The notes beneath the pieces were generated by a model that saw only the letters and a program-made list of their open reading frames with translations, did not search any database and was not told where the DNA came from. Of a stretch of DNA of 64,000 nucleotides, positions 1 to 64,000 are shown piece after piece; positions within the stretch are counted from its first letter, which is position 1, and each line of letters opens with the position of its first letter. This DNA comes from Eledone cirrhosa (Eukaryota), in the NCBI GenBank assembly GCA_964016885.1, contig OZ024741.1:344596001-344660000 (forward strand), given 5' to 3'. The position numbers and the translations under genes were made by a program.

Positions 1-113
1 TGACAACAACAACAATAGTGACAACAACAACAACAGTAACAACAACAACAACAACAGTGACAACTATAACAACAGTAACAACAACAACAACAGTAACAAC
101 TATAACAACCACC
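1..113. repeat. (ACA)n degenerate microsatellite
   Basis: acaacaacaac... with point variants. Confidence 0.9.
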
Positions 114-270
114 ACCTTTCAAAAAAATCTCTCATTGATCATCTGAACATTAATCAAGGTAAACATCAACCACATACTAATTAGAAATGAGTCACACCTG
201 AAAAATCCCAGCATCTACTTCTCTAGATTCCACCTGCTGGAGCTGGAATCATGGATGTTAGAAATATCTG

Positions 271-990
271 TATGTGTTTATGTGTGTGTGTTTATGTATG
301 TGTGTGTGTATGTGTATTTATGTGTGTTTGTAGTTGTATGTGTGCATATCTTTATGTGTGAGAGTGTATGTGTATTTATGTGTGTTTGTAGTTGTATGTG
401 TGCATATGTTTATGTGTGAGAGTGTATGTGTATTTATGTGTTTGTAGTTGTATGTGTGCATATGTTTATGTGTGAGAGTGTATGTGTATTTATGTGTGTT
501 TGTAGTTGTATGTGTGCATGTTTGTGTGTGAGTGTATGTGTATTTATGTGTGGTTGTAGTTGTGTGTGTGTGTTTGTGTATGTGTTTGTATGTATGAATG
601 TGTATGTGTGTGTATTTGTGTGTTTGTAGTTGTATGTGTGTTTGTGTATGTGTGTATTTGTGTTTGTAGTTGTATGTGTGCATGTATTTATGTGTGTTTG
701 TGTGTGTGTGTGTGTTTGTGTGTGTATATATGAATGTGTGTGTGTGTGTTTGTAGTTGTATGTGCGTGTGTGTTTGTGTGTTTATATGTATGTGTGAGTA
801 TATGTGTTTGTAGTTGTATGTGTGCATGTGTTAGTGTTTATATGTGTATTTGTGTGTTTGTATGTGTTAGTGTGATTATATGTGTATATGTGCATGTATG
901 AGTGTTTGTGTGTGTGTCTGTGTATATGTGTGTGTTTGTGTGTGTCTGTTTATGTGCATATGTGTTTGTGTTTTTATGTGTGTTTGTTAG
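271..990. repeat. Degenerate (TG/TA)n compound microsatellite
   Basis: tgtgtgtatgtgtttgtagttgtatgtg units. Confidence 0.9.
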
Positions 991-1039
991 TGGCGGTGGG
1001 GGGGGGGGGGTACCTGGCATTGAGGTCTTATTATCATTA

Positions 1040-1655
1040 ACAAACCAGTTGTCATAATCATCATTGTCCTCATAGTCCTCATTATCGTCAGCACCACCAA
1101 CACCACCACCATCATCACCACCACCACCACCACCATCACTACCACCACCACCACCATCACCACTGTTGGCACCACCACCAACACCACCACCATCATCACC
1201 ACCACCACCACCATCACTACCACCACCATCACTACCACCACCATCACCACTGTTGGCACCACCACCAACGCCACCACCATCACCACTACCATCACCACTG
1301 TTGTCACCACCACTACCACCACCACCATCAGCACCATCATCACCACTGTTGTCACCACCAACACCACCATCACCACTGTCACCACCACCACCTCCATCAT
1401 CATCATTGCCATCATCATCATTGTTGTGATCATTATCATCATCATTATCAGTATCATCATCACCATCATCATAATTATCACCTTCATTATTGCTCTTGTT
1501 CTCATCATTACTATTGTCATCATCATTATCAGCAATTAGTAATATCATATGTGCCAGAAAGCCAGAAAAGAAGCAGCATCCTCATCACTATCATATTTAC
1601 CATCATCGTCATCATTATCATCATTATAATTTTAATCATCACCATCATCACTATA
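1040..1655. repeat. (CAC/CAT)n trinucleotide low-complexity tract
   Basis: caccaccat/catcat runs; the minus strand reads as a D/G/N-rich ORF. Confidence 0.85.
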
Positions 1656-1663
1656 ACTGAGCG

Positions 1664-3169
1664 AAAAAGTGGCTTTTCTACATGTTTGACTAGCTAAAAA
1701 CAACAGCAAGTGACTTGTACATGTTTGACTAGCTAAAAACAACAGCAAGTGACTTGTATACATGTTTGACTAGCTAAAAAACACCAGCAAGTGGCTTTTC
1801 TACATGTTTGACTAGCTAAAAACAACAGCAAGTGACTTGTATACATGTTTGACTAGCTAAAAAACACCAGCAAGTGGCTTTTCTACATGTTTGACTAGCT
1901 AAAAAACACCAGCAAGTGGCTTTTCTACATGTTTGACTAGCTAAAAAACAACAGCAAGTGGCTTTTCTACATGTTTGACTAGCTAAAAAAGAACAGCAAG
2001 TGGCTTGTATACATGTTTGACTAGCTAAAAAACAACAGCAAGTGGCTTTTCTACATGTTGACTAGCTAAAAAACAACAGCAAGTGGCTTTTCTACATGTT
2101 TGACTAGCTAAAAAACAACAGCAAGTGGCTTGTATACATGTTTGACTAGCTAAAAAACAACAGCAAGTGACTTGTATACATGTTTGACTAGCTAAAAACA
2201 ACAGCAAGTGACTTGTATACATGTTTGACTAGCTAAAAAACAACAGCAAGTGACTTGTATACATGTTTGACTAGCTAAAAAACAACAGCAAGTGGCTTTT
2301 CTACATGTTTGACTAGCTAAAAAACAACAGCAAGTGACTTGTATACATGTTTGACTAGCTAAAAAACAAGAGCAAGTAGCTTTTCTACATGTTTGACTAG
2401 CTAAAAAACAACAGCAAGTGAGTTGTATACATGTTTGACTAGCTAAAAAACAACAGCAAGTGACTTGTATACATGTTTGACTAGCTAAAAAACAACAGCA
2501 AGTGGCTTTTCTACATGTTTGACTAGCTAAAAAACAACAGCAAGTGACTTGTATACATGTTTGACTAGCTAAAAAACAATAGCAAGTGACTTGTATACAT
2601 GTTTGACTAGCTAAAAGCAACAACAAGTGACTTGTATACATGTTTGACTAGCTAAAAAACAACAGCAAGTGGCTTGTATACATGTTTGACTAGCTAAAAA
2701 CAACAGCAAGTGGCTTGTATACATGTTTGACTAGCTAAAAAACAACAGCAAGTGGCTTGTATACATGTTTGACTAGCTAAAAAACAATAGCAAGTGACTT
2801 GTATACATGTTTGACTAGCTAAAAACAACAGCAGGTGGTTTGTATACATGTTTGACTAGCTAAAAAACAACAGCAAGTGGCTTGTATACATGTTTGACTA
2901 GCTAAAAAACAACAGCAAGTGGCTTGTACCTGTTTGACTAGCTAACAAACAAGAGCAAGTGGCTTTTCTACATGTTTGACGAGCTAAAAAACAACAGCAA
3001 GTGGCTTGTATACATGTTTGACTAGCTAAAAAACAACAGCAAGTGGCTTGTATACATGTTTGACTAGCTAAAAAACAACAGCAAGGGCTTGTATACATGT
3101 TTGACTAGCTAAAAAACAACAGCAAGTGGCTTTTCTACACATTTGACTAGCTAAAAACAACAGCAAGTG
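1664..3169. repeat. 42-bp minisatellite, about 36 copies
   Basis: Unit CTAGCTAAAAAACAACAGCAAGTGGCTTGTATACATGTTTGA with two main variants (GGCTTTTCTAC / GACTTGTATAC) and A-tract length variation. Confidence 0.95.
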
Positions 3170-3290
3170 TCCCTCAGATTTCATAACACCAGACTGGAGA
3201 GAAATGAAGCAGCCATGCTTCATTGGATGTGCAATGTAAATGTGAAAGAAAAGCAAAACTTTGATGAACTGAGCGAGGAGCTGGTTTTAA

Positions 3291-3668
3291 CTCTTTAACA
3301 TTTAAACTAGCTGTATCCAGTCAGAATTCTCTTATCTCTTTCTGTTCAAACCAGCCATAACCGGTCGCTTATTAAGGTATTGTTCTCAAAATACCGTATT
3401 TCCCGGCGCCAAAGACACTTCATCCTCGAGGACACACCCTAATTTTGACAAAAATTTGAAAAACAATAATAAACAACCTTCGGCCTCCAGGACGCATGGT
3501 AGATTTTGAGACTTATTTTAGGAAAAAAGTAGCATCTTCGATGCCGGGAAATATGGTAAATAATATCAAGATCTCATAGATTCGATATTCTGTGAGATAA
3601 TTATCTGAGGTGAAGCCTTTACTGTGAAAATACAATAGTATATATAGGGTAATGTGAATGCTAAAGGG
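3291..3668. mobile_element. piggyBac-like MITE with TTAA target duplication
   Basis: TTAA(3287-3290) CTCTTTAACATT ... AATGCTAAAGGG TTAA(3669-3672); related copies near 18275-18392, 21440-21605, 21810-21975, 35739-35870. Confidence 0.8.
3394..3556. mobile_element. Tc2/pogo-like MITE with TA duplication, nested in the piggyBac-like MITE
   Basis: TA CCGTATTTCCCGGC ... GCCGGGAAATATGG TA; the uninterrupted host copy near 21860 shows a single TA at this site. Confidence 0.8.
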
Positions 3669-4413
3669 TTAAGAGGAATCTGAGGTGGTGTGCAGGAGAG
3701 AAGACTGTGTTAGTATGGACAATGGGTGAAGAAATGTCAGGAAATTCCAATGGAAGGAAGCCGCAGTAGAAATAACCCGAGAAAGACCTGGGAAGAGGTG
3801 GTAAGAGCTGATTTCAAATCGCTGAGACTCACAGAAGCGATGACGAAGAAATGTGGCAAGTGAAGAGATGCCTTGCTGAGAAAGACCTGTCCTACTCATG
3901 TGAGCGTAGAAACAATGATGATGATGGTGGTGGTGGCAGCGAGAAGGAGGAGGAGGACACTTTGGATGATGATGGTGGCGGTGGCAGCGAGGGGGAGGAG
4001 GAGGACACTTTGGATGATGGAGTTCTAGATTACCAATTCTAAGCTTTTTACTTGTTTCAGTCTGTAGACTGCAGCTATACTTTATTTTTGGAATTTAGAT
4101 ATTCTTTATGATGGCTAAGTGGTGAGTCATGTTATCCTACATGATGATCAGACAAGACTAAAGTTTCAATAACGAAGTCAATAAAATAGGTGAAGACATT
4201 GAAGGAGGGGGATGGGGTGGATGTGTTTTTGAATAAGGTATTGTGTATAGGGTAACAAATTTTCAATTTAAGATGTTTTTAATGCATATCAAATGTTACA
4301 TATGTTTCACAAATGTTTGGTTCAGGGTCCTTATCAATGTGATTGACTTGACTCCAGTATCAATCTGCTCATCAGATGTGTAGATTCAAATCAAAATATT
4401 TCCACCTCTGGAA

Positions 4414-4453
<40 letters not shown>

Positions 4454-4549
4454 CCAAGGTCATGATAAATCCTCTACTTCCATTAATATATATATATACA
4501 TACATATACACATGTTATGATTCTTTAGTGTTAGTATATATATATATAT

Positions 4550-7500
4550 ATATGAATGTATATATAGTGTATTTGGTAATACACTGTATGCTTAATTAAA
4601 AGCATTTTCAAGACCTTACACTATTGTTTTAAAGTAGTGACTATATCACTTAATTCTTTTTTCAACAAAGGGAGATAAGCTGATTATATTGATTATACTT
4701 TGATTATACTGATTATACTTTGTGTTGAAAAAAGAAGTGACATAGTCACTACTTTAAAACTCATAGCGAATGGTCTTCAAAATGATTTTGATTAAGCATA
4801 CAGTGTATATACCAAATACACTATATATACAGTGTATATACCAAATACACTATATATACATTCATATATACATCACTATTTCAGAGCACCAATTCTAATT
4901 TTCAATTTTTGCTGGACTGGCAACTGCTCAGTTCCTGATTATTACTGGAATTCTATAAGAATCCAACATTCATAATTTTTCAACAGACAAGGGGAGTGCT
5001 AAGCTCTGTGGAATACCAACAGTATGAAACAGAGATCTGTCAGCTTATCTCCCTTTGTTTGTTGAAAAAAGAAGTGACATAGTCACTACTTTAAAACAAT
5101 AGCGTAAGGTCTTCAAAATGCTTTTAATTAAGCATACAGTGTATTACCAAATATACTATATATACATTCATATACCAGATAGAAAAATGCGTACAGCAAA
5201 AAAAAGTAATATTGTTGGAATATAAACCTTTAAAAATACAGGACAAGAAACTAAAATAAAACTTTAAAAGAATAGGACAAGAAACTAAGATAAAACTTTA
5301 AAAGAATAGGACAAGAAACTAAGATAAAACTTTAAAGAATTGGACAAGAAATAAAAAATTTTACAATAATATTAGAGGCAAAATTTTTATTGGTAAAAAA
5401 TCGAGTTCCACATTCATAGGGTTCCACATTCAGAGGTCGTCGTCAGACCGGGGGATCATTTGATCCTGGTTTGAACACCAATTAGGCCATAACCATAGCC
5501 CTATTTCATCATTCGGCGACACGCCTCATGTGTCATGCATAATGTGAATGGACCCATGGGCCCATGAGCACAGATCTTGAGCAGCAGCAGACGGTCTTGT
5601 CGTCCCGCTCATCCTTGATCTTGACCAACCCGTCCATATTCTCCTTGCATCTTGTCCTTGAGTTCAAGTCCGGCAGTCCAGATGAATGCGTGCCACAGCT
5701 TTCTGGTACAGGAAGGGGGAGCAGGAGGACTGGAGGGATGACGGGACGTGACTTCATCAGTTATCTCCACGATTATCTCAGACACCCAATGCCATTGATG
5801 AGAGGTGATCCAATGTGTGAGTATGTAACTAATCTTATAGAAGTTGTTATCGACCACCTGGCTTTTAGTGACATTTGACTGATTTGACTGATAATGATGT
5901 ATTTTTAAAAAGTATGTGTACATTCTTGTTACTATTTTAAGGCAATGCAAGCAACAACTATTTAATAAAATTTAAATTTAAAAATGACCATTGTGCATTA
6001 CTAGTATGATGACATTTTATTAAGTCACAAAATTAGTCAGTCAGCCATAGAACAAGGATCAGGTGGCAAAAACATTGGCAAAAATTTGTGTCAATTTAAG
6101 ATTTCCAACATTGTTCAAATGAATCATATCTGGTTTGAAGTCAGATTTGTCAAATTTTGACCAATTTTCAATGTTGTGAAGATTGGGCAAGTTCAATTTT
6201 TGAATCATTTCTTTCATGCAGTAATTAAACTTTTCCAAACGAGAATTTCTCTTGCCCAAGTCATTTTTATTTTCAATTACACTTTGTGGACGTGGAATGA
6301 CACCACTGTAGAAAATGGGTGTACAGTGGTGCTTTTCCGCTATTTTCTGTAGCCTTGCAAAGAGACCCCTGTTTTTCCGGTTTTGTGCCTCGAATGGGCA
6401 CTTTGTCCTTAATTTACAAATAAATGATTAATAAAAAATACTTGGGCAAAAATTATTGTATTACTTTGCACAGCTTTGTAGTGCCAACGGTGCGACGAGG
6501 ATTCAGATCATTAGAGCCGACATGAACCACCAATACTTTCACAAAAGGACAACAGATAACAATGTTGGCGATTAACATTACCTGGCCCTGACGGGCCCCA
6601 GGTATACAAAATATCTAAGTATTTTTGTTGGTATGATAAGTAAATACATTTGAATTAATATTTTTATACCTTCTGGTCATTCGATTTCGCCACATTTCTA
6701 ATTATGGATTTGTAAAAACTGGCATGAATGTGAATTTGATCAGTCCAATTGCCCGATTTTAGTGAAAAGTTTTGATTCGAAATGGAAATACTCCATTTCC
6801 GTGCCATGGAAGAAATGAATAAGCCGATCAAAAAGCCGCGAAACATCATTTTTAATTAAGCGAAATTAGTGGATGCAAATCTCAGAAAATATTGTACACT
6901 ATTCGCACCTATCGCACTATTCGCACCTATCGGTACAAAAATATAGCGCACTATTCGCACCTATCGGTACAAAAATATAGCGCACTATTCGCACCTATTG
7001 GTACAAAAATATAGCGCACTATTCGCACCTATCAGTACAAAAAATCGCACGACTGTTAATAATACTAGAAGTGCAAACTATCTGTTGAATACCTGGTATA
7101 TGAAGAGCAACCGATACGATCGGTCGGCGATTGGTCTTGAAGAAGAATGAAGAATGAAGTGAAATTTTGGTCTGGTTGTTGTCATCGGTGTTTCGCAGAG
7201 ATGCTGGCACGAACAAAGGTGTCAGTGACACAAAGTTGTCCGCTTGAACAAAGCCATCGATGCGATTAAAAAAAATTTAACTCACATGTTTACCTATATT
7301 TTCGTAAACTATTGATAGATTGGTACAAAAAATAGCTTTGATAATAAACATAAATTTTTAACGAAGTATTTAAAAAGCATTTTAGCAGTGAAAAGTGAAG
7401 TAATGTTTCACACTGACGCAAGTAGGGCCGTTCAGAAATGATGTAGTCAATTAGGAGGAGGGGATTCGGCGATTTGACTACATTTGACTAACGTAATCAC

Positions 7501-7829
7501 AATCACAAGAGTTACGCCGAAAAAAATTCGTCATTTCTGGATTACCTCCCCTAGCGTCACGCTTACTACTCACTCACTTGAACACAAGATTTATCAGCAA
7601 ACTTTGATTATAAACTTTTTCCCGCTGGACCAAATTTCTAGATTTTTAAGCCAAAAGATGCGTAATGATGTACTGTTCATGCTCATATAAGTTTTATCTC
7701 AGTTAAATAAAGTAGAGCCGTGCTGTACTGTCGTAAACAGACGATTGCCAACGAAAACACGACAACAACAATATTACTAAACGGACTACCGTCCGTTTAG
7801 GATACATCACTATTTCAGAGCACTAATTC

Positions 7830-7833
<4 letters not shown>
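4550..7833 (-). mobile_element. Unclassified ~3.3 kb element with split direct and inverted terminal repeats carrying an SGNH esterase gene (possibly Ngaro/Crypton/DIRS-type or Penelope-related)
   Basis: Repeat A (CATCACTATTTCAGAGCAC.AATTCTAATT) at 4871 and 7805; repeat B (~130 bp) at ~4720-4870, ~5041-5175 and inverted at ~4550-4682; 10-bp hairpin 7777-7800; internal 33-bp (5238-5350) and 34-bp (6900-7045) tandems. Confidence 0.6.
6059..6807 (-). CDS. SGNH/GDSL-family hydrolase (esterase), 3 exons: 6807-6670, 6614-6465, 6400-6059; about 209 aa
   Basis: Four SGNH blocks in order across three frames joined by GT..AG introns (55 nt, ~64 nt): KSIIRNV / IFCIPGAR / VVHVGSNDL / FYSGVIPRP ... DMIHLNNVG. 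The second acceptor and the start codon are uncertain. Confidence 0.72.
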
Positions 7834-7880
<47 letters not shown>

Positions 7881-8082
7881 TGTTTTCAAGTCCAGCAGCC
7901 ACAAACGGCGGCAGGGATCGTCCTGACAATGGCTAGTCAAGCCTGAAATGCATAGACGGTTGTCTCCCTTGCTTCTGCTGGACACCGCCAGAGGGCGTTA
8001 GACCCCCCCCCCCCCGCTGCAGTGGTTGCATAGCTACGGCTTCCTAAGACTGTATTTCTTTAGGAATACGAAATTTCTATAC

Positions 8083-8143
<61 letters not shown>

Positions 8144-8410
8144 GTATTTCCGTAGGAAGGGGAAAGGAGAGTGCTCTATGTATGCTTTACCCTTCCTACG
8201 GAAATACTTCATATAAACAGATCTCACCAGGAATGATCGAAGCAAATTCTACATCTTACGTATGTGATTGGCATCTTCCAACCCGACAAGTTGAGCACTC
8301 TACAATTATAGGAAATTAACCAACATATACTATAATATATATATTAGTGAATTTCTGACCGATAAGGTATGATTTTCGTGGGTACCTCTTTATTTATAAA
8401 ACAAACTTTG

Positions 8411-8475
8411 TATTTTATCTGATGAAAGTGCACCAAGGTTTTCTTGGTTTGCCTTGAAATATATATAATAAAATA
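8411..8475 (+). ncRNA. Type I hammerhead ribozyme (Penelope-type, family H1)
   Basis: TATTTTAT-CTGATGA-stem II-GAAA-TATATA-TA-ATAAAATA; 8-bp stem I; palindromic stem III; element spans about 8345-8520. Confidence 0.85.
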
Positions 8476-8694
8476 TATATGGTTTTATAAATATAGTTTC
8501 CATTTATTTAATATCATGGTATATATATATATGTATATGTATGCATATATATATATATATATATATTTGTGTATGTATGTATATATATATACACATACAT
8601 ATATATATATACATACATATACATACATATATATACATATATATATACATATATATACATACATATATATATATATATATACATACATATATAT

Positions 8695-8726
<32 letters not shown>

Positions 8727-8781
8727 CATTTGCTTTATTTGTCTACTCTTTACACACACACACACCACACACCACACACAC

Positions 8782-8829
<48 letters not shown>

Positions 8830-9373
8830 AAAATGTATATATACATAATAGATAAAATACAATAAAGCACATTAAAAAAAGACATTTTTCAAATTTCAAT
8901 TCCATACCAACCATAAACAGCATGCCAATTATTTTCACTGCCGGTGAATTTCCTGTTTCATTAGCCAGAAGGGCAACTCCCAGGATAATATCTGTTTAAG
9001 GTGTGTTTCATAGAAATGCAGGTCACAGCACCACATGAACTGTAGAGATGCATTTCATAAAATCTCATTGCTAGAACCAAGTTTCCTACTTTTTTTTCAT
9101 TAATAATACTGTACACATAATGCTGTACACAACACACACATCAACGTATGCATACAAACACAACAAGCACATAGAGCTGTGCATGCATACTCACACACAT
9201 ATACACACACAAAGGTGTGCAGGCATACTTACACACACTTACACTCACTCACTCACACACACATAGACACATACTCAAACACACTCACCCACACACACTT
9301 ACACTCACCCACACACACACTTACTCACCAACACACACACTCACCCACACATACTCAAACACACACGCCTACA

Positions 9374-9440
<67 letters not shown>
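8460..9440. repeat. (TA)n and (CA)n microsatellite tracts with short unique spacers
   Basis: Direct reading. Confidence 0.85.
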
Positions 9441-9441
<1 letters not shown>

Positions 9442-10221
9442 TGCCACTACTATACATATAAATATTCAGATATACTTGTGTGTATCTATAACATTTGATC
9501 ATTAAAATATGTAAATATCAGAAAAGTCATTCTTATAATTTCTCAAATATATTTCCCTGTTCCAAGGATTCCTCTCTATGTATGTATGTATGTGTATGTG
9601 TGTGTGCCTTCACCCATACACCTTTTCCATTGAAACCAGCCACATGTTCATGTCTTCTGGTGGTTGCCATGGTCATATTACACCAATCTGTGATGCCCTC
9701 CTGTCATCATCTTGCCCTGTGACCCCTGCTTATCCTTTGCTTTGCTATCAAATTCATAGGTTGTCTTTCTTCGAGTGACAATATCTCCACCTGATGGCCA
9801 GCCATCCTCCTTTCTCCATTGGCCTAAGTAAAAAAGAGCTGATCAAAATATTAAGAAAAATTGAGAAGAAGCTCAAGAAATGGGTAGGTTAGCTGAATCA
9901 TTAGAATATCAGTATTTGTTTCATTTCTTTTAACTTCTGAGTTCAAATCGCACCAGTGTCAACCTTGCTGCAATTTCCCTAGTGTCAATCAAATAACATG
10001 CCAGTCAAGTACTAGTGTCAACTTAATTGACTATTAGTCTGTGTAAACATGTAATATACTAGCATGGTAGAGAAGAGTCACAAATCACCTCTTAACCACA
10101 GGGCTCTAATGACTGATGAAGTGATAGACTGGTTGTTTAAGTTAACTGTCATACATTAATATTATCTATTTATAACACTGCCATGTGTTACTAATGACAA
10201 CAACAATACCAGCACACATAC

Positions 10222-10266
<45 letters not shown>

Positions 10267-10549
10267 GATGCACAGATGTCTTATCATTCACTCACTTACA
10301 CACACAGATACATTATCATTCATATACACACTCCTTTTAGAAGTGAACCCATGCAAAGGAAATAGAAGATCAAGTGCAATTGAAAAGAATCACAAATTGA
10401 ATTGAGACATACAAGAAAAATTGAGAAAATGAAGAAGATCTCTGAAGAAAATTAAGTTACAGAGCAGAAGCTCAAAAAATTAAGATCAAGAAGAATTAAG
10501 ATCAAAACAAAGGAAGGGTTGATGAAAAAGAAAAGTGTAAAAGGAACAG

Positions 10550-11660
10550 AATTAACCAGCCAACCAACCAGCCAGCCAGTGAATTAACCATGCAATCACC
10601 TAACTATCCAACCAATCAACCAACCAGCCACACCAACAGCTAATCACCTGACCAACTACCTAACCAATCAGCCACCTAAGGAAGCAATCAACCACTCTAC
10701 CAACCAACAACCCAAACAATTAACCAACTACCAACTAACCATTCAACCAGCCAACTAATCAACCATCCAACTAACCAACCAACCAAATAGCCACCCAATC
10801 AATTAACCAATCAGGCAACCAACCAGCCAACCAAGTTAATCATCCAGCTAACCAATCAACCAACCAATAAACTAATTAACCAACCAACCAACTACATAAC
10901 CAATCAACAAGCTGTCTACCTAGCCAACAAGCTAACCACCTAGCCAACTAACCAACCAACAAGCTAACCACCTAGCCAACCAACCAACAAGCTAACCACA
11001 TAGCCAACCAACCAACAAGCTAGCCACCTAGCCAACTGACTAACCAACCAACCAACTAACCAACCAACAAGTTAACACCTAGTCAACCAACCAACTAACC
11101 AACCAACAAGCTAACCAACTAACCAACCAACAAGCTAACCACCTAGCCAACCAACTAACCACCTAGCCAATCAAACAACCAACTAAGCAAGTCAACCAAT
11201 CAACACACCAAACAACCAACCAAGTCAACCAAACAGCTAACCAATCAACCAACCAAGCAACCACCCACCAAATCAATGAAATACGCAACCAGCCATCCGA
11301 CTAACCATCACACCAAACAACCACATACTAACCAACCAATCGACCACCTAACCATTCAATACACCAACCAACCAACCAGCTAACCAAACAACCAACTAAC
11401 CAACTAGCCAACCAACCAGCTAACCAACCAACCAGCTAACCAAACAACCAACCAACTAGCCAACCAACCAACTAGCCAACAAACCAATTAGCCAACTAAC
11501 CAGCCAAGCAACCAACCAGCCAGCCAACTAGCCTACTAACCAACCAGCTAACCAAACAACCAACCAACTAGCCAGCTAGCCAACTACTAACCAACCAGCT
11601 AACCAAACAACCAACTAGCCAACCAACCAAACAAACAACCAACCAACTAACGAAGTCAAC
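10550..11660. repeat. Degenerate (AACC)n tetranucleotide tract
   Basis: aaccaaccaactaaccagcc... Confidence 0.9.
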
Positions 11661-11847
11661 TAAATTAACGAACATGAAGAAGCGGAACAGTTCTGTATCA
11701 GCTTCAATTGTAACAAATTGTTAACAGAAAGAGGGAGAGAGAAAGAGACAGAGAGAGGGAGGGAGGAGGAGTGAAGGGATGGAATGTAGGTGGGGGTGCA
11801 GGGAAGAAGGAAGGAAAGAAAGAAAGAAAGAAATATGGTGTAACAAG

Positions 11848-11893
11848 ATGGAGGCAGCTGGAAGCGATCTCACAGCTGAAAATCGAATTAAAG
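11848..11893 (+). CDS. Candidate first coding exon (MEAAGSDLTAENRIK), unknown host gene
   Basis: AACAAG-ATG-G start context; ends in phase 1 at a weak AAG|GTTATT donor; phase matches the exon at 18959. Confidence 0.3.
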
Positions 11894-11984
11894 GTTATTT
11901 TATCACATTATACTGAAAAAGCTAGCTTGTAGGTCAAATGATTATGACATCAGAGTGGGAGGGAGGGAGGGAGAGAGAGAGAGA

Positions 11985-12086
11985 AGGGGAGAAAGGTGGT
12001 AGCAGAGAGTAGAAAAGAGATAGATAGATACAGAGAGAGAGAGAGAAAGGGGGCGGGAGAAAGGTGGTATTAGAGAATAGAATAAG

Positions 12087-12125
<39 letters not shown>

Positions 12126-12470
12126 CGAGAGAGAGAATGAAAGGGGAGCAGATAGAAAAAGTGAGAGAAATAATTGTTTCTACTTTTGGCACAAGGCCAG
12201 CAAATACCCCAGTGCATTACTGGTGCTTTATTTTATCAACCCCGTAAGGATGAAAGCCTAACTTTGCCTTTCATCCTTACGGGGTTGATAAAATAAAGCA
12301 CCAGTAATGCACTGAGGTAATTGCTGGCCTTGTGCCAAAAGTAGAAACAATTATTTCTCTCACTTTTTTTATCTGCTCTTCTCTCTCTCTTTCTCTCACT
12401 CTACTTTTCTCTCTCTCTCTCTCTGTCCGTCTGTCTGTCTCTTATCTATTCTCTGCTACCACCTTTCTCT
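11985..12470. repeat. Imperfect inverted duplication centred on a SINE 3' half
   Basis: 12156-12256 mirrors 12266-12367 almost perfectly; flanks GAAAGGTGGTAGCAGAGA / TCTCTGCTACCACCTTTC also mirror. Confidence 0.8.
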
Positions 12471-12809
12471 CTCACTGTATATGTGTGTGTATGTTAAGAT
12501 ATAATGAGACTGTGTCTGTGTGTGTGTGTTATAGAAAGAGAAAGAGTGAATATGTGTGCCAGAGAGACAGACAGACAGTCAATCAAAGAACTAGTGGTGT
12601 TCTGATGAAGATGATTGTGAATGTGATGGTACTGATGATGAATATAGTGGTACTGATCCTGTTGGTAGTGATAATTGGTATTATGGTGGTGGTGCTGGTG
12701 GTAGTAATGGTCATGGTGCTAATAGAAAATCTTAATGATGGTGGTGACACCTGTACCACATGTAACCATATTAACAAGACATCCTGGAAAATTGCAAGAC
12801 AGCATTATA

Positions 12810-13108
12810 ACTTCTTCTTCTTCTTCTTCTTCTTTTTATTTTTCTTCTTCTTTTTCTTTTCCTTCTTCTTTTCCTTCTTCTTCTTTTCCTTCTTATTTTC
12901 CTTCTTCGTTTCCTTCTTCTTCTTCTTCTTCTTCTAGGTTTGGGGACCATGTGCAATTGCACCAATGTACTCTTCACTGGTTCCTCTCCTTTGTCATGAC
13001 TCTGCACTCCACTAGCGTTCTTTCCAACCATTCTCTAATGTCTTCACTCCAGCGTCTCCTTGATCTCCCTCCCAATCTGTCGTTGATGTATCCCTCCAGA
13101 ATGTGACT
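12810..13108 (-). mobile_element. RTE-type LINE 3' end with (GAA)n tail (third family)
   Basis: Minus strand ILEGYIN..GGRSRRRWSEDIREW..., followed by a GAA repeat. Confidence 0.7.
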
Positions 13109-13424
13109 GAATAAAATTAAAAATTCAAGTCTTTACTTTAAGTTCACCACAAATTTCCTCTATTATCTGTCCACTAGTAAAGATACTGTCAAATGTATGA
13201 ATTATCACAAATCAGTTTTTAAACATTTTCTGCTGAATCATTATAGGATGCATTCATGAGTGAATAATAACAATATTATAATATCATTAATATTCAATTC
13301 GTTTGCAAGCAAACAGCCTCATAATGCTATGTGTTCTAGATGACTAACGTCATCCTTTTGTTCCAGCAGTAGCAGAGAGAAAAACAATCTACAATTGTTT
13401 CAGATTTATTGCCCCTTATCAAGA

Positions 13425-14125
13425 TTGTGTATTTCTCTTGTTTCTGCTACCCACTAGAACTCTTGAGAATATATAGTATTCTCTAAAGTTTATATCTGCT
13501 GATTAACCTAATTTGCATACCAAGTGATTTTACACATACCATTATGTGGCTGTTTGCTTACAGACAGATCAAATATTAATAATTGTTTTTAGTTTTGGCA
13601 CAAGGCCTGCAATTATCTCAGTGCATTACTGGTACTTTATTTTATCAACCCCGTAAGGATAAAAGGCAAAGGTAACCTCGGCAAGATTTGAACTCAGACC
13701 ATAATGGGGCATAACTCTATGCTGCAAAGCATGGCGTCCGACGCTCTACCAATTACTTTTCGCTCACAAATGCATTTCCGTATCTGCTATGTCAGAGTGA
13801 AAACAAAATCAAATTTTGTTTTCAATTTTCAGCAAAGCCAACCATAAAATCGCTCCGTATGCAAATTAAGCTAATCAGCCAATGTATACTTTAGAGAATA
13901 CAGCTAAAATTCCATTATAACGAATACCATTATAATAAATTTTTCAGTATAACAAAATTTTTTCAATCCCCAGCCACACACTCGATGTTTTAGATCGATC
14001 TCGTTATAAAGAATTTTTCATTACAACAAAATTTTTTTATACTCCGTGAATTTTGTTATAACGGAATTTCATTGTACTATATATTCTGAAGAGTTCCAGT
14101 TGGTCGCAGAAACGAGAGAAATGTA
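13425..14125. mobile_element. MITE with ~90-bp inverted arms, hosting a SINE and a pogo-like MITE
   Basis: 13425-13520 mirrors 13857-14125 once the 13901-14074 insert is removed. Confidence 0.65.
13901..14074. mobile_element. Tigger/pogo-like MITE, TA duplication
   Basis: TA CAGCTAAAATTCCATTATAAC ... GTTATAACGGAATTTCATTG TA; second copy at 20765-20936. Confidence 0.8.
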
Positions 14126-14404
14126 ATTACCATTATGGAGGGTGGCAAGACAATCTGAATGTATTGGACACTCTCTTCACTGTCTAATTTATTCTTGTCC
14201 AGCCATAGATTGTGGTGCAGACAACAGTAGAGCTAGGCAGAGTGTATTTGGTCAGAGTTACTTTTTCTCTGTTGTTATTGTTCCTCGTTGTACACATCTC
14301 AGTTCATTGTTTGAAACTAGCAAGGAAGCTATTGATGCTGCAGCAATTTATGTGTGTAATGTTAAAAAAACATCAGATGGGTCTACCATGTTTCCAATTA
14401 AGTG

Positions 14405-14745
14405 TTGCGTGCACACATGCATCAGCCGACAGCTTCCTGCCTCAGAGCTATCTGCCGCATGCACTGGTACAGACATGTCCTCCACCTGCCACCAGATCAT
14501 CCTACCAGGGCCTTACTCTCATTTGACACAGCAGCTACAGACTGGAAGAGGCCCCACATCAGGCCCCGCAGTAGGCCTTGCACCAGATGGCTGGATATCT
14601 CCGGAGGGTCCACATCACCTTGGAGGATGCAGAGGAACTGACAAGGGACCACCAGCAATGAATGGCACTGGTAGATCTGATTGGCTCTATGCATGACGAT
14701 GCTTTGGGATCACTGGCTTAGGATGACTCCAGCCTCGTTGAGCAA
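14405..14745 (+). mobile_element. RTE LINE C-terminal fragment (fourth family)
   Basis: RMHWYRHVLHLPPDHPTRALL...WKRP...RWLD / ITLEDAEELTRD. Confidence 0.7.
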
Positions 14746-14809
14746 GAGCAAGATGTTCTTTTAAACTTTTCAAGATTGTCTTATTAATGTGGTTTCATGT
14801 GGTGCAGGA

Positions 14810-15300
14810 TATTAAAAGTAGATTCAATGCTGTAACAACTTTGCCAATTCATGGAATGGGATGTTGAGAACAACAATTTACTAATTTTTCTTGTGTAAGA
14901 ATCCTAATGAAACAGGATTTGAAAGTAGCCTTCTTGTTCAATACATAGGCTTGGCATCCTGATGAGTAATTTACCAAATGGTGATTTGCGTAAGTGTTGA
15001 ATATATTTTGTATGAGTGGATATTAGGTAATGAAGCTGAAAATGTTGTTGACATTGATGGTAGCTAAAGTGGTATATATGAGAGTGTTTTGTTTTTTTTT
15101 GCTCTTGAAGCCATCATGCATTCTTTGTTTTAGATTTATGAGAAGTGTGGTGGTTGAGTATAGCTGTCTAATTTCAGGCTTTAATTTAGAAAAAGGGATG
15201 TGTGGTTTAATGGGGTTAATGATTAGCTTTTTCGAATTTTCGACTGTGTGATAAGATGAGTGATGGGTCTGTATCATATTAGTTCATTTTTGGTTTGTTG
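14810..15300 (-). mobile_element. Possible degenerate CR1/L2-type LINE 3' end
   Basis: Minus strand GCQAYVLNKK...KLVN...VVTALNL loosely fits the CR1 C-terminal pattern. Confidence 0.35.
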
Positions 15301-15984
15301 AGCTTTAAAATTTCTATAATTTTGCTCGACTTCTAGATCCTGAACATTTTAGTGTTGGTTTGAATAATTCTGAGGCAGCGAATTAGCAAAGTCATTAAAA
15401 TGTCATATAGAATACTTCGCGATATTTGTTCCAGCTCTCTGCACTCGGTGTTCATATCCCCACCAAGGTCAACTTTGCCTTTCATCCTTTCAAGGGCAAT
15501 AAAAAAAATACCAGTTCAATATTGGGGGCTATTTCTTCTGCTATATCTCTTTCTCTCATCTTCGCTTTATCACTCTCTCTTTCCATCTCTGGAAGAAATA
15601 AGCTGTGTTCAAACCTGGAGAGAAGATGGGCTCTGCCAGGTTTTAAAAATGCCCAAGGATTGCTGTATAACACTATGGAACCCCTATAATTCCACTTGAA
15701 GTTATGGGTACATACTACATGGTTAATTCTAGATGTCAGTACATGCAGTGATTATGTCAGGCCATAGATGTTTTAGATGTATATTTGTTATTTTGCCTGG
15801 ACCTTGTGTTTTGGAGTATATAAATTTTCTTAAGAAGTCAAATTTGTTGTCTCAGTGGAAGATGTGTGTTATAATTCTGTTACTGAAAGCCTCTATGTAG
15901 AAACTCAACTTATAAGAATTTGCAATCAAATGTTCCTCCTCCTCCTCCTTCGCATACTTATTCCTGGGAGGGTTGTGAGTGGCA

Positions 15985-16700
15985 GAATTGGTGTTGCTGG
16001 GAGTGTAGGTGATGTTGATGTTGGTAGCGTTGGTGTTGTAGGTGATGTAAGTGATGTTGGTGTTGTAGGTGATGTTGGTGTTGCTGGTGGTATTTGTGGT
16101 GGTGTTGGTGTTGTTGGTGTTGTAGGTGATGTAAGTGATGTTGGTGTTGTAGGTGATGTTGGTGTTGCTGGTGGTATTCGTGGTGGTGTTGGTGTTGTTG
16201 GTGGTGTTGGTAATGTTGGTGATGTAAGTGATGTTGGTGTTGTAGGTGATGTTGGTGCTGGTGGTATTCGTGGTGGTGTTGGTAATGTTGGTGTTGTAGG
16301 TGATGTAAGTGAGGTTGGTGTTGTAGGTGATGTTGGTGCTGTTGGTGCTGGTGGTATTCGTGGTGGTGTTGTTGGTGTTGTTGGTGGTGATGGTGGTGTT
16401 GGTAGTGTTGGTGATATTATTGGTAGTGTTGATGTTGCTGATGCTGCTGGTGGTGATGGTGAAGTTGGTGGTGATGTTAGTGGTGCTGGTAATGTTGATG
16501 TTATTGGTAGTGTTGTTGATAGAGGTGGTCTTGATGGTGATGTTAGTGGTGCTGGTAATGTTGGTTATTTTATTGTAGTGTTGGTGATGTTAATGGTGAT
16601 GCTAGTGGTGCTGGTAATGTTGATGTTATTGGTAGTGATGATGTTGATGATGGTGGTGGTGTTGGTGGTGATTGTGATGCTGGGGGTGCTAGTGACTAGT
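15985..16700. repeat. (GGT/GTT/GAT)n low-complexity tract
   Basis: Direct reading; the G/V-rich ORF is a by-product. Confidence 0.85.
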
Positions 16701-17176
16701 GCAAAAATAGTAAAATAGAGGGATCGGTGGAAGTGTGTGTGAAACAGAGTTGAAATGAAGCAAAAGCCAAAGTTTATCTAATTAATGTATTGTTTGGAGG
16801 TGTTTGAGGGTGTGGGGAAGAGGATGAGATAGAGGGTTGTTGTAGAGGGTGGGGAATGTTATGTTTAGAAAACACTGAAAATCAAAATTTTAAAATGAAC
16901 AAATAATAATCATAATAATTGTTTTTACATTTGGCAAAGGCCAGCAATTTAAAGGGAAAGAGGGAAACTCGATTAAATCGAACCAGTGCATTACTGGTAC
17001 TATATTTCATGGACCCCATATGGATGAAAGGCAAAGCTAACATCAGCGAGATTTGAATTCGGAATGTAAAGGGACATAAACTATATGATACAAAGCATGG
17101 TGTCCGACACTCTACTGATTCAGCCAATCCACCACCAAATAATAATAATTATAATAATAATTATTATTATTATTTT

Positions 17177-17395
17177 GGGGCAGTGAATTGGCAGTATCGG
17201 TAGAGCGTCAGACAACATGCTTTGTGGCAGAGAGTTACGGCCCTTTATTCTGAGTTAAAATCCCGCCGAGGTTAGCTTTGCCTTTCATCCTTACAGGGTC
17301 AATGAAATAAAGTACCAGTCACGCACTAGGGTCGATTTAATAGACTTTCTCCTCCCCAAAATTGCTGGCCTTGTGCCTATATAAGAAACTATTAT
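17177..17395 (+). mobile_element. tRNA-derived SINE family A (Meta-like central domain), full copy
   Basis: A box TGGCAGTATCGG, B box GAGTT(C/A)AAATCC, core GCCTTTCATCCTTAC.GGGTCGATAAAATAAAGTACCAG; other copies near 13580-13750(-), 15395-15525, 16917-17135(-), 17495-17588, 19350-19535(-), 25490-25680, 26917-27100(-), 41244-41432(-), 63740-63955. Confidence 0.88.
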
Positions 17396-18682
17396 TATTA
17401 TCATTAGTAGTGGTAGTGGTAGCAATATAGGAGAAAAATATAAAAAACAAAAACAAAGAATTCTTGCAGAATTCTGATTCAAATGTTTTTATTATTTTGC
17501 CTTTCATCCTTACGGGATCGATAAAATAAAGCACCAGTAATGCACTGGGGTAATTGCTGGCCTTGTGCCAAAAGTAGAAACAATTATTGTGCTGTTTAGA
17601 AATTCTCTTTCAATAATTGTTATATTTTATTACAAATTTCATTAGACTTTTACAAATAAATAATAAAAAATATTTTCTTATTATTCAGCCATGATTGGAT
17701 TGAAACCATATTAGTCTTGTCAACAACTTACCATGGTGAAGCAGATGTCCAGCGATGACTGCATGATCTCATAACAACTTTGGAGAGAGAGTTGTATGTG
17801 TGTGTATGTGATTGAATATTGAATATCATAGTAACTTAATTATTACTTTCCTGTACCACATGAAACCACATTATCAAGACATTCTTGAAAAAATATAAAA
17901 CTGCATTATGACTGTATCACATTAAAAATGAAAGTTTTTACTCTAAGAGACCACATTAACAAGACATTGTTGAAAACTCATTTCTCCACCTGAGTAAACT
18001 GGAGCCATGTGAAATAAAGTCTCACCCAGGCATACTAGTCTCTCTTCTCTATGCCACCGATGTTGTCCAATGGAAAGATAAAGGCTGATATACCTTAGCA
18101 TCAGTGACACTGAAACTCATTTTTCCAGCTGAATAAACTGGAGCAAAGGAAAATAAAGTATCTTGCTTAAGGACACAATGTAATGCCTGGTCCAGGAATC
18201 AAACACAACCTCATGATTGTGAATCCAATTTTACTAACTACTAAGCCACATGCCTTTACACGTATGCACGCACGTGATATTATTTATTTTGAAAACAATA
18301 CCTTAACATCAGTATGAGCAGCCGGTTACGGCAAGTTTAAACTGAAAGAGATGAGAGAATTTTGGCCGGATATGGCGGGTTTAAAGGGTTAAACAAATGA
18401 GGGAAAGAAAAAATACATTCATTTACATTATCACTATATTACAATTATGATGCACAGTTGCTGCAAAAAAATGTTTACTTCACACCACACATACATGTGA
18501 TGTGCATATGTGTGTGCATGGGTATGTGTATCCCAGGTTTTAGAATAAGTGCACTGTATCAATGCGTGGTGTAAGAAGCGTCTAATAGACTAATGGTGTG
18601 TTGGTGTCTAGAAGGGCATCAGGTAATAAATAGCTGGTTGATAAAAGTTCCATCTCTGTTTCATCTTTTATTTCTTGTCCTA

Positions 18683-18718
18683 TCTTCTGATGAAGGACTA
18701 GTATTCGAAACGTTAAGA
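18683..18718 (+). ncRNA. Minimal hammerhead ribozyme (Penelope-type, family H2)
   Basis: TCTT-CTGATGA-AGGACTAGTATTC-GAAA-CG-TT-AAGA; ATTAAA downstream. Confidence 0.7.
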
Positions 18719-18958
18719 CTCTTTTCCTATTACTTCAAGCATTAAACGAATATATTTCTTCATTGAACTGTGTTGTTTGCTTTGTTATTTCAGTTTACAT
18801 TTTACATACATATATATTTATTTATGCATATGTATGTGTACATGTATGAGCACATATACGTACACATATACACATACTTACACATGTACATATACATATA
18901 AGTACTCAGCCATACAGATTTAACCCCATTTTTCTCTTTCTTTCATTTTTTTTTTCAG

Positions 18959-19101
18959 CATTTATAATGACGCAGATGCACAAGATGCGACCTCGCAACA
19001 TGCATGAACGGCACTGCAGTCGAAAATTGATAAAAGAATATGTTCTGATTGTAAAAGAAGGATGTAAACCTACCAAACCATACAACAGAACCAAGAATAT
19101 G
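18959..19101 (+). CDS. Candidate internal coding exon of an unknown host gene
   Basis: Strong acceptor (long pyrimidine tract, CAG) and donor ATG|GTAAGT; only one open frame: FIMTQMHKMRPRNMHERHCSRKLIKEYVLIVKEGCKPTKPYNRTKNM. Confidence 0.6.
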
Positions 19102-19862
19102 GTAAGTTGTGCTTACTAGTTTTTTTTTTTTCTCTTTTTGTTATATTATATTATACTCTATATATTTATATATTTGATGGCGGTGTTGTGGGTGGTGTGG
19201 GAATATTTAGTATTCAATGTTTTACACTTAAGGGTATTCATAAAGGATAACTACTACTGCTGCTGCCACTACTACTACTGTTGCTGCTGCAGCTACTACT
19301 ACAACTACTGCAGCTACTACTACTACTATTACTGCTGCTGCTACTGCTTTCTGATATTGGCACAAGGCCAGAAATTTGAAGAGAAGGGGAAGGTTGAGTA
19401 TGTGACTGGTCCTTTATTTTATGGACCCTGGAAGGATGAAAAGCAAAGCTAACCTCAAGGGGATTTGAATTCAGAACGTAAATGGCTATAACTATATACT
19501 GAAAAGCATGGTGTCTGATGCTCTATTATTACTGCCAAAATGGTTTCCAATTTAAGCACAAAGCTAGGAAAATTTGGTGGGGCAAAACTTATTATAACCA
19601 CCTCAGTATTTGACTGATGAAAGACAAAGAATTCCAAACAAATACCATAAGGCATACATCTTCCAAATCTTCTTTAGGGGAATTATAGAAGCCCAGTCTG
19701 TGCTTTGATAATGCAGAAGCTGTGAATTAACCATCTGGTCATATTCCTGTCTTCGTGCCAGTTGTTACAGTTGGTTTTGTCTATGCAAGGAAATACGAAA
19801 AATGTGAGCTGTCGAATTTGAATCAAGCACTGGTTATTGGTTGGTTGCTGTAATGGTTAGCA

Positions 19863-20346
19863 CAGGTGTCTCAAACTCAAAGACTCAAAAGGGCCATTAT
19901 ATCCTGGGGAAGAGGCACGGCAGACCAAATGTAAGATGAGTGGGGTAGTTATTTCCACCAGTTATAATGCTAATCTACAATACTGCTGATAGGTTGATAT
20001 TTATTTAATTTTTCCTAAAAATAAACACATATGATAGTAATTGGGATATGTGAATTAGTACAAAATGTAGGAGGATAAATTTTTGTTTCAAATTTTCCAT
20101 AATTCTTTTTTTACTCATGGTAAATTCCCTTTCTTCAATTTACCCTTTTGATAAATTGTGTTGTTATTTTTTCCATTTTATTGTAAATTTTATGGGTAAA
20201 TTACAATAAATATAGATATTATTAAAACAAAGACAAATTATTAAGTTTTAGGAAAATATTAGTCATGAAAATTGTTCAGCTGCATGCCACAGAAAAGCAG
20301 TTTGCAAGCAATATGCAGCCCAAGGGCTGCATGTTTGAGACCCCTG
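19863..20346. mobile_element. hAT (Charlie-like) MITE
   Basis: CAGGTGTCTCAAAC ... GTTTGAGACCCCTG; 8-bp flanks GGTTAGCA / GGTTAATA. Confidence 0.75.
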
Positions 20347-20764
20347 GGTTAATAGTTACTGTTAGGTTGAGATGAATAGCTGTTGTTAGCAGGTGATAAA
20401 AATACCTAAGTGATAAACAAAAACAAAATGGCTTACTCTGTTAGTGACATGATTGCCTGCAGGTCAGTCTATGTTGAAGCAAAAATAGTAAATTGATTCT
20501 TTCTTTGATAACATTCTGCACCTAGAGTAGTTTATCATCTGGGTCATTCCATTTCTTGTATAATCTTGACTTTAGCAGCAGCAGCAGAAGTAGTAGTAGT
20601 AGTAGTAGTTGCTGTTGTAGTATGGAAGTGTTCAGTGCAAAACATAGATGGATTGTGTTCGAGCTGCAAAATAAATAAGAGATAAAAATAAAAAACAAAA
20701 TTATCAACAAACACTTTTCATTGAAAAGAAAGCAGTTTTATAGTGGCCGTGAGTTTTGCAATTA

Positions 20765-20936
20765 CAGGTAAAATTCCGTTATAACGAATTTTTCAGTGTA
20801 ACAACATTTTTCTCCATCCCCAAGGTAATAACAAATGAACGCTTGATTTGTTTCAGTAGATCTCGTTATAAAGAATTTTTCGTTACCATGAATTTTTTTA
20901 TACCCCATGAAATACTGTTATAATGGAATTTCACTG
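20765..20936. mobile_element. Tigger/pogo-like MITE, TA duplication
   Basis: TA CAGGTAAAATTCCGTTATAAC ... GTTATAATGGAATTTCACTG TA. Confidence 0.8.
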
Positions 20937-22610
20937 TATATCATTGTCACACTAGCAAATTGGCTTCTTCTTCTTGTGTATGAAACTGTTGCTGTCTCAG
21001 GTTGATGTTGTTCATCTGATTGAGATCAGCGATCAGTTTCCAGGGCCCACCACAAAGAGGGCGACAACTTGGGCCCCAAATCGGCTGATGAAATGGTGCT
21101 CCAGATACTGAAGACAATATTTAGGCCTGTCAGTGTTGATATTCAATCCACCCTTTTGTTATCGTATTTCTAATGAAATACACTGCCAATGTGTATCAAT
21201 AAATTTTGAAAATTTGAAGAATATAACTAACAATTTCATTAGTATGTTGATATTTCAAACATTATTTAAAATCTTCTTAAATAAAATTATGATGGAAGGT
21301 TTTTTAATATAAGTATGAACCTTTTAAAATGTGTAGTTGTGTATTGTTAAAACCAGGGTGGTTTCAAGTGGGTTGGTAGCAAATGGATTCACATTTACAT
21401 TATTTATATTTACTATTGTATTTTCATGGTAAACACTTTATCTCATAATTATCTCATATAATATTGGATCTATGAGATTTTGATATTATTTATTTTGAGA
21501 ACAATACCTTAACGTTAGTATGAGCAGCTGGTTAAGGCCAGTTTGAACATTGAGAGATGAAAGAATTCTGGTTAGATGCGGCCAGTTTAAATGCTAAAGG
21601 GTTAAATTATAATACAAGATGGACTGTAGTTGCAATTCAACGGGCCAACCTTGTCACACACAATATCATGATGAAGGACCCTGCAAATTACATCTAGAGT
21701 AAAAATGTACCTGTAATTTCAAAGGGGTTAGCTTTATCACACATTATGTCATGTTGATCCTGTTTGAGAATTACATTAAGAATACATGTGTCTGTGAAAT
21801 GCACTTTATCTGATATAATTATCTCACATAATATTGAATCTATGAGATTTTAATATTATTTATTTTGACAACAATACCTTAACATAAATATAAGCAGCCG
21901 GTTATGGTTGGTTTGAACAGAAAGAGGTGAGAGAATTCTGGCCGGATATGACCGGTTTAAATGCTAAATGATTAAAGTAAAAGAAAAAAAAAAATTGGTG
22001 TGAATTAATATTGTCCGCTTGTCACAAACATAATTTTTCCTTTTTAATATAATTTTTAATTTGAAAATACGATATTCTCTTTGTAATACAAGCAATCCAG
22101 TACACAATAATTTACATTTTCAGAGAATAAAAAAAATTTTCTTTAGATGACAGAAAAGAAAAATTTGTAAATTTTGTCATAATGTAACAAAATAAGTTGC
22201 AGGCGACAGACTTACATACAGCATTATAGATTAACGTTCCAACTACATCAAAAGGTTTTATATAGTTAATGCACATATTCTATAGTTTTATAATTTATCC
22301 TATCTATAAATGTAAAATTGTTTCATGTATTTATTTCATTAATTGCTTGGAAATCGGTAACATGTGAAACTAATCGTCACAATCTATGTCATTTCAGCTT
22401 AAAACAATTTTTTAAATTGTACTTTACACCTTTTGTATTAAATCTTTAGATTTATTCATGGTGTTGTATATCTCCCTATATATATATATATGTATAAGTG
22501 TGTGTATATATGTGTGTGTGTGTGTATATATATATATGTGTGTGTATATATGTGTATGTGTATATGTGTGTGTGTGTGTGTATGTATATATGTGTGTATG
22601 TGTGTGTATG

Positions 22611-22643
<33 letters not shown>

Positions 22644-23295
22644 ATATATATATGTGTGTGTGTGTGTATATATGTGTGTGTGTATATATGTGTGTGTGTG
22701 TATATATATATGTGTGTGTGTGTGTATATATGTGTGTGTGTATATATATATATGCATGTGTATATATATGCATGTGCATATATGTATATATATATATATA
22801 TATATGCATGTGTATATATGTGTATATATATTAATATATGAGGTTATAGTGTGCTAGTTCACTGTTTTCATTGGTAAGTTAAATCAATGCTCTCTTTTAG
22901 ATGTATAAATAAACAAAAATAATATTAATCCTTGGTCTTACTGAATTTTGAATATATATATATATATATTTAATATATTAACAGAGAAAGCTTTAAGCAA
23001 TACTCCGACCGACTTCCGTCTCACTCAACAAACATTAGGATATACCTTAGTATAATCCCAATTATACGTTTGGGGTGCTAACTATACGTATTTTGCGGAT
23101 AGCCAGTTGTATTATTTTATATGAGACATAATTAAATACATCCCTCATATATATATAATCAGAAGGGATATTCAATTAGTTGGTAATTCATCAAATATAA
23201 ATGTTTATAACTGATTCAGAGCACTTGACAGGTTTTCTGGAGTTTAATATACAATGATATTAAATAAATGGAAACTATATTTATAAAACCATAAT

Positions 23296-23356
23296 TATTC
23301 TATTATATATATTTCAAGAGTACCAAAATTTTGGTACGCTATCATCAGATAAAATA
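23296..23356 (-). ncRNA. Type I hammerhead ribozyme (family H1) in a Penelope-like terminal repeat (~22975-23425)
   Basis: Minus: TATTTTAT-CTGATGA-TAGCGTACCAAAATTTTGGTACTCTT-GAAA-TATATA-TA-ATAGAATA. Confidence 0.85.
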
Positions 23357-23421
23357 CGAAGTGTGTTTTATAAATTTTGACATAACCAAGGAGAATATAC
23401 CTTAACGGTTCGAGTTTTCCT

Positions 23422-23460
<39 letters not shown>

Positions 23461-23462
<2 letters not shown>

Positions 23463-23855
23463 ACAATCTCACTGGAATGAGATCTTTGGTGCCATGCAGT
23501 TGTACAGAAGACCCGCCTTCCCTTTCATATAAACCTACAGGCAGTAGGCACCTCTTAACCTAATATACACCCCACACTCCCTACCCCATCCTCCCATTTC
23601 CGTCCATTGTGTCGGTGACTCAACAAAAAGCACCCAGTCTACATTGTAAAGTGGTCGTGTAGGAGACATAGTAAAAAGGCTCCCAGTCCACACTGTAAAG
23701 GTAGTTGGTGTTAGGAAGGTCATCCAGTTGTAGAAAACCTGCCAGAAACACTTCCGTATGAGCAAGACACGGTCTTCCGATTAATCCTGCATCAAATGGA
23801 ACAAAGATGTCTAACCCATGCTAGCATAGAACATGGACGTTAAACGATGATGATA
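23461..23855 (+). mobile_element. RTE family-2-related 3' end/UTR with GAT tail
   Basis: AGACAAT.TCACTGG..., GGTGTTAGGAAGG.CATCC, GGACGTTAAACGATGATG. Confidence 0.8.
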
Positions 23856-23962
23856 TTTACATTTATATATATAAGTAAAAGGTAAAACAGAAAGAACAGC
23901 ATAATCAGTACAGTATATGGAAGGTATATATTAGGTTAGCACTTGAAATAGCAGGAAGAGGG

Positions 23963-23998
23963 TCTTGACGTTTTGGATGCTAGTCCTTCATCAGAAGA
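23963..23998 (-). ncRNA. Degenerate minimal hammerhead (family H2; GAAA changed to AAAA)
   Basis: Minus: TCTT-CTGATGA-AGGACTAGCATCC-AAAA-CG-TC-AAGA; homologous to 18683. Confidence 0.55.
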
Positions 23999-24633
23999 AA
24001 GAATGAGAAATTAGAAAGATAGATTGAAGGGATGGGCAGGGCGGAATCGGAAAAAAGTTTTTGGAGAGAAAAATAACTGGTCCATTCATGTTGTCATCTC
24101 TTGGAAAACTGTTAATGCTGGCATTTTGTGTATGATATATTCTTTTAGAAAAGTGGATGATGAAGCACCAAATGTAGCATGTTGGGCAACTCTCTGTTTG
24201 ATATGTCTTCAATATTATGTAATTCATATATTTGTCTTTAGCTTGTTAAATGACATAATCGGCCAACAGACAGATCCAAAAATGTGCATTATGGAAATTT
24301 ATTGAATTCATTCCAATATGAAAAAATCCTGTCTTTATAATCATCTGTATTTCAATACTTCAATTAAATAAGAAATAGAAGATGACATAAAAAGATAGGT
24401 GAGAGTAAGAAGAAGAAACTTTTACTGGAGGAAACATTTTGGATATACATATATAAATTGTATACATTTTTTGGGGACACCCTGTGTGTATATATATATT
24501 TATATATATAGTAATAATAATAAATTTGAAGACTAAAATCCAAAGAGGGCTCGATAAGGATAAATATATATAAAATATATAAGAACCATAGAGCAAATAT
24601 TTATTCTTTGCTTAAACTTTAATCTGTTTTTTA

Positions 24634-24668
<35 letters not shown>

Positions 24669-24907
24669 CATATATACACACTCCCCTTCTCTCTCTTGAC
24701 CCATATGTCCACCAACATAACTTTCACAAGATACAGCAGTATCTCGAGAGAGAGAAGCGAGTGTGTGTGTGCGTGTGTGTGTGTATGTTTATCTCGGGTT
24801 CAATCAGGAGTAACCACAGTAAGTAAGGTACTCAATACATAGCAGAGTATAAATATTTAATATAGAAATGGCTTCTACAGGACTAGAGCTGTTTCATTCG
24901 GGAGAAA

Positions 24908-24943
<36 letters not shown>

Positions 24944-25015
24944 CAAGGAATCCCCCAAAAATATATACACATATTTATTAGAATGCTGTTGAAGTGTGTA
25001 TATATTATTTTGGAT

Positions 25016-25463
25016 TATATGATGCCTGTGTGAGATGTGCGATGTTGCATGGTAGTGAGACATGGGCAGCAACTGCAGAGGATATGCGACGGCTGGAGAG
25101 AAATGAAGCAAGCATGCTCCGTTGGATGTGCAATGTCAATGTACGTGAACTACCAAGCATAGACAAGTTGAGAAAGAAACTGGGTATAAGAGGGATAAGT
25201 TGTGGTGTGCAGGAGAGGAGACTGAGATAATATAGACATATGATGCACATGGAGGATGACCGCTGGGTAAAGAAGTGCCAAGAAATCCCAGTAGACGGAA
25301 GACCACGAAAAACATGGGCGGAGGTGGTGAGAGCAGACCTCAGATCGCTGAAACTGACGGAGGAGATGACAAAGGACCGTGACAAGTGGAGAGATGTGCT
25401 GAATAGGACCCATCCAATCCTTGCAAGCAGGGAAAAGTGGACGTAAAATGATGATGATGATGA
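25016..25463 (+). mobile_element. RTE family-1 3' fragment
   Basis: LYDACVRCAMLHGSETWAATAED...LASREKWT plus GAT tail. Confidence 0.92.
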
Positions 25464-25868
25464 TATATATAAATATTATATGTTAATAGCGGGGGATTGG
25501 CAGTATCGGTAGAGGGTTAGACGCCATGCTTTGACGCATAGAGTTACGGCCCTTGCCATTCTGAGTTCAAATCCCGCCGAGGTTAACTTTGCCTTTCATC
25601 CTTACAGGGTCGATAAAATAAAGTACCAGTAATGCACTGGGTTATTGCTGGCCTTGTGTCAAACATAGAAACAATTATATATTAATAGCAATATATATAT
25701 ATATTAATAGTAATAATAAATACAAAGACCAAAATCCATTTTTCCTGCTAGCAAGGGTTAGGCTGTATATGTGTATGTGTATATCTGCATGTGCTTATCT
25801 GTGTGTATGTGCACATATGTGTGTGTATATATGGGTATGTATCTGTGTATCATGTATCTCTCAATCTG

Positions 25869-25922
<54 letters not shown>

Positions 25923-27207
25923 TTATCAGTATGTATAATATATCTCTGGTCACGTACGTGTATTCGGAAGTTATCTTTGTTAATAGACGGTCCAATAATT
26001 TGTCTAATTAAACAGTTCTTTTGTCCTCCAATCATTTCCAAAAGACCTGTTTATGGCTTATTTCTCCTTCTTTGTTGTTTTTTTTTAGTGGTGGTGGTGG
26101 TGGTGGGGTTGGGGTTCTCTTTGTGTGGGGAGTGTGTGGTTTTGTCTGGTAGATGATTTCCTGAGTGAATGTAGAGGATGAAAGCTTGGTACTAACATCA
26201 TTGTGACTCCAAGCAAGTGTGCAAGTCTCAATTCTTCTTGCTTGTTGTGTATGTTGCTTGAGTATGAATGCAAGGTCAACCTGTTTCATTGATGTGATGT
26301 AAGTGTACTCCTGGATATGTGACACTTCACCCCTGTCATTGGTGCTCCCCTCCTTGCCATTGTTAGGCGTGGATTTGGACAGTTTAGCCTATTCTGAGAG
26401 TTATAGAGAGAGGAGAGAGAGAGAGAGGTAAATGTGAGAGAAAGAGAGGTAAATGTGAGTGACAGGGAGAAAGAGAGAATGAGAGACATACAGAGAGGGG
26501 ACAATGAGAGAGAGAGAGTTACATATATTATATTTTGGGGTGGTGATATTGCCAATAAAATAAACACGCTTGCCTTCAGTGATGGCAAAAATAGAATACA
26601 GCTTGCTATCAGTGATGTGTCACCTCATTTCTCCAGCTGATGGAACTGGAACAACAGAAAATAAAGTGTTTTGCTTAAGGACGCAATGCACTGCCTGGTA
26701 CAAGTATCAAACTCACAACCTCACGATTGTAAGCCCAATGCACTAACCACCAAAGCCACATGCCTTCACACACACACACATACATGCACATACACAGGGT
26801 GTCCAAGAAAATGTATACACACTTCAAAATCTAATAAATATTGCCTGTGCAGGTAATCAAAGTGTGTACACATTATTTTTGGGGGGCGGGGGGGCATCCT
26901 GTTTCTCTCTATATATAATTGTTTCTACTTTTGGCACAAGGCCAGCAAATACCCACTGTATTACTGGTACTTTATTTTATCGACCTCATAAGGATGAAAG
27001 GCAAAGTTAACCTCGGCGGGATTTAAACTCAGAATGGCAAGGGCCGTAACTCTATGCGTCAAAGCATGGCGTCCGACTCTCTACCGATACTGCCAATCCA
27101 CCTCTCTATATATAATGCTGTCTAACCCTTGCTAGCAAGGAAATCGGACATTAAAGCAATGACGATAATATATATATATATGAGTATATATATATATATA
27201 TATATAT

Positions 27208-27810
27208 GGTGGCTGCCAACTCGTTTTCAAGTACGGCCACTACTTTATATCCATGTAGGAGAACCCCTACCGATGCGCTGAACGAATGTGACTTTTTAGT
27301 CCAGCCAGCGACTTGAAAACTCTGGTACAAACACTACACTTGTGACAATTATTGACACATAGTGCAGGGCCCATGGTACCATGTGATGACAAGTGCAGAG
27401 AGATCTCCAGATATAAAGTAATGCCTGTGCTGTGAAGCTTTTATAGTGAGCAAAGGCACTGCACAAAGCCAGTCCCACTCTCTTAACCAAGATGATATTT
27501 ACCAAAAAGAAGAACAAGTCAACATCATTGGATACCATCAGGGTTGCAGGTGTTATATCAGAGTTTTCCTTCTCCTAGAATTCTGCCTTGACAAAGGCTA
27601 AGGGGTCATCTCTCCCGGTGATTTTGGATGGCTATTGACTCTTAAGAGCTCCCTTGCCCTTTGACAGGTTTTGTTTTTAGTCCTGCAGGATGTCCAAAGT
27701 CACCCTCCTCACCAAGAAACCTTGGTGGGGTTGCCAGTTTAGTCGCCAACGACCCGACCATGAGACAGGTTGTACTGGGATACATGTTACCAGTAGCACC
27801 AACTGGTATA
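27208..27810 (-). mobile_element. ~600-bp non-autonomous RTE-related repeat; copies at 40685-41200 and 59288-59845
   Basis: Three near-identical copies sharing the same end against (TA)n; contains the RTE 5'UTR-like motif CTAGGAGAAGGAAAACTC on minus. Confidence 0.75.
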
Positions 27811-27812
27811 TT

Positions 27813-28615
27813 AAGACAGGGGGGAAGAAAAAAATGGCTTCACTTGTGCTTTCAACAAATTTATTTTCTTCACAAAATCCAAAAGGAATTTTTTTCCCGG
27901 ATTAGAAAAAATTTTTTAAAAAAAAATTTTATAAATTGAGTCGTTGGTTGTTGGTTAGGTCTTAGGAGTTCTTGGTTAACGTAGGAGGTATTGTTTCGTT
28001 TTTAGAAAGACCTTTCACGCTGAGGTGCCCTTGTCAAACTGATGTGTATGTGGTTTGTTGTTCTATATATAGGGATTTAACATGTTTGTGGTGCGGTGGG
28101 GGTTTTTTCTCCCCCTTTAATAAGTGTAGGGGTGTAGGTGTGTTGAAAAAATGTTAATAGCAGTAATGAGTTGAGACAGTGAGTAGGGTTGGGTGGGGAG
28201 AAATGTAGCAAGCGCGGCCTGCCCCAGTCATTCTCGAAAAATTCCTTTATTCAGGGGAAAAAGCTTTTAGTATTCCTTTGTATCGAAAATGGTCATAGGC
28301 AAACCGCACCTGCCAAGCTTGTAAACAATTATTTTTTTCTGAGGGAAGGGAAAATTCACAATCTTCCCTTTCTTCAAGATATGGTCGGATAACGAACATT
28401 TCCGCAGATATAAAGAAGAATTCTTCATTGAAAAATCTAAACCACTACTGAACACGAAAAAATGAATTAACACTCGGAGGTAAAATTCCATTTCACTAAC
28501 CCACCCCCTCTTCTTATGTGTACACATGAATATATGTATGTATATGTATATATATATATGTATGTGTATGTATGTATGTGTGTATGTATGTGTTTGTATG
28601 TGTATGTGTATGTGT

Positions 28616-28660
<45 letters not shown>

Positions 28661-28719
28661 AATATATATATATGTGTATATATATGTATATGTGTGTATG
28701 TGTCTGTATGTGTTTATGT

Positions 28720-28757
<38 letters not shown>

Positions 28758-29698
28758 ATGCCGCTCTATATATATATATGTGAGTATGTGTGTGTGTGTA
28801 TGCATGTATGTGTGAACGGATGTATATATACGGACATATGTGTGTGTGTGTGTGTACACGTGTGTGTGTGTGTGTGTATGTGCATATATGTGTATTTATT
28901 TATGTATCTTTATGTGTGTATATATATATGTATATGTATGTATATATATATATACCCATGTGGAGGTATGAGTACATATTCGTGTGTGTACGTATGTGTA
29001 TATGTGTTTTTATATGTGTCTTTATATGTCTTTATGTATGTATGTGGATGTATATGTACATGGGTGTGTGATTGATGGTGTGTGCCTATATATTCCTACA
29101 TATGCCCGTGTGTGTATGTACGTATATACGCACATATGTGTGTGTTGAACAAAGGACTAATTTTGGGATGGACGTAGAAAAATTCTTCAGAAAAAAATAA
29201 TTGTTTACAAGCTTGGCAGGTGCGGTTTGCCTATGACCATTTTCGATACAAAGGAATACTAAAAGCTTTTTCCCCTGAATAAAGGAATTTTTCGAGAATG
29301 ACCGGGGCAGGCCGCGATTGCTACATTTCTCCCCACCCAACCCTACTCACTGTCTCAACTCATTACTGCTATTAACATTTTTCAACACACCTACACCCCT
29401 ACACTTATTAAAGGGGGAGAAAAACCCCCCACCGCACCACAAATATGTTAAATCCCTATATATAGAAAAACACACCACATACACAGTTTGACAAGCGCAC
29501 CTCAGCGTGAAAGGTCTTTCTAAAAACGAAACAATACCTCCTACGTTAACCAAGAACTCCTAAGACCTAACCAACAACCAACGACTCAATTTATAAAAAA
29601 AATTTTCTAATCCGGCAAAAAAATTCTTTTTGGATTTTGTGAGGAAAATAAATTTGTTGAAAGCACAAGTGAAACCATTTTTTCCTTCCCCCCTGTCT
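27813..29698. mobile_element. Penelope-like remnant: ~520-bp inverted pair (27813-28342 / 29187-29698)
   Basis: The same small ORFs appear on opposite strands; adjacent GIY-YIG C-terminus. Confidence 0.65.
28349..28465 (+). pseudogene. Penelope GIY-YIG endonuclease C-terminal remnant
   Basis: GKFTIFPFFKIWSDNEHFRRYKEEFFIEKSKPLLN* fits the R..KE..FI....P.LN end motif. Confidence 0.7.
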
Positions 29699-29699
29699 G

Positions 29700-29751
<52 letters not shown>

Positions 29752-29837
29752 TATGTATATATAATATATAAGATCAAAAGATGGTTAAAGGAGTTCCATT
29801 TATTTTATGTATATATATGTATGTATATATATATATG

Positions 29838-29886
<49 letters not shown>

Positions 29887-29887
29887 G

Positions 29888-29938
<51 letters not shown>

Positions 29939-29961
29939 GTATATATATATATGTATGTATG

Positions 29962-29993
<32 letters not shown>

Positions 29994-29997
29994 TATG

Positions 29998-30064
<67 letters not shown>

Positions 30065-30127
30065 TTATATATGTATATATATATATGTATATATATATTT
30101 ATATATGTATATATATATTTATATATG

Positions 30128-30237
<110 letters not shown>

Positions 30238-30241
30238 TATG

Positions 30242-30296
<55 letters not shown>

Positions 30297-30359
30297 TTAT
30301 ATATGTATATATATATATGTATATATATATTTATATATGTATATATATATTTATATATG

Positions 30360-30424
<65 letters not shown>

Positions 30425-30447
30425 TTATATATGTATATATATATTTA

Positions 30448-30516
<69 letters not shown>

Positions 30517-30525
30517 TTATATATG

Positions 30526-30559
<34 letters not shown>

Positions 30560-30704
30560 TATAAATATTTATATATATACATAAACATTTCTTTGGACGT
30601 TAGATTATTCATCCTCTATTCATTATTTTTTTCTCACTTTCATCTAACTTATTCATGCTCATCTCACAATATATCCTTACTTACATTACTTCTGTTTTTT
30701 TAAT

Positions 30705-30870
30705 AATACATATCAACATTTTCTTTCCATCGCACATATTATTAAACCCTTAAAATTATTCTTAATACATATTAACATTTTCTTTCCATCGCACATATTA
30801 TTAAACCCTTAAATATTATTCTTAATACATATTAACAATTTCTTTTCATCGCACATATTATTAAACCCTT
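30705..30870. repeat. ~60-bp tandem repeat, 3 copies
   Basis: AACATTTTCTTTCCATCGCACATATTATTAAACCCTT three times. Confidence 0.85.
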
Positions 30871-31237
30871 CAATATACAAACCTTAACTTTACATTATTT
30901 TTCTCTTCATTAATTTTCAAATTCTTTTAATTTATACATTATCATCCAACGGTTTTTCAACCTCTCTATGTAAAACAATATATTTTTCTCAGTTATAAAA
31001 GCTATCTCTCTCTCTCTATCAGCCATCTCTCCTCCTATCTCATCCTTCCTCATTATACTCCTCCCCCTCCACTTTTTACTCTCATTTCCTCCTCTTTTTC
31101 ACCCTTTCCACCCCCACCCCCCCCCCTCAAAAAAAATTTTTTCCCCAATATCACACATCAATCTAAAACTACTTTTCATATGTTGATTTAAAACTGCACT
31201 ATCCACAAGTGTTTCTAACCTTCATATCATGTCCTCC

Positions 31238-31308
31238 TATTTTATCTGATGAAAACACAAATGTTATTGCATGATGATATTTGTTTTTGAAATGCGCATA
31301 ATAAAATA
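31238..31308 (+). ncRNA. Type I hammerhead ribozyme (H1-related; stem III TGCGCA)
   Basis: TATTTTAT-CTGATGA-long stem II-GAAA-TGCGCA-TA-ATAAAATA; inverted copy of its 3' tail at 29770-29808. Confidence 0.85.
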
Positions 31309-31382
31309 CATGGAACTCATTTAACCATCTTTTGATCTTATATATATATATGTATATATATATATATTTGTATATATATATG

Positions 31383-31431
<49 letters not shown>

Positions 31432-31523
31432 CTATATATATGTATATATATATATGTATATGTATATATATGTATATATATATATGTATATATATGTATA
31501 TATATATGTATATATATGTATAG

Positions 31524-31742
31524 TGAAGGCGTGTGGCTGAGTGGTTAGAGAATTGGATTCGCAATCATAAGGTTGTGAGTTCGATTCCTGGACCAGGCGA
31601 TGCGTTATGTCCTTGAGCAAGACACTTTATTTCACGTTGCTCCTTCTACCTGGAGTTGCGACCGATAGATAGTATTAGCAACTGGAAAGACCAACGGAAA
31701 CATTGTTCCCTTGGTCCGATTTGACGGAAGTCGATCATTCCT
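31524..31742 (+). mobile_element. tRNA-derived SINE family B (CORE-like GTCCTTGAGCAAGACACTT)
   Basis: A box TGGCTGAGTGG, B box GAGTTCGATTCC; relatives at 18110-18260(-), 26625-26768(-), 53931-54180. Confidence 0.85.
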
Positions 31743-31867
31743 ATATATGTATATATATATATGTATATATATGTATATATATATATATATGTATATATAT
31801 ATGTATATATATATATGTATATATATATGTATATATATATATATATGTATATATATGTATATATATA

Positions 31868-31912
<45 letters not shown>

Positions 31913-32033
31913 ATATATATGTATATATATATGTATATATATATGTATATATATATGTATATATATATGTATATATATATGTATATATATATGTATATAT
32001 ATATATATGTATATATATATGTATATATATATG

Positions 32034-32064
<31 letters not shown>

Positions 32065-32071
32065 GTATATA

Positions 32072-32118
<47 letters not shown>

Positions 32119-32131
32119 GTATATATATATG

Positions 32132-32186
<55 letters not shown>

Positions 32187-32225
32187 ATGTATATATGTAT
32201 ATGTATATATATATATATGTATATG

Positions 32226-32276
<51 letters not shown>

Positions 32277-32388
32277 AAATATATATATGTATATATATAT
32301 ATGTATATATATATATGTATAAATATGTATATATATATATGTATAAATATATATATATATATATGTATAAATATATATATATATATGT

Positions 32389-32424
<36 letters not shown>

Positions 32425-32456
32425 ATGTATATATATATATATATATATATGTTATG

Positions 32457-32563
<107 letters not shown>

Positions 32564-32745
32564 ATATGTATATATGTATATACATATATGTATATATGTA
32601 TATATATATATATGTATATATGTATATATATATATGTATATATGTATATATATATATATAAATATATATATGTATATATATGTATATATGTATATATATA
32701 TGTATATATGTATATATATATATGTATATATGTATATCTATATGT

Positions 32746-32793
<48 letters not shown>

Positions 32794-32882
32794 ATATATA
32801 TATGTATGTATATATATATATATATATGTATATGTATATATGTATATGTATATATGTATATGTATATATGTATATATATATG

Positions 32883-32913
<31 letters not shown>

Positions 32914-33050
32914 GTATATGTATATATGTATATGTATATATGTATATATATATGTGTATATGTATATATATATATGTACATGTATATATATATATGTATA
33001 TATATATGTATATATATATATGCATATATATATATGTATATGTATATATG

Positions 33051-33085
<35 letters not shown>

Positions 33086-33086
33086 G

Positions 33087-33201
<115 letters not shown>

Positions 33202-33656
33202 GTATATATGTGTATATATGTATATATATATATATATATACATATATACATATACATATATATATATATATATATATATGTATATGTATATATATGCATA
33301 TAGACACATTAAAATATATCATATTCCCATATTGCCAGTTATCACACGGCAAAGTTATTCGATGTCTCTTCAGCAGCTTTCCAATCACCATCACTGCTGA
33401 CACCACCACCAACAGCATCCCCAACATCACCATTACCAGCGTTCATTAATGGTGGTGGTGGTGGTGGCGGTGGTGCAAATGCTATCAGATGACTGACGTT
33501 GTTGTGGTGGTTGTTGTCATTGTCGTTATTACAAGTGTCTTATCTATTCCACAGTGCCAGGGAGAATGTATATGTGTATTACACATGCACACACACACGC
33601 ACACAAAAGCGCACACACACATATAAGTATATAAATATATCTATATATATAATATA

Positions 33657-33692
<36 letters not shown>

Positions 33693-33693
33693 C

Positions 33694-33726
<33 letters not shown>

Positions 33727-33733
33727 CATACAC

Positions 33734-33872
<139 letters not shown>

Positions 33873-34061
33873 CATACATATATATATATACATACATATA
33901 AATATATATATATACATATTATATATATATATATATATATATATACATACATATATATACATATATATATACATATACATATATATATATACATATACAC
34001 ATATATATATATACACATATACATATATAGATATACATACATATATATATACATATATATT

Positions 34062-34099
<38 letters not shown>

Positions 34100-34390
34100 C
34101 ATATATATACATATATATATGTATGTATGTATGTATGTATATATATGTATATGTATGTATATATATATATATATACACACTCACACATATGCACATACAT
34201 ACATTGTTCATAGTATGTGTATTTATATATGTATATATGTGTCTAGATACGCACACATGCAAACACACACACAAGCAAGTATATATGCATGTATTATACA
34301 CACACACACATATACATACAAATATATATATGTATATATATATATTCAAACAAGTCTTGTTTATCTTGAACTATGTATATGTATGTACAT

Positions 34391-34421
<31 letters not shown>

Positions 34422-34921
34422 AGTATATATATGTATGTATATATATTTATATGTATGTATGTATATACAGGTAGATATGTGTGCGTGTTTATATATATGT
34501 ATGTGTATGAACATATAGACAACAGGATTGTGAAAAAGCTGGAGAATGAGAGAGAGGGATGGGAGACTGTGAAGGAGTATAGGAGAAGAGTTGTAGTGTA
34601 CGTGTGTAAGTGTGTATGTGTGTGTGTCCATATGTGTGTATTTATGTAGCGATCTTTATATGTATGTGTGTATTAGAATATATATGTGTATATATATATA
34701 TATGTATTTATGTATATGTATGTATGTGTGTATTTATGTATATATGTATGTATGTATGTATTTATGTATGTGTATGTATGTGTGTATTTATGTATATATG
34801 TATGTATTTATGTATGTGTATGTATGTATGTATGTATGTGTGTATTTATGTATATATGTATGTGTATGTATGTGTGTATTTCTATGGTGTTGGAAGTTGC
34901 AGTGATGTTGGCTGTGTGTGA

Positions 34922-34961
<40 letters not shown>

Positions 34962-36149
34962 TATGGAAGGTATGGGGAAGTTGAGACAGAGAAAAGTCTG
35001 ATATGTGAAGAGCCAAAGCAGTTCACTGATATCGTCACACCCTCTTCTTCTCCTCCCCCTTCTCTTCCAACACACACGACCATGGCGACTACGACAACAA
35101 CAACGACATTGACTTGTGTTTGTACATAGACTAGTCTTATCGATTTTTCACCCTAGTTCCACAAACCGCTGTTTGGTAGACACTACATAATTTCTTGGTA
35201 TTTTGATATTAGTCTGAAAATTGGAAATTTTTGGTTTTGCTTATATTGGTGTTGGTTGTTGTTATTGTTATTGTTGTTGTCATTGTCGTTGTTTAGCCCA
35301 CGGTCTGCCCTAATCTAGTAAAATCTATAACCAAAATGCTTATCCTGTCTCGTTTTTTAATGGTCAGATATATGTCTAAATAGAATATATGGATTCTTCA
35401 CCAGTTTCGACGATTTATGTACCAGTTGTTCATTCAAACTGAATTGGCTAGTCTCTGAATTATTGAGTAATGTGGCTGAGTAATCCAATTGTTCAATCAA
35501 CTGCACTACCTATTCATTCAAATATAGTGTAGTAGCTGAGTGCATTCCACAGACACATGTATTCTTAATGTAATTCTCAAACAGCATCAACATGACATAA
35601 TATATGATAAAGCTAGCCCCTTTGAAATTACAGGTACATTTGCACTCTCAACATAATCTGCTGGGTCCTTCATCATGATATTGTGTGTGACAAAGCTGGC
35701 CCATTGAATTGCAACTGCAGTCCATCTTGTATTATAGTTTAACCCTTTAGCATTTAAACCGGCTCTTTCTGTTCAAACCGGCCATAAGTGGCGGCTCATA
35801 CTGATAGGTTATTGTTTTCAAAATAGATCATATCAAAATCTCTTAGATTCAATATTATGTGACTTTAAATATAGTGTAAAAAATGTAATGTAGAAAAATC
35901 GTTTTAAGCTGAAATGACTTAGGGTTAAGTGGGTGAGTATCGCATTGACTATTGTACCCCAAATAAAATAACTAGGCAAAAACAGTGTGTTGATGTGTGG
36001 CAAATTTAGAGACCAATCGATGGGCTTCCGCAATAGAGACTTCCAATGTAAACTTCTTTCGGTGTCTTTTGAGGTAGATTTACTTGTTATTTCTTGTAAC
36101 AACAAAATAGACATTTCTTCAATGCATAGTTATTTATCACTATGTTAAC

Positions 36150-36316
36150 TAGTGCCCGATTTAGGACAAATGAGGCCCTGTGCTAGTTAAGTTATGAAGC
36201 CCCTTACTTCGGCCATGGAGGAGGTAAACATTTTTTTGGCAGGAAGATCCCCCATCCCCGGCCAACAGGGCCCTTGTGCATAACTACACCTAAGCACAAT
36301 GGTAAATCCAGTACTG
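36150..36316. mobile_element. Small MITE (Harbinger- or hAT-like)
   Basis: AGTGCCCGATTTA ... TAAATCCAGTACT imperfect TIRs. Confidence 0.45.
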
Positions 36317-36877
36317 GTGTTAATCCTCATTGAGCAGTCAAATGGTGAAAGGCATTCAAGCTGTGACCATACTGTTTGTTTACATATTTTATCTATGTCT
36401 ACATAGTCCAATGTTTCTTTTTATATTTCTTTTATCAGACAGTAGAGCAGGGTTTATTCTAAGGAAATTTTAGAACTGAACAAATCATTGAATCTGGTGC
36501 CATGACCCAATACTTTATATTCTCTGTGTTTGTGAAACATTTGTTATAAATTAAAATGGTCTGGCCATTTCCAGTATTTTCTATATCATTTATGACATAT
36601 GCTGCATTGCTATAGCAATATACCACTGTACATGGAATTACAAGGGTAGTTATTCTCTGATGAGCATCCAATAATATCTGCAATTCATAAAAATAATCTT
36701 ATTTTTTCTGTGTATGGAGGAATAGTCGAAAGTATTTACACATTAAATTATTTATTTTCTCAGCCAAAGCTTCTAATTAAAAAATGGTTCTCATATCTAC
36801 CTTAAGCTTACCTTAAAATCTTCAAATATATGTTGTATTGCTGTATAAATATCTATTATATACACACACACATTATA

Positions 36878-36928
<51 letters not shown>

Positions 36929-37117
36929 ATATGTGTGTATATATATATGTATATATGTATATGTATATATGTATATATATATGTATATATATATGTATAT
37001 AAATATGTATATGTATATATGTATATATATATATGTATATAAATATGTATATGTATATATATATGTATATATATATGTATATATATATATGTATATATAT
37101 ATATGTATATATATAGG

Positions 37118-37182
<65 letters not shown>

Positions 37183-37207
37183 GTATATATATATGTATGT
37201 ATATATG

Positions 37208-37242
<35 letters not shown>

Positions 37243-37267
37243 GTATATATATATGTATGTATATATG

Positions 37268-37300
<33 letters not shown>

Positions 37301-37325
37301 GTATATATATATGTAAGTATATATG

Positions 37326-37431
<106 letters not shown>

Positions 37432-37434
37432 TAT

Positions 37435-37589
<155 letters not shown>

Positions 37590-37868
37590 CATATATATAT
37601 ATACATATATATATATATAAAGTATTGTGGTCTGTATCTATGATTGGAAAGAACATATATGTTTATACATGAATATATACATAGATAAACATGTATATTA
37701 GAACGGGTTGGTTTCTTCTGTAGAATATATCAAACATTTATTGATTCTGAATATTATCCTTGTTTCGACTGATTTTGTTGTTATTAATGTTAATATTACT
37801 ATTGCTGCTGCTTTTATAGTAGAGCAGATGACATATATATACATGTATACATATGTAATATAATATAT

Positions 37869-37908
<40 letters not shown>

Positions 37909-38151
37909 ATATAAGATATGTATATATATATGTATATATATGTAATATAATATATATATATATATGTATATATATATATGTAATATAATATATGTATATA
38001 TATATATGTAATATAATATATGTATATATATGTATATATATATATGTAATATAATATATGTATATATATATATATATGTATATATGTAATATAATATATA
38101 TATATATATGTAATATAATATATATATATATATAATATATATATATATGTA

Positions 38152-38195
<44 letters not shown>

Positions 38196-38473
38196 ATATA
38201 ATATATATATATATATATGCAATATAATATAAGTATGCATGTATACGTACATACATATATGTATACAGACGTACAGTAGCATGCACATATATATATATAT
38301 ATACATATATATATACATATGCATACAGGTACACATACATATATGCACATATCAGTTTAGCGGCGCTTATTATAACGTCGCTTTGTTCGTTTGTAAACAA
38401 ACTGAACAGCCTGAATTTATGCCATACGGTGTTAAGGCAACCACGTCACCTTTTTGTTCAACACTGACACAGG

Positions 38474-38518
38474 AACGATGTACTAGTTTCAAGCTTGTTA
38501 GCTATCATCAGCACCGTT
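38474..38518 (-). ncRNA. Minimal hammerhead ribozyme (family H3), copy 1
   Basis: AACGGTG-CTGATGA-TAGCTAACAAGCTT-GAAA-CTAG-TA-CATCGTT; 7-bp stem I; palindrome ACTAGT. Confidence 0.88.
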
Positions 38519-38759
38519 TACCCATCTGCCAGATAGTTGAACGTTCGAAAGTATATACTTTCCTTATGAAAATTAACGGCTGAGCAGCCTAATTTGCATA
38601 TTGAGTGAGTTAAATCGGTCAGACATACCGAAAACGATAAATTGAAACAAAATGAAAACGAAATTTCATTTCTCACTCTTAGTATGGCACTTGCTTAAAT
38701 GTAAGTATGCATGTATACGTACATACATATATGTATACAGACGTACAGTAGCATGCACA

Positions 38760-38791
<32 letters not shown>

Positions 38792-38949
38792 CATATGCAT
38801 ACAGGTACACATACATATATGCACGTATCAGTTTAGCGGCGCTTATTATAACGTCGCTTTGTTCGTTTGTAAACAAACTGAACAGCCTGAATTTATGCCA
38901 TACAGTGTTAAGGCAACCACGTCACCTTTTTGTTCAACACTGTCACAGG

Positions 38950-38994
38950 AACGATGTACTACTTTCAAGCTTGTTAGCTATCATCAGCACCGTT
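38950..38994 (-). ncRNA. Minimal hammerhead ribozyme (H3), copy 2 (CTAG changed to GTAG)
   Basis: Same core, 476 nt from copy 1. Confidence 0.8.
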
Positions 38995-39159
38995 TACCCA
39001 TCTGCCAGATAGTTGAACATTCGAAAGTATATACTTTCCTTATGAAAATTAACGGCTGAGCAGCCTAATTTGCATATTGAGTGAGTTAAATCGGTCAGGC
39101 ATACCGAAAACGATAAATTGAAACAAAATTCGAACGTTCAACTATCTGGCAGATGGGTA

Positions 39160-39204
39160 AACGGTGCTGATGATAGCTAACAAGCTTGAAACTAGTACAT
39201 CGTT
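39160..39204 (+). ncRNA. Minimal hammerhead ribozyme (H3), copy 3 in the inverted arm
   Basis: AACGGTGCTGATGATAGCTAACAAGCTTGAAACTAGTACATCGTT. Confidence 0.88.
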
Positions 39205-39756
39205 CCTGTGTCAGTGTTGAACAAAAAGGTGACGTGGTTGCCTTAACACCGTATGGCATAAATTCAGGCTGTTCAGTTTGTTTACAAACGAACAAAGCAA
39301 CGTTATAATAAGCGCCGCTAAACTGATACGTGCATATATGTATGTGTACCTGTATGCATATGTATATATATATGTATATATATATATATATGTGCATGCT
39401 ACTGTACGTCTGTATACATATATGTATGTACGTATACATGCATACTTACATTTAAGTAAGTGCCATACTAAGAGTGAGAAATGAAATTTCGTTTTCATTT
39501 TGTTTCAATTCAATATAATATATATATATATATGTAATATAATATATATATATGTATGTAATATAATATATATATATATGTAATATAATATATATATATA
39601 TATATATGTAATATAATATATATATATATATATGTAATATAATATATATATGTAATATAATATATATATATATGTAATAAAATATATAAATATATATATA
39701 TATATATGTAATATAATATATTACATATATATATATATATATACATATGTAATATA

Positions 39757-40516
<760 letters not shown>

Positions 40517-40521
40517 TATAT

Positions 40522-40570
<49 letters not shown>

Positions 40571-40625
40571 GTAATATAATATATTACATATATATATATA
40601 TATATACATATGTAATATAATATAT

Positions 40626-40686
<61 letters not shown>

Positions 40687-41451
40687 TGGCTGCCAACTCG
40701 TTTTCGAGTACGGCCACTACTTTATATCCATGTAGGGGAAACCCTACCGATGCGCTCAACGAGTGTGACTTTTTAGTCCAGTCAGCGACTTGAAAACTCT
40801 GGTACAAACACTACACTTGTGACAATTATTGACACATAGTGCTGGGCCCATGGTACCATGTAACGACAAGTGCAGAGAGATCTCCAGATATAAAGCAATG
40901 CCTGTGCCGTGAAGCTTTTATAGTGAGCAAAGGCACTGCACAAAGCCAGTCCCACTCTCTTAACCAAGATGATATTTACCAAAAAGAAGAACAAGTCAAC
41001 ATCATTGGATACCATCAGGGTTGCAGGTGTTATATCAGAGTTTTCCTTCTCCTAGAATTCTGCCTTGACAAAGGCTAAGCGGTCATCTTTCCCGGTGATT
41101 TTGGATGGCGTTTGATTCTTAAGAGCTCCTTTACCCTTTGACAGATTTTGTTTTTAGTCCTGCAGGATGATACATGTTACCAGTAGCACCAACTGGTGAC
41201 CTGACATAATATATATATATATATATATATACATATGTAATATAATTGTTTCTACATTAGGCACAAGGCCAGCGATTACCCAGTGTATTACTGGTACTTT
41301 ATTTTATCGACCCCGTAAGGATGAAAGGCAAAGTTAACCTAGGCGGGATTTGAACTCAGAATGGCAAGGGCCGTAACTCTATGCGTCAAAGCATGGCGTC
41401 CGACCCTCTACCAATACTGCCAATCCACCGCCTTTATTTACATATGTAATA

Positions 41452-41482
<31 letters not shown>

Positions 41483-42961
41483 GTTGATGAATGGCTTGTG
41501 AGAGCTATACAAGCCATGTATAAAGAAACAGTCAGCAAGGTTAGAAAGTTGGTGTTCATCAGGGCTCTGTTCTTAGCCCCCTACTATTTATTATTGCCCT
41601 TCAGGCTATAACAGAGGAGTTCAAGACCGGCTGCCCATGGGAACTCCTATACGCAGATGATTTAACACTCATAGCTGAATCAATGGCTGAACTAGAGAAG
41701 AAATTCCAAATATGGAAGCATGGCCTAGAATCAAAAGGCCTTAAAATTAACCTGTCTAAGACTAAAGTTCTAGTTTGTAGGAAGGAAAATAGGGCACTGG
41801 TCCCATCTGGGAAATGGCCATGCTCAATGTGTAGGAAAGGAGTAGGCAGAAACTTCATTTTATGTCCCAAATGCAAAGTATGGGTGCATAAAAGATGTAG
41901 TGGGATCACAGGTAAGCTAAGAACGTAGATTTTATATGTGGCCGATGCTCAGGTGCAATAAGTAGCAAGTGCCCACAGGATACTAGCTCCTTCTATTGCC
42001 CAGATGGTTCTATAGAAATAGTGGTCACCTAAATCAGCAGTGGTGGAGGGTGCTTTGTAAGTACAGTAGCTAGAGTCAGAACGGGATGGAAAAAGTTCAG
42101 AGAGCTTATAACACTATTGGCCGCTAAAGGGTTCTCTCTAAAAATGAAAGGCAGGCTGTATGATGCCTGCATACAAACAACAATGTTATATGGCAGTGAG
42201 ACTTGGGCATTGTGTGCAGAGTATATACGCAGACTGGAGAGGAACGAAGCTTGCATGCTCCGTTGGATGTGTAATAGTAATATATGTGAACGGCAAAACA
42301 TAAATGAACTAAGGGAAAAATTAGGAATAAGAGGAATCAGATGTTGTTTACTCAAGAGAAAACTATGTTTGTATGTCACGTGATGCGCATGAAAGATGAC
42401 AGCTGTATAAAAAAGTGCAGGGCGATAAAAATAGACGGTAGCCACGGAGTAGGCAGACCCAGAAAAACCTGGGACGACTTGATAAATTTCGGCCACACAC
42501 ACTTACACCTCTCCAAGACAATGTCACTGGACCAAGATCTTTGGCGCTACTCAGTAATACAGAAGACAAGCCTTGCCTAAGTACAAAGCGAAACCTACAG
42601 TCAGTAGGCACTTCTAACAAAAATACCACGCCCGTCCCACCACGCCCACCCCATCCACACCACCCCTTTTGATGTAAAGTTATGTTTGTACCACAACATC
42701 CATTCCGAAATAAATGAAGTCATGTCACGAAAAAAAAAAAAAACACACAGTCCACACTGTAATGTGACCGTGTAGGTAACACGGTAAAAACCTCCCAGAC
42801 CCACACTGTAAACGCGGTTGGTGTTAGGAAGGGCATCCGGCCGTACAAAACCCGCCAGACAGTCCTACACGAGCAAGACAACCAATCTTGCCTCAAGTTG
42901 GAAAACTCCCGTCCAAACCCATGCAAGCGTGGAAGACGGACGTTAAACGATGATGATGATG

Positions 42962-42963
<2 letters not shown>
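41483..42963 (+). mobile_element. RTE family-2 5'-truncated copy with deletions and frameshifts
   Basis: [10 protein letters not shown]..., ELLYADD, Cys finger, 3'UTR, GAT tail. Confidence 0.93.
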
Positions 42964-42993
<30 letters not shown>

Positions 42994-43032
42994 ACATATG
43001 TAATATAATATTATATATATATATATATATAT

Positions 43033-43221
43033 AACGAAGGAAATGTGGTAAGGAACCAGGGGGACTATAATGCACCAAAGTACTCAATACTTTGGGTAGT
43101 AGAGTGGGTAATAGGAACGAGTAGGACCCCGACGGCTGAGCTCAAGCCGTTTCGACGACTAATTCCGTCCAGAATTAGCCGTTGAAATGGCTTGAGCTCA
43201 GCCGTCGGGGTCCTACTCGTT

Positions 43222-43225
<4 letters not shown>
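43033..43225 (-). mobile_element. Penelope-like terminal fragment with fold-back; sibling of 49768-49945
   Basis: Same AACGAAGG end as 49768; inverted arms around ~43165; partial hammerhead GACGG..CCGTC-GAAAC. Confidence 0.65.
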
Positions 43226-43296
<71 letters not shown>

Positions 43297-43332
43297 TTAT
43301 ATATATATATATATATATATGCATATGTAATA

Positions 43333-43378
<46 letters not shown>

Positions 43379-43387
43379 TATGTAATA

Positions 43388-43449
<62 letters not shown>

Positions 43450-43457
43450 TATATATA

Positions 43458-43528
<71 letters not shown>

Positions 43529-43603
43529 AGAAAAAGAGATGAAATCGAAAATGCAACTGGAGTCTTATTTTTTTTTTAAATATATATATTTATTTATATA
43601 TAT

Positions 43604-44609
<1,006 letters not shown>

Positions 44610-44631
44610 TATAATATATATATAATATTAT

Positions 44632-44725
<94 letters not shown>

Positions 44726-44816
44726 TTTACGTCCACTTTTCCCTGCTTGCAAGGGTGGGACGGGAACTGATTCTGGCTTTGTATATATACACACACATAT
44801 GTAATATAATATATTA

Positions 44817-44889
<73 letters not shown>

Positions 44890-44892
<3 letters not shown>

Positions 44893-46018
44893 GCAAAGTT
44901 TGGGTTCATAAAAGATGTAGTGGGATCACAGGTAAGCTAACTAAGAACATAGATTTTACATGTGGCCGGTGTTCTGGGGCAATAAGTAGCAGCAAGTGCC
45001 CACAAAATACTAGCTCTTTCAACTGCGCAGAGGGTTCTATAGAAATAGTGGACAGCTTCTGTTACCTGGGTGACAAAATCAGCAGTGGGGGAGGGTGCTC
45101 TGAAAGTACAGTAGCTAGAGTCAGAACTGGGTGGAAAAAGTTCAGAGAGCTTATACCACTATTAGCCGCTAAAGGGTTCTCCCTAAAAATGAAAGGCAGG
45201 TTGTACGATGCCTGCATACGAACAGCAATGTTGCATGGCAGTGAGACCTGGGCATTGTGTGCAGAGGATATACGCAGACTAGAGAGAAACGAAGCTTGCA
45301 TGCTCCACTGGATGTGTAATAGTAATATACGTGAACGACAAAGCATAAACGAACTAAGGAAAAAATTAGAAATAAGAGGGATCAGATGTTGTTTACTAGA
45401 GAGAAGGCTATGTTGGTATGGTCACGTGATGCGCATGAAGGACGATAGCTGTATAACAAAGTGCAGGGCAATAAAGATAGACGGTAGCCACGGAATAGGC
45501 AGACCCAGAAAAACCTGGGACGAGCTGATAAACTCCGACCTCACACAGTTACACCTCACCAAGACAATGTCACTGGACCGAGACCTTTGGCAGTACTCAG
45601 TAATAGAGAAGACCCGCCTTACCTAAATACAAAGTAAAACCTACTACAGTCAGTAGGCATCTCTAACAAAATACACCCCCGTCCCACCACCCCCACCCCA
45701 TCCACACCGCCCCCTCTATGTAAAGTTATGTTGGTGCCACACCATCCAGGCCGAAACAAATGAGATCGTGTAGGTGTCACGACAAAAAAACACACAGTCC
45801 ACGCTGTAATGTGGCCGTGTAGGCAACACGGTAAAAACCTCCCATACCCACACTGTAAATGTGGTTGGTGTTAGGAAGGGCATCCAACTGTAGAAAACCT
45901 GCCAGACAGTCCTATGCGAGCAAGACAATCACTCTTGCCTCAAGTGGGTAAACCCCCGTCCAAACCCATGCAAGCGTGGAACACGGACGTTAAACGATGA
46001 TGATGATGATGATGATGA
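44890..46018 (+). mobile_element. RTE family-2 5'-truncated copy
   Basis: ORF 45048-45626, 3'UTR, GAT tail. Confidence 0.95.
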
Positions 46019-46127
46019 TATATATGTACTAAAATATATACTTATATGCTAGAGTGAACCTCTTCAAATGAAGTTGATGTTTATTACGGTATGTCGAATA
46101 TATTTATCTATAAAACTGTTTATATTG

Positions 46128-46193
46128 TATTTTGTCTGATGAAGGCATAGCATATTGTTAATATGATATCCCCGAAATATATATAGTGAAATA
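46128..46193 (+). ncRNA. Type I hammerhead ribozyme (family H1)
   Basis: TATTTTGT-CTGATGA-stem II-GAAA-TATATA-TA-GTGAAATA, then the H1 tail ATGGTTTTATAAATATAGTTT. Confidence 0.75.
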
Positions 46194-46231
46194 AATATGG
46201 TTTTATAAATATAGTTTTCCATTTATTTAAT

Positions 46232-46266
<35 letters not shown>

Positions 46267-46280
46267 TAAAATATATTACT

Positions 46281-46311
<31 letters not shown>

Positions 46312-46346
46312 GTATTATAATATATTACTTATATATATATATATTA

Positions 46347-46388
<42 letters not shown>

Positions 46389-46455
46389 TTATATATATAT
46401 AAATATATATATATATATCACTTATATATATATAAATATATATATATATATCACT

Positions 46456-46490
<35 letters not shown>

Positions 46491-46567
46491 GTAATATAAT
46501 ATATTACTTATATATATATATGTATATATATATGTAATCATATATAATGTAATATACTACATACATA

Positions 46568-46618
<51 letters not shown>

Positions 46619-46929
46619 GTGCATACATGTATACATACATATGCATACATGTACACATGTAATATAATACAATACATATATATATATGTGTGCGTGTATG
46701 TGTATCTGTATATATATATATGTGTGTGTGTATCTGTATATATATGTGTGTGTATCTGTATATATATATGTGTGTGTGTAATCATATATAATGCATATAT
46801 ATATATATATACATATATGTATACATATACACACACACACATATATGTAATATAATATATTATATATATACATATATAATATATTATATATATATAAACA
46901 TGTATGTATCATAATATATAATGTAATAT

Positions 46930-49299
46930 AACACTAAATCCCTCCCCCATGAAGAATGCACCTCCCAACATAGACTGATAATTAGCGACCTCATAGTCAG
47001 GACGAGACGTACTCGACAACAGAAGAGGACTATCCTCAGGAGGAAAATATGGAAGCTAAAGGACCCCACAGCCAGGAATAAATTTCAAAGCATATTATTT
47101 GATGCTTTCGACAGTAAGGAAGAACATTTAGAGTCGGACAATATAGAGGGAGAGTGGGAATTTCTGAAAGCAAACCTGCTGTTGGCGACAGACGAGGTCT
47201 GTGGCTGGAGCAGGCCTGTAGGCAGGAGGAGAGTAACATGGTGGTGGAACAGTAAGGTGGAGGGGTCAATTAAGGCCAAAAAGCAGGCTTGGAAAGTATG
47301 GCGGGATGGGGGAAGTAGAGAGGACTATCAAGTGGCCAGGAGGGAAGCTAGGAGACAAGTGTACTTAGCAAGAAGGGAAGCTGAGGAAAGAAAGTTCAAG
47401 CATGTTCTACAACGCGATGACCAAAAACGTGAGGTGTTCAGGATTGCTAGGCAATGCGTCAAGGAAAACCGTGATATTGTCGGGGAGAAGTGTGTACTAA
47501 ACGACGATGGCACACTTGCCATCACCGACGCTGATAAGAAGGTAGCTTGGAAGTGTCACTATGAAAGGCTTCTAAATGAGGAGAATAATTGGGAGAAAGG
47601 CAGTCTCCCCCATATCGACCCAATAGAGGGACCAGCAGTGTTAGTCGAGGGGAGTATAATAAGTAAGGCAATCAAGGATATGAAGACTGGTAAGGCGGCT
47701 GGGCCTTCGGAAATAGTTGCTGAGATGCTGAAGGCATCTGGCACGGTGGGACACACCATGGTCACCCGCATAGTTAACCAAGTCGTACAGAACGGGGTTG
47801 TTCCGAAGGACTGGCATAGCAGCATCATCGTTAACTGTTATAAGGGTAAAGGAGACGCCCTAGATAGGAGTAACTATAGAGGCATTAAATTAATCGACCA
47901 GGTCATGAAGGTCACGGAAAGAGTAATAGCGCAACTAATCAGAGAGAGAATTGACCTAGATGAAATGCAGTTCGGGTTTGTGTCAGGCAAAAGTACCACA
48001 GACGCTCTTTTCATAGTACGACAACTACAGGAGAAGTACCTAGCTAAAGGTAAACCCCTCTACTTAGCTTTTGTCGACTTGGAGAAAGCCTTCGACAGAG
48101 TCCCCCGCTCCATTATCTGGTGGGCTCTTAGAAAACTAGGCGTTGACGAATGGCTTGTGAGGGCTATACAAGCCATGTATAAAGAAACAGTCAGCAAGGT
48201 TAGAATTAACAACGAATATAGTGAAGAGTTTAGCGTAAAAGTCGGCGTCCATCAGGGCTCTGTTCTCAGTCCACTACTATTTATTATTGCCCTTCAGGCT
48301 ATAACAGAGGAGTTCAAGACAGGCTGCCCATGGGAACTCCTATACGCAGACGACCTGACACTCATAGCGGAATCAATGGCCGAGCTAGAGAAGAAATTCC
48401 AAACATGGAAGCACGGCCTAGAGTCAAAAGGACTTAAAATTAACCTGGCTAAGACCAAAGTACTAGTTTGTAGGAAAGAAAACAAGGCGGCGGTCCCTTC
48501 TGGGAAATGGTCGTGCTCGGTGTGTAGGAAAGGCGTAGGTAGAAACTCCATTTTATGTCCTAAATGCAAAGTATGGGTGCATAAAAGATGTAGTGGGATC
48601 ACAGGTAAGCTAACTAAGAACATAGATTTTACATGTGGCCGGTGCTCTGGTGCAATAAGTAGCAGCAAGTGCCCACAAACTACTAGCTCTTTCAATTGCG
48701 CAGAGGGTTCTATAGAAATAGTGGACAGCTTCCGTTACCTGGGCGATAAAATCAGCAGTGGGGGAGGGTGCTCTGAAAGTACTGTAGCTAGAGTCAGAAC
48801 TGGTTGGAAAAAGTTCAGAGAGCTTATACCACTATTAGCTGCTAAAGGGTTCTCACTAAAAATGAAAGGCAGGTTGTACGATGCCTGCATACGAACAGCA
48901 ATGCTGCATGGCAGTGAGACCTGGGCATTGTGTGCAGAGGATATACGCAGACTAGAGAGGAACGAAGCTTGCATGCTCCGCTGGATGTGTAACAGTAATA
49001 TACGTGAACGGCAAAGCATAAACGAACTAAGGAATAAATTAGAGATAAGAGGGATCAGATGTTGTTTACTCGAGAGAAGGCTACGTTGGTATGGACACGT
49101 GATGCGCATGAAAGTCGATAGCTGTATAACAAAGTGCAGGGCAATAAAGATAGACGGTAGTCACGGAATAGGCAGACCTAGAAAAACCTGGGACGAGCTG
49201 ATAAACTCCGACATCACACACTTACACCTCTCCAAGACAATGTCACTGGACCGAGACCTTTGGCGGTACTCAGTAACAGAGAAGACCCGCCTTACCTAA
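46930..49299 (+). CDS. RTE family-2 ORF, 5'-truncated at the end of the APE domain but uninterrupted through RT and C-terminus (element extends to ~49699)
   Basis: Open from NTKSLPHEECTSQHRL; RT motifs [25 protein letters not shown]. Confidence 0.95.
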   Translation, partial: NTKSLPHEECTSQHRLIISDLIVRTRRTRQQKRTILRRKIWKLKDPTARNKFQSILFDAFDSKEEHLESDNIEGEWEFLKANLLLATDEVCGWSRPVGRRRVTWWWNSKVEGSIKAKKQAWKVWRDGGSREDYQVARREARRQVYLARREAEERKFKHVLQRDDQKREVFRIARQCVKENRDIVGEKCVLNDDGTLAITDADKKVAWKCHYERLLNEENNWEKGSLPHIDPIEGPAVLVEGSIISKAIKDMKTGKAAGPSEIVAEMLKASGTVGHTMVTRIVNQVVQNGVVPKDWHSSIIVNCYKGKGDALDRSNYRGIKLIDQVMKVTERVIAQLIRERIDLDEMQFGFVSGKSTTDALFIVRQLQEKYLAKGKPLYLAFVDLEKAFDRVPRSIIWWALRKLGVDEWLVRAIQAMYKETVSKVRINNEYSEEFSVKVGVHQGSVLSPLLFIIALQAITEEFKTGCPWELLYADDLTLIAESMAELEKKFQTWKHGLESKGLKINLAKTKVLVCRKENKAAVPSGKWSCSVCRKGVGRNSILCPKCKVWVHKRCSGITGKLTKNIDFTCGRCSGAISSSKCPQTTSSFNCAEGSIEIVDSFRYLGDKISSGGGCSESTVARVRTGWKKFRELIPLLAAKGFSLKMKGRLYDACIRTAMLHGSETWALCAEDIRRLERNEACMLRWMCNSNIRERQSINELRNKLEIRGIRCCLLERRLRWYGHVMRMKVDSCITKCRAIKIDGSHGIGRPRKTWDELINSDITHLHLSKTMSLDRDLWRYSVTEKTRLT

Positions 49300-49767
49300 A
49301 TATATAGTAAAACCTACTCCAGCCAGTAGGCATCTCTAACAAAATACACCCCGTCCCACCACCCCCACCCCCACCCGATCCACACCACCCCGTTCTATGT
49401 AAAGTTATGTTGGTGCCGCGCCATCGAGGCCGAAACAAATGAGATCGTGTAGGTGTCACGACAAAAAAACACACAGTCCACGCTGTAATGTGGCCGTGTA
49501 GGCAACACGGTAAAAACCTCCCAGACCCACACTGTAAATGTGGTTGGTGTTAGGAAGGGCATCCAACTGTAGAAAACCTGCCAGACAGTCCTATGCGAGC
49601 AAGACAATCACTCTTGCCTCAAGTGGGACTACCCCCGTCCAAACCCATGCAAGCGTGGAACACGGACGTTAAACGTTGATGATGATGATGATGATGATGA
49701 TATATATATATTATGTTACATACATGCATATATATATATATATATTATATATATATATATATATATA

Positions 49768-49945
49768 ACGAAGGAAATGTGGTAAGGAACCAGGTGGACC
49801 ATAACGCACCAAAGTACTCAATACTTGAGGTAGTAGAGTGGGTAATAGGAACCAGTAAGACCCCGACAGCTGAGCTCAAGCCGTTTCGACGGCTAATAGC
49901 CGTCGAAACGGCTTGAGCTCAGCTGTTGGGGTCTTACTGGTTCCT
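49768..49945 (-). mobile_element. Penelope-like terminal fragment ending in a near-perfect ~100-bp palindrome
   Basis: TAGGAACCAGTAAGACCCC...GACGGCTA A TAGCCGTC...GGGGTCTTACTGGTTCCTA. Confidence 0.7.
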
Positions 49946-49976
49946 ATATATATATATTTTTTTTTTTTTTTTTTTT

Positions 49977-52900
49977 TAAATGACCATGCTGTAAAATGGA
50001 GGGGTAGAGAGGACCCTTGAGTCTAGTAAGACATCCTCTCTAGTGCTGGTGGCACAAATAAAAGCACCCAGTCCATGCTGTAAAGTGGCGCTGGTGTTAG
50101 GAAGGGCATCCAACCAGTGTATCAGTGCCAAAAAGCTTATCAGCACAGCAACAAAACAGCATAGAAAAATATGAAGACGTCGCATCTCAGAGTTGCAACA
50201 CTTAATGTTGGCACTCTCAGAGGTAGATCTGCTGAAATAGCGGAGATGCTGGAGAGAAGGCAGGTGGATGTGTGCTGCGTGCAAGAGGTGAGATGGAGAG
50301 GTGCCTCTGCGAGACTAGTCGTAGGCAAGCGTCTTAGCTATAAGCTATTCTGGGTAGGTAAGGATGATGGGTTAGGGGGAGTAGGCATTTTCCTGGCTGA
50401 GAAATGGATCAATAAGACAATAGAGGTAGTTCGAGTTAGTAATCGAATAATTAAGCTTAGATTAGTTGTAGGTAGGAGACTACTGACAATCATCTCGGTC
50501 TATGCTCCCCAAGCAGGCCTAGGCAAAGATGAGAAAGACTGCTTTTATGAGCAACTTTTGCAAACAACCACAATGACAGAGGACGGAGACATCGTTATGC
50601 TAGCAGGAGACTTCAATGGTCATGTTGGACAGCTCCAGGATGGTTACACTGGGGTACATGGTGGGCATGGTTACGGTTCAAGAAATGAAGAAGGAGTGAG
50701 ACTTCTTGAATTTTGTGATGCAAGTACATTGACTATTTGCAACACAAACTTCCAGAAACCTGCCAATCACCTAATAACCTACAAATCTGGTGAGCACATA
50801 AGCCAGATTGACTTCCTGCTAGTTAGGCAGCGGGACAGGCAGATAGTGTCTAATACCAAGGCATACCCTGGGGAAGAATGTACCCCACAGCATAGGTTAG
50901 TTGTTAGTGATATCTCAGTAAGCAAGAGATGGAATGAGCCATATAGGAAGGTGTGGAGAAGAAAGGTCTGGAAGCTAAAAGACCTTTCACTAAAATTCAA
51001 ATTTAGGAAAGCCCTTCAAGATGTATATGACGAAAAAGAAGACGATTTAGAGACGTATGACATAGATAATAACTGGAAGTTCTTACGTGACAACTTGCTG
51101 AAGGCTACTGATGAAACCTGTGGCTGGAGCAGAGCTCCAACCAGACAGAGAGTGACCTGGTGGTGGAACAGCAGTGTAGATAAGGCTATTAGAGACAAAA
51201 GACTAGCATGGAAGGCTTGGAATAAGGGTGGGAGTAGGGAAGAATATACAGCCACTAAGAGAGAAGCTAGACGTCAGGTGTACTTAGCACGCAGGAAGGC
51301 AGAGAGTAGGAGGTTTGCCAATGTTCTGCGACGGGAAGATCAGAGGCGTGCGGTGTTCCACATTGCAAGGCAGTGTGTCAATGCAAATCAGGATGTTGTT
51401 GGTGATAAATGTGTCCGGGATGATGCCGGTGTACTTAGTGTCACGAATGACCAGAAAAAGGAGGCCTGGAAATGTCATTATGAGAGACTGATGAATGTGG
51501 AGAACGAATGGGAGAGAGAGAAATTACCCTTGGTAGATCCGACAGAGGGACCAGCTATTGAGATTGACGAATATAGGGTCCAAGAGGCGATTAGGGAAAT
51601 GAAAAATGGTAAGGCGGCCGGACCATCGGGAATAGTTGCTGAGATGCTGAAGGCATCAGGGGACGTAGGCACTAAACTGGTTGCACGCATAATCAATCAG
51701 GCTATATATGGTGGTGTCATACCCAAAGACTGGTGCAGCAGTATTCTCATAAATTGCTACAAAGGTAAAGGGGATGCTTTGGAGAGGAGCAATTATAGGG
51801 GTATAAAACTGATAGATCAGGTTATGAAAGTGGCAGAAAGGATTTTAGCACAACTAATTAGAGAAAGGGTCAAACTAGATGAGATGCAGTTTGGTTTTGT
51901 GCCTGGGAAGAGTACAACAGATGCCCTCTTCTTGGTGAGACAAATGCAAGAGAGGTTCTTAGAGAAGAATAAGCCACTATACTTGGCTTTTGTTGACCTA
52001 GAGAAGGCCTTTGATAGGGTACCCCGATCTGTCATCTGGTGGTCCCTAAGGAAGCTGGGTGTTGAGGAATGGCTTGTAAGGACAGTGCAAACTTTGTACA
52101 GAGGTACTCTCAGTAAAGTCAGGGTAGGAATGGAGTTTAGTGAGGAATTCCAGATACAAGTAGGAGTACATCAGGGTTCGGTCCTCAGCCCGCTCTTGTT
52201 CATTATAGTCCTCCAAGCCATAACAGAGGAGTTTAAGACTGGCTGTCCATGGGAACTTCTCTATGCTGACGATCTGGCTCTTATGGCAGAATCAGTAGAG
52301 GAGCTAGAGAATAAATTCCGGCTATGGAAACAGCAGTTGGAAGCAAGAGGACTGAGAGTAAATCTAGCTAAGACAAAAGTGTTGATGAGTAGAAAAGAGG
52401 ACAAAACCCTGATTCCGTCAGGGAAATGGCCATGTTCGATATGCAGAAAAGGAACTGGCATAAATTCTATAAAATGCACACAATGTAGGTCCTGGGTACA
52501 CAAGAGATGTAGCGGGATAGCAGGCAAACTAACAGGTAGGGAGAAATATGTATGCAGTAGATGTACAGGGAAATTAGACAGTAGAAGTCGCACTGATAGA
52601 CACATTTTTCAAATGCGAGAGGGCGCTATAGAAGTGGTGGATAGCTTCCGGTACCTAGGAGATCAGATTAGCATGGGAGGAGGGTGTTCCGAGGCCATAG
52701 TATCTAGAATAAGGACGGGTTGGAAGAAGTTTAGGGAGCTGCTTCCTCTGTTGACGAAGAAGGGTTTCTCCCTGCGTACGAAAGGCCGGTTGTACGATGC
52801 CTGTGTGAGGAGCGCGATGCTGCATGGTAGTGAGACATGGGCAGCTACCGCAGAAGATATGCGACGGCTGGAGAGAAATGAGGCAAGCATGCTCCGTTGG

Positions 52901-53240
52901 ATGTGCAGTGTAAATGTGCGTGAACGACCCAGCATAAATGTGTTGAGAGAGAAACTGTGTCTGAGAGGGATAGAATGTAGTGTACGGGAGAGGAGACTGA
53001 GGTGGTATAGACATGTGATGCGCATGGAGGATGACCGATGGGTGAAGAAGTGCCAGGAAATGCCAGTTGAAGGAAGACGTAGTAGAGGTAGACCACGAAA
53101 AACATGGGCGGAGGTGGTGAGAACAGACCTCAGATCATTGAAGCTCACGGTGGAGATGACGAGGGACCGTGACGAGTGGAGAGATGCTGTGCTGAATAAG
53201 ACCCGTCCCACCCTTGCAAGCAGGGAAAAGCGGACGTAAA

Positions 53241-53270
<30 letters not shown>
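49977..53270 (+). mobile_element. Full-length RTE LINE (family 1) with 5'UTR and (GAT)n tail
   Basis: Single ORF; ~190-bp 5'UTR; duplicated flank TATTATGTTACATACATGCATATA at ~49709 and ~53280. Confidence 0.97.
50171..53239 (+). CDS. RTE LINE polyprotein: AP endonuclease, reverse transcriptase, Cys/His finger; 1022 aa, intact
   Basis: APE motifs TLNV, VQEVRW, SVYAPQ, GDFNGH, IDF, QHRL; RT motifs QFGF, DLEKAFD, QGSVLSP, YADD. Confidence 0.97.
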   Translation: MKTSHLRVATLNVGTLRGRSAEIAEMLERRQVDVCCVQEVRWRGASARLVVGKRLSYKLFWVGKDDGLGGVGIFLAEKWINKTIEVVRVSNRIIKLRLVVGRRLLTIISVYAPQAGLGKDEKDCFYEQLLQTTTMTEDGDIVMLAGDFNGHVGQLQDGYTGVHGGHGYGSRNEEGVRLLEFCDASTLTICNTNFQKPANHLITYKSGEHISQIDFLLVRQRDRQIVSNTKAYPGEECTPQHRLVVSDISVSKRWNEPYRKVWRRKVWKLKDLSLKFKFRKALQDVYDEKEDDLETYDIDNNWKFLRDNLLKATDETCGWSRAPTRQRVTWWWNSSVDKAIRDKRLAWKAWNKGGSREEYTATKREARRQVYLARRKAESRRFANVLRREDQRRAVFHIARQCVNANQDVVGDKCVRDDAGVLSVTNDQKKEAWKCHYERLMNVENEWEREKLPLVDPTEGPAIEIDEYRVQEAIREMKNGKAAGPSGIVAEMLKASGDVGTKLVARIINQAIYGGVIPKDWCSSILINCYKGKGDALERSNYRGIKLIDQVMKVAERILAQLIRERVKLDEMQFGFVPGKSTTDALFLVRQMQERFLEKNKPLYLAFVDLEKAFDRVPRSVIWWSLRKLGVEEWLVRTVQTLYRGTLSKVRVGMEFSEEFQIQVGVHQGSVLSPLLFIIVLQAITEEFKTGCPWELLYADDLALMAESVEELENKFRLWKQQLEARGLRVNLAKTKVLMSRKEDKTLIPSGKWPCSICRKGTGINSIKCTQCRSWVHKRCSGIAGKLTGREKYVCSRCTGKLDSRSRTDRHIFQMREGAIEVVDSFRYLGDQISMGGGCSEAIVSRIRTGWKKFRELLPLLTKKGFSLRTKGRLYDACVRSAMLHGSETWAATAEDMRRLERNEASMLRWMCSVNVRERPSINVLREKLCLRGIECSVRERRLRWYRHVMRMEDDRWVKKCQEMPVEGRRSRGRPRKTWAEVVRTDLRSLKLTVEMTRDRDEWRDAVLNKTRPTLASREKRT

Positions 53271-53272
<2 letters not shown>

Positions 53273-53298
53273 ATATATATATTATGTTACATACATGC

Positions 53299-53396
<98 letters not shown>

Positions 53397-54177
53397 TATA
53401 TATATATATATAATATATTACATATGTATATATATATATATATAATATATTATAGTACATATATGTGTATATATATATATAAAACAAATTAAGATGACAG
53501 ATAAAAGTTCATGTTATATTATATGTATGTATACACTCATAAACAAAATGGTTGACTTCAGAAGCACTGGAAAATTGGAAACATGTACATCCCAGTGCAA
53601 AATAATATTGGATACATGATAGTTGAGGAAATGAGGAACCTGATTTTATCAACTATTATTATGGTCATTTGCATTGGGACATATGCATGCCAAACATCAT
53701 ATATATATATATATATAAGAAATAAGTTACATAATCATGTTTATTATACGTATTTCTGTGATACCAGCACAGAGCTGTTATGGAAGCATTACAGCAGCAA
53801 CCGGCACTGGTGTGATCTCATCAGATGTTAACAGAATTATGCTAGTGGGTCGATATGTTGTTAGCTAATGCTATCATGTTTGCGAAAATCAGGTGAACAT
53901 ATCTATATATCCATCTATCTATCTATCTATATGGCTCAGTGGTTAGAGAATCGGATTCACAATCATGATATTGTGAGTTTGATTCCCGGACTGGGTGATG
54001 CGTTATGTCCTTGAGCAAGATATTTTATTTCACATTGCTCCTTCTACCTGGATTTGCGACCGACAGATAGAATTAGCAATTGGAAAGACGAAAGGGAACA
54101 TCATTTCCTCGGTCTGATTTGACGAGCTCCTTCCCATTCGTTATGCAAATGAGGTCTGGGATCTTATCGATTGATTG

Positions 54178-54214
<37 letters not shown>

Positions 54215-54221
<7 letters not shown>

Positions 54222-54756
54222 ATAACAAAAAGCATCCACCCCACACTGTAAAGTGGTCATGTATGTGTCATGACAAAAACCACCCAGCCCATACTATAAA
54301 GTGGTTTTGTAGGTGTCACAACAAAAAGCACCTAGTACTCACTGTAAATGTGGTTAGCATTAGGAAGGGTATCCAGCTGTAGAAACTTGGCCAAATCAGT
54401 TCTGTATGAGCAAGACATGGTCATCTGACCCAACTAGCCCCAAGTAGGACAACCCATCTAACCCATGCTATCCCACTACCCTATCCTCCCACCCCCATCA
54501 ACAGCACCCCTTTCTCTGTAAAGTTATGTTGGTACCACCACATCCAGTTCTAAATAAATGAGGTTGTGTAGGTGTCACGGTAAAAACCTCCCAGACCCAC
54601 ACTGTAAATGTGGTTGGTGTTAGGAAGGGCATCCAGCCGTAGAAAACCTGCCAGACAGTCCTATACGAGCGAGAAAACCAATCTTGTCTCAAGCGGGACA
54701 ACTCCCGTCTAAACCCATGCTAGTGTGGAAGATAGACATTAAACGATGATGATGAT
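54215..54756 (+). mobile_element. RTE-related UTR/SINE tail fragments
   Basis: Repeated CACTGTAAA.TGGT and TTAGGAAGGG.ATCC motifs, GAT tail. Confidence 0.75.
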
Positions 54757-55055
54757 GTACGTATATTATTATGAATAAATTCTCAACACAGTCGCATGCT
54801 ATGTAAGGTTTCCAAGCTTACTCTAGCATTGTATTGGCTTGAAAACTTCATGTAGTATGTAACTGTGTTGAGAATTTATTTATATGTTTAACCTAGAACC
54901 CTCTTATTCCTTTATTCAGTCTATATAAAATCTTAACACTATATATGCACACACACACACATATATATATTTATATATACATCATCATCATCATCATTGT
55001 AATTTTAACGTCTGCTTTCCCTGCTAACATATATATAAATATATATATATAAATA

Positions 55056-55130
55056 CAGGGTGTCCCCCCAAAATGTATACACATTTAATAGAATGCTATA
55101 GAAATGTGTATACACTTTTTGGGACACCCT
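55056..55130. mobile_element. Tiny Tc1/mariner-like MITE; relatives at 26794-26900 and 24455-24485
   Basis: TA CAGGGTGTCCC ... GGGACACCCTG. Confidence 0.75.
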
Positions 55131-55142
55131 GTGTATGTGTGA

Positions 55143-55174
<32 letters not shown>

Positions 55175-55420
55175 TGTTTTTTTTAATCAATATAATACAT
55201 TCAGAAAATGTGATGAGGTGACTTTCTATAGTTTTTAATCCTTATTTAAGTTTTTAGGTTTTATGAAATATTGTTATGTTTTGGAGAGGGCGAAGGTGAG
55301 CAATGCCTTTGTAATGATAATGTTTTTCCAAGAATGTGTTGTCTGGGTTGGCATGGCAGGAAGTACTTAGCCACACTAAAACCATTAACCATAATGATAT
55401 GCCATGTGTGTTTATGTGTG

Positions 55421-55568
<148 letters not shown>

Positions 55569-55575
55569 TGTACGC

Positions 55576-55618
<43 letters not shown>

Positions 55619-55645
55619 CACATATATATATATATATATATACAC

Positions 55646-55700
<55 letters not shown>

Positions 55701-55863
55701 TACACATATATATATATACACATATATATATATATATACACATATATATACATATATACATATATATATACATATATATATACATATATATATATATATA
55801 CATATATATACATATATATATACATATATATATACATATATATATACATATATATACATATAC

Positions 55864-55933
<70 letters not shown>

Positions 55934-56016
55934 ACATATACATATACATATATACATATATATATACATATATACATATATATATACATATACATATATA
56001 TATATATACACATATT

Positions 56017-56058
<42 letters not shown>

Positions 56059-56166
56059 TACACATATATATATATATACACATATATATATACACATATA
56101 TATACATATATACATATATATATACATATATATATACATATATATATATATATACATATATATACA

Positions 56167-56198
<32 letters not shown>

Positions 56199-56246
56199 CA
56201 TATATATATACATATATATATATATACATATATATACATATACATA

Positions 56247-56308
<62 letters not shown>

Positions 56309-56592
56309 CATACATATGACGTATTATCTTCGTTTTTTTCGTTCGTTGCCAGAGAACGTCTCTATGCAGCACCTAAGAGAACATTAGTCTACGACCTCTT
56401 TTATACCATAAACGTGGTTCTGTCTTTGCGCGTAATTGTTTTTCACCGCTCCTATTAATGACGTATTATATTCGTTTTTTCCCGTTCTTTGCCAGCGAAC
56501 GTTTCCACGAACCAAAGTATCGTCTTCCTGTCTTCCTCCGGTTGCAACGTTTTTTGAAATATCCAGTTCTGCGTTTACAGATTGACTTTGTT

Positions 56593-56643
56593 AGTTACAG
56601 AAGATCCCGTTAAGGGTGAAAGCAGCGATTCATTGCTTAAACT
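56593..56643 (+). ncRNA. Variant hammerhead-like motif (family H4; core CAGAAGA)
   Basis: AGTTA-CAGAAGA-TCCCGTTAAGGGT-GAAA-GCAGCGATTCATTGC-TT-AAACT. Confidence 0.6.
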
Positions 56644-56663
56644 TTAATCTGTTATTTTAATAA

Positions 56664-56696
<33 letters not shown>

Positions 56697-56701
56697 CATA
56701 C

Positions 56702-56772
<71 letters not shown>

Positions 56773-56877
56773 AATATATATATATATATATATATACATA
56801 TATATATACATATATATACATATATATATATATATACATATATATATACATATATATATATACATATATATACATAC

Positions 56878-56942
<65 letters not shown>

Positions 56943-57189
56943 CTCTTGCCTCAAGTGGGAAAACCCCCGTCCAAACCCATGCAAGCATGGAACACGGATG
57001 CTAAACCTGATGATGATGATGATGATGATATATATATATATATTTACATATATATATATATGTATCAATAAATAGACCAGGATTTTTTCATTCTGATGAT
57101 TGAAAGCAAAATTCTTTGCTATTAATAAACCACTGGTAAATGGAATAATTGACTTATGTTGTTTATTACATAACTATATCTATATATAC

Positions 57190-57304
<115 letters not shown>

Positions 57305-57309
57305 TATAC

Positions 57310-57340
<31 letters not shown>

Positions 57341-57351
57341 CATATATATAC

Positions 57352-57443
<92 letters not shown>

Positions 57444-57573
57444 GTGTATATATATATATATATATAGTAATAATAAATTTGAAGACTAAAATCCAAAGAG
57501 GGCTCGATAAGGATAAATATATATCAAATATATAAGAACCGTAGTGCAAATATTTATTAAAATAACAGATTAA

Positions 57574-57624
57574 AGTTTAAGCAAAGAATCGCTGCTTTCA
57601 CCCTTAACGGGATCTTCTGAAACT
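57574..57624 (-). ncRNA. Variant hammerhead-like motif (H4), inverted partner; arms 56469-56667 / 57552-57750
   Basis: Minus: AGTTT-CAGAAGA-TCCCGTTAAGGGT-GAAA-GCAGCGATTCTTTGC-TT-AAACT; perfect 5-bp stem I. Confidence 0.65.
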
Positions 57625-57774
57625 AACAAAGTCAATCTGTAAACGCAGAAGTGGATATTTCAAAAAACGTTGCAACCGGAGGAAGACAGGAAGACGATAC
57701 TTTGGTTCGTGGTAACGTTCGCTGGCAAAGAACGGGAAAAAACGAATTTAAACTTTACTCTGCTATTTTAATTA

Positions 57775-57884
<110 letters not shown>

Positions 57885-58654
57885 GTATATCTATATATAA
57901 CACCTTGGTGTTATGCCAATACTATATATCATTTCACACCTTTTATTATTAAGGTTTTTGATGTTCTATTGAGAGAATCGTTTTTACTGAAAATATCGAA
58001 TAATGTACACGATTTTACCAGTATCACAAAAATACTGGTCCACCCACACACACACACATACACACATATATACACACACAAACATATATACACACACACA
58101 TATATACACACACACATACACACACGTACACTAACATACAAAGAGACATATATACACACACACACACTTTGTATAAGACAAGAGCTGAGAAATATCCCCC
58201 ACACACGTACAGACACATTCCTACTGACCGATCCCTCTACCATGAAATACTCTGCTACACACACACACACACACACGCACACACACACACACTTGTCTTA
58301 ATATGCACCTGCACTGTTGACCTGTCAACATGACTGCAATTCACACACACATCCCTACTGACCATTATCACAACAATGAACCTCTTTACTACTACTACAC
58401 ACACACCCACATATTTGTCTTAAAAGACTTATTTTTCAGTGACTTCGCAATCAGCCTAGACAAACCTACATTTGGCGCAAAATCAATTTTTAACATTCAC
58501 ATGACCTCTACCGACCAATCAAAATTGGTTTGACCACAAGAATTTTTGCAACACGAATTGGCGCTAAACTTATTTTAATTCATGTGGAGCCACTTTTTTC
58601 ACATAAAGCAGGTAGAATGTCCAAAACTAATACACATATGTATATATATATATA

Positions 58655-59005
58655 TCATCATCATCATCATCATCATTTCATTTTACGTCCACTTTTTCCC
58701 TGCTTGCAGGGGTAGGACGAGAACTGATTCTGGCTTGATTTCTACAGCTGGATGCCCTTCCTAACACCAACCTCATTTACAGTGAGTGCTGGGTGCTTTT
58801 TTTGTCATGGCACCTACACGACCACTTTGCAGTGGAATGATAGGGACCCCAGTCCCTATCATCTCATTTCTACAGCTGAGTAAACTGGAGCAATGTGAAA
58901 TAAAGTGTCTTGCTCAAGGAAACAACACATCACCCGGTCTGAGAATTGAACTCACACCCTTTCGATTGCAAGGCCAATGCTCTAACCACTAAGCCATGTG
59001 CCTCC
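58655..59005 (-). mobile_element. Complete composite SINE: tRNA head, CORE-like domain, RTE 5'UTR motif, RTE family-1 3' tail
   Basis: Minus: TGGCTTAGTGG, GAGTTCAATTC, CTTGAGCAAGACACTT, GGTGTTAGGAAGGGCATCC, TGCAAGCAGGGAAAAAGTGGACGTAAAATG, (GAT)n. Confidence 0.88.
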
Positions 59006-59015
59006 ATATATATAT

Positions 59016-59058
<43 letters not shown>

Positions 59059-59087
59059 TATACACATATATATATATATATACACAC

Positions 59088-59118
<31 letters not shown>

Positions 59119-59161
59119 TATACACACATATATATATATATATATACACATATATATATAT

Positions 59162-59200
<39 letters not shown>

Positions 59201-59204
59201 TATA

Positions 59205-59290
<86 letters not shown>

Positions 59291-59875
59291 GGCTGCCAAC
59301 TCGTTTTCAAGTACGGCCACTACTTTATATCCATGTAGGAGAACCCCTAACGATGCGCTGAACGAGTGTGACTTTTTAGTCCAGCCAGCGACTTGAAAAC
59401 TCTGGTACAAACACTACACTTGTGACAATTATTGACATATAGTTCTGGGCCCATAGTACCATGTGACGACAAGTGCAGAGAGATTTCAAGATATAAAGCA
59501 ATGCCTGTGCCGTGAAGCTTTTATAGTGAGCAAAGGCACTGCACAAAGCCAGTCCCACTCTCTTAACCAAGATGATATTTACCAAAAAGAAGAACAAGTC
59601 AACATCATTGGATACCATCAGGGTTGCAGGTGTTATATCAGAGTTTTCCTTCTCCTAGAATTCTGCCTTGACAAAGGCTAAGCGGTCATCTCTCCCGGTG
59701 ATTTTGGATGGCCATTGACTCTTAAGAGCTCCTTTGCCCTTTGACAGGTTTTGTTTTTAGTCCTGCAGGATGTCCAAAGTCACCCTCCTCACCAAGAAAC
59801 CTTTTGTGGGGTTGCCAGTTTAGTCGCCAACGACCCGACCATGACACATGTATATATATATATATGTGTATATAT

Positions 59876-61748
<1,873 letters not shown>

Positions 61749-61907
61749 TATATATATATATACACACATATATATATATATATATACACACATATATATA
61801 TATACACACACATATATATATATATACACACACATATATATATATACACACACATATATATATATATACACACATATATATATATATACACACATATATA
61901 TATATAT

Positions 61908-61950
<43 letters not shown>

Positions 61951-62248
61951 TATATATATACACACATATATATATATATATATACACACATGTATATATA
62001 TATATTGTTATACTTTGGGAGGGTCATGTTGCCAATAAGAAACACACGCACCAGTTGCTTTCACTTCAATTTATTATAATAAATTTATAATAAATTTATA
62101 AATTTCTGGTTGGTTGGTTGGTTCCACAACCAGATAGTTGTTTATATATAGTCATAGTTCTGTCATAGTTCTGTCCTACGCCATTTTGTTTCCAAAATTG
62201 CGTAGGACAGAACAAAGGAGAAGCACAGAAACAAAGAAAGGAATCCCC

Positions 62249-62293
62249 AGTCACTGAAGAGGTCACAGAGTGTGTGACGAAAGAACTATGACT
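62249..62293 (+). ncRNA. Minimal hammerhead ribozyme (family H5) inside a fold-back element 62003-62437
   Basis: AGTCA-CTGAAGA-GGTCACAGAGTGTGTGAC-GAAA-GAAC-TA-TGACT. Confidence 0.8.
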
Positions 62294-62535
62294 ATATATA
62301 AACAACTATCTGGTTGTGGAACCAACCAAACAGAAATTTATAAATTTATTATAAATTTATTATAATAAATTGAAGTGAAAGCAACTGGTGCATGTGTTTC
62401 TTATTGGCAACATGACCCTCCCAAAGTATAACAATATCGGTTTCAACACACGATTTCAGATAAAGAATCTTGCTAAACAAATTCGGAAACGAAATATATA
62501 TATATATATATATACACATATATATATATACACAC

Positions 62536-62594
<59 letters not shown>

Positions 62595-62809
62595 GAGAGA
62601 GACATATATATACATATATATATATATATATCTTTAACATTTGCACACACAAACATACATACGCATACATGCAGTGCTTTTCCTATCTAAGTCATATTGT
62701 TGCAAGAAGATTTTTGCTTTCCATTCACAAAGTTCTAGATTCTAAGCCTATATTTTCCCATGTAAATAGATATTTCTCAAAAGTTATTCATATATTTAAT
62801 CCTGTATAG

Positions 62810-63656
62810 CATCATCATCATCATCTTTGTTTTATGTCCATCTTCCATGGTAGCATGGGTTAGACGGGAGTTGTCCCACTTGAGGCAAGGTTGGTCGGGT
62901 GACCGTGTCTTACTCGTATAAGACTGTCTGGCAGGTTTACTACGGCTGGATGCCCTTCCTAACACCAGCCACATTTACAGTGTGGAACTGGGAAGTTTTT
63001 ACCGTGTTACCTACACGGCCACATTACAGCATGGACTGTGTTTTTTTTTTTTTTTGTGACACCTACATGATCATTTGTACATATATAATTATATCCCAGA
63101 AACACAATATTTGAAATAGCCTTCATTTCTTTAATCCCTTCCACATATCTGCAATCAATATTAACTATTGGTTTTCTCTTATGCAAACCATTACTTTTGT
63201 TGTTTGTGTGATTTGTTCAGCATCATCATCATCATCGTTTAACGTCCATCTTCCATACTAGTATAGGTTAGAGGGTTTGATCGGGAGGCCGTGCCTCGCT
63301 CGTACGGAAGTCTCTCTGGCAGGTTTTCTATGGCTGGATGACCTTCCTAACACCGCCCACTACCTTTACAGTGTGGACTGGGAGCCTTTTTACCGTGTCT
63401 CCTATGCAGCCACCTTACAGTGTAGACTGTTGAGTCATCGACACAGTGGACGGAACAGGAATGGGAAGATGGGGTAGGGTGTGTGGGATGTAGATTGGGT
63501 TAAGAGGTGCCTACTGACTGTAGGTTTGTATGCAAGGGAAGGCGGGTCTTCTGTACAACTGCATGGCACCAAAGATCTCATTCCAGTGACATTGTCTTAG
63601 AGAGGTGTAAGTGAGCAAGGTCAGTTTTTATCACCTTGTCCCAGGTTTTTCTTGGT
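62810..63656 (-). mobile_element. Two RTE family-2-related 3' fragments (62810-63065, 63221-63656)
   Basis: CAT tails on plus, shared 3'UTR, PRKTWD motif. Confidence 0.85.
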
Positions 63657-64000
63657 TCATATATATGATAATCTTGGTATATATATCATACCAATCTAGG
63701 ACACCAAAGTATTAAGTATTTCAATGCCATTGCCATTGTAGATTTGCAGAATCGGTAGAGTGTCGGACACCATGCTCTGCAGCATAGAGTTGCAGCCCTT
63801 TACGTTCAAATTTCAAATGTCGCTGAGGTTAGCCTTGCCTTTCATCCTTAGGAGGTCTAGAAAATAAAGTACCAGTAATGCACTGGGGTTGATTTAATTG
63901 ACTTTCCTCTCCCCCCAAAATTGCTGGCCTTGTGCCTATAATAGAAATTATTATTGACAGCACAAGTCCACTAGTGCATCATCATCATCTTCACCATTTT

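Follow-up and report, generated by a model that had tools for sequence, protein, structure and literature searches.

An esterase-like frame in Eledone cirrhosa is a decayed chimeric remnant within a non-autonomous Helitron

A 64,000-nucleotide stretch of the Eledone cirrhosa genome, hereafter the window, contains on its minus strand a frame that reads, once two small gaps are removed, as 209 open codons starting with an ATG at 6807 (6807..6059), and raises the question of whether a mobile element here carries a complete, spliced esterase gene. An earlier note, made from the letters alone, had answered yes, describing a stand-alone SGNH esterase inside an unclassified element. We find that the feature is real but was misread as complete: what a non-autonomous Helitron carries here is a chimeric remnant that has decayed. 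The 209-residue frame and its two introns had been accurately placed, and both gaps, at 6669-6615 (55 nt) and 6464-6401 (64 nt), were confirmed on the minus strand as real-looking GT-AG introns. The motifs KSII, PGA, GSND and DMIH follow one another in this order, and the same frame is open further upstream, to an ATG at 6849 that is the transposase start. In terms of the longer parent copies described below, the parts are:

6706..6849, minus strand: opening stretch of the RepHel transposase frame (~50 codons), source of the start codon and of the Ser of ‘KSII’; the long ORF begins identically in all four long copies checked
6670..6705, minus strand: what is left of parent exon 3, namely esterase block I without its GD, from comparison with the parent gene
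6615..6669, minus strand: predicted 55-nt GT-AG intron, corresponding to parent intron 3, from the sequence of copies and parent
6465..6614, minus strand: parent exon 4 with the PGA and GSND blocks; weak match to 4C1B residues 30-70
6408..6464, minus strand: predicted 57-nt GT-AG intron, corresponding to parent intron 4, with a second AG at 6401 downstream, from comparison of copies
6059..6407, minus strand: parent exon 5 with DMIH and a frame-shifting 5-bp deletion near 6366, after the usual acceptor, from the copies and Pfam Lipase_GDSL_3

The proposed SGNH kinship is modestly supported. The last exon of the window copy matches Pfam Lipase_GDSL_3 at E=0.004-0.006, under the curated cut-off; Atlas feature matches of 0.91-0.92 fall on Lipase_GDSL_2 clusters; and the middle exon has a sole match in a PDB sequence search, 4C1B (‘ORF1-encoded protein’), at E=0.35. 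PDB sequence searches with exons 1, 3 and 5 returned chance rows only, an Atlas search with exon 3 gave no usable match, and a single-exon, single-sequence structure model (pLDDT 47) gave no usable fold match. Contigs of runs X1 and X4, the kind of run being unknown, contained no joint across either intron and are uninformative on splicing.

All 40 scored genome-wide matches to the region have 99-100% identity (332 candidates, 3.0-Gb genome), which bears out the earlier view of a mobile element rather than a single-copy host gene; a search for copy number and longer copies, also proposed in the note, yielded these candidates and long copies with RepHel. About 120 of 150 scored matches span most of the last exon. 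For a closer comparison we used the window copy and the 20 best-scoring copies (n=21). The window copy and L026 have a last exon 5 bases shorter than that of the others, one of which is missing a single base. If the acceptor is the first AG, at 6408 (57-nt intron), 13 of the 21 copies have intact splice sites and an open frame of 227 codons from the upstream ATG. Since acceptor 6401 fits only the two copies with the 5-bp deletion, and the intron usually measures 57 nt, a frameshift is likely in the window copy, the acceptor at 6401 being a by-product of that deletion; the second intron was rightly recognised as GT-AG, with an acceptor that the copies do not bear out. Distinct changes from the majority sequence (21 silent, 49 missense and 4 stops in the 21 copies) look neutral-like, with pN/pS at 0.77 (p=0.33, a low-power test) and a mean divergence of 0.5%, at which 13 open copies are to be expected. 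Further deletion derivatives of 1.5-2.8 kb have the same ends (L043-L060), and one type retains a short NADAR piece.

The long parent was found via one 5′ end lying 10.5 kb from its esterase exon (locus L041-L042), which has the first 1.09 kb and the esterase in common with the short derivative. One long copy has both ends, 12.6 kb apart, and full-length relatives measure ~13 kb. The RepHel frame of L041-L042, which is frameshifted, contains Helitron_like_N (7.7e-24), DUF6570, PIF1, UvrD_C_2 and UCH, and the same domain set lies on a near-intact sister frame (1,904+507 aa, one stop). The supposedly unclassified element is therefore a member of the Helitron superfamily, by the RepHel of its same-ended long copies (not of the window copy) and by the lack of target-site duplication. 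DUF6570 scores E=1.9e-14 and 9e-18, FWR precedes Rep motif 2, and the motif itself reads RGAPH, with A between G and P, neither the S of HLE2 nor the L of HLE1. No AP endonuclease domain was found on the 2,412-aa sister frame, and no RT, DDE or tyrosine recombinase among the 10 parent and 2 sister frames scanned, which speaks against the Penelope-, Ngaro-, Crypton- or LINE-like affinities that had been considered. The 40 scored RepHel matches divide into 24 at 96-100%, 2 at 86% and 14 at 66-68% identity. RepHel is not intact in any of the eight family copies retrieved, and the copy that mobilises the family is thus not among them.

We also noted in RepHel of the family and the sister a 2A-like motif, GCVELNPGP, after a hydrophobic stretch (L041:1829-1855; L091 frame residues ~125-133), and a similar NPGP in the RepHel of the 66% relative; the 2A consensus has D where GCVELNPGP has C. 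A distant young RepHel family (L108/L109, G000:C2:201.84-201.86 Mb; 49% protein identity, 99% identity among its copies) is organised in the same way, with TC and a long 5′ hairpin (-21 kcal/mol), a CTAG end and the inner inverted copy. Near-identical canonical Helitron Rep matches recur every ~100-200 kb at G000:C20:3.5-5.2 Mb and C27:13-15.5 Mb, which suggests very large tandem units.

In the short derivative, the transposase frame passes after ~50 codons into the esterase just past GD, with a 1-base overlap, and this joint is the same in 21 of 21 short copies. ‘KSII’ stands in place of GDS because the joint falls after GD: block I of the window copy reads KS, and its Ser is a transposase codon. 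The gene is thus not complete, its first exon being a transposase/esterase chimera that has lost the G-D of block I, and the short form appears to have arisen by a 9-kb deletion that fused transposase codons 1-50 to the esterase. Taken together, the gene is very probably the 3′ remnant of a Helitron-carried, five-exon NADAR-SGNH gene, fused by that deletion to the transposase start in a multi-copy derivative that is likely mobilised in trans, with the window copy likely making no working enzyme. Directly observed are RepHel-UCH followed by NADAR-SGNH in a same-ended parent of ~12.6 kb, the joint of the derivative, insertion between A and T without duplication beyond chance, and the additional 5-bp and 1-kb deletions. 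The window copy cautions that what looks like a complete gene can be the product of deletions.

The in-frame fusion, with Ser exactly at the catalytic position, counts against a decayed remnant. It would suit a working chimeric gene in which the transposase promoter and a hydrophobic N-terminus drive a shortened esterase that favours the spread of the derivative or serves the host, and the retained G, N, D and H, the 13 open copies of 21 and the ~120 copies of the last exon point the same way. Yet the G-D and the first strand of block I have been replaced, the changes among copies are neutral-like, stops included, derivatives of 1.5-2.5 kb that lack the full esterase have spread as well (18 hand-picked, non-random loci), and the window copy has a frameshifting deletion, so that we consider a working chimera improbable.

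The esterase is also not stand-alone, as had been supposed: in the long copies it forms the C-terminal half of a NADAR-SGNH gene that lies downstream of RepHel and comprises five exons and four predicted GT-AG introns, three of 54-57 nt and one of ~215 nt. Intron GC is 0.18-0.29 against 0.34-0.45 in exons, and one of the four complete copies of the cargo gene has 335 open codons. NADAR profile positions 4-67 and 82-115 fall, in order, on exons 1 and 2 (E=0.002, 0.07 and 6e-4, all under the cut-off). A normal GDS block closes exon 3, exons 4 and 5 correspond to those of the window frame, and GDS, G, GxND and DxxH occur in order, all four, in exons 3-5 of L044. All family matches of this putative two-domain cargo are weak and lie below curated cut-offs. 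The GDS exon is kept at seven loci, none of them whole with all motifs: the only fully open five-exon copy has N for D, three are frameshifted, one is split by nested insertions and one codon short at DxxH, one lacks exon 1 and has an intact esterase half, and one lacks exon 1 and has a damaged exon 4. After splicing, the S-G and G-N spacings are 18 and 29, compared with 22 and 30 in the ZfL2-1 esterase; the N-to-D spacing is 110 compared with 84, which suggests that the limits of intron 4 may be off. Parent intron 2 (L042:487-703, ~215 nt) resembles an intron of ~50 nt that has grown through an insert rich in A/T runs.

One could also take the gaps for decayed coding or spacer DNA and the cargo for what remains of a LINE ORF1 that is not spliced. 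In favour of this, no spliced form came to light, and SGNH domains are reported from CR1/L2 ORF1 (PMC3905857) and NADAR from oyster Tx1 ORF1 (PMC12477816). However, four of four gaps are GT-AG and AT-rich, three of them within 54-57 nt, their removal leaves 335 open codons with the profile parts in order, and with intron 3 retained the S-G spacing would be twice as long and the reading frame would be lost. This makes an unspliced relic very improbable.

The boundaries of the element were read from its ends across copies, with end statistics drawn from 50 loci:

5175..7802, minus strand: non-autonomous Helitron copy, 2,628 bp, from ends and lengths across copies and from mapping to the parent and L038
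7777..7802, minus strand: 5′ end, TC followed by a hairpin with a 10-bp stem, A before it; A before TC in 46 of the 46 ends found
7766..7777, minus strand: 12-bp subterminal inverted repeat, 5′ copy
5206..5217, minus strand: 12-bp subterminal inverted repeat, 3′ copy
5175..5390, minus strand: 3′ terminal arm ending in CTGG, T next; T after CTRR in 37 of 37 ends
4849..4900, minus strand: empty copy of the small host repeat that hosts the insertion, equal to the joined flanks, no duplication

From TC and hairpin to CTGG, the family form of the short derivative measures ~3.65 kb (range about 3.5-3.7 kb), and another 1.0 kb is missing from the window copy. The 26-base 5′ end has 317 exact genomic matches (control 0); its hairpin reaches -10.2 kcal/mol, with a paired change in the sister subfamily, and the 3′ hairpin is weak, at -1.2 kcal/mol at best. 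Full copies contain, ~1 kb inside, a ~200-bp inverted duplicate of the 3′ end, which is deleted in the window copy and is present in the family, the sister, the 66% relative and the family at 49% protein identity. The 12-bp inverted repeat pair was looked for in the 66% relative and not found, and the sister subfamily ends in CTAG. Flank overlaps in 34 two-ended copies match those of shuffled pairs, and a target-site duplication is absent at 8 of 11 sites outside TA|TA, TA-run sites being ambiguous singly. That the unit is a TIR-type DNA transposon or Penelope-like retroelement with RepHel as a nested passenger, as the 12-bp subterminal inverted repeats, the 200-bp inverted repeat at one end, the frequent TA-run sites and the likeness of the esterase to LINE ORF1 esterases might suggest, is largely refuted and scarcely credible, since neither end is an inverted repeat of the other, duplication is not above chance, the insertion site is a fixed A^T, RepHel is flanked by ends of this layout also in families at 86% DNA, 66% DNA and 49% protein identity, and the scanned parent frames contain no RT, DDE or recombinase family. 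The family is a young Helitron.

Several further observations concern these ends and their surroundings. L030 and the window copy (flanks 4549-5174 and 7803-7833) are both inserted in the same small host repeat, at an identical TA site. Of 37 copies, 2 have the segment between the 200-bp 3′ inverted repeats in reversed orientation (L085/L086, L095/L096), and of 46 ends, 1 has the 4-base loop of the 5′ hairpin reversed (L093/L094). Ngaro-type split repeats, first considered because of a 30-bp direct repeat, were rejected, as this direct repeat is part of the host repeat. Elsewhere in the window, a 42-bp tandem satellite of ~35 copies occupies 1660-3290, and a 6-kb region (47001-53000) has raised GC (0.44-0.47) and strand skew, possibly reflecting another element.

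Helitrons are described as being copied by RepHel through a DNA intermediate, with no target duplication (PMC11417382, PMC6431247). By analogy with other Helitrons, RepHel would nick at the 5′ TC, peel off one strand and end at CTRR, where the ~200-bp inverted 3′ copy, in place of a short hairpin, may act in termination. The short derivative, needing only its ends, was likely moved in trans by rolling-circle transposition, and the chimera would have spread as a passenger; its introns would survive because the element copies through DNA.

As for the origin of the cargo, the 86% sister subfamily has none at the corresponding place, the 66% relative has only ~640 bp there, and tblastn of five more distant RepHel loci with the cargo gave no match. 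The simplest reading is that the cargo was gained in this lineage, because the sister and the more distant relatives appear to lack it. Searches for a host donor gene gave, for the NADAR family, two matches among four candidates, both inside the element, and, for exon 3, an eighth match (E=0.18) without gene-like context, a search that could miss a spliced, diverged donor. Protein collections searched with the last exon and NADAR exon 1, short queries that make for weak evidence, contained no relative. Since both domains are known from retroelement ORFs, a LINE-derived ancestor of the cargo is plausible.

How does the element compare with known Helitrons? Of the canonical HLE1 traits it has the 5′ TC, the 3′ CTRR and A^T insertion, and lacks a stable short 3′ hairpin and the L in RGLPH without DUF6570. 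It shares with HLE2 the DUF6570 domain, F/Y-w-R before Rep motif 2 and short (12-16 nt) inverted repeats, here the 12-bp pair, and lacks T^T insertion and a 3′ stem-loop, its strong stem-loop lying at the 5′ end relative to the ORF; the AP endonuclease domain of a strict Helentron is absent. Because each of canonical HLE1, canonical HLE2 and Helentron has a defining feature that is missing here, we assign the element to none of the three; judged by these features, the transposase is of HLE2 type and the ends are HLE1-like. The same mix is described for the proto-Helentron of Phytophthora (PMC4067079, PMC11417382). Proto-Helentron and the HLE2-reverse elements FoHeli3-5 likewise have a DUF6570 RepHel without endonuclease and a 5′ stem-loop upstream of a ~12-nt inverted repeat, and proto-Helentron also shows A^T insertion and a 3′ CTAG/CTRR (PMC4067079, PMC11417382, PMC5148889). 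Unlike these, the Eledone element resides in an animal, begins with TC rather than TT, has its repeat directly beside the hairpin, and carries UCH, the ~200-bp inverted 3′ copy and a different cargo. HLE2 subgroups c/d share DUF6570 and UCH in the transposase, but are reported mostly from lungfish and axolotl, with HLE2 insertion generally T^T (PMC11417382), the comparison here being one of traits. HELIANO counted proto-Helentron-like elements in 0 of 404 genomes (PMC4067079, PMC11417382, PMC5148889), and the literature covered, which excludes Repbase and subscription papers, described no animal HLE2 clade with TC...CTRR, A^T ends and a 200-bp inverted 3′ copy, nor was there a matching report of a Helitron with 2A/StopGo, or with flip-flop, panhandle or inverted duplication. 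The end layout extends to an animal a proto-Helentron-like structure reported only from Phytophthora.

NADARs are reported to reverse guanine ADP-ribosylation of DNA (PMC11125620). One could speculate that proto-Helentron-like transposons of an animal clade use a 200-bp 3′ fold-back, and not a short hairpin, as the point at which replication stops, and that the NADAR-SGNH gene of one lineage serves as counter-defence, the NADAR half stripping ADP-ribose from guanines of the single-stranded intermediate and the esterase aiding membrane passage; we hold this to be doubtful as a whole, and any help that an intact cargo gene gives the transposon is a candidate role only. If it were true, the even intron length of ~55 nt and the missing host paralogue would suggest that the gene came from a species whose genome is compact. 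Because NADARs reverse this modification and Helitrons move one strand, the NADAR half lends itself to a concrete test. In the literature covered, no NADAR cargo was reported in a Helitron, although Repbase and subscription reviews, which lay outside it, may have such elements, and one HELIANO supplement has no NADAR, GDSL, SGNH or lipase entry.

With respect to the cargo, the ORF1 esterase of ZfL2-1 (PDB 4C1B; PMC3905857) has the same order of catalytic motifs, and this esterase and the NADARs of Ectocarpus Gypsy and oyster Tx1 elements are accessory domains in retroelement ORFs (PMC3905857, PMC12477816), whereas in Eledone NADAR and SGNH are fused in one predicted spliced gene on a DNA transposon. 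The closest precedent is the fish texim genes on Helitrons: texim, too, is a multi-intron SGNH gene related to CR1 ORF1 esterases and mobilised with a Helitron, with no RT (PMC4021074, Tomaszkiewicz et al. 2014). As described there, texim lies upstream of the Helitron coding region and has up to 15 exons, the link being reported only in fish (PMC4021074), whereas the Eledone gene lies downstream of RepHel, inside defined ends, with five small exons and a NADAR half, a distinction drawn from the published description. The significance of the locus rests on the parent element and not on the window copy: it provides a second case, from outside the fishes, of a Helitron that carries an SGNH gene with introns, and the pairing may therefore recur for a reason, rather than reflect one capture in fish.

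Follow-up and report, generated by a model that had tools for sequence, protein, structure and literature searches.

The window, i.e. the whole 64,000-nt stretch of Eledone cirrhosa DNA analysed here (contig OZ024741.1, positions 344,596,001 to 344,660,000), contains an insertion of 1,280 nt (family median 1,314 nt) composed of two arms which, in the sense of their hammerhead motifs, diverge from a single shared nucleotide at 39129 (Table 1). Repeat analysis of the window places a tandem at 38226-39129 (period 476, 1.9 copies, 97% matches), so that the near-identical head-to-tail units described in the initial annotation are confirmed, as is the inverted arm that crosses the unit junction assumed there (39129-39510, 97-99% complementary to the tandem). 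That junction, set at 38706/38707, has to be given up, as the natural boundaries are the two fixed ends of the family, site B on the left and site A on the right of this copy. The spacing of 476 nt applies from cut to cut, but unit 1 measures 472 nt and the larger figure includes a TA tract that is 4 nt longer in unit 2. Just upstream of site B this internal TA-rich tract folds as a long hairpin; all three window units share its pattern, a fast-changing barcode, and the copy is diverged by about 1.5% among its units.

The insertion is flanked by (TA)n on both sides, as noted initially, and since the 10-nt motif GTAATATAAT recurs in one orientation left and right of it, a single earlier minisatellite tract was likely split by the insertion event. 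The earlier statement that no real open reading frame is present holds: in a trimer of the unit the longest ATG frames comprise 48 aa in sense and 114 aa in antisense direction, and the window frame of the latter length (38233-38583) begins inside the TA tract. Neither the unit nor the insertion harbours a frame combining reverse transcriptase (RT) and GIY-YIG domains, i.e. this is not an autonomous Penelope-like element, and apart from the tandem unit no direct terminal repeats of the Gypsy long-terminal-repeat type are present.

Table 1. Features of the hammerhead-bearing insertion and its flanks (window positions).
Feature	Position	Strand	Remark
Left target flank, TA-rich minisatellite	37841..38230	.	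motif GTAATATAAT x9
Arm B, 1.9 head-to-tail units, hammerhead sense	38231..39129	-	outer end is fixed site B joined to (TA)n
Internal TA-rich tract, unit 1	38232..38352	-	other two copies at about 38707-38828 and 39330-39450
Type I hammerhead, unit 1	38475..38517	-	intact, with the ACTAGT palindrome in stem III; cut predicted between 38481 and 38480
Cut-to-cut monomer, predicted circular RNA	38481..38956	-	476 nt; cut sites predicted
Internal tail copy between units 2 and 1	38637..38698	-	
Type I hammerhead, unit 2	38951..38993	-	stem III C>G (AGTAGT); predicted cut between 38957 and 38956
Arm A, diverging (inverted) arm, 382 nt	39129..39510	+	outer end is fixed site A
Type I hammerhead, inverted arm	39161..39203	+	intact; cut predicted after 39197
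Tail between start sites B and A	39452..39510	+	at the outer end of one arm only
Tail hairpin	39478-39501	+	paired in sister family S3 as well, by different bases
Right target flank	39511..39860	.	motif GTAATATAAT x8, orientation as on left

The three hammerheads have their CTGATGA cores at 38511(-), 38987(-) and 39167(+) and are predicted to be cut after GUA at 38481(-), 38957(-) and 39197(+). The palindromic stem III reported for the repeat is found in two of them, whereas unit 2 reads AGTAGT, so that the two tandem hammerheads are not both intact. With a normal partner the altered stem III is predicted to form a duplex of -3.2 kcal/mol, as compared to -6.8 kcal/mol for ACTAGT, and because this break lies in the upstream hammerhead the window copy is likely to be a poor source of circles. 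As Rfam at gathering scores gives no match in the window and RNAfold does not return the active fold for the isolated 66-nt motif (z -0.35), the assignment is based on the conserved core and on covariation. The 472-nt unit-1 monomer, treated as a circle, folds far better than shuffled sequences (z -7.5), in part due to the TA hairpin. In the terms of PMC4209133, as far as its descriptions go, the window motif is nearer to the canonical metazoan motif with a short palindromic helix III than to the strictly minimal one lacking helix III. Like the hammerheads in the terminal repeats of metazoan Penelope elements described there, it is of type I with a helix I of 6 bp and a helix II of 4-5 bp, and it has a palindromic helix III of 2 bp and is predicted to act as a dimer; unlike them, it resides within a non-coding tandem unit.

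The window insertion belongs to a large family. The exact 38-nt hammerhead core occurs 10,308 times in the 3.0-Gb genome and not once in the reversed control, ruling out chance and bearing out the initial view that the repeat forms a large, retrozyme-like family of non-coding hammerhead tandems. The first 100 listed core places, which lie in the first 69.6 Mb of contig C1, form 50 clusters and extrapolate to about 2,150 loci, i.e. we estimate 2,000 or more insertions. The loci studied comprise all 50 of these clusters (L039-L088, chosen by position, each with at least one exact core), 10 best-match loci (L089-L098) and 40 later loci (L235-L274), 29 of which were chosen by their stem-III variant and 11 as best matches; for variant counts the poly-T columns 38-59 were masked throughout. 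Units measure 470-540 nt, are present in 1 to 47 copies per array and have no conserved frame. Two sister families exist, S2, which is about 80% identical (1,512 first-look candidates), and S3, which matches at 312 of 429 aligned bases and has units of 470 nt (858 candidates). S3, found at L249:5900-7200 and also in L139, L173 and L250, has a GUC cut triplet and exhibits compensatory changes in the hammerhead stems, a flanking helix and the tail hairpin. In contigs from six sequencing runs of unrecorded kind (none of the listed runs being recorded as RNA), which have no bearing on expression, the family was present in three runs of one sample; runs X4 and X6 contained pieces of it, and in X3 the match was limited to 35 bases. 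The junction of a circle would look the same in contigs as that of the genomic tandem.

The hammerhead is conserved as a structure. Between S1 and S2 70 of 343 columns differ, but none of the 12 catalytic columns, and in stem I a G-U pair is replaced by U-G. Over nine copies from S1-S3, an effective sample of only three families, both sides have changed in 5 of 13 stem pairs, and 94.9% of cells can pair, as opposed to 22-44% when the alignment is slid; ACTAGT is invariant in all nine. Genome-wide only 79 copies with stem-III variants were found, 42 of them in two arrays and window unit 2 among the 79, and where copies in contigs of run X1 commonly differ inside the motif, position 7 and loop II are affected and, more rarely, stem I. 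This pattern of conservation indicates that the hammerhead is kept under selection.

The family has the features of a retrozyme, being non-coding, arranged in head-to-tail units with one type I hammerhead each, dispersed, multi-copy and mobile. As in the animal non-LTR retrozymes portrayed in PMC7229834 and a preprint (bioRxiv 10.64898/2026.07.22.740005), these non-coding tandems range from dimers to long multimers and reach thousands of copies in a host with Penelope-like elements, and the short palindromic stem III resembles that of the dimer-acting motifs described there. The unit of about 470 nt exceeds the 170-400 nt given in PMC7229834, but is within the 51-972 bp of the preprint. For published retrozymes, circles and cleavage have been demonstrated, whereas in the family described here both are predicted. 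The main texts of both sources make no mention of cephalopods, inverted arms, fixed ends or (TA)n targets, and a literature search confined to the main texts of papers brought up neither this family nor retrozymes with ends of this kind.

The outer ends of the insertions fall on two fixed sites about 60 nt apart, with B upstream of A; site B is the 3' foot of the TA-rich hairpin and site A is located just 3' of a short AU-rich hairpin. In the 50 clusters chosen by position all 26 diverging pairs combine A with B, none being AA or BB, in addition to 17 single A and 10 single B ends (27 of 79 ends without a detected partner end), and 78 of the 79 ends run into (TA)n. The 40 later loci yield 24 pairs, again all A+B, plus 15 single A and 6 single B ends (21 of 69 without a detected partner), so that in both sets together each of the 50 two-armed insertions has one A and one B end. 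S2 copies and the S3 insertion in L249 exhibit the same pattern. Inner ends, in contrast to these fixed outer ends, are scattered, and the arm-to-arm junctions overlap by 1-4 nt in 18 of 27 mapped cases. The circularly permuted ends anticipated in the initial annotation were consequently rejected. It had also linked fixed ends to terminal repeats of a long coding Penelope element: the ends are indeed fixed, but no coding element is attached to them and they fit internal starts of an RT. As reverse transcription starts internally, fixed ends are no argument against a circle.

According to the accounts consulted, Penelope-like insertions include a truncated copy in inverted orientation and have a tail at just one of their ends (Craig et al. 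2021, PMC8557442), an anatomy explained by two adjacent internal start sites with extension of both strands (Frangieh et al. 2024, PMC11167929). They share with our family the AT-rich or microsatellite targets, the inverted 5'-truncated copy and the tail at one end, and multicopy head-to-tail insertions are reported for the non-autonomous Chlamys elements (PMC8557442); they differ in the length of the tail (30-40 nt as compared to about 60 nt) and in that our family lacks a reading frame. Both Penelope hallmarks, the inverted 5'-truncated arm with a tail at one end and the microsatellite or AT-rich target, are present, and by their layout the A+B ends are the Penelope 'inverted copy plus tail' signature. 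Thus, based on the invariable A+B pairing and the (TA)n ends, we consider it very likely that this retrozyme family is mobilised by a Penelope-type machinery, as had been suggested from the window, with a template other than the cut linear monomer (see below). By every sequence-level feature the family is an animal non-LTR retrozyme, and it behaves like a non-autonomous Penelope element.

One might instead regard the repeat as satellite DNA spread by duplication at the DNA level and fold-back, its hammerhead being a passenger from the terminal repeat of a dead Penelope element. Local amplification of a Penelope end has been proposed in the preprint (bioRxiv 10.64898/2026.07.22.740005), and the longest arrays do show higher-order repeats (C11 with 47 units, L035 with at least 21, C3 with about 30, and L226). 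DNA-level spreading would, however, be expected to produce neither dispersed insertions with two fixed unequal ends in all 50 pairs nor conserved, covarying hammerheads. We regard this explanation as very improbable: it is refuted as a mode of dispersal and stands for the later growth of some arrays, to which the higher-order repeats are due. Three satellite-like grown insertions with higher-order repeats of several units are located at G000:C11:6085000-6109000, C2:379863000-379873000 and C3:180042500-180056100; in two of these arrays more than one third of the hammerheads have the stem-III change of window unit 2. Full-length coding elements between the C11 repeats, a possibility raised by matches spaced 3.5-4.5 kb apart, were dismissed, the region being one continuous array of 47 units.

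The two arms of an insertion record the template from which they were made. Within one locus the arms show no difference in common subfamily alleles in 24 of 27 two-armed loci, whereas this applies to 8.6% of 1,770 pairs of loci taken at random, for which the median is 6 differences. Similarly, the TA-tract pattern is the same between the arms in 20 of 31 loci, but in only 67 of 1,081 random pairs, and in 6 of 27 loci a variant is fixed in both arms and absent from all other sampled loci. These comparisons indicate that both arms of an insertion come from one template lineage. The strict pairing of one A with one B end and the shared arm template are measured here in genomic copies; in the in vitro experiments described in PMC11167929 the two strands were not seen to differ in their start site.

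Which form of RNA served as template can be narrowed down. A linear cut monomer, copied in tandem by an enzyme that jumps from the 5' end of this template back to its 3' end, would likewise yield uniform arrays, each derived from a single molecule. Inner ends do not, however, pile up at the cut (2 of 81 mappable ends are near it, 3.2 being expected; ends inside the TA tract cannot be mapped), 31 of 46 arms exceed the length possible with a cut monomer (14 of 23 A arms, 17 of 23 B arms), and arms cross the cut without scars, the junction being exact in 371 of 373 units. Template jumps by R2-type enzymes usually add or lose bases, so that the exact junctions argue against jumping. Given the few inner ends at the cut, the over-long arms and the exact junctions, the genomic copies, as far as they tell, exclude the cut linear monomer as the template normally used, and the jumping explanation, which we hold to be extremely improbable, is largely refuted.

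The remaining choice lies between a ligated monomer circle and a longer transcript. Arrays of moderate size are star-like, with 116 single-unit and 7 shared variants (five pieces of neighbouring older insertions having been removed before counting), and 26 arrays of three or more units fall into 15 haplotype groups. Larger arrays of 7 to 16 units differ internally by no more than 0.1-0.3%, and these uniform arrays nevertheless have their own variants or tract patterns (L042, L094, L095), which calls for passage through a single unit followed by re-amplification. The circle is, on balance, probably the main template. Cutting and ligation would also be the simplest explanation for a conserved ribozyme in a non-coding element, which has no translation to prepare for, and for arms that cross the cut. 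The same family and the same Penelope machinery might alternatively use an uncut or partly cut array transcript, linear or multimeric circular, on which the two starts would be situated on the same or on different units while the hammerhead only trims. Scarless crossing of the cut site is what uncut RNA would produce, and the Penelope protein of an anole is reported to use mainly uncut RNA (PMC11167929). Moreover, unit types are mixed in some insertions: in L088+L224 a private variant precedes a short-tract unit, and this succession occurs once in one arm but two times in the other; a single arm of L090 contains two tract types, and in the C3 array a two-variant unit type is common to both arms. 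In the C11 array a stem-III variant is found in both arms. As unit types are mixed within an arm and shared between arms, a single monomer circle is insufficient at no fewer than three loci, and the unit types of L088+L224, L090 and C3 fit multimeric templates, perhaps due to incomplete cutting, or gene conversion. Linear copying can, on the other hand, neither lengthen nor homogenise an array, yet the arrays of 7 to 16 units are uniform with patterns of their own, and 30 tract patterns exist among 47 loci; the uniform arrays could, though, also stem from linear transcripts of young uniform arrays. Taken together, an uncut or partly cut transcript as usual template appears rather unlikely.

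The unit might alternatively represent the terminal repeat (pLTR) belonging to a coding Penelope element, with the copies as truncated versions of that element. Coding Penelope-like families are numerous in this genome: GIY-YIG (PF01541) yields 10,596 first-look candidates, of which 150 were scored. Open frames of 844-1,096 aa are present at the GIY-YIG loci L129, L130 and L131, L129 having both RT and GIY-YIG domains, so that several Penelope-like families may have been active recently. A young coding family, P1, has copies that are 98-99% identical (3,560 candidates), a period of 3.7 kb and frames of up to about 820 aa between hammerheads. Its ends form A+B pairs in 11 of 11 cases, two pairs sharing flanks, with a tail of about 90 nt in (TA)n. 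The 821-aa frame of P1 gives no RT or GIY-YIG match in Pfam; its Penelope identity is based on a BLASTP hit to an RT+GIY-YIG frame (E 5e-6), from Atlas neighbours at 0.98 and from the A+B anatomy. Two P1 insertions on G000:C4 (L174 and L175), 0.29 Mb apart and in opposite orientation, have the same flanks and likely represent a segmental duplication or an assembly duplicate. A short P1 end with a hammerhead is also present in the window at 31246-31356 (+), where it ends at the P1 B site in (TA)n.

In favour of the pLTR explanation, the anatomy of the retrozyme is identical to that of P1. Internal copies of site A, however, lead to another unit and never to a reading frame, in arrays with as many as 47 units, and in none of 50 GIY-YIG and 20 P1 loci, a small part of the thousands present, is the monomer sequence found as a terminal repeat or any sequence shared between monomer and coding element. 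Among these loci our family thus showed no similarity to the terminal repeat of a local coding element, whereas 24 of 57 Xenopus retrozyme families are stated in the 2026 preprint to resemble one. Among the 50 C1 loci, coding Penelope sequence is joined directly to an arm only in L052 and L055, both times mid-frame. We thus deem it most improbable that the units are pLTRs. The retrozyme is fused to other Penelope-type families, at an inner end or internally, in 6 of the 50 C1 loci (P1 and F2 twice each, two others once each). The P1 fusions L052 and L055 and the fusions L046 and L067 with another family keep A+B ends, while L047 and L085 look A+A, their labels relying on one or two comparison copies of each fusion family. 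In L052:4700-6200 and L055:2200-5900, where retrozyme units are fused to mid-frame P1, there is one A and one B outer end, and these fusions are either template switches or later deletions. P1 as partner of the retrozyme was not retained, since A+B in 4 of 6 fusions is no better than what deletions between neighbours in one TA tract would give, and the six fusions do not point to any one family as partner. F2 (L198, L200, L189) is spread genome-wide, with 23,267 exact 29-mers of a hammerhead half with long stem III; many of its copies consist of very short head-to-head pairs with arms that break off immediately upstream of GAAAC, the B and A ends are about 68 nt apart, and Penelope-like frames are located upstream at two loci.

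We therefore propose, with moderate confidence, that the window contains one insertion of a high-copy non-LTR retrozyme, likely made by a Penelope RT/endonuclease and probably from one circular monomer RNA with two internal starts. Tandem copies would be transcribed, neighbouring hammerheads would pair via the ACUAGU palindrome and excise a monomer of about 470 nt, and a host ligase would close it. Based on Frangieh et al. (2024) and on the anatomy of the insertions, a Penelope protein acting in trans may then cut both strands of a (TA)n tract and use site A for priming one end and site B, about 60 nt upstream of A, for priming the other, both sites lying just 3' of a hairpin. Each enzyme would copy a variable length, often beyond one full round, and the two 5' ends would finally be joined via the overlap of 1-4 nt seen at the junctions, resulting in a head-to-head insertion. 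Some arrays later become satellites with higher-order repeats. More tentatively, and with slightly less than even confidence, we speculate that a Penelope protein dimer on one circular hammerhead RNA carries out rolling-circle reverse transcription from the two fixed sites at once, one for each side of the (TA)n cut. Several findings, as given in the respective reports, count against cleavage as part of this scheme: hammerheads with a minimal stem III cut poorly in vitro (PMC4209133) and only one of nine Xenopus retrozyme dimers was cut (bioRxiv 10.64898/2026.07.22.740005). For the anole Penelope protein, insertion was unaffected by hammerhead mutants, and the enzyme mainly used uncut RNA as its substrate (PMC11167929).

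Since 2020, proposals as to which enzyme moves animal retrozymes, and whether their circles act as its templates, have been based on co-occurrence and on similarity of sequence, and the 2026 preprint argues on the same grounds that vertebrate retrozymes depend on Penelope elements. The family presented here provides unusually clear genomic evidence for mobilisation of the Penelope type, although the kind of element is already known and the surprise is moderate. It names two start sites, two hairpins and one target that can be used in the existing in vitro Penelope assay, and the origin of both arms from one template lineage but different start sites constrains the still unsettled mechanism of Penelope transposition. 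Should the dimer and the circle prove true, every insertion would preserve a pair of diverging rolling-circle products that go back to one RNA circle. The life cycle of retrozymes would then be readable from genomic sequence for the first time, with at least three sister families (S1, S2, S3) using this route in one genome.

The window contains further repeats of other families. Hammerhead-like motifs are located at 8419(+), 23348(-), 46136(+), 18687(+) and 62254(+), the first three of which have a common core with an ATATAT stem III. Open frames of 790 aa (46927-49296, +) and 1,024 aa (50165-53236, +) are present, the latter of LINE type with endonuclease, RT and PHD domains, and LINE-like fragments are found at 40245-40520 and 41545-41928.
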